NCBI RefSeq assembly: GCF_006345805.1
Contig: NW_021832776.1
Location: forward strand, 1 to 32,698
Length of the DNA stretch: 32,698 nucleotides
Direction: 5' to 3'
DNA from: Octopus sinensis
Taxonomy: Eukaryota
Under the pieces are notes generated by a model. That model was not told the DNA's origin and did not search any database. It saw only the letters and a program-made list of their open reading frames with translations. Made by a program: the position numbers and the translations under genes. This document shows, piece by piece, positions 1 to 32,698 of this stretch (positions within the stretch are counted from its first letter, which is position 1; each line of letters opens with the position of its first letter).

Positions 1-132
1 AAATCCACTCACAGGCCTTTAGTTGGCCCAAGGCTATAGTAGAATATGCTTGCCCAAGGTGCCATGGAGTGGGACTGAACCCGAAACCATGTAGTTGGGA
101 AGCAAGATACTTACCTAACAACCACTCCTGTG
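1..132 (-). mobile_element. tRNA-derived SINE family E, 5' part (cut by window edge)
   Basis: Reverse complement has GTGGT..GGTAAG, GGTTCAGTCCCAC and CCTTGGGCAAG. Matches 9975-10100. Confidence 0.8.
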
Positions 133-639
133 CACACACACACACACACACATATATGTGTAATATCAATCAACATTTTATTTAAATGGTAATTAGCAAA
201 ATCATGAACATCACAACAACTTCAGCCTGTCTTGAAAATTCCTGAAAGTCTCAATCAAGCAACAGACACCACTTCCTTCTGCACACCGCCCCATACCTCT
301 AACTTGCATAGCTACACATTCTTCCCCTTCCTCCTCCATCACACCCCATCACCACACTCCCTTTCTATATCCACTCAGCCCTTCCCACTGCCTTCAACAT
401 TTACACCCACACATCAAATAAACAGACGCACTTGAAATAAAATAAATATTTTATTTAAATATTCTCCCCAACCCTGCTTCTCTCACAGGGACCATGTCTT
501 GGGAATAATTTGAAATGGGGCATGTCTTGTCTTGTTTCTAATTCTTTCTTTTAAAATTCCTTTGAGAATCTTTTTCAGTTTATATTTTACAGACTATTCA
601 TTCATTCTGTCATTCACTATTCTCCTCTTTCACCTTCCA

Positions 640-1165
640 TTGCTGTTCTCATCATTCTTCTTCCCTTACTCCCTCTCTTCCTCTTCCTTCTTCATTTCTT
701 CTTTTACTTCTTTGTCTTCTTTCTCCTTTCTCCTCTTCTTCTTCTTTCTCTTTCTACTCCTTTCTCCACTTCTTCTTCTTCTTCTTCTTCTTTTCTTCTT
801 CTTCTTCTTCTTCTTCTTCTTCATCACCTTCTTCTTCCTCCTCTTCTGTTTCTTCATTTTTTTTCTTCCTCTTCTTTTTATTCATCATCATCATTGTCAT
901 CAAACTAAGAGATTTTCACTTATTTTGTCTTTATGCAATAAATGTTGCAAGGTTTAGTGTGGTGAGAGAGAGAGAGAGAGAGAGTGAGAGAGAGGCAGAC
1001 AGACTGACAAACAAATAGAGATGGAGAGTGTGTAAGGGAGGGAGAGAATGAGTGAGAAAAAAAGAGAGAAAGTGATAAAGAAGGAGAGAGGTTAAGTGAG
1101 CGAATGAGTGAATGAAAGAGAGTGGGAGTGAGAATGAGAGAGAGAAAAGGAGAGAGAGAGAGTGA
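640..1165. repeat. (TTC)n/CT-rich tract followed by GA-rich tract
   Basis: Directly visible. Confidence 0.9.
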
Positions 1166-1236
1166 TCTTGACTTGTGACTTACACCTCATTGATTAGCTA
1201 ACACAACCGAATAAAATTCATTTGAAGAAGGTCGAC

Positions 1237-1411
1237 TGATGTTGATGATGATGATGATGATGGTAGTGGTGGTGGTGGTGGTGATGGAACTGGTAATGTT
1301 GATGGTAGCAGTAGATGGTGAGGAGTGATGATGATGATGATGATGATGAAGGCAGTGGTGGCACCGATGACAATCTAAGGATAAAGGTGATGCTCATGAT
1401 GTTGATGCTGG

Positions 1412-1443
<32 letters not shown>

Positions 1444-1540
1444 CTGATGATGATGATGATGATGATGATGACAATAATGATGATGATGGTGGTGATGACG
1501 GTGATGATGGTGATGATGATGATGATGATGTCGATGATGA
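1237..1540. repeat. (GAT)n/(GGT)n microsatellite
   Basis: Directly visible. Confidence 0.95.
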
Positions 1541-1814
1541 TAGTTTTAGCAAACACACAGCATCGTGTGACTGGCTTTTATCGATAAAATACAAGTGGTG
1601 AGAAAGAAGGAAGACAAGGAGAAGGTGATGTGTTGAAGATAATGGTAGTGGCAGCAGCGACAGCGGCGATGATATTTTTAGTTTATTTCTTGTCGTAAAG
1701 GAGCTTGACAGCATGTCTAACCAAATGTGAAGTTTTGGCTCACCAAAATTCTTACATTCACAAAAGGAGTCAACTGGAAACTACAAATTTATTTACAATT
1801 ATTATTTATTGCTT

Positions 1815-1995
1815 TTTCTTCTTCTTCTCCTTCTTTTTCTTCTTCTCTTCTTCTTCTTCTTCTTCTTCTTCTTCTTCTTCTTCTTCTGCTTCTTCTTCTT
1901 CTTCTTCTGCTTCTTCTTCTTCTTCTTCTTCTTCTTCTGCTTCTGCTTCTTCTTCTTCTTCTTCTTCTTCTTCTTCTTCTTCTTCTTCTTCTTCC
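1815..1995. repeat. (TTC)n with interspersed TGC variants
   Basis: Directly visible. Confidence 0.95.
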
Positions 1996-2511
1996 CCCCT
2001 CCACCTCCTTATATTTCATTTTTTCTTCATTTTCACTTTATTTCCTTTTTTTAAAATTCTTTTTCCTTATTTTAAACTCTTCCCTACAATTTCTTTTTTT
2101 TTTGTTTTTATTTTGTTTCTTCTTTCCCCCTTTCCTTTCCTCTTATACCTTTTATATTCCAAATGAATCTTCAAACTCAAAAACATTGCCTTGAAATGAT
2201 AAAGACATTTTCCCACCCACTCTCAGAGCTTTTTCTTTTTGCTTCCTTTTCTTCCTTCTTTCTTTTCTTTTTCTTTTACTTTTCATGGCTGGTTGACTTT
2301 TCGCTCCACTAAGCACTGAGCCATGAAATGTAAGTGAGGAGCAAAACGTTAGTTTACACCTAGATTCATGTATTTATTTATTTTCTGCACTCTCTTGTCA
2401 CTTTGGATGCATGGAATTTCCAGTTGTTTGATCAATGATGGAACTACTAAAGTCATTGTCTTAGAGTGGCAGGAGCTAAGAATTGCACAGCTCTTAATGT
2501 TAAATATGCAC

Positions 2512-2672
2512 AAGCACAGCTGTGCGTTTTGCTTCCCAACCACATGGTTTTGAGTTCAGTTCCAGAGCATGGCATCTTAGAACAAATGCCTTCAACTGTA
2601 GCCTTGAGCTCTGATGACAGACCTTGTGAGTGAATTTGATGGAAGGAAACTGAAAGAAGCCTTTTGTATATA
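2512..2672 (+). mobile_element. SINE family E, 5' half
   Basis: GCTTCCCAACCACATGG..GAGTTCAGTTCC..GGAAACTGAAAGAAGCC. Confidence 0.75.
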
Positions 2673-2996
2673 ACTGACACTTAGTTGCTTACAACAAGGA
2701 CAGTTCCAGTTGATCTGATCAATGGGACAGTCTGCTCATGAAATTAACTTGTATGTGGTTGAACATTCCACAGACACACGTATGCTTAAGATAATTCTCT
2801 GGGATATTCAGCAAGACACAGTGTGTGACAAGGCTGGCCCTTTGAATTACAGGTACTACACATTTCTGCCTACAGAGTAAACTGGAGCAATGTGAAATAA
2901 AGTGTCTTGCTCAAGGACACAATGCATCACCAGGAATTGAACTCACAACCTTACGATCATGAGCTAAATACTCTAACCACTAAACTATGTGCTTTC
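2673..2996 (-). mobile_element. tRNA-derived SINE, family B
   Basis: Reverse complement of 8904-9216 along its length. Confidence 0.85.
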
Positions 2997-3017
2997 ACCT
3001 GTTGTATATACATATAT

Positions 3018-3254
3018 ATTCTTTTATTTTTTTTATTTGTTTCTGTCATTTGACTGCGGCCATGCTGGAGCACCATCTTTAGTCGAGCAATTCGACTCCA
3101 GGACTTATTCTTTGTAAGTCTAGTACTTATTCTATTGGTCTCTCTTGTCAAACCACTAAGTGGCAGGTACGTAAACACACCAGCATCGGTTATCAAGTGA
3201 TGTTGGGGGGACAAACACAGACACACAAACACACACACACACACACACACACAT

Positions 3255-3297
<43 letters not shown>

Positions 3298-3312
3298 CAA
3301 CAGGCTTCTTTC
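3018..3312 (-). mobile_element. SINE family E, 3' half with internal (CA)n
   Basis: TCATTTGACTGCGGCCATGCTGGAGCACC..GTAAACACACCAGCATCGG, shared with 9725-9900. Confidence 0.85.
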
Positions 3313-3411
3313 AAAATGCGACAGGTGATTTAATACAAATCTTACAATTTTTTATCTGAGTCTACATAATTTCTGAATTCTTTCAGCCAGTTCACACATA
3401 TCCAACTCTAA

Positions 3412-3448
<37 letters not shown>

Positions 3449-3876
3449 ACACACACACATACACACATGCACTCAAATACATATAAATGAGAAAATTAAC
3501 TTCCCCAAGGGTACAACATAATATCCAATATGATACTTCATACAGTTTCAATCTCATGATGGAAATCCATCATGGTTAATCCATCATAACTCCTCCACAC
3601 CTCAAATGCAATTTTCTTTTAATTAGATTTTTGTTAATGTCATCAATTAAAAGGACATATTTGTCTGAATTATTTAAGTCTGTTGAATGTTAAATTTATG
3701 CATTTAACAGAGAGTAAAGGGGTGCGTTGCGGAACATGAACTAAATGCACTTAAATATTAAAGAGTTAAATCCCATGATCAGTATGAATATGCATGTGTT
3801 TGTATGTGTGTGTGTGTGTGTGTACATATATATGTGTATGTTTGTATGTGTTTGTGTGTGTACATATACATGTGTA

Positions 3877-3915
<39 letters not shown>

Positions 3916-3988
3916 TATAGATATTAGATATCATCAGTGTATGATATATCTGAAAAAGAAGCAGACTCTAAAGTATAGGGCAGTAATG

Positions 3989-4256
3989 TATTCTCATGCA
4001 GTTAAATATATGTCCGGTCACAGAATGACCGATGGTTTTGCCTCCAAAATGTTCTTAACTCTATGGATGACTCATCAGACTCTAATGGCAGAGCTAATGG
4101 GATGGTGTTGGAATATTCTTTGTTGAATAACAGATTTTGTAAAGTACCATGTTATTTGCCATTAGAGTCTGGCAGGTCACCCATGGAGCTAAACACTTTA
4201 TGGATGTGAAACCATTGGTCATTCTACGGCCAGACATATTTCACTTCATGTAAATA
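3989..4256. mobile_element. MITE-like fold-back element
   Basis: About 100-bp imperfect inverted arms (3989-4090 vs 4157-4256), including the perfect block CAGACTCTAATGGCA/TGCCATTAGAGTCTG, around a ~66-bp spacer. Confidence 0.7.
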
Positions 4257-4484
4257 TATATATTGAATGCTCAAAATGAAGAGTAGATAGGCAGCCAACA
4301 ACTGATGAAGGGTCCTTTCTCTGTGTTTACTTGACTTGTTTTCCATTCTTCTTATTTACATATTTCACTAATTTTCCTTCGTTTGTTTACGTATTTCATG
4401 TTATTTGTACTCCAAATAGTGATCATAGCTAGCTGCTACCACTTTTCAGTGGGAATAAATACGCCTGTTAATTACTGCTTGAGT

Positions 4485-4817
4485 TGTATGGCTTAGTGAT
4501 TAGAGCATCAGGCTCACAATCATGAGGTAGTGAGTTCAATTCCTGGACTGTGCTATGTGTTGTGTTCTAGACCAAGGTACTTTATTTCATGTTGCTCCCA
4601 TTTCACTCAATTGTAGAAATGAGTTGTGAAATCACTGGTGCCAAGCTGTATTGACCTTTGCCTCTCCCTTGGATAACAATGGTGGCATGGAGAGCATAGT
4701 GACCTGGTATGCATGGGCGATTGCTGATCTTCTATAAACAACCTTGCCTGGACTTGTGCCACAGAGGGAAAGTTTCTTAGGTGCAATGCCACAGTCATTC
4801 ATGACCAAAGGGGTTCT
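4485..4817 (+). mobile_element. tRNA-derived SINE, family A
   Basis: A-box-like TGGCTTAGTGA (4489) and B-box-like GAGTTCAATTCC (4532). Colinear with the copy at 28165-28484. Confidence 0.85.
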
Positions 4818-5394
4818 GCTTGAGACAGTGACCTTAGATCTCACATTGAGTTTAACCAATGTTTCCATAGCCATCTGCCAGTTTTGAGAACAGGACTTTC
4901 TTTGTGAGAGTATTATCATCAACTCTGCCAATGTGACTTAGCTATTGGAGATTTCTCTGCATCAGTAGATGGTGCATGGACTGAAAGCCAACCAACTGAT
5001 GACTTCAAAGAATGGTCATATTGGTAGCTTTGCTTGCATGCATTCCAGCAGTACAATAATCATTGTCACAGATTCCTTTCTACTCTAGGCACAAGGCCCA
5101 AAAAGAATCATTATCTCAGATATATATAGCAGCGCCTAAATACATACTGAGATGTTTTTGTGTTCTTGTCTCTGTATGTTTTTCCTTGATTTCTAAATAA
5201 GATATTTCATAAATGAAATGCTTATACAACGAGGACAAACAAAAACTGAAAGACAGGAGAGTCAGGAATATACATAAAAAATCCATGACACTTATTAACT
5301 GTAGACCAGAAGTCGGAAAATGAAATGTTGTTTATTTTTTGTTGATTTTCTTTCTTTTCTTTTTGTTTACCATCCATTCTCATCCTCTCTCTCA

Positions 5395-5700
5395 GTATAT
5401 GTGTATATGTGTATGTGTATGTTTGTGCATTTGTATATATATGTGTGTATGTATATCTATACATATATATGTATTTATGCATGTATATATGTATATATCT
5501 GTGTGTGTATATACATACATATATATACTATATATATATATATATATACACACACTCACACACGCACAAATATATACATACATATATATATACATATATA
5601 TATATGTATATATATATACATATATACATATATACATATATATGTATATATGTATATATGTATATATTTGTGTGTGTGTGTGTGTGTGAGTGTGTATGTA
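5395..5700. repeat. Compound TA/TG/CA microsatellite
   Basis: Directly visible. Confidence 0.95.
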
Positions 5701-6029
5701 ATGTCTGTTTATGGTTGTATATTTGTATTTCCTCCATCCTGTGTGGTCTTGTAGCTTTTTAAGAAGGGTGAGTGAGAGGACTATTTAAAGGTAGGTTGTT
5801 AGTTTTGTCTGATTAACAGAATCTCTCCCTCCCTCCCTAACCCTACCTGCCTACATACCCACTTTCCTATCTACCTGCTTACCTTCCTTCCTACCTTCCT
5901 ACCTGTACCAGGCATTGAGCTAACCAGCATACATCATCATCATCATATCAGTATTAATTTTCTCACATTACCTTCCTACATCCTATTCAGCTTCCTCTTT
6001 GTCGGCTCCTCCACCTCTTCTGCATCATT

Positions 6030-6560
6030 GTCTTGCTCCTCATCACCACTACCACTATTGCAATCACCCATCAACCCCCATCCCTGCCACCACCACTGTT
6101 GTCACACTCTGAAAATCACCATCATCATCATAACTACTAGCAACATCACCACCACAACTACCATCACCGCTACCACTTCGAGCACCACCTTCACCACCAC
6201 CACCACCACCACTGCTCCTTTGCCATTGTCACTACTACAACCACCACCATCACCAGCACATTCAGCATCGTCCCTATCATCACCACCAACAACACACCCT
6301 CACCATTACCACTAATCTCACTGTCATCAGTACCACTATCCTCACCATTATTACCATCATCACCAGCATTATTAGCAACATTCACACCAACAACAGTATT
6401 ACCGCCAGTATCCTCCCTACTATTACCACCATCACCACTGCCAACAACACCATCACCATCATCACCACCAGCAATAACAACAGTACCATCATTATCACCA
6501 CCACCAACAACAAAAACAACATTAACACTATGATCATTACTCTCACCACCACTACAACTT
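6030..6560. repeat. Degenerate (CAC)/(CAT)/(AAC) trinucleotide tract
   Basis: Directly visible. Confidence 0.85.
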
Positions 6561-7134
6561 CCATTGACATACATAGCATTATTGTGAGATGTAGCAAGTT
6601 ACAAGACCAGATAGAATTATCTGTACACTCAGGTATCAAAGCACTCCATCAAGAGGTGAATCCTAGAATGAGTCACACCATATATTAATGGGTCAAGATG
6701 ATGTAGGCTTTGTATAGCTGAAAACAGTCATATCACTTTTTAGCATCTAAGAACTCTACTGACCAACTACTAGATCTGGAATTTTTACTAAATGCAAGCA
6801 TCTGGATAAGTTTCTGTTATCAAACTGGAGAATACCATTGTTAATTCCCATTCTAAAGGCCCAAAGAAACACAATTCTTAACTCCCTTCCCTCCATATTT
6901 TTCTTATTTTCCTTTCCATCTCATTTTTCTCTCATTTACTTTTTTATCTCATTCATTCTTGCATTTTCTCACTTTTTCTCAGAGTGCATTCATTTGGTAT
7001 TCTAAGCCTGAATAATTGTCTGAAGGTACACAGTACACTATACAAACTCATTCAACTACTATATAATATCATTAGAAGCATACAGTTTACAGTGGCTTGT
7101 ATTTAAATTCTATGTATATTAAATGGTATATATA

Positions 7135-7245
7135 TCATCATCATCGTTGTTGTCATCTAACGTCTACTTTCCATGCTGGCATGGTTAGGGGGGGGGTTAA
7201 CTGAGAACAGGCAAGCTGGGAGGCTGTACCAGGCTCCAATCTGGT
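7135..7245 (-). mobile_element. Family F fragment
   Basis: (CAT)n..TAACGTCTACTTTCCATGCTGGCATGG..GGCTGTACCAGGCTCCA. Confidence 0.7.
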
Positions 7246-7479
7246 TATATATGTTTAAGGCAAGGTTTGACTATGACTTTGAAGTTTCAGCTTACTTGTT
7301 TTTGCTAGACAGTCTAATGAAGGTTAGCAAGCCAATACTTTAAAGTTACTGTCAATCTTCTCCTTGTAAAAATTTAATAAATATGTACTCTACTAAAAAA
7401 ATGAGATGAATAATCATGCAGTCTAATGTTAACTTGTAAAATATTCCTATATATAACTTGACGTAAAAATAAACATTAT

Positions 7480-7566
7480 TCTCTCTCTCTCTTTCTCTCC
7501 ATCTCTCTCTTCCTCTCCCCCTCTCTGTCTCTGTCTCTCTCTGTCTCTGTGTGTGTGTGTGTCTCT

Positions 7567-7604
<38 letters not shown>

Positions 7605-7674
7605 CTCTTTCTCTCCATCTCTCTCTTCCTCTCCCCCTCTCTGTCTCTGTCTCTCTCTGTCTCTGTGTGTGTGT

Positions 7675-7735
<61 letters not shown>
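7480..7735. repeat. Compound CT/TG/TA microsatellite with 116-bp tandem duplication
   Basis: CCATCTCTCTCTTCCTCTCCCCC recurs at 7499 and 7615. Confidence 0.9.
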
Positions 7736-8903
7736 GCTCATGACAAGTGAATGCATGTTAATGCATTTAAGCACATTCAAAAGTGCACAATATGAAGTGG
7801 AGTGTAATATGATATTAAGCTTCTATTATATTTTGTAACTCTCAAGGTTTTGTATTGAGTACACTTTTTTCACTTGTTTGTATGTATTCACTCATTCATT
7901 GTATCACCCCTTTAATGGCAGAGCCTTCTATACAAACTGGACATTATAGCTCGATCATGAATATTCACCTGTTGAACTTTTCAAACAAAACATCACCATG
8001 CTGCCACAGAAATATTCCATGAAATGTCATATTTAGAAAAGAAAATTTCGTGAAAATTTGTGTTAAAAGGCGTAGATTCTTAACAAAGCAAGTGGAATAA
8101 CCCTGGAAGAAATGCTCGGTTTTAAAATTTAATTGTCTGTCCTCTTCCCCAAGAAATTGGTGGAGAAAAAAAACCCAATTGATACATACCTATTCAAATG
8201 AGTTATAAACATACATTTCAGAAATGTTACATAATAATTTCCAATAAATCTTTTAAAAATACAAACTAAAAATCTTTTAAAAACTCTAACATATTCACAT
8301 AATCAGACAAAACAAAAATAGAATTTTTATGGAAGAAATCACTGTGCATGAAAACATTTCTATCCAAATAGCATGACAAACTTATAGAAAAAAATATGAG
8401 CACATTAAATTCCATTAACTTAGAAGCTAAAGATTTTACAACTATCTTTCATACAGTCGATAACATTAAAATTTTTCACTGTGGGAGCCATATGCCACTT
8501 TTAAGAATCATAAACAAAATGTTCTAAGCAATCCATCCACAAAAGTCATCAACTCTACCAAAAGTCAAATATATATTATTAGCAAATTCTATATTTTAGA
8601 TAAAACACCAGGCTAGTAAAATGTGTGAGGCTATTTCTATATATCAGAGCTCAGGAATTGAAGATTTGGGCACAGTTGAAATATTATTGACAACAAATGT
8701 ACAAATGTTTGTAGTGTATAAAGACTTTTCTCCATCACTCATATTTACTGAATTCAACATTGAAAATAGAATTTACTAGCTTTTACATGCTCTGATGAAG
8801 CCATTTGATCCTAATGCGTTTCTGCATATTATTTCTATAAGAAACTCAGTTACATTGCATTGAGAAACTGAATTGACTTCATATTTAAGCATATGTTATA
8901 TAT

Positions 8904-9216
8904 GAAGGCTTAGTGGTTAGGGTATATGGCTCATGATCATAAGGTTGTGAGTTCAATTCCCAGTAATGTGTTGTGTCCTTGAGCAAGATACTCTATTTCA
9001 CATTGCTCCAGTCCATTCAGCTGGCGAAAAATGCGGAGTATTTCAAAGGGCCAGCCTTGTCACATTCTGTGTCACACTGAATCTCCCCGAGAACTACTTT
9101 AAGGGTACATGTGTCTGGGAAGTGCTCGGCCACTTGCACATTAATTTCACGAGCAAGCTGTTCTGTTGATTGGATCAACTGGAACACTCGTCAGTGTAAC
9201 AGACAGAGTGCCAGTC
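8904..9216 (+). mobile_element. tRNA-derived SINE, family B
   Basis: A/B boxes and CCTTGAGCAAG core. Colinear with the reverse complement of 2673-2996. Confidence 0.85.
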
Positions 9217-9587
9217 ATATGTTATATGCATGTGCATGCACACACACACACACACACACACATGTATGCAAACGTAAGCTGCATCAAGATGAGACAGTCA
9301 ATGTGCATTCCATACTCTGTGTAAAAAATGTTAAATGTTATTTTAATTTTAATTCAGCTGAAGAAAACGGGATTTTTACATGATGTAACTGATTTGTCAT
9401 CAATAAAAACATGTCTGAAACAGCTGTAGTGAACTGCAGACTGTTTGTGTTATTATTTATACTTCGTATATGGATATATACATATATATGTCTGTGTGTG
9501 TATATATATATATATAAATATATGTATATATATATATAAATTAATATTTCTAAATCTCTCTAAAGGAGACTATGGCAGCGGTACTGG

Positions 9588-9716
9588 ATATTAATAGTTA
9601 TTGCCAAGTTAACATGGCAGTCCAGAAAAATAGGACTAATGCTGCCGTTGAATGCTGCCAAGAGGCCATCGCCTCTAGCTAGCTAGACATATTAGCTTGG
9701 CAATAACTACTAATAT
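9588..9716. mobile_element. Small MITE-like inverted repeat
   Basis: 25-bp arms (9588-9612 / 9692-9716) match at 23/25. Interior has small hairpins (AGAGG-CCATCG-CCTCT). Confidence 0.55.
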
Positions 9717-9724
9717 ATATATAT

Positions 9725-10103
9725 TCTTTCATTCTTTTACTTGTTTCAGTCATTTGACTGCAGCCATGCTGGAGCACCACCTTTTAGTCAAAGAAATCAG
9801 CCCCAGGACTCTTTGTAAGGCTAGTACTTATTCTGTTAGTCTCTTTTGCTGACCTGCTAGGTTACAGGGACGTGAACACACCAACATCGGTTGTCAAGTG
9901 ATGGTGGCAGGGGAAACAAACACAGATACACACTTAAATATATATATATATATACTATGGGCTTCTTTCAGTTTCCATCCACCAGTTCCACTCACAAGGT
10001 TTTGGTCAGCCCAAGGCTATAGTAGAAGACACTTGTGCAAGGTGTTATACAGTGGGACTGAACCTGGAACCATGTGGTTGAAAAGCAAGCTTCTTACCAA
10101 ACA
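9725..10103 (-). mobile_element. SINE family E, near full length
   Basis: Both halves present, joined by an internal CA/TA microsatellite. Confidence 0.9.
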
Positions 10104-10249
10104 TATTCATAATTACATATTTTATTCCTCTTAATCTGATATTTTTTTCTTATTGAGCATTTTTTTGTCTCTTTACACAAAAAAATTATCGTCACTCTAT
10201 TTGCCAATTATTTGGTAAGGGTTGAATATACCTCTGTCAGATTCAGCAA

Positions 10250-10395
10250 TGCAGATTCAGTTGTTCACTCAGTAGAATAACCTGCTCATTGAATCTAAGT
10301 GGTTGAATATTCCACAGAATTGTGTACTCTTAAAATTATTTTACATGCAATAGTATGCATGTGTATGGAAAGCTGTACTTTTGAATTACAAGTAT
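10250..10395 (-). mobile_element. Degenerate family B SINE fragment
   Basis: CTGCTCATTGAAT..GTGGTTGAATATTCCACAGA matches 2743-2775. Confidence 0.5.
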
Positions 10396-10936
10396 ATTTC
10401 ACCTGATGCACTTCCATACAGTTTCCACCTACCCCAGTTTCACTCACAAGATATAAAACAACCTAAGGATAAAAAACATGATGTTTGCCCTAGATGGCAT
10501 GATGTAGAATCAAACCCAGGATCTCACAGTTGCAAAATAACTCCTTAACCATTTAGCCACAAGTAAAATATTTATATGATTACTATAATAGCTCACTCAC
10601 TTCTCTCTACCATCTTTGATTCTATTATTAATGTAATTTAAGGGAACTTGTGCGTTGTATTGAATACAGTCATAAATATATTTTTGGTATTTCAGCTGTT
10701 TCTGTGTTTCTTCGATTCTGGTTCTGTTGAGTATAAAAGCATCCTGACATGTTGTATTAGCGTTTGTAGCTGCTAAATATCTGTTTCCATTTTAGCATTA
10801 TGGGAAACCACAAGGAAATAGCTCTTGATGTATATAAAAATTAGTTATTTCTCTTTATCTGAACATTGCATTAAGAAAACCTGTAATAAAACAAATGATA
10901 AATATACATTGCATCTAAAAATATAAATGGAGATAG

Positions 10937-11068
10937 ATATGGCTGTGTGATTAGGCAGTTCAATTCTCAACCATGTCCCATTGCTAGGGGAATTGTCTTC
11001 GACTATAGTCTGTGAATAACAAAGCTTCACAAGTGGATTTGGTTGTAGGAAACTGAAAGAAGCTTATC
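10937..11068 (+). mobile_element. SINE family E, degenerate 5' half
   Basis: ATGGCTGTGTG..GTCTTCGACTATAG..GTGGATTTGG..GGAAACTGAAAGAAGC. Confidence 0.7.
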
Positions 11069-11171
11069 ATTAATATTTGTATGTATGTATTTATGTATGT
11101 ATGTATATGTATACATGTATTTATATATATGTGTATGTATATTTATGTATTTATGCATGCATGTCTATATA

Positions 11172-11414
11172 TCTTCTATTTTGTTTCAGTCATTAAACTG
11201 TGGCCATGCTAGGGCAACACCTTGAGGAATTTTTAACCAGACTAATCAACTCCTGTACTTATTTTCATTTTAAGCTTGGCACTTTTTCCATCTGTCTCTT
11301 TTGCCAAACTGTTAAATTACAGGGACGTAAACACACCAGCACCAAGTAGTGTTATCAAGTGGTAGTGGTGGGCAAATACAGACACAAAGACATACACGTG
11401 TGTGTGTGTGTGTG

Positions 11415-11452
<38 letters not shown>

Positions 11453-11686
11453 GTGTGTATACACATACATATGACAGTTTTCTTCCAGTTTCTGTCTACC
11501 AAATCCACTCACCAGGCTTTTGTCTTCTTCCCTACCCATTTCTTGGAGGAAGAGTACAGACAATTAAATTTTAAAACCAAACATTTCTTCCAGGGTTATT
11601 CCACTTTCTTTGTGTAGAATCTACACCAAGGTGCCATGCAGTGGGATTGAGCCTAGAACTATTTACCACACAGCCATGCCTGCATC
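11172..11686 (-). mobile_element. SINE family E, full length with ~100-bp foreign insert
   Basis: Family motifs on both sides of a non-family insert at 11522-11624. Confidence 0.8.
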
Positions 11687-11787
11687 TGGAATGGAAAATC
11701 TAATGCTTGGCAACAAACTATCACTTTATCGTGCTGCTACTGTATAAGTCTCTCTGAGAGATTTAGTAATACAATATTTCTAATTTC

Positions 11788-11819
<32 letters not shown>

Positions 11820-11958
11820 TATATATATATTATATATATATAAAACACGATTTATTTGTGATCAGAGTTGCTTGAAAACTGAGGTACAACTGTATGTATG
11901 TATGTATGTATGTATGTATGTATGTATGTATGCATGTATGCATGCATGCATGTATGTA

Positions 11959-12256
11959 TGGATTAAGGCTACCATTGGTTTCATGTGAGGAAGCCTTCCA
12001 CAATTATCAAGCTTATCACACAGAACATCAATGTTCATCTCCCTTTTGGCCGCATGGAGCAGCATCCTGTGACTCCTATACTATGCATAACTGAAACATC
12101 TATGAGGGGCGTCCCATAGGATGACCTAGATGAGATGAAATGATGGATAAAAACCAATTGGATTAATTTAAAATAGAGATGAGCACCGATGTTCTGTGAG
12201 ATAGGTTTGAAAATTGCGTGATTCCTTAACATGAAACCAATGATAGCTTTAAGCCA
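11959..12256. mobile_element. MITE with ~82-bp TIRs and TA flanks
   Basis: TGGATTAAGGCTACCATTGGTTTCATG...CAGAACATCAATGTTCATCTC (to 12041) matches the reverse complement of 12176-12256. TA lies directly outside both ends. Confidence 0.75.
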
Positions 12257-12369
12257 TAAATAAAGAATCTTTATCCACTAATGTGGTGTTGAGAACTCAT
12301 TCTCAATGCTTATATCTATACCAAATATATATACATAAATATATATATGTATAGACATATATATGTATA

Positions 12370-12408
<39 letters not shown>

Positions 12409-12499
12409 CACACAGACAAACACACAATTATATATATGTGTATGTTTGTATTTTCTTTTCTTCACAATATGGGCTAGTTATAGACAAGTATTATGATCG

Positions 12500-12690
12500 T
12501 TCAAGTAAAGTTCCTTGTTTTCAGTCTTCCCTGAAATCATGCCTAACTAGGGGGAAATATTACCTTGCTTGGAAACAGGTGAAGGTTGGTGACAGGAAGG
12601 GCATCCAGCCAAGGATAAACCTATCACAGTGAATTTCATATGACCCATGCAAGTACTCTAAAGTGAATATTAAAATAATGATGATGATGT
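12500..12690 (+). mobile_element. Family F-related element
   Basis: GGTTGGTGACAGGAAGGGCATCCAGCC..ACCCATGCAAG, then a (GAT)n tract. Confidence 0.6.
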
Positions 12691-13536
12691 TGAAGATAAT
12701 ATTGATGATGATAATGCTGATTATGAGGACAGTGATGATGATAATGACAATGATGATGATGACAATGATGATGGCCATGACAACAACGATGATGATGATG
12801 ATGGTGATGATGGCAATGATGATGACGACGATGACAATAAGTAAAAAGAGGAGAGGGGCGAAATGAAAATGCAATAGAAAAATAGAAATAAACAATTTCA
12901 ATTGCCTGTATTATATGTTACAAGGCTATACATACACACACACACACACACACACAATACTCTGACATATGCACACACCTACAAACACACACACATACAC
13001 ACACCCAGTCGCACACATTTGGGTGTGCAATCAAGATATAGAAATATTTAAAACAAGCATATCAGGGTATATATTTATTTCCTTTTATTACAAACAGACG
13101 TTCTTCCTTTATCATAATCTATAGTTGTGTAACTACAATGAAAGGAAATGGTACCAAATGACAAGATATTTTTGAAGCTATATATTCTATATATTCAGAA
13201 TTTGTACAGAAAATATGACAGTTGCACTGGATGCAAGATGTCAGGGTGTACACAGACCATGGCTACGAAAATAAATCAGTACATTACAAAGGTACAATGG
13301 AGGCAAAGTTAAAATTTAACTGTCAGTATTTGTTATTTGCATATTTGTAAATAAATGAACGAGTGAATAAATAAATAAAGAAGGAAAGAAAGAAAGAAGT
13401 GAGGGAAAATATTATGCTTTTGGTATGAATATATTACTGTAAATATACAAAAAATAGTGAAGCATACAAATATAAAACTCCAAAGTATTATAAACACATC
13501 AACAACAAAATCATCATGAACAACAAAAACAACAAC

Positions 13537-13570
13537 AATAATAATAATAGTAATAATAATAATAATAATA

Positions 13571-13606
<36 letters not shown>
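13537..13606. repeat. (AAT)n-(TAT)n self-complementary tract
   Basis: The repeat switches to its reverse complement at about 13571. Confidence 0.9.
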
Positions 13607-13607
<1 letters not shown>

Positions 13608-13905
13608 GTAGTAGTAGTGGTGGTAATGTTAGGTGACATATGAAGGTGACATTGTAAGAACAAATTACAAAAATGGCAGTGATGGAAGAACATTGTGTAC
13701 AATCGATTATCAAAGAAAACAGCCTTGGAAACAAAAGAATGTGACAGGAAATAAAAGAAGTGTCCCAAGAGAGGAGCAGCCTTATAAACATAAACGATAA
13801 TAGACCACTGATTTAAAGCCTGAATTTAAGTGTGCTGAACATAAATATATAAATACATACATACATCTGTACATATATACACGTCTCTCTCACGCTCTGT
13901 CTCTG

Positions 13906-13991
<86 letters not shown>

Positions 13992-14985
13992 TATATATAT
14001 ATATACACACAAACATACACACATAAACACACAACATATGTTTGTGTGTGTGTGTGCATACATACACAGACAACCATAGTAGTCACACAGCTAGCAAAGC
14101 AAGATTGAAATGTGTTCTTAAATTACCTTAACAAATACTTTTTTTCTGATGGGGACAGTTAGAGATCAGCTCAGAAATTTTATTGGACTGATCAGATTTC
14201 AGTGTTAAAATATGAAACCTCTCTGCTAAACAAACGCTGCATCTATGAGAGCTGGTAACAGACAACGTTAGCATTTTCGATAATTAACCAGTTGATTCCA
14301 AAACTTCCTATGTCTCTTTCAAATGTCAGATATTTAGATAATGAAGTAGCCTACTTGTCCATATGGCTGAAGGAATATATGCACTGAATGCTCTGTCTCT
14401 TAAACAAGTTCTAATTAAGGTCAGTCTAGCTTTTTCAGTATTGTCTGTGGGGGTCACATTTGCACAATAGACAAGTATCTTTGAAAGTTACTTACCATCA
14501 AGAATACAAGTTGTAATATTAATGCAGATGCATTAAGTTGATTAGTTTGGAATATTTCTATACGTAGTATTACTCTGCTTATTCATTCTGCTTTTGGCAG
14601 TAGCCAGATTTTGGATGCAACTGTAACTCATTTTGATTTTGGTACTATTTTATTAAAGAATTTGTTATAAAAATGACTGTGTGGGAAGTGTTTGCATTAT
14701 AAGATATAAAAATCTTGCGGCTATATTGGATGACACATTTAATCTGAAAGAGGGGATTGTACCAAATATCTTTTTGCTTTTTCTTTTTTTTATATGTTTA
14801 TGATGTTGAGTATATTATATTTTTCTTTGAATCTGTTCTCTTTTAAGGCATCCTTGTAATGCTCTGAAAAACGATTAAATCTATTCTTCATCTAAAGAAA
14901 TATTTTATATATGTCTGACTACATACATTATAAATATGAGGAAGGGGAGAATGTAAATTCTGCTATATAGTATTGTATGGTAATA

Positions 14986-15065
14986 GTGTAGTATAGCGTT
15001 GTGAGCTAGTAGTGTACTATAGTGTTGTGAGGTAGTAGTGTACTATAGTGTTGTGAGGTAGTAAA
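14986..15065. repeat. 26-bp minisatellite, about 3 units
   Basis: TAGTAGTGTACTATAGTGTTGTGAGG twice, plus a degenerate upstream unit. Confidence 0.85.
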
Positions 15066-15099
15066 GTTGTTGTAAATAGTGTAATATGATGGTTGTAGT

Positions 15100-15720
15100 A
15101 GAAGAGTAGTAGTAGAAGTAGTGCTACTGGAATGAAAGTAAAGTCTGGTTGAGAATAGGGTGGTGGGGGCAATGGTGACGATGATGGTAATGACAATAAC
15201 AGGTGTGATGGTGTTGGTGCTGGTGAAGGTAGTAGTATTAGTAGTGATGATAATGGGGGGGATGATGGTGATTGTCATAGTAGAAGTAGTGGTCTTGATG
15301 GTAGTGTTGATGATGGCAGCAGTTGTACTGGTGGTAGTGATGGTGATGGTAACAGTTATGGTTAGGCTGGGGATGATGAAGGGGAGAGTAATGACGATAG
15401 TGGTAATGGTGGTGATAGTAGTTGTGGTTGTGGTAGTGGTGGTGATGGTGATGATGGTGGTGGTAGTGCTGATGATGGCAGAAGTTAGTGGTGGTGGTAA
15501 TGTTGTAGTGGTGATGGTGGTAGTTGTGGCAATGATGTAGTTGTGGTAGTAGTTGTGGCAATAATGACAATGGCGGATGATAGTGGTGGTGGCAGTAGTT
15601 GAGGTGGTGGTAGTAGTAGTTGGAGTAGTAGTAGTTGTGGTGGAGGCAGTAAGGTGGGAGTAACAGCTCTTGCAGTGGTGGTGTTGGTGGAGGTAGTGGT
15701 GGCGGTGATGGCAGTGCTAA
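15100..15720. repeat. Degenerate (GGT)/(GAT)/(GTA) tract
   Basis: Directly visible. Confidence 0.85.
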
Positions 15721-16064
15721 TATATATGCAGAGATAGGGGGGTGTCAGGTGGGTGGGGTAGCAAAAGTAACAATGAATATAGAAGTTTCCACTGAAATTG
15801 GAAAATATCATTTATTTATTCACTTTTCTTCATATTTTTGTTATTTTTCTATTGAAAAATTATATTTATTTATTTATTTGTTTTATTCCTCTTTCATCGT
15901 TATTGATGATAAAAGTGAAAAAAAAGGCAGAGAGAAAAAGAGAGGAAAGAAGTCTATTTTTATCCAAAGAGAGAAAGGAAAGAGAACAAGATTCTGGAAA
16001 CGTTAGCAACTCCATAGAAATTTACTAATGCCAGAAGGTTATTTTATGTCAAATTCAAAAACAC

Positions 16065-16065
16065 C

Positions 16066-16119
<54 letters not shown>

Positions 16120-16218
16120 TGCATACATACACATACGTGCATACACACACACATATGCATACATAAAGGTGTGAGTGCATGCACAATACATACATATTAT
16201 ATATATGTATGTATATAA

Positions 16219-16275
<57 letters not shown>

Positions 16276-16430
16276 CACAAACATAAAGATGTGTGTATAT
16301 GCACACCCATAAGTATACATACATATATGTATATATATATATATAGACACCCACACACTCACACACACATACACACTCACACACATACATACACACATGC
16401 ATGCACACACAAACACACCACACACACACA
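16065..16430. repeat. Compound CA/TA microsatellite
   Basis: Directly visible. Confidence 0.95.
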
Positions 16431-16688
16431 TTGTTTCAGTCTTCAGGCTTAACCTTTTATATCACTATAGTTTTAGAGACTTCATTAGTGAACAGTTTTC
16501 AAATTTGAATACAGACAAAATTTCATGCATGGATTTTGGAGCCCACCCCAGCCCTACTTCAACTCCCCACCATGCATCCTACCCTAAAGGACAAAGGGTA
16601 AAATTATACCTAAGCCAGATTTGTAACTAAGAGCTTTCACTACATATAGCAAAAAACATCAACAACAAAAATTGCTGACCATTGCTAT

Positions 16689-16925
16689 TTTTCTCTCTAT
16701 TTTCCTTGTTTCAGTCATTAGACTACAGCCATGCTGGAGCATCAACTTGAAGAACTTTAACCGAATAAATTGCCTCCTGTACTTATTCTTTTTTGTAATG
16801 CCTGGTACTAATTTTATCAGTCCTTTTTGCCAAACTGCTAAGTTACAGAGCCATAAACACACCAACACTAGCTGTCAAGCAGAGGCAAGGGACAAACGCA
16901 TACACAAAGACACACACAAGCACAC
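16689..16925 (-). mobile_element. SINE family E, 3' half
   Basis: GTTTCAGTCATTAGACTACAGCCATGCTGGAGCA..GCCAAACTGCTAAGTTAC. Confidence 0.8.
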
Positions 16926-17914
16926 ACATATAGTGAAAAAGTTTGAGAAAAAACTCCAGATGGTGAATTGTAGTAAAAAGTATTATTAGAAAGAAAATGC
17001 CCAGAAATTTTATGTCTGAAATATATATATATATATATTTTCAAACTTAAAATAAAATATTTACATAGTCGACAGGTTTTGCTTATGCTAATCATGACTG
17101 AGTAATTAGTGATAATGTTATAATTTCATGATATCATAATAAGTTTTCATTCCACACACATACAAACAAACACACATATATATATATATAATCATGTAAA
17201 CCACATTTGCATTGGTTAGAATAAAACAGAATAAAAACTAATGAACAAAATGAATGAATAATCATTTTTCCCAATGCTCGACTGATTCCATGAATCCAAC
17301 ACAATTCACTACCCTACACCAAAGGAAAATGAAGACAACCATAAAAGCCATCAATAGATCTTTCATAAAATATGCGGAGGTGTAGTTTTGGATGTTAGGT
17401 GGAAGATAAGTGAAAGAAACCATTCCAGCATAATGGAAACAATTAAACACAAACTGTAATATAAATATGTTAACACGGAGAGCAGAGTCGTTTAAAGTGT
17501 ACAAGGCCAGATACAGTGGAGTCGAAAAGACGAGGTGCAGTAATAGAGCAAAGGCTGGGCTTTTAAGTAAAAGAAAATTTATACGTGAAGCTTTTAATGT
17601 AAAGAAAATAGCATTAAAAATATAATTAATAACAACAATAATACTAATGAAAATAAAAATAATAATAAACAAAACGAGGTAAGAGTAATGCAATTATGAA
17701 ATTATATTGTGGAAGAATCTGGCATACTTCTTTTTTCCCTAGCTTTATTGTGTCTAGTATGAGTGCAAGTGTGTGTGTATACATACACATACACAAAGAT
17801 CTATATTTTTGTGTGTGTATGTGTATACATATTATAGATAGATTGATAGATATAGATATACACCTGTGTATATATATAATTATGTAGAGTGATATATATG
17901 TGTCTTTGTGAGCA

Positions 17915-17951
17915 TATATATACATACATACATACATATATATATATTATA

Positions 17952-18028
<77 letters not shown>

Positions 18029-18029
18029 C

Positions 18030-18064
<35 letters not shown>

Positions 18065-18110
18065 ACATATTTATATGTGTGTGTGTATGTATATGAATGT
18101 GTATACATAC
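17915..18110. repeat. (TA)n-rich microsatellite
   Basis: Directly visible. Confidence 0.95.
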
Positions 18111-18346
18111 ACATGCAGCTTAGATTTTATCCGCTTTGTGCTTTGATTTCAGTAAAGTCAATTATGGAAAGAGGATTACAGAAAGCAAGCTAGCCATGAA
18201 GCAAGACTTTGCTAATTAGAGCAAATTTTTAAAATGTCAATGTGATTAGCATTTGCAATATCAGTTTAATTATTTTCTCTGTATAGACATAATATACGGA
18301 ATGTGAACTACTTAACTGCAGGTAACAACCAGGGGTCAGACATTGT

Positions 18347-18434
<88 letters not shown>

Positions 18435-21170
18435 GTACACACACACATATGGCATCAATGTACTTTTACTTGCTTTGCAAAATGTTAATATAATATGGTG
18501 AAATTGAGTGTGTATTTATATAAACATGCATACACATACACACACATGCAAGCACACACATATATCTATACATGTATTTATATACATACACACATGCTTA
18601 TAATATATCTGTGCTGGTATTTATGTGAATGTGTATTTATATTGAATGCCATAATTCACCAGCACTGAACTGTGCAACTTAAGCAGCTAATAGGGTCTAT
18701 ATATTTGTTATTAACAATACAATTATTACAGTATGATTATACATACATGTACATACAAAAGTTTCTCTTAATTTATTCTTTTACCATTTTTCATTGAACC
18801 ACAAGTACTATAACATTTCACACAGGCATTGTAGTATTATAAAATGTTCTGTATATAAAATCCTCATTAGTTCTTTCAGAATTTAGAATATTAAACAGTT
18901 GCCTTGCACAATTCATTCAAATTCTCTACTTATGTGTAGCTCTGTTACTTGTGGAAATTGCCCTCTTGTTTATAATTAACTGGCAGATTCATTAGCATAC
19001 TGGGCTAGTGCTGGACTGACTGAACATAATTTTAAAACATGGATTTAACAGCATCCATACTCTTCTGTTTGCACTGACAGGGAATTTGCATTAGTTTTGT
19101 TAAAATTTAACTGGTCTTTGAGAGACATACAAGGGTGTATAAGTAATCATTGCATGTTGAAACTTGGATCTAACTTTTATTATCCCAACAAAAGGTCTTG
19201 GTGAATACTCCCTTCTCATTTGCATCTATGTGAACAAGTGTGACAAAATGGTTTCAAGATTCTTATCTTTAAATATATCAGATCTTTTATTTTCTTGTAA
19301 GCATGATTCTAACTACCTTTTTTGGCCTATTTTAAACCTCCTCAAAGTCCTAAAATCAGAGCCAATTTTAATTTTATATATACAACTGTTAGATCTATAT
19401 TTTTGTTATCTCATTTCACAATACCAAAAAGCTCCCTTGCAAGAATACACACACACACATAAATACATTCAAATGTATAAAAATATGTATGTATGTATGT
19501 CTTTGGGTATGTGTGTGTGTATTTATTCATATATATATCAGTGGTTATAGAAGATATATTACATGTGTACACATACATGCATGCACACGCACATACACAC
19601 ACACACACGAATATATACACACACATACTCAGATGAATTTGCATTATTATATTTTGTTTCCAATTTAATTGCATGCATATTTAATTCAGTATATTTAATT
19701 CAATCATTTTAATATACCAATCCTTCACCATCTTTCCCTATTTGCACACAAAATTTTCTACACCTATTTTTGTCAAAGAATTCCCTTGAAGACCTTTATA
19801 TATTTTATAATTAACACCTTTATGCAAATATAAATAATTCTAATATTTGGTATTTTACAATTTAATTGCATGCATACTTGATTCAATAATTTTAATAACA
19901 TACACAGTATTTTCCCATACAAGCTCAGTTTTTCTTTGCATAAATTTGTCATTATTATTATTTTCCTCATTCACTAATGTCAGTACACGAGAAGCTGCAC
20001 CTAGTTTTGACCTTTCCTTATATGGTATATTTTTCAAAATGGAGCTTTAATGAATGAGGTTTAATGCATTTTCAAGAGATCAGGCAAAACTTGCTACCAC
20101 TTTTGAATATCTTTTGCATCTCTAATTTCATATATATATATATATATATAGATAGATAGATAGATAGATAATGGAATGAATGACATTCTTTATCTAAAAT
20201 CACTACAAGTGTTTCTACACATTTTTACACTTGTTGTATATTACTGAGATACTGAGTAATTGTTATCATACATCAGGTAGCCAATAACTATGGATGGGCT
20301 TTTATTGTTCTACAATGTTTTTATCTGAATCTTAAATATCAATGCATTCCATCTGTGACCATTGTATCAGACATAATATATATAGGAAAGCTAGATAATC
20401 ATAATTGTCCTTCCTTAATCAAGTCAGTAGAAAGATAGTAGAGGGTGATTTCGCTATTATTTCTAGCACATTGATCAGCCACATAAAGGCCTCTGTGAGA
20501 TTATGAGCTATCAAATTTAAGATGATATGTAAGTACCTGATTTAGTAACTTATTTAAACTATTAATGTTATATGTAATTTATAACTTATTAGAACACACT
20601 TATCAGAACTTAAGTTCATCATAAAGAATGCTAGAATGATACCTGGTGTTGCCAGGGAAATACTAGAAAGATTCTTTCTGTTGCCTGGGCAATAAAAATT
20701 TCAGTTTTAAACTAATTAATTGAATGAGAATCACAGTAATTCCCTATAAAATCATTATTTGAAAAACCCTTCAAGTTTAACGCCTGCAGCTTTTATGCCA
20801 TGGTCTCTGATACAGTGATTGCCTCTTAAAAATACTCATTTAGAGGAGCTTTTAAGTATGTTTCCCAATGCTTCTGAAATTTATTGTCAACCAATAGAAG
20901 AACATTGTCTAATTATATATTATTTCATAAATATTTGAAAACCAAAATTTTTTGGAAATACTTTAAGACACACTGATTTATAATAAGGGTTAGCGACAAC
21001 AAAAGCATTCTGCTGTAAAACAGTACTTCAGAAATATGTATTCATCTAACCTATGTCAGAATGGTAAAAAAAACAGACATAAAATGAATGAACATATGAA
21101 GTATACAGTATAGACACAGACATACACACACATGTAAACATATACAACACTCTCTCTTTCTCTCTCTCTC

Positions 21171-21214
<44 letters not shown>

Positions 21215-21220
21215 ATATAT

Positions 21221-21348
21221 AGTTAATCCAAACATGAAAGCACAAAAAAACACAACAACGCGAGGACGTGGAACAAATATAGTATTATTGGACGCTCAGG
21301 AAAGAAGGAAAGGAGGGTTTAACGTTTCGAGCGGAGCTCTTCGTCGAT
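21221..21348 (-). mobile_element. Short element with 5'-truncated minimal hammerhead motif
   Basis: Minus strand GACGA-A-GAGC-UCC-GCUC-GAA-ACGU-U-AAACCCUCC. Core lacks C3/U4 and the 5' strand of stem I. Palindromic stem III (ACGU), CpG-rich, abuts (TA)n. Confidence 0.5.
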
Positions 21349-21399
21349 TTGTATATGTATATGTATGTATTTGCAAATATCCAGTACACATACATATAT

Positions 21400-21790
21400 G
21401 CACAGGTGTGGCCATGTGCAGCAGTCCAGCTATGGCTGTGTAGAAAGAAAATTGCTTTCCAACCATATGGTTCAGGGTTCAGTCCCACTGCATGGCAAGT
21501 ATCTTCTGTTATAGCCTCAGAACACCCAAAGCCCATCATATGTGTATGTCTGTGTGTATATTATTGTGTTTGTATTTGTCTCCCAGTGTTTATCTTCCTG
21601 CATGACTGGTGTTGGTTTGTTTATGTTCCCATAACTTAGCAATTTAGCATAACAGACTGATAAGATAAGTACAGATTTGAACAAACAATAAGTAGTTAGG
21701 TCAGTTTGTTTAACTAGACCTTTTGAAGCCAGTATGCCCCAGCATGGCTGCAGTCCAATGATTGAAACAAATAAAAAAGATAAAAAAGTA
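21400..21790 (+). mobile_element. SINE family E, full length, degenerate
   Basis: GGTTCAGTCCCACTGCATGGC head through CAGCATGGCTGCAGTCCAATGATTGAAACAA and an A-rich tail. Confidence 0.8.
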
Positions 21791-21852
21791 AAAGCTACAT
21801 ACATGCTTCAGTGTTTGTGTGTATACATGCATACATATATGCATATATATAC

Positions 21853-21900
<48 letters not shown>

Positions 21901-22020
21901 ATCATTTTATATACATGCATATATATATATATAAATATAGATATACATATATGTATAAATATGAAAAGATATATGTGTGTGTGTAAGTATATATAAACAT
22001 ATATGTATGTATGTATATAT

Positions 22021-22067
<47 letters not shown>

Positions 22068-22500
22068 CACACACACACACACACACACACATATAAATAT
22101 ATATGTATGTGTATATATGAAGGCACAGATACAAAATCTAGAAAAATCAATGAATATGTATCTGCAGAAAGATATAAAAAGAAGATAAAAAATAAAAAAA
22201 AATTTTTAAATACTTTTATTCTGTGTGAATATAAAATGGAGTAAAATAGAAATTGAATTGTTGTTACTGTTGTTGTTGCTCTTGTTATTGTATTGTCTGT
22301 TGTAATGTTTATTTAACACCAGCTGGTCATTGACATATTAAATATACATACTTCTTCCTTTATACTTCACTGGACGTTGTACTCTACACTGTGAACATTC
22401 GACATAAAACACACACATACGCTCACACACATTTGTCAGTTCATCAATTTATTTATCTGTTATCTCTCTCCCTCTCGCTTCCTCTTTCTCCCCCCTCTCT

Positions 22501-22698
22501 GGTGAGCTGATGGAATTGTAAGGAGTGCTTAGCAGTTTTTCATCCATCTTTACATTCTGAGTTCAGATTCCACTGAGGTTGACTTTGCCTTTCATCCTTT
22601 CTGGGGTGATAAACTAAGACCTAGTTAAGCACTGGGGTCGATGTAATCAACTTGGCCCTTCCCTTGAACTTACTGGCCTTGTGCCAAAATTTGAAACC
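22501..22698 (+). mobile_element. SINE-like element, family D, followed by a (TCTA)n tract
   Basis: GAGTTCAGATTCC B-box-like motif, TTGCCTTTCATCCTTTC central motif, ends at a simple-repeat tract. Single full copy; a possible tail fragment lies at about 5085-5100 (-). Confidence 0.6.
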
Positions 22699-22762
22699 TA
22701 TCTATCTATCTACCTGTCTGTCTGTCTGTCTGTCTATTTTTCCATCTGTCTGTCTAACAACA

Positions 22763-22860
<98 letters not shown>

Positions 22861-22870
22861 GCTATCTATC
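22699..22870. repeat. (TCTA)n/(TCTG)n tetranucleotide tract
   Basis: Directly visible; long perfect TCTA run at about 22763-22860. Confidence 0.95.
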
Positions 22871-24013
22871 CATCCCTCCATTATTCTGCCTGCCTGCCTG
22901 TCTGTCTCTTTGCCTTTCTATCTGTCTACCTCTCTCTCCATCTGTCTTCTTGCCTCTGTTTCTATATATCATATGTACATCTTTGCATGTATGTCTGTGT
23001 GTAGGTGTGTGTGTATATCATTACATAAAACTGCATGCATGTGGAGTGGTGTCAGTATTTGCAGTGACCTCTGTATGGCAACAGGAGCTTTTGGCAAGAA
23101 ATGGAGGAGAATGATGTTTGTGAATGAAACAAACAAATAAAATTTTAAGTGATTAAAAAAGACAAGAAAAAACAAACAGTTAAAGTAGTGAAACAACACA
23201 CATACATACACACATACCCTCACACACACATGCACACTCTCATATAAACAAACACATGCTTACTATCAATTCTACTAACTGAACAACCCACTCCACACTC
23301 TAGACAAAGAAGAACAGTTCCGTTTCGCAACGATAGAATTCACCATTTCATGCAAAGGTTCATGACCTTAATTAATTTAGCAGGAATTTTCTGTTCAATT
23401 AAGGAATTTGTAACAACTAATATGTTACACAAGATTACAGTATATCCCTGTGTTAATATTAAATAGGATGAAATAACATGGCTACTAGCTAATCCCTTAA
23501 TCCATTTTTTATGAACCTTCAGGAACTATGTGAAGTGAAGGGTAGACAGAATTTTTTATATTTTAAAATGGTTAGGGAATAAATACTCCCTGTACACCCT
23601 GGGTAACATGATGCTGGGTTTTCACAATGACGTGAATAATTTGTTTTTTTTTATTAATTTGAGACAGGCATTAAACATGATACCATAAATTGATGCTGCC
23701 ACTTCTGTTAGATTATAATCTTTCTAAAAACAAATTGAGCTACACAGATTGAATTCTCTGCCATCTTACAAACATCTAATTCTTTTAATTCTTTCCTGTA
23801 ACAATTGGGTGATACCATTACAGATGTTCTAAGTTTAATGCTCCATTCAAAATTTAAATCATTTTCTAAGAATCATTTTGAACTCAATTTTACTAGGATT
23901 TCTGTTGCAAAGACTAATTGTGGAACTATTTGTTCTTTGCTACTTAAACTAGACACTTGTTGTTCTATTAACTCCTAAAAGTCTTCAGAGTTGAGTATCT
24001 CATTATCAGTATC

Positions 24014-24235
24014 TTTTCTTTTTTTTTATATCTTTTTATTTATATCTGGGGCTCTACCTTGAAGTATTTCTAGTCAAAGGAATCAACTTCAGTACTTATT
24101 ATTTTCTTTTTCTTCTAAGTCTAGTACTATTTCTATCTTTCCCTTTTGCTGAACTGCTAAGTTATGGGAACGTAAACACACCAATGCTGGTTGTCAAACA
24201 GTGATGGGGACAAACACAGACACAAACACACACTC

Positions 24236-24280
<45 letters not shown>

Positions 24281-24425
24281 GGGCATTTTTCAGTTTCCTT
24301 CTACCACATCCACTCACAAGGATTTACTAAGTCGAAGGCTGTTGTAGAAGACTTTGCCCAAGGGGCTATTCAGTGGGATAGAACCCAGAGGTTGGGAAGG
24401 AAGCTTCTTATCACATATGAACACT
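24014..24425 (-). mobile_element. SINE family E nested in the fossil transposase
   Basis: Family motifs. The transposase reading resumes on either side (..DVIQC | TDNEILNSEDF..). Confidence 0.8.
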
Positions 24426-25148
24426 GAATAACATCTGAATTATCTTCTTTAAACCCTACTCCTTGTGCCATTTCTACAATATTCTTGTTGTTTGAGATGA
24501 CTTCATTTTCTATCTCGTAGTCTTTTTTGACTTTATTTGGGCATGTTTCTTTATTTCTAAACTTCAAGAGGATATGTATACGTAATTCCTTTCTAGACAT
24601 TTCTAATATTTTTCTGGAATTCTTTGATGGACTGGTGTTTATTAACAGACGGTGAAATCAACCGCCTTTAAGTTCTTCAAAGATAACATGCTATCAAAAA
24701 CGGAAATAACATCTTGATCGATACACTTTTATAGTTTTGTAGAAGGAAAATTAACCTCAGTAAGGTACACGTGCTTAGAGTGAATCTAGACATGAAGGAT
24801 AACCAGGCAAATTGTCCAAAAGCAAAATGGAACTCGGATTGGAGTTTTTATTACAGTGATGTAAGACAAGGTAGAGATATTCAATGAACTATTCAGTAAA
24901 CAAAATTGTTTGTTGGTGAAATACTTCTAATAGATTTTCATGGGACTGATAAATTAGATTTAGAGACACATTTCAATACTCTTGGAGTATCAAAATAATA
25001 AACCAGTAATGTCTTAACTTTCAAGTCTCCAGTGACATTTGCTCCTCACAATGATGTGAGATGGTCTGTTTGCTACTTTGTCTTTCTTCCTCTCAGATTA
25101 AAGCTTTAGAAGTTAGACACTTCTAAGATATTCCTCATTTGTCTACAT

Positions 25149-25446
25149 CAGTGGTTTCCAGCTCGAGTCTGTATGACCCCTGAGTTTTGAGGGTGCACCC
25201 TAGCAAAATAGTAAATTGAAGATCCAGAGTAGTATTTTGAGGGTACATGAAAAGTTTTGATTTAAATATATGTATTGCAAGAAACATTTAAGTTTCTTCT
25301 CTAACATTATACAGAGGTCAACCTTGAGAAGTTAATGTGTGTAAAACAAAGGGCACCTATAAAAGTAGTTTTTAAACATCGAATGGCTATGGAGACTACA
25401 AGAATAAAATAGTGAACAAATGGGTCCATAGATATAAAACGATTGC
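25149..25446. mobile_element. hAT/Charlie-like non-autonomous element, one end lost, nested in the transposase
   Basis: Begins CAGTGGTTTCC. Preceded by GTCTACAT, resembling the Charlie NTCTAGAN target. Interrupts the transposase at the first catalytic D. The second TIR is not seen. Confidence 0.5.
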
Positions 25447-25558
25447 TTTTAACATTCTCCTTCCATCATGGCATGGGTTGGATGGTTTGGCAGGAGCTAG
25501 CCAGGCAGAAGACTGCACCACATTTCAGTGTCTGTTTTGGAATGGTTTTTGTATGGCT
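25447..25558 (-). mobile_element. Family F fragment nested in the fossil transposase
   Basis: TTTAACATT..TTCCATCATGGCATGGGTTGGATGGTTTG..CTGCACCA. Confidence 0.7.
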
Positions 25559-26576
25559 GTACTTGACAGTTCTCCTCTTATCTGAATGCTATTGAGATTA
25601 CACCATTCCTTAAACTGTTAAAACCAACCACAAGACATAACAGTCATTGAGGCAACTTCCACACCTTACTTCAACTGATTTAATAAATTCAACACCTCTT
25701 ACTGGGTAATGGCTTATGGTTCTAGAGAGTGATGCTGTAATATATCCACTGACATGCTTAACATTTTCCCCTTATATTTAATGATTTTACTGTGTCCATG
25801 TTCAGAAAGATTTGAATACAAAGATCTCACTTGAATTTTGTAAAGTAACTTTTAATTTGTCAATTTTTATTTGTTAATGGTTTTTAAAGTTGACAGTACA
25901 AGTGCTAATGATTCCGCAAGAACATTTTCTTCTCTTCCTTCTACTCTTTTTATTTGCTTTAGTATTGTATCCAATGATATTGCTTGATGCTTACACGACA
26001 TGATGGAATTAAGAAGAGTACTGAATTTTTTTTTTTCCAATTATTGTACTTTAAGAAATTAAGAAATTGCTATACAGGTGCTATGATACAGCACATTCGG
26101 ACACTCCAGAAACACAAAAACAAACTCAGTGTAACTAATTGATTGCATCTTTTAGTCACTTCAATAAAGCATTGAGAGGGTTTCCTGATAAGGAGGTTCT
26201 AATTTAAACAAGAAATTCTCAGGAAGGCCATGCAGCTAAAATTTTTTGTTATTTTATTTGTGAAATTGCTACAGTTTTAAGCTTTGGTATAATGAGGTTT
26301 CTTTCACAGGGCTACTGTAAAATACGAGGCATTGGTGTGTGTTTGTGTCTGTAAACTTATATATATCTGGATCTGTGTGCATGCAGATAGCTGGGAAGAT
26401 AGGTGGACAAAGAATCACATACAACAAACATAAGTACAGATAGATGGAGGTAGGAATTAAAATTAATAAACAATGTAGTTGTGGATATATACATATGTAT
26501 ATGTATGTATAAATAGATAGACAGACAGACAAGTACTGGCAAGGTTGTCTTGTAACAGGTTTGTTTCTCAACTACG

Positions 26577-26700
26577 TTATTTCAGGTTCAGCCCCACAGT
26601 ATGTCAACATGGGAAAGGGTCTTCTACTATAGACATAGTAGTGACCAGAGCCTTGTGAGTGGATTTACTAAACAGAAACTGAAAGAAGCTTCTTATATAT
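26577..26700 (+). mobile_element. SINE family E, 5' half
   Basis: GGTTCAGCCCCAC..GTCTTCTACTATAG..CCTTGTGAGTGGATTT..GAAACTGAAAGAAGC. Confidence 0.75.
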
Positions 26701-27375
26701 CATCATCATCATCATCATCATTTAACGTCCGCTTTCCATGCTAGCATGGGTTGGACGGTTCAACTGGGGTCTGGGGAGCCCGAAAGCTGCACCAGTCCAG
26801 TCAGATCTGGCAGTGTTTCTACAGCTGGATGCCCTTCCTAACGCCAACCACTCCGAGAGTGTAGTGGGTGATTTTATGTGCCACCGACACAGGTGCCAGA
26901 CGAGGCTGACAAACGGCCACGCTCGGATGGTGTTTTTTTTTATGTGCCACCGACACAGGTGCCAGACGAGGCTGGCAGACGGCCACGCTCGGATGGTGTT
27001 TTTATGTGCCTCCGACACAGGTGCCAGACGAGGCTGGCAGACGGCCACGCTCGGATGGTGTTTTTTGTGCCACCGACACAGGTGCCAGACGAGGCTGGCA
27101 GACGGCCACGCTCGGATGGTGTTTTTATGTGCCACCGACACAGGTGCCAGATGAGGCTGGCAAACGGCCACGATCGGATGGTGCTTGTTACGTGCCCACA
27201 GCACGGAGGCCAGTCGATGCGGTACTGGCTACGGCCACGTTCGGATGGTTTTCTTATGTGCCACGTGCCACCGGCACTGGTACCACAAAGATACAAATTC
27301 CATTGATGTTCATCTATTTTGATTTGTTTTGATTTGATTTGATTTTCACTTGCCTCAACAGGTCTTCACAAGTGT

Positions 27376-27378
<3 letters not shown>
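26701..27378 (-). mobile_element. Family F retroelement copy with (ATG)n tail and internal tandem array
   Basis: Reverse complement ends GGCGTTAGGAAGGGCATCCAGCTG..AACCCATGCTAGCATGGAAAGCGGACGTTAAA(TGA)n. The same end is seen at 32340-32503, 32633-32698, 25447-25558, 7135-7245 and 12500-12690. An RTE-type LINE tail is inferred only. Confidence 0.8.
26877..27270. repeat. GC-rich tandem array, 61-66 bp period
   Basis: Units start at 26877, 26943, 27005, 27066 and 27128 (near identical: TGTGCCACCGACACAGGTGCCAGACGAGGCTGGCAGACGGCCACGCTCGGATGGTG + T-run), 27191 (divergent) and 27257 (partial). Confidence 0.95.
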
Positions 27379-27404
<26 letters not shown>

Positions 27405-27406
<2 letters not shown>

Positions 27407-27554
27407 ACAATTGCAGCGTGGAAGGTGTTTATAAGCCATTTAAGAAACACACAAAAGCCGTTCGATTCACTTCAACATTTAAGTTTAATTTGTCAAAATA
27501 TTTTCGTCGCTAAAATCCACGACCTGTTCACTGACAAAGTCCGTGCTGCATCTC
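27405..27554 (-). mobile_element. Short hammerhead-bearing element inserted in (TA)n
   Basis: 150 bp of complex, CpG-containing sequence bounded on both sides by pure (TA)n and containing the G3-C8 hammerhead motif. Confidence 0.55.
27489..27538 (-). ncRNA. Minimal type I hammerhead ribozyme motif with G3-C8 swapped core
   Basis: Minus strand reads UUUGUCA-GUGAACA-G-GUCG-UGGAUUUUAG-CGAC-GAA-AAUAUU-U-UGACAAA. This gives a perfect 7-bp stem I, core GUGAACA (CUGANGA with C3 and G8 exchanged), a 4-bp stem II, GAAA, a palindromic stem III (AAUAUU) and predicted cleavage after U at 27496. Confidence 0.7.
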
Positions 27555-27605
27555 ATATATATATATATATATATAAAATAATAATAATAATAATAGATAA
27601 ATGTT

Positions 27606-27846
27606 CCCTTTTAAAGCCTAGCTAGGTTCATGGGCCCAGTATCCCGGTTTCTATGGCATGTGTGTTCCCCAGCTGGATGGGATGCCAATCCATCAAAGCA
27701 TTACTCATTTTTGCCAGCTGAGTGGACTGGAGCAACATGAAATGAAGTATTTTGCTCAAGAACACATGTCGCCCGGTCCAGGAATCGAAATCACAATCTT
27801 ACAATCATGATGCTGACACCCTAACCACTAAGCCACGAGCCTTCAC
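27606..27846 (-). mobile_element. tRNA-derived SINE, family C
   Basis: Reverse complement has the same head and core as families A and B (GGCTTAGTGGTTAG, TTGAGCAAAATAC, TTGCTCCAGTCCACTCAGCTGG), then an unrelated tail. Confidence 0.8.
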
Positions 27847-28164
27847 TATATATATATATATATATAATCTAAGCAATAAAATGCTACTGTTGGAATTTTG
27901 AACCATACTTGTGGTCTTCATTATATGTATGCTACACTTGGAACCAATCTTGGGTCAGTTCTACAGTTTATATTGGATTTAGTACCTATGTGCATATGTA
28001 TGTGAGTGTGAGTGTGTTTATGTATATGTGCATATGTGTGTATGTGTATTTACATATATATTTTTCGCTGAGGCATTACTATACATCATCTCATAGCAGA
28101 AACAGCTGTAAGTCAATGAATTTCTTAAGACAATCATTTATTCCATTGGTATGTATTTTCGTGT

Positions 28165-28484
28165 GGCTCACATGGCTCAGTGGTTAGAGCATCGAGCTTA
28201 CGATTGTGAGGTTGTGAGTTCGATTCTCAGACCGGGCTGCAAGACACTTTATTTCACATTGCTCCAGTTTACTCAGCTGTAGAAATGAGTTATGACGTCA
28301 CTGGTGTCAAGCTGTATCGATCGGCCTTTGCCTTTCCCTCGGATAACATCAGTGGTGTGGAGAGGGGAGGTTGGTATGCATGGGCAACTGCTGGCCTTCC
28401 ATAAACAACCTTGCCCGAACTTGTACCTCAGAGGGAAACCTTCTAGGTGCAATCCCATGGTCATCCATGACCGAAGGGGATCTC
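28165..28484 (+). mobile_element. tRNA-derived SINE, family A
   Basis: TGGCTCAGTGG and GAGTTCGATTC boxes. Same body as 4485-4817 with a short deletion after the B box. Confidence 0.85.
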
Positions 28485-28725
28485 CCATTCCCCTATAGAT
28501 TTTCTCATATATATGTATATGTGGGCAGGGGGTGTACATACTTACAGTATCCTACCAACAACTGACAACTAAAGGTTGTTTTACCCAAATTTGAGCTCAA
28601 TACTAAGTACCTAGCCACTGCTGACATCCTACTTATTGATATACCTAGATTCTTATGAATCCTGTAACTGATCACTATATATGTGTGTGTGTGTGTGTAT
28701 ATGAATGTATTTATTTATATGCATA

Positions 28726-28758
<33 letters not shown>

Positions 28759-28762
28759 GTAT

Positions 28763-29110
28763 ATAAATGAAAGAATGGAGTCGAACGACGATTTTGCTCT
28801 TCATGGTGCTGACATAAGTTCCTTGTCTTTCCTGATGAGATGGCGGCATAATGCACCCTTTATTCCTTCAGAATTAGGAATATGCACCCTTCGAAACATG
28901 TGTCGAGAGTAAAGGAATTTTGTTAAAATCGTCGTTCGACTCCATTCTTTCATTTATTCATAGTTAAAAAAAACACACAAATTTACACACGAGAACACGG
29001 GATCCCTGCCCTTGGCATATAGCTTCAACTGTGTTTTCTGATGTGAATTTGCTACCCAGGTATCGGTTAACCGAATTATCCATACTAGGATAATTCATTC
29101 ACCTTCTTAA
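28763..29110 (+). mobile_element. Hammerhead-bearing fold-back element, probable Penelope-like pLTR or retrozyme fragment
   Basis: Perfect 33-bp inverted repeat (28763-28795 / 28925-28957) enclosing the hammerhead. CpG-rich, embedded in TA/TG microsatellite. The PLE assignment is inference from the minimal hammerhead with palindromic stem III. Confidence 0.6.
28811..28924 (+). ncRNA. Type I hammerhead ribozyme motif with extended stem I and long stem II
   Basis: CUGAUGA at 28832-28838 and GAAAC at 28893-28897. Palindromic stem III ACAUGU, GUC triplet with cleavage after C28904. Stem I: CUUUC/GAGAG plus UUCCUU/AAGGAA, extendable to GACA/UGUU. Stem II: GAUGG..GCAUA/UAUGC..CCUUC with inner hairpin AUUCCU/AGGAAU. 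Confidence 0.75.
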
Positions 29111-30229
29111 ATATATATATATATATATATATGAATGTATGTATGTATTTATTTATCTATATGCATATGTGTGTGTATATTATATATATATATATATATA
29201 TATTATTTACATGCAAACACAGATAAGTGGCAGAGATGATTAGATTGATCAATAGATCAAGCAGCAGTGAAAAAAAAATCAATATGAAAAAGGTATGTGG
29301 TGACAGTATAAACACCACAACATCACTTCACTCATTTTCACATACATCACACTATCCCCATCGCCACCTTTGTTAACAAACTCGCCACCATCACAGCTTC
29401 TGTGTCCACTGCCACGATACCAATACCACCACCACCACCAACGCAGTACACCCACACAACTCCACACTCATACAACATCACATTGATGCAACATTCCACC
29501 TCACCATTACCAATAAAACAATGAACATTCTAGCAAGATAAATGGAATATGTTGAAAAGTTATTTCCACATTAAGTATTAGCAATAACCTCATTAAATAT
29601 AAATATGACCAGTGTGAGCAATGAGTGCTACAGTCTCTCTCTCTCTCTCTCTCTCTCTGTCCGTTTGTACGTCTGTATGTCTGTCTGTCTGCCAGTCTCC
29701 CCCCCTCTGTCTCTGTCTCTCTCTCTCTCTCTCTTTCTCCTGAAATATAAATTTGACCAGCATGAGTAGCTTGTTCTTTTGAGCTTCTCTCTTCTTTCTC
29801 TCTTTCTTACTCTCCCTCTCTATGTCTCTTTCTGTCTCTGTCTGTCTGTCTCTCTCTCTCTCTCTTTCTATAATTATATATATATCTGTGTGTGTATATA
29901 TATGTGCATGCATGTGTGTGTATATATGTATGTGCATGCATGAGTGTGTATGTGTGTGTGTGTGTGTGTGTGCGGGTATGCACATGATGTCTGAGTAAGA
30001 CGCATTCCATCAAAGCTGCTCTCTACTAAAGTAATGATAGCTTTATATCTTTACAAACACACACCCATACATGCATGCATATATACACAAACACATACAT
30101 GCACACATGGAGGGAAACAGACTGAAGATATATAAATAGATAAATGGATAAAAAGATAGATAGATTGATAGACTGTCTATATTATAAACACAATATCTAG
30201 GTACGTATACATAAGTTAAGTGAATCTGT

Positions 30230-30277
30230 GTGCATGTATGCACACACACACACATATATATATGTATACACACGCAC

Positions 30278-30345
<68 letters not shown>

Positions 30346-30580
30346 GCATATATATATACACACACCAACATACATCATATATATGTACATGTGTGCATGT
30401 ACATATATATTATATATATATATATGTATATGTATGTATATGTCTATATATATAAATATGCACATACCACACAGATATATATTCACACATATATACACAC
30501 ATACATACATACATGCACACACACACACACACAGACATATATATATACATTCACACACTTATGTATGTATAATGTATGAA
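30230..30580. repeat. Compound CA/TA microsatellite
   Basis: Directly visible. Confidence 0.95.
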
Positions 30581-30669
30581 TGTTAGGAAAAAAATCAATA
30601 GTAAATATTTTAAACTATTTGAAACTGCTCAGCTGCCATTAATAGTGAGATGTGTAAGCTAGGAGCACA

Positions 30670-30904
30670 CTGATGTTGGTGATGGTGTGGTGGTAGTGGT
30701 GGTGGTGGTGGTGGTGGTGGTGGTCGTGGTGGTGATGGCAGTAATGGTGGTATTTTAGAGAAATGTTGCTTCTTCTGCTACTGTTGTTGTTGTTGTGGCT
30801 GTTGCTGTTGTTGTTGTTGTTGTTGTTGCAGCTATTGCTTTTGTTATTGCCTTCGTTGTTGTCATAGTTGTTGTTGAAGCACTCACAGCTTCTTCTATCA
30901 CCAT

Positions 30905-30962
<58 letters not shown>

Positions 30963-31001
30963 GTCATTATCATCATCACCATCATCATCATTATTATTTT
31001 T

Positions 31002-31045
<44 letters not shown>

Positions 31046-31119
31046 TATCATCATCACCATCATCATTATTATTATTTTTATTATCATCATCACCATCATC
31101 ATCATCATCATCATCATCA

Positions 31120-31160
<41 letters not shown>

Positions 31161-31205
31161 GAGTAGTAGTATTATTGCTGTTGTTGCTGTTGTTGTTGTT
31201 GTCGT
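30670..31205. repeat. (GGT)n, (GTT)n and long (CAT)n tracts
   Basis: Directly visible. Confidence 0.95.
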
Positions 31206-31404
31206 TTGTGGTGGTTGTAGACTGCGGGGTCTTTTGTTACGGAATGTTGTACTAACAACGTTTCACTTGCAACACACACATGCACACACACTCACACACT
31301 CACACACACATACACAACACACACACACACACATACACATGTGCTCACACACACTGTTGTAGAACGGCAGGAATTAGTAGCAATATCGCTGCGAATGCCA
31401 TTAT

Positions 31405-31423
31405 TGCTTCTTCTTCCTTTCTC

Positions 31424-31471
<48 letters not shown>

Positions 31472-31965
31472 TTAACCCTGTCTTTTTCTCTCTCTTACTT
31501 TCTCTCACTCTCTCTATCTCTCTGTCTATTTTATATTTACTCTGATCTTCCCTCCACTTTTCTCTTTTCACCCTCTCCTTTCATCCTACACTTCTCTCTC
31601 CTCTCCTACCCCTCTCACCGTCTCTTTACCACTTCCTTCTACTTCCTTACTCTCTCTCTTTCTTTCACTGTCTGTAGTGTTTACTCTTACTCTTTCTTCC
31701 AACTCTCCTTGTCCCCTCTCTGCTTCTCTCTTTCTCTGTCTACTATTTCATCTTATTCTTCTCTCTAATCCACCCTCCACTCTCTGTCTTTTTCTCTCCT
31801 CTGATTCCTTTCCTCTTTATTGCTTTCTGTCTGTCTACCTCGAGAATTTACCCTCTCTTATTACTCTTTCTTCCACTCTCTCTCTCTTTCTCTACTCCCC
31901 ACTACCTTTCTCTGTTTCTATCTGTCTATCTATCTCTACTACTTACTCTTACTCTTTCCCTCCAT
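31405..31965. repeat. CT-rich polypyrimidine tract
   Basis: Directly visible. Confidence 0.9.
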
Positions 31966-32339
31966 TTTCCATGTTCTGTGATTAAATCCCAAACCAAGGA
32001 TTTAATTCTTACTGTAATCCTTTCAAAATATCATTGACATAATTTGATGGAATGTGTACCAGTAATATACTGGGGAAAAAGGGGGAAGCCTTGGGGGTAA
32101 TAATCCTCCACAATAATTACAAACACAACCACTAGGCATAAGACAATAATACAACTTATAAAGAAACATTTCATCTGCTAGAAAAAGCAGTAAAATATTC
32201 CTCAAATCACAGAGTTTTATCTTTAAAAATGAAATTACACATTGGAGAACATAAAATTATAGACAGTTTGTCTTTGAAACATTGAATGAGGTGTTCACAG
32301 CTAGGACATTAATATATGTTTAGTTATGACTATGTATAT

Positions 32340-32503
32340 GGAGTGGTGGGCGTTAGAAAGGGCATCCAGTTGTAGAAACTCTGCCAGATCAGATTGGAGT
32401 ATGGTGCAGCCATCTGGCTTGCCAGTTCTCAGTCAAACTGTCCAACCCATGCCACCATGGAAAGCAGACGTTAAACAATGATGATGATGATGATGATGAT
32501 GAT
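32340..32503 (+). mobile_element. Family F 3' end with (ATG)n tail
   Basis: GGCGTTAGAAAGGGCATCCAG..CCAACCCATGCC..GACGTTAAAC(ATG)n. Confidence 0.85.
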
Positions 32504-32632
32504 ACATTCATATATATTTATAAATATATATATGTATGTATGTATATATGTATATATATAGTGTACATATATATATATATATTATATATATATATATATA
32601 TAATAGATATATATATATATATATATATATAT

Positions 32633-32698
32633 ATCATCATCATCATCGTTTAATGTTCACTTTCCATACTGGCATAGGTTGGATGGTTTGGCTGAGGA
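32633..32698 (-). mobile_element. Family F 3' end (cut by window edge)
   Basis: (CAT)n-CGTTTAATGTTCACTTTCCATACTGGCATAGGTTGGATGG. Confidence 0.8.

What the first reader, a model, noticed from the sequence alone, without database searches (positions are those of the whole stretch)
28763..28957. Canonical hammerhead capping a ~195-nt fold-back with a perfect 33-bp inverted repeat
Seen: arms 28763-28795 and 28925-28957 are exact reverse complements. They run, via a 15-nt bulge, into the extended stem I of a CUGAUGA..GAAAC..GUC hammerhead, so the whole unit folds as one rod with the ribozyme at its tip. Stem II is unusually long (54 nt) and contains ATGCACCCTT twice. Inference: a young PLE pLTR or retrozyme-like RNA. 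Cleavage would fall inside a long duplex, which could also be an ADAR or Dicer substrate.
Basis: partly seen in the sequence, partly recalled or inferred. Interest (0 to 1): 0.85.

Follow-up and report, generated by a model that had tools for sequence, protein, structure and literature searches.

The report
Orphan hammerhead retrocopy with inverted end
This is a lone, gene-less copy of a hammerhead-ribozyme-carrying mobile element, of the Penelope-like or retrozyme kind, in an octopus (TA)n microsatellite. Its perfect 33-bp inverted repeat is most likely a scar of insertion rather than a designed RNA rod, so the finding is real but fairly ordinary.

Summary
Arms 28763-28795 and 28925-28957 are perfect reverse complements, and the 195 nt fold at -81.8 kcal/mol (z -10). 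A complete hammerhead core sits at the tip: CUGAUGA 28832-28838, 54-nt helix II, GAAAC 28893-28897, 2-bp helix III with a tetraloop, cleavage after C28904.

My descriptor hits only this site in the window, against 7 hits in 3000 shuffles. No Rfam hammerhead model hit was listed.

The window is octopus DNA. No reverse transcriptase or GIY-YIG domain was found in 1-31281, and there is no tandem or second copy.

About 87 kb of Octopus vulgaris sampled by chance holds two analogous loci. One has a hammerhead at the tip of a 340-nt foldback; the other has one hammerhead in each arm of a 99-nt inverted repeat. All three abut (TA)n.

Best reading (0.6): a short orphan retrocopy of a Penelope-like or retrozyme-type hammerhead module. 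The 33-bp arm would be an inverted partial second copy made at integration. The arms have no G-U pairs, whereas helix I has three.

Genome-wide copies could not be searched because the tool was shut, so conservation and activity are untested. The ADAR/Dicer idea is untested. It is a new member of a known kind.

The parts
28740..28762 (.). (TA)n microsatellite ending in TGTAT, directly abutting the left arm. It is the presumed AT-rich target.
   Evidence: a (TA)>=6 tract at 28740-28758 lies 4 nt from the arm. The random expectation of such abutment in this window is 1.6%.
28763..28795 (-). Left arm: exact reverse complement of 28925-28957. Read as an inverted partial second copy of the segment 3' of the ribozyme.
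   Evidence: I1: 33 nt, 100%; 32 of 32 folded pairs are Watson-Crick, with no G-U.
28796..28810 (+). 15-nt unpaired junction or bulge (GCTCTTCATGGTGCT) between the inverted arm and helix I. It is either the 5' end of the forward copy or filler.
28811..28831 (+). Helix I, 5' strand.
   Evidence: 19 pairs with 28905-28925 (16 Watson-Crick, 3 G-U), a 2x2 internal loop at 28825-26/28910-11 and a bulged 28815.
28832..28838 (+). Hammerhead core C3-A9 (CUGAUGA).
28839..28892 (+). Helix II, 54 nt and irregular: G-C, A-U, a U.U mismatch, G-C, G-C, a 2x2 loop, then 5 bp (GCAUA/UAUGC), a 12-nt bulge and the hairpin UAUUCCU/AGGAAUA. It contains the 10-nt direct repeat ATGCACCCTT at 28851-28860 and 28882-28891, spaced 31 nt apart.
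   Evidence: constrained fold. (D5).
28893..28904 (+). Core G12 A13 A14; helix III (A28896-U28903, C28897-G28902, loop AUGU); C17 = 28904. Predicted cleavage is between 28904 and 28905. ACAUGUGU is quasi-palindromic, giving an 8-bp dimer helix III with 2 G-U.
   Evidence: and direct reading. The feature set matches the description of metazoan type I hammerheads in PMC4209133 and PMC7229834.
28905..28924 (+). Helix I, 3' strand.
28925..28957 (+). Right arm: the 33 nt that follow helix I in the forward copy, which served as template for the inverted left arm.
28958..29105 (+). 148-nt unique segment between the foldback and the next (TA)n tract. It is possibly the 3' part of the inserted unit. 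It contains an AC-rich tract (28965-29002, 76% A+C) that forms the 5' arm of a 74-nt stem-loop at 28978-29051.
   Evidence: -38.5 kcal/mol, z -4.6; the pattern (TA)n - foldback - 63-153 nt - (TA)n recurs at all three octopus loci. Membership in the unit is inferred, not shown.
29106..29135 (.). (TA)n tract on the far side.

Best explanation
This is a solitary, ORF-less retrocopy of the hammerhead-bearing module of a Penelope-like element (PLE), or of a short non-autonomous retrozyme-like RNA mobilised by PLE machinery. It was inserted into a (TA)n microsatellite of an octopus genome.

The forward copy runs from about 28796 through the ribozyme (28811-28924) to at least 28957, and possibly to 29105.

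The 33-bp left arm is an inverted partial second copy of the stretch just 3' of helix I, made during the same integration event. Two mechanisms could produce it: reverse transcription primed from both cleaved target strands (twin-priming-like), or the reverse transcriptase switching back onto its own cDNA at the base of helix I.

The long 'rod' is therefore helix I, which is genuine ribozyme structure, prolonged by a DNA-level duplication.

Shown: the anatomy, the statistical non-randomness of the motif, the absence of a coding partner, the octopus host, the (TA)n abutment, and the recurrence of the architecture at two other loci. Inferred: PLE parentage, the integration mechanism, and any catalytic activity.
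For: 1. The hammerhead core and all three helices are complete. This is the only hit in the window, against 7 hits in 3000 shuffles.

2. Helix III (2 bp plus tetraloop, dimer-capable) and the U.U mismatch near the base of helix II match published descriptions of metazoan type I / PLE-associated hammerheads (PMC4209133; PMC7229834).

3. The host is an octopus.
- A repeat ORF in the window hits O. vulgaris proteins.
- Dispersed repeats in the window are 74-96% identical to O. vulgaris loci.
- O. vulgaris has 31 PLE families with 336 recent insertions (PMC13282606).

4. Published PLE hallmarks fit.
- 5' truncation, an inverted 5'-truncated copy adjacent at the 5' end, a bias toward (TA)n, and TSDs that are often undetectable in microsatellites (PMC8557442).
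- A purified PLE protein cleaves and extends both target strands at AT-rich DNA (PMC11167929).

5. The arms are 32/32 Watson-Crick, while helix I has 3 G-U, a loop and a bulge. This indicates a DNA-level origin for the arms.

6. In about 87 kb of O. vulgaris sampled for unrelated reasons, the relaxed descriptor found 3 motifs at 2 loci, against 0.29 expected.
- L008 16077-16280: a 99-nt x2 inverted repeat at 91%, with one hammerhead per arm.
- L011 403-746: a hammerhead at the tip of nested inverted repeats at 94% and 91%.
- All three loci abut a (TA)>=6 tract within 5 nt; random expectation is 0.3-2.6% each.

7. In the window element and in L011, the inverted arm begins 0-4 nt beyond the base of helix I.

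8. An AC-rich stem-loop lies 61+ nt 3' of the cut. This parallels the AC-rich stem-loop where PAc reverse transcription starts, 85-92 nt 3' of its hammerhead cut.
Against: - No other copy of this sequence family was found, so neither motif conservation nor a link to an RT/GIY-YIG ORF could be tested. Searches covered the window, about 87 kb of O. vulgaris, and the viral, metagenome and prokaryote-genome collections. The search of the window's own genome was shut.
- No RT or EN domain lies within 1-31281 of the window, within +/-2.5 kb of the L008 locus, or in the ~5 kb (L014 5000-9981) around the L011 locus. All three octopus loci are orphans.
- No Rfam hammerhead model was listed for any of the three.
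- The 54-nt helix II with an internal 31-nt duplication is atypical and may cripple loop-loop contacts.
- The classical PLE inverted copy carries the element's 3' terminus. Here a unique 148 nt separates the forward arm from the next (TA)n, so the exact mechanism is unsettled.
- The three octopus loci share no sequence similarity.
Confidence: 0.6

Rival explanations
1. It is a monomer locus of a non-LTR retrozyme that is itself functional. It would be transcribed, self-cleaved (as a dimer or in trans), ligated into a small circular RNA, and able to seed new copies.
For: - It has a type I hammerhead with invertebrate-like helix III and low GC (39%).
- The possible unit length, 28796-29105 = 310 nt, lies within the 170-400 nt reported for metazoan retrozymes (PMC7229834).
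- Monomer copies are common in some families (bioRxiv 10.64898/2026.07.22.740005).
- There is no ORF nearby.
Against: - There is no tandem copy. TRF up to period 500 finds none, blast finds none, and the similarity of 28796-28957 to 28958-29110 is not above shuffles (p about 0.18).
- A single hammerhead cannot release a unit-length RNA.
- The 310-nt unit folded as a circle gives only z -3.2 and is not a rod.
- The same preprint regards monomers as non-transposing offspring.
Confidence: 0.13
2. It is a MITE or foldback DNA transposon with 33-bp (or 30-bp) terminal inverted repeats that happens to carry, or has captured, a hammerhead in its centre.
For: - It has perfect terminal inverted repeats, is small (195 bp), AT-rich and near-palindromic overall.
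- A TA...TA flank is formally possible if the element is taken as 28766-28954.
- O. vulgaris has many Tc1-Mariner and unclassified TIR families.
Against: - No unambiguous target-site duplication exists. The only candidates (AT or TA) lie inside the palindrome itself.
- The probability of a full hammerhead core in register at the tip of a random foldback is about 3e-8 by my estimate.
- The two O. vulgaris loci have different arm lengths (33, 79+43 and 99 nt). In L008 the arms include the ribozyme. That fits variable inverted copying, not fixed TIRs.
- No second copy with these arms was found.
Confidence: 0.08
3. It is a functional hairpin RNA gene. The ribozyme-tipped duplex of more than 50 bp would be a selected substrate for ADAR editing or Dicer processing, with hammerhead cleavage opening the loop.
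For: - A 33-bp perfect duplex plus a 19-bp imperfect one is long enough for ADAR or Dicer.
- Cephalopods edit RNA heavily (general knowledge).
- The architecture recurs at three loci.
Against: - There is no evidence of transcription, and none of the searched Rfam families matches beyond microsatellite artefacts.
- The three loci share no sequence, and their arms decay neutrally (91-94% in O. vulgaris).
- After cleavage the products would stay paired, favouring religation.
Confidence: 0.04
4. It is a chance hammerhead-like motif inside an unrelated palindrome.
For: No Rfam hammerhead hit even at E<=10. Helix II is atypical. The family could not be shown to be conserved.
Against: - The descriptor gives 7 hits in 3000 shuffles against 1 real hit, even before counting the 19-bp helix I.
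- All invariant core positions are present, together with a G10.1-C11.1 pair, an A15.1-U16.1 pair and C17.
- Helix III is dimer-capable.
- Independent hammerhead foldbacks exist in O. vulgaris.
Confidence: 0.03

Closest known systems
Hammerheads of Penelope-like elements: pLTR / 3'-end hammerheads, truncated solo copies and dual opposite-strand copies (Cervera & de la Pena 2014, PMC4209133; Craig et al. 2021, PMC8557442)
   Same: - Type I topology, a weak helix III with a dimer-capable loop, and helix II longer than in canonical metazoan hammerheads.
- Most genomic copies are solitary.
- Pairs occur on opposite strands 100-700 bp apart.
- 5' truncation, an inverted 5'-truncated copy producing inverted repeats, and insertion into (TA)n.
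   Different: - No RT/GIY-YIG ORF or second pLTR within 31 kb.
- Helix I is long (19 pairs) rather than 4-5 bp.
- Helix II is 54 nt with an internal duplication.
- The inverted copy is only 33 nt and lies entirely 3' of the ribozyme.
- Homology to any PLE could not be tested.
PAc (Poseidon of Anolis carolinensis) integration biochemistry (Frangieh et al. 2024, PMC11167929)
   Same: - AT-rich target.
- Both target strands are cleaved and extended, a ready source of head-to-head copies.
- The template is not hammerhead-cleaved.
- An AC-rich stem-loop lies tens of nt 3' of the hammerhead cut.
   Different: - In PAc the ORF starts in helix II. Here the frame from the ATG inside CUGAUGA stops after 26 codons.
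- The PAc 'tail' is 30-40 bp. Here the asymmetric extra segment is 148 nt.
Metazoan non-LTR retrozymes (Cervera & de la Pena 2020, PMC7229834; Li, Clavereau & Pollet 2026 preprint)
   Same: Type I hammerhead with a 2-bp helix III plus tetraloop, low GC, a unit of a few hundred nt, no ORF, and monomer derivatives scattered in the genome.
   Different: No tandem array. No evidence of circular RNA. The perfect inverted arm is not a retrozyme feature.
L1 twin-priming inversions (Ostertag & Kazazian 2001; cited from my own knowledge)
   Same: An inverted segment adjoins a forward 3' segment within one insertion, produced by priming from the second target strand.
   Different: L1 inversions usually invert sequence that lies 5' of the forward part. 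Here the inverted piece duplicates 33 nt inside the forward copy.
Schistosoma Sm-alpha / Sj-alpha SINE-like hammerhead elements (as summarised in PMC6765202)
   Same: A short ORF-less dispersed element carrying a type I hammerhead.
   Different: Those have a pol III-type promoter and occur in repetitive arrays. No promoter boxes or arrays were identified here.

Membership tests
Hammerhead ribozyme, type I | Invariant core: C3 U4 G5 A6 N7 G8 A9, G12 A13 A14, A15.1-U16.1, H17 | tested here: met
   CUGAUGA at 28832-38; GAA at 28893-95; A28896-U28903; C28904.
Hammerhead ribozyme, type I | Three helices in the right order around the core, with helix I open-ended | tested here: met
   Helix I has 19 pairs, helix II is closed by G28839-C28892, and helix III is 2 bp plus a tetraloop. 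It is the only descriptor hit in the window, against 7 in 3000 shuffles.
Hammerhead ribozyme, type I | Score at or above the Rfam covariance-model threshold | tested here: not met
   No hammerhead family was listed at gathering score or at E<=10. The same models also give no listed hit for the two O. vulgaris hammerhead-like loci, so the test is insensitive to this class.
Hammerhead ribozyme, type I | Loop 1 - loop 2 tertiary contacts | tested here: inconclusive
   Internal loops lie 5 bp out on helix I (28825-26/28910-11) and 5 positions out on helix II, which is the right geometry. The sequences could not be matched to known contact motifs, and helix II continues for 40 more nt.
Hammerhead ribozyme, type I | Conservation of the core and covariation of the helices among homologues | not testable with these tools
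   No homologous copy was retrievable. The genome search was shut, and all other collections gave only chance hits.
Hammerhead ribozyme, type I | Site-specific self-cleavage | not testable with these tools
   Needs in vitro transcription.
Penelope-like element (full element or its pLTR) | ORF with a telomerase-like RT and a GIY-YIG endonuclease, flanked by pLTRs | tested here: not met
   Six-frame Pfam scan of 1-31281 found no RT or GIY-YIG, only low-complexity noise. At most this is a severely 5'-truncated or non-autonomous derivative.
Penelope-like element (truncated insertion) | A hammerhead near the 3' end, 5' truncation, and an adjacent inverted 5'-truncated copy | tested here: met
   The ribozyme lies 53 nt from the outer end of the right arm. 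A 33-nt inverted copy sits at the 5' side. The features are as listed in PMC8557442.
Penelope-like element (truncated insertion) | Insertion into AT-rich or (TA)n DNA | tested here: met
   A (TA)n tract lies 4 nt from the left arm; random expectation is 1.6%.
Penelope-like element (truncated insertion) | Sequence homology to the 3' region or pLTR of an autonomous PLE of the same genome | not testable with these tools
   No access to the genome or to a repeat library.
Non-LTR retrozyme | Head-to-tail tandem repeats of a 170-400-nt unit, each with a type I hammerhead | tested here: not met
   There is a single hammerhead in the window, no tandem array, and no significant similarity between 28796-28957 and 28958-29110.
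Non-LTR retrozyme | Expression as a self-paired circular RNA | not testable with these tools
   No transcriptome data. The 310-nt candidate unit folded as a circle gives z -3.2 only.
MITE / foldback DNA transposon | Terminal inverted repeats | tested here: met
   33-bp perfect arms.
MITE / foldback DNA transposon | Target-site duplication of fixed length flanking the TIRs | tested here: not met
   Flanks read ...TATGTAT | element | TCATAG.... Only AT or TA dinucleotides that are part of the palindrome can be read as a TSD. The longer flanking 'direct repeat' (28694-28762 vs 29126-29205) scores no better than other microsatellite-like sites (93 vs 90, 88 and 83).
MITE / foldback DNA transposon | Many copies sharing the same termini | tested here: inconclusive
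   None in the window or in about 87 kb of O. vulgaris. The genome itself could not be searched.

The most novel reading that the evidence does not exclude
Hammerhead-bearing foldbacks next to (TA)n may be an abundant and so far undescribed structural class in octopus genomes. I saw 3 loci in about 120 kb, and no Rfam hammerhead hit was listed for any of them. Helix I of the ribozyme would direct where the reverse transcriptase turns back. The resulting ribozyme-tipped long hairpins, if transcribed, would supply the dsRNA pool that cephalopod ADARs or Dicer act on. Under this reading the inverted arm is part of the element's biology rather than a scar.
Probability: 0.07. Interest if true: 0.65.

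Novelty: new member of a known kind. Interest (0 to 1): 0.27.

Why it matters
On its own it matters little. Solitary hammerhead motifs from truncated Penelope-like elements are known to litter invertebrate genomes.

Three modest points of value remain:
1. It shows that cephalopod hammerheads of this class were not picked up by the Rfam hammerhead models, so they are probably under-counted.
2. With the two O. vulgaris loci, it gives genomic examples in which the inverted copy starts at the base of helix I. That constrains how PLE-type reverse transcription resolves its 5' end (both-strand priming versus snap-back).
3. Such insertions create perfect long hairpins in an animal group with heavy RNA editing, which could be checked against existing editing maps.

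Tried and rejected
- Exact-pattern scans:
  - Arm 20-mer in viral contigs: nothing.
  - Arm 20-mer in metagenomes: 4 hits, all about 60% GC bacterial coding DNA, so chance.
  - Core-spanning 20-mer in prokaryote genomes: 3 hits in bacterial MAGs; the one inspected (L005) is bacterial coding DNA, i.e. chance. The window's own contig is not there.
  - Two more patterns in viral contigs: nothing.
- Peptide trick, using ORFs across the element as protein queries to catch called ORFs on other copies: no candidates.
- Exact look-up of ten window ORFs: none on record.
- Long target-site duplication (28694-28762 vs 29126-29205): rejected. The similarity is no better than to other cryptically simple sites in the window.
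- Partial tandem second unit downstream (CTGATGTGAA at about 29034): rejected. The alignment score is not above shuffles.
- Second hammerhead-like site on the minus strand near 9148-9194 (CTGACGA...GAAA): fails helix I and III in both descriptors, so chance.
- Rfam miRNA hits on 28705-28775: TG/TA microsatellite artefacts far below gathering score.
- ORFs next to the O. vulgaris L011 locus as possible PLE genes: they are C2H2 zinc-finger genes.
- Assembly artefact: considered unlikely. The palindrome is asymmetric (129-nt unique centre, 15-nt one-sided bulge), unlike read-chimera palindromes.

Full report
**Observation**

The region was read directly.
- Arms 28763-28795 and 28925-28957 are exact reverse complements: 33 nt with 129 nt between them.
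- As RNA, the 195 nt fold at -81.8 kcal/mol, against -41.2 +/- 4.0 for dinucleotide shuffles (z -10.2). The opposite strand folds almost as well (-76.9, z -9.8), as expected for a DNA palindrome.

The hammerhead parts are in register:
- CUGAUGA at 28832-28838.
- Helix II of 54 nt (28839-28892), closed by G-C.
- GAA at 28893-28895.
- Helix III made of A28896-U28903 and C28897-G28902 with loop AUGU.
- C17 at 28904.
- Helix I starting with C28831-G28905.

Helix I has 19 pairs (16 Watson-Crick, 3 G-U), a 2x2 internal loop and one bulged base. It continues without a break on its 3' side into the 33-bp arm. On the 5' side, 15 nt (28796-28810) are unpaired.

ATGCACCCTT occurs at 28851-28860 and 28882-28891. 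The second copy forms the 3' strand of helix II. The first sits in a bulge, so helix II carries a 31-nt internal duplication or insertion.

A fold forced to keep the core open and the three helices closed costs only 2.8 kcal/mol more than the unconstrained optimum.

**Is it chance?**

I wrote a descriptor with these parts: CUGANGA; the first two helix II pairs plus at least 4 of 5; GAAA; A15.1-U16.1 plus one more pair and a 3-11 nt loop; H17 not G; and five contiguous helix I pairs.
- It hits only this site on either strand of the real window.
- It hits 7 times in 3000 dinucleotide shuffles of the window.

Given a pre-existing foldback, my estimate is about 3e-8 for finding the two core halves and a closed helix II in register at its tip. 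The motif is therefore a hammerhead by descent.

No Rfam hammerhead family was listed, either at gathering score or at E<=10 on a 321-nt slice. The same is true for two other octopus hammerhead-like loci. I therefore read this as model insensitivity to long helix II and minimal helix III, not as evidence against the motif.

**Context in the window**

The window is AT-rich (35% GC) and packed with microsatellites.
- No second copy of the arms or of the 363 nt around them exists in it.
- Tandem Repeats Finder sees no array here.
- Six-frame translation of 1-31281 against Pfam gives no reverse transcriptase, no GIY-YIG endonuclease and nothing else credible.

The ribozyme is therefore an orphan.

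A look-alike 'direct repeat' flanking 28763-29125 scores no better than other cryptically simple sites in the window. I do not count it as a target-site duplication.

**Host**

- An ORF over the 62-nt tandem array at 26867-27264 matches three 'Hypothetical predicted protein [Octopus vulgaris]' entries.
- Several dispersed repeats of the window are 74-96% identical to stretches of O. vulgaris chromosomes.

The window is octopus DNA, but the fetched loci are not its orthologues.

According to a 2026 repeat annotation, O. vulgaris has 31 Penelope-like families with 336 recently active insertions (PMC13282606). Penelope is among the families expanded in coleoids (PMC8967140).

**Relatives by architecture**

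Scans of the viral, metagenome and prokaryote-genome collections gave nothing or only hits in bacterial sequence; those I inspected are chance matches.

The roughly 87 kb of O. vulgaris that I had fetched for host identification nevertheless contained three hammerhead motifs at two loci under a relaxed descriptor. Shuffles predict 0.29.
- L008: a 99-nt inverted repeat (16077-16175 / 16182-16280, 91%, 6-nt spacer). Each arm has CUGAUGA, a 7-bp helix II, GAAA and a 2-bp helix III. It abuts a (TA)n tract.
- L011: CUGAAGA ... GAAA ... A595 sits at the tip of nested inverted repeats (454-532/606-684 at 94%; 403-445/704-746 at 91%). It folds at -124.6 kcal/mol (z -18) and again abuts (TA)n.

Neither locus has an RT or EN domain in the ~5 kb scanned around it; the neighbouring ORFs are C2H2 zinc-finger genes and an atypical PKC. 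Neither shares sequence with the window element.

All three foldbacks lie within 5 nt of a (TA)>=6 tract on one side (random expectation 0.3-2.6% per locus). Each has a second (TA)n tract 63-153 nt away on the other side.

In the window element and in L011, the inverted arm begins 0-4 nt past the base of helix I, with 15 and 8 unpaired nt on the 5' side.

**Interpretation**

Published descriptions fit this anatomy:
- Metazoan type I hammerheads have a 1-2 bp helix III capped by a small palindromic loop and act as dimers.
- PLE-associated variants have a longer helix II.
- Most copies are solitary remnants of truncated PLEs.
- Pairs occur on opposite strands 100-700 bp apart (PMC4209133).
- PLE insertions are 5'-truncated and often carry an inverted 5'-truncated copy at the 5' end, giving inverted repeats.
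- They favour microsatellites such as (TA)n, which hides target-site duplications (PMC8557442).
- A purified PLE protein cleaves and extends both strands of AT-rich targets, uses uncleaved RNA, and starts reverse transcription in an AC-rich stem-loop 85-92 nt downstream of the hammerhead cut (PMC11167929).

In the window, an AC-rich tract (28965-29002, 76% A+C) forms one arm of a 74-nt stem-loop that starts 74 nt (the tract itself 61 nt) downstream of the cut.

I therefore read the locus as one integration event of a PLE-type RNA, either a severely truncated PLE or a short non-autonomous retrozyme-like relative.
- The forward cDNA ran through the ribozyme and ended about 15 nt beyond helix I.
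- A second, inverted cDNA of 33 nt was joined to it.
- The arms contain no G-U pair, whereas helix I has three plus a loop and a bulge. This supports a DNA-level origin for the arms and an RNA-level origin for helix I.

Two mechanisms remain open:
- Priming from both target strands predicts symmetric outer ends.
- Twin priming or snap-back nucleated by helix I explains the asymmetric 148-nt segment up to the next (TA)n.

**What is not shown**

- Parentage from a PLE.
- Conservation of the core in other copies.
- Transcription.
- Cleavage.

'Young' is weak: 0 mismatches in 33 bp excludes only divergence above about 9%. If the locus were transcribed, cleavage at 28904/28905 would leave products held by more than 50 bp, favouring religation. 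ADAR or Dicer action is possible in principle but untested.

**Comparison and verdict**

The element works like, and most likely derives from, the hammerhead module of Penelope-like elements and animal retrozymes.
- It fails the membership tests for a complete PLE (no ORF) and for a retrozyme array (no tandem).
- It passes the sequence-level tests for a type I hammerhead, except for the Rfam score.

It is a new member of a known kind. Its interest is modest, raised slightly by the recurrent helix-I-anchored foldback architecture seen in octopus.

Noticed in passing
window 26699-27329 (tandem array 26867-27264): A dispersed repeat carries a 62-nt tandem array (6.3 copies). Copies 81-92% identical occur in O. 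vulgaris, where ORFs over them are annotated as 'Hypothetical predicted protein'. These are probably spurious gene models.
   Followed up: partly
window 3003-3254, 9714-10103, 22526-22696, 24106-24415, 27405-27486, 32340-32497: Dispersed (SINE-like) repeats shared with O. vulgaris loci at 74-96% identity. They identify the window as octopus DNA.
   Followed up: partly
L008 16077-16280 (O. vulgaris OX597839.1): A 99-nt x2 inverted repeat at 91% with one hammerhead motif in each arm, abutting (TA)n. The first helix I pair differs between the arms as U-A versus C-G, and two helix II pairs differ only by G-U wobbles.
   Followed up: partly
L011 403-746 (O. vulgaris OX597841.1), inside a C2H2 zinc-finger gene cluster: A hammerhead (CUGAAGA 547, GAAA 581, cleavage after A595; helix III AUUGGACCAAU nearly palindromic) sits at the tip of a 340-nt nested foldback next to (TA)n. 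No Rfam hammerhead hit was listed.
   Followed up: partly
window 28965-29051: An AC-rich tract (76% A+C) forms the 5' arm of a 74-nt stem-loop just downstream of the foldback. The 148-nt segment folds with z -4.6. It recalls the AC-rich stem-loop where PAc reverse transcription starts.
   Followed up: partly
window 28752-28766 and L011 about 403-420: The left junctions of two unrelated hammerhead foldbacks read alike: (TA)n-TGTAT|ATAA.... This could be coincidence or a target preference.
   Followed up: no
window about 9148-9194, minus strand: CTGACGA...GAAA looks hammerhead-like but has no helix I or III. It is a chance match.
   Followed up: yes
window 28705-28775: Rfam miRNA models (mir-297 and others) match the TG/TA microsatellite at scores far below gathering. 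These are low-complexity artefacts.
   Followed up: yes
whole window: Microsatellite density is very high: TRF lists 93 rows in 32.7 kb and there are 45 (TA)>=6 tracts. No protein domain was detected in six frames of 1-31281.
   Followed up: yes
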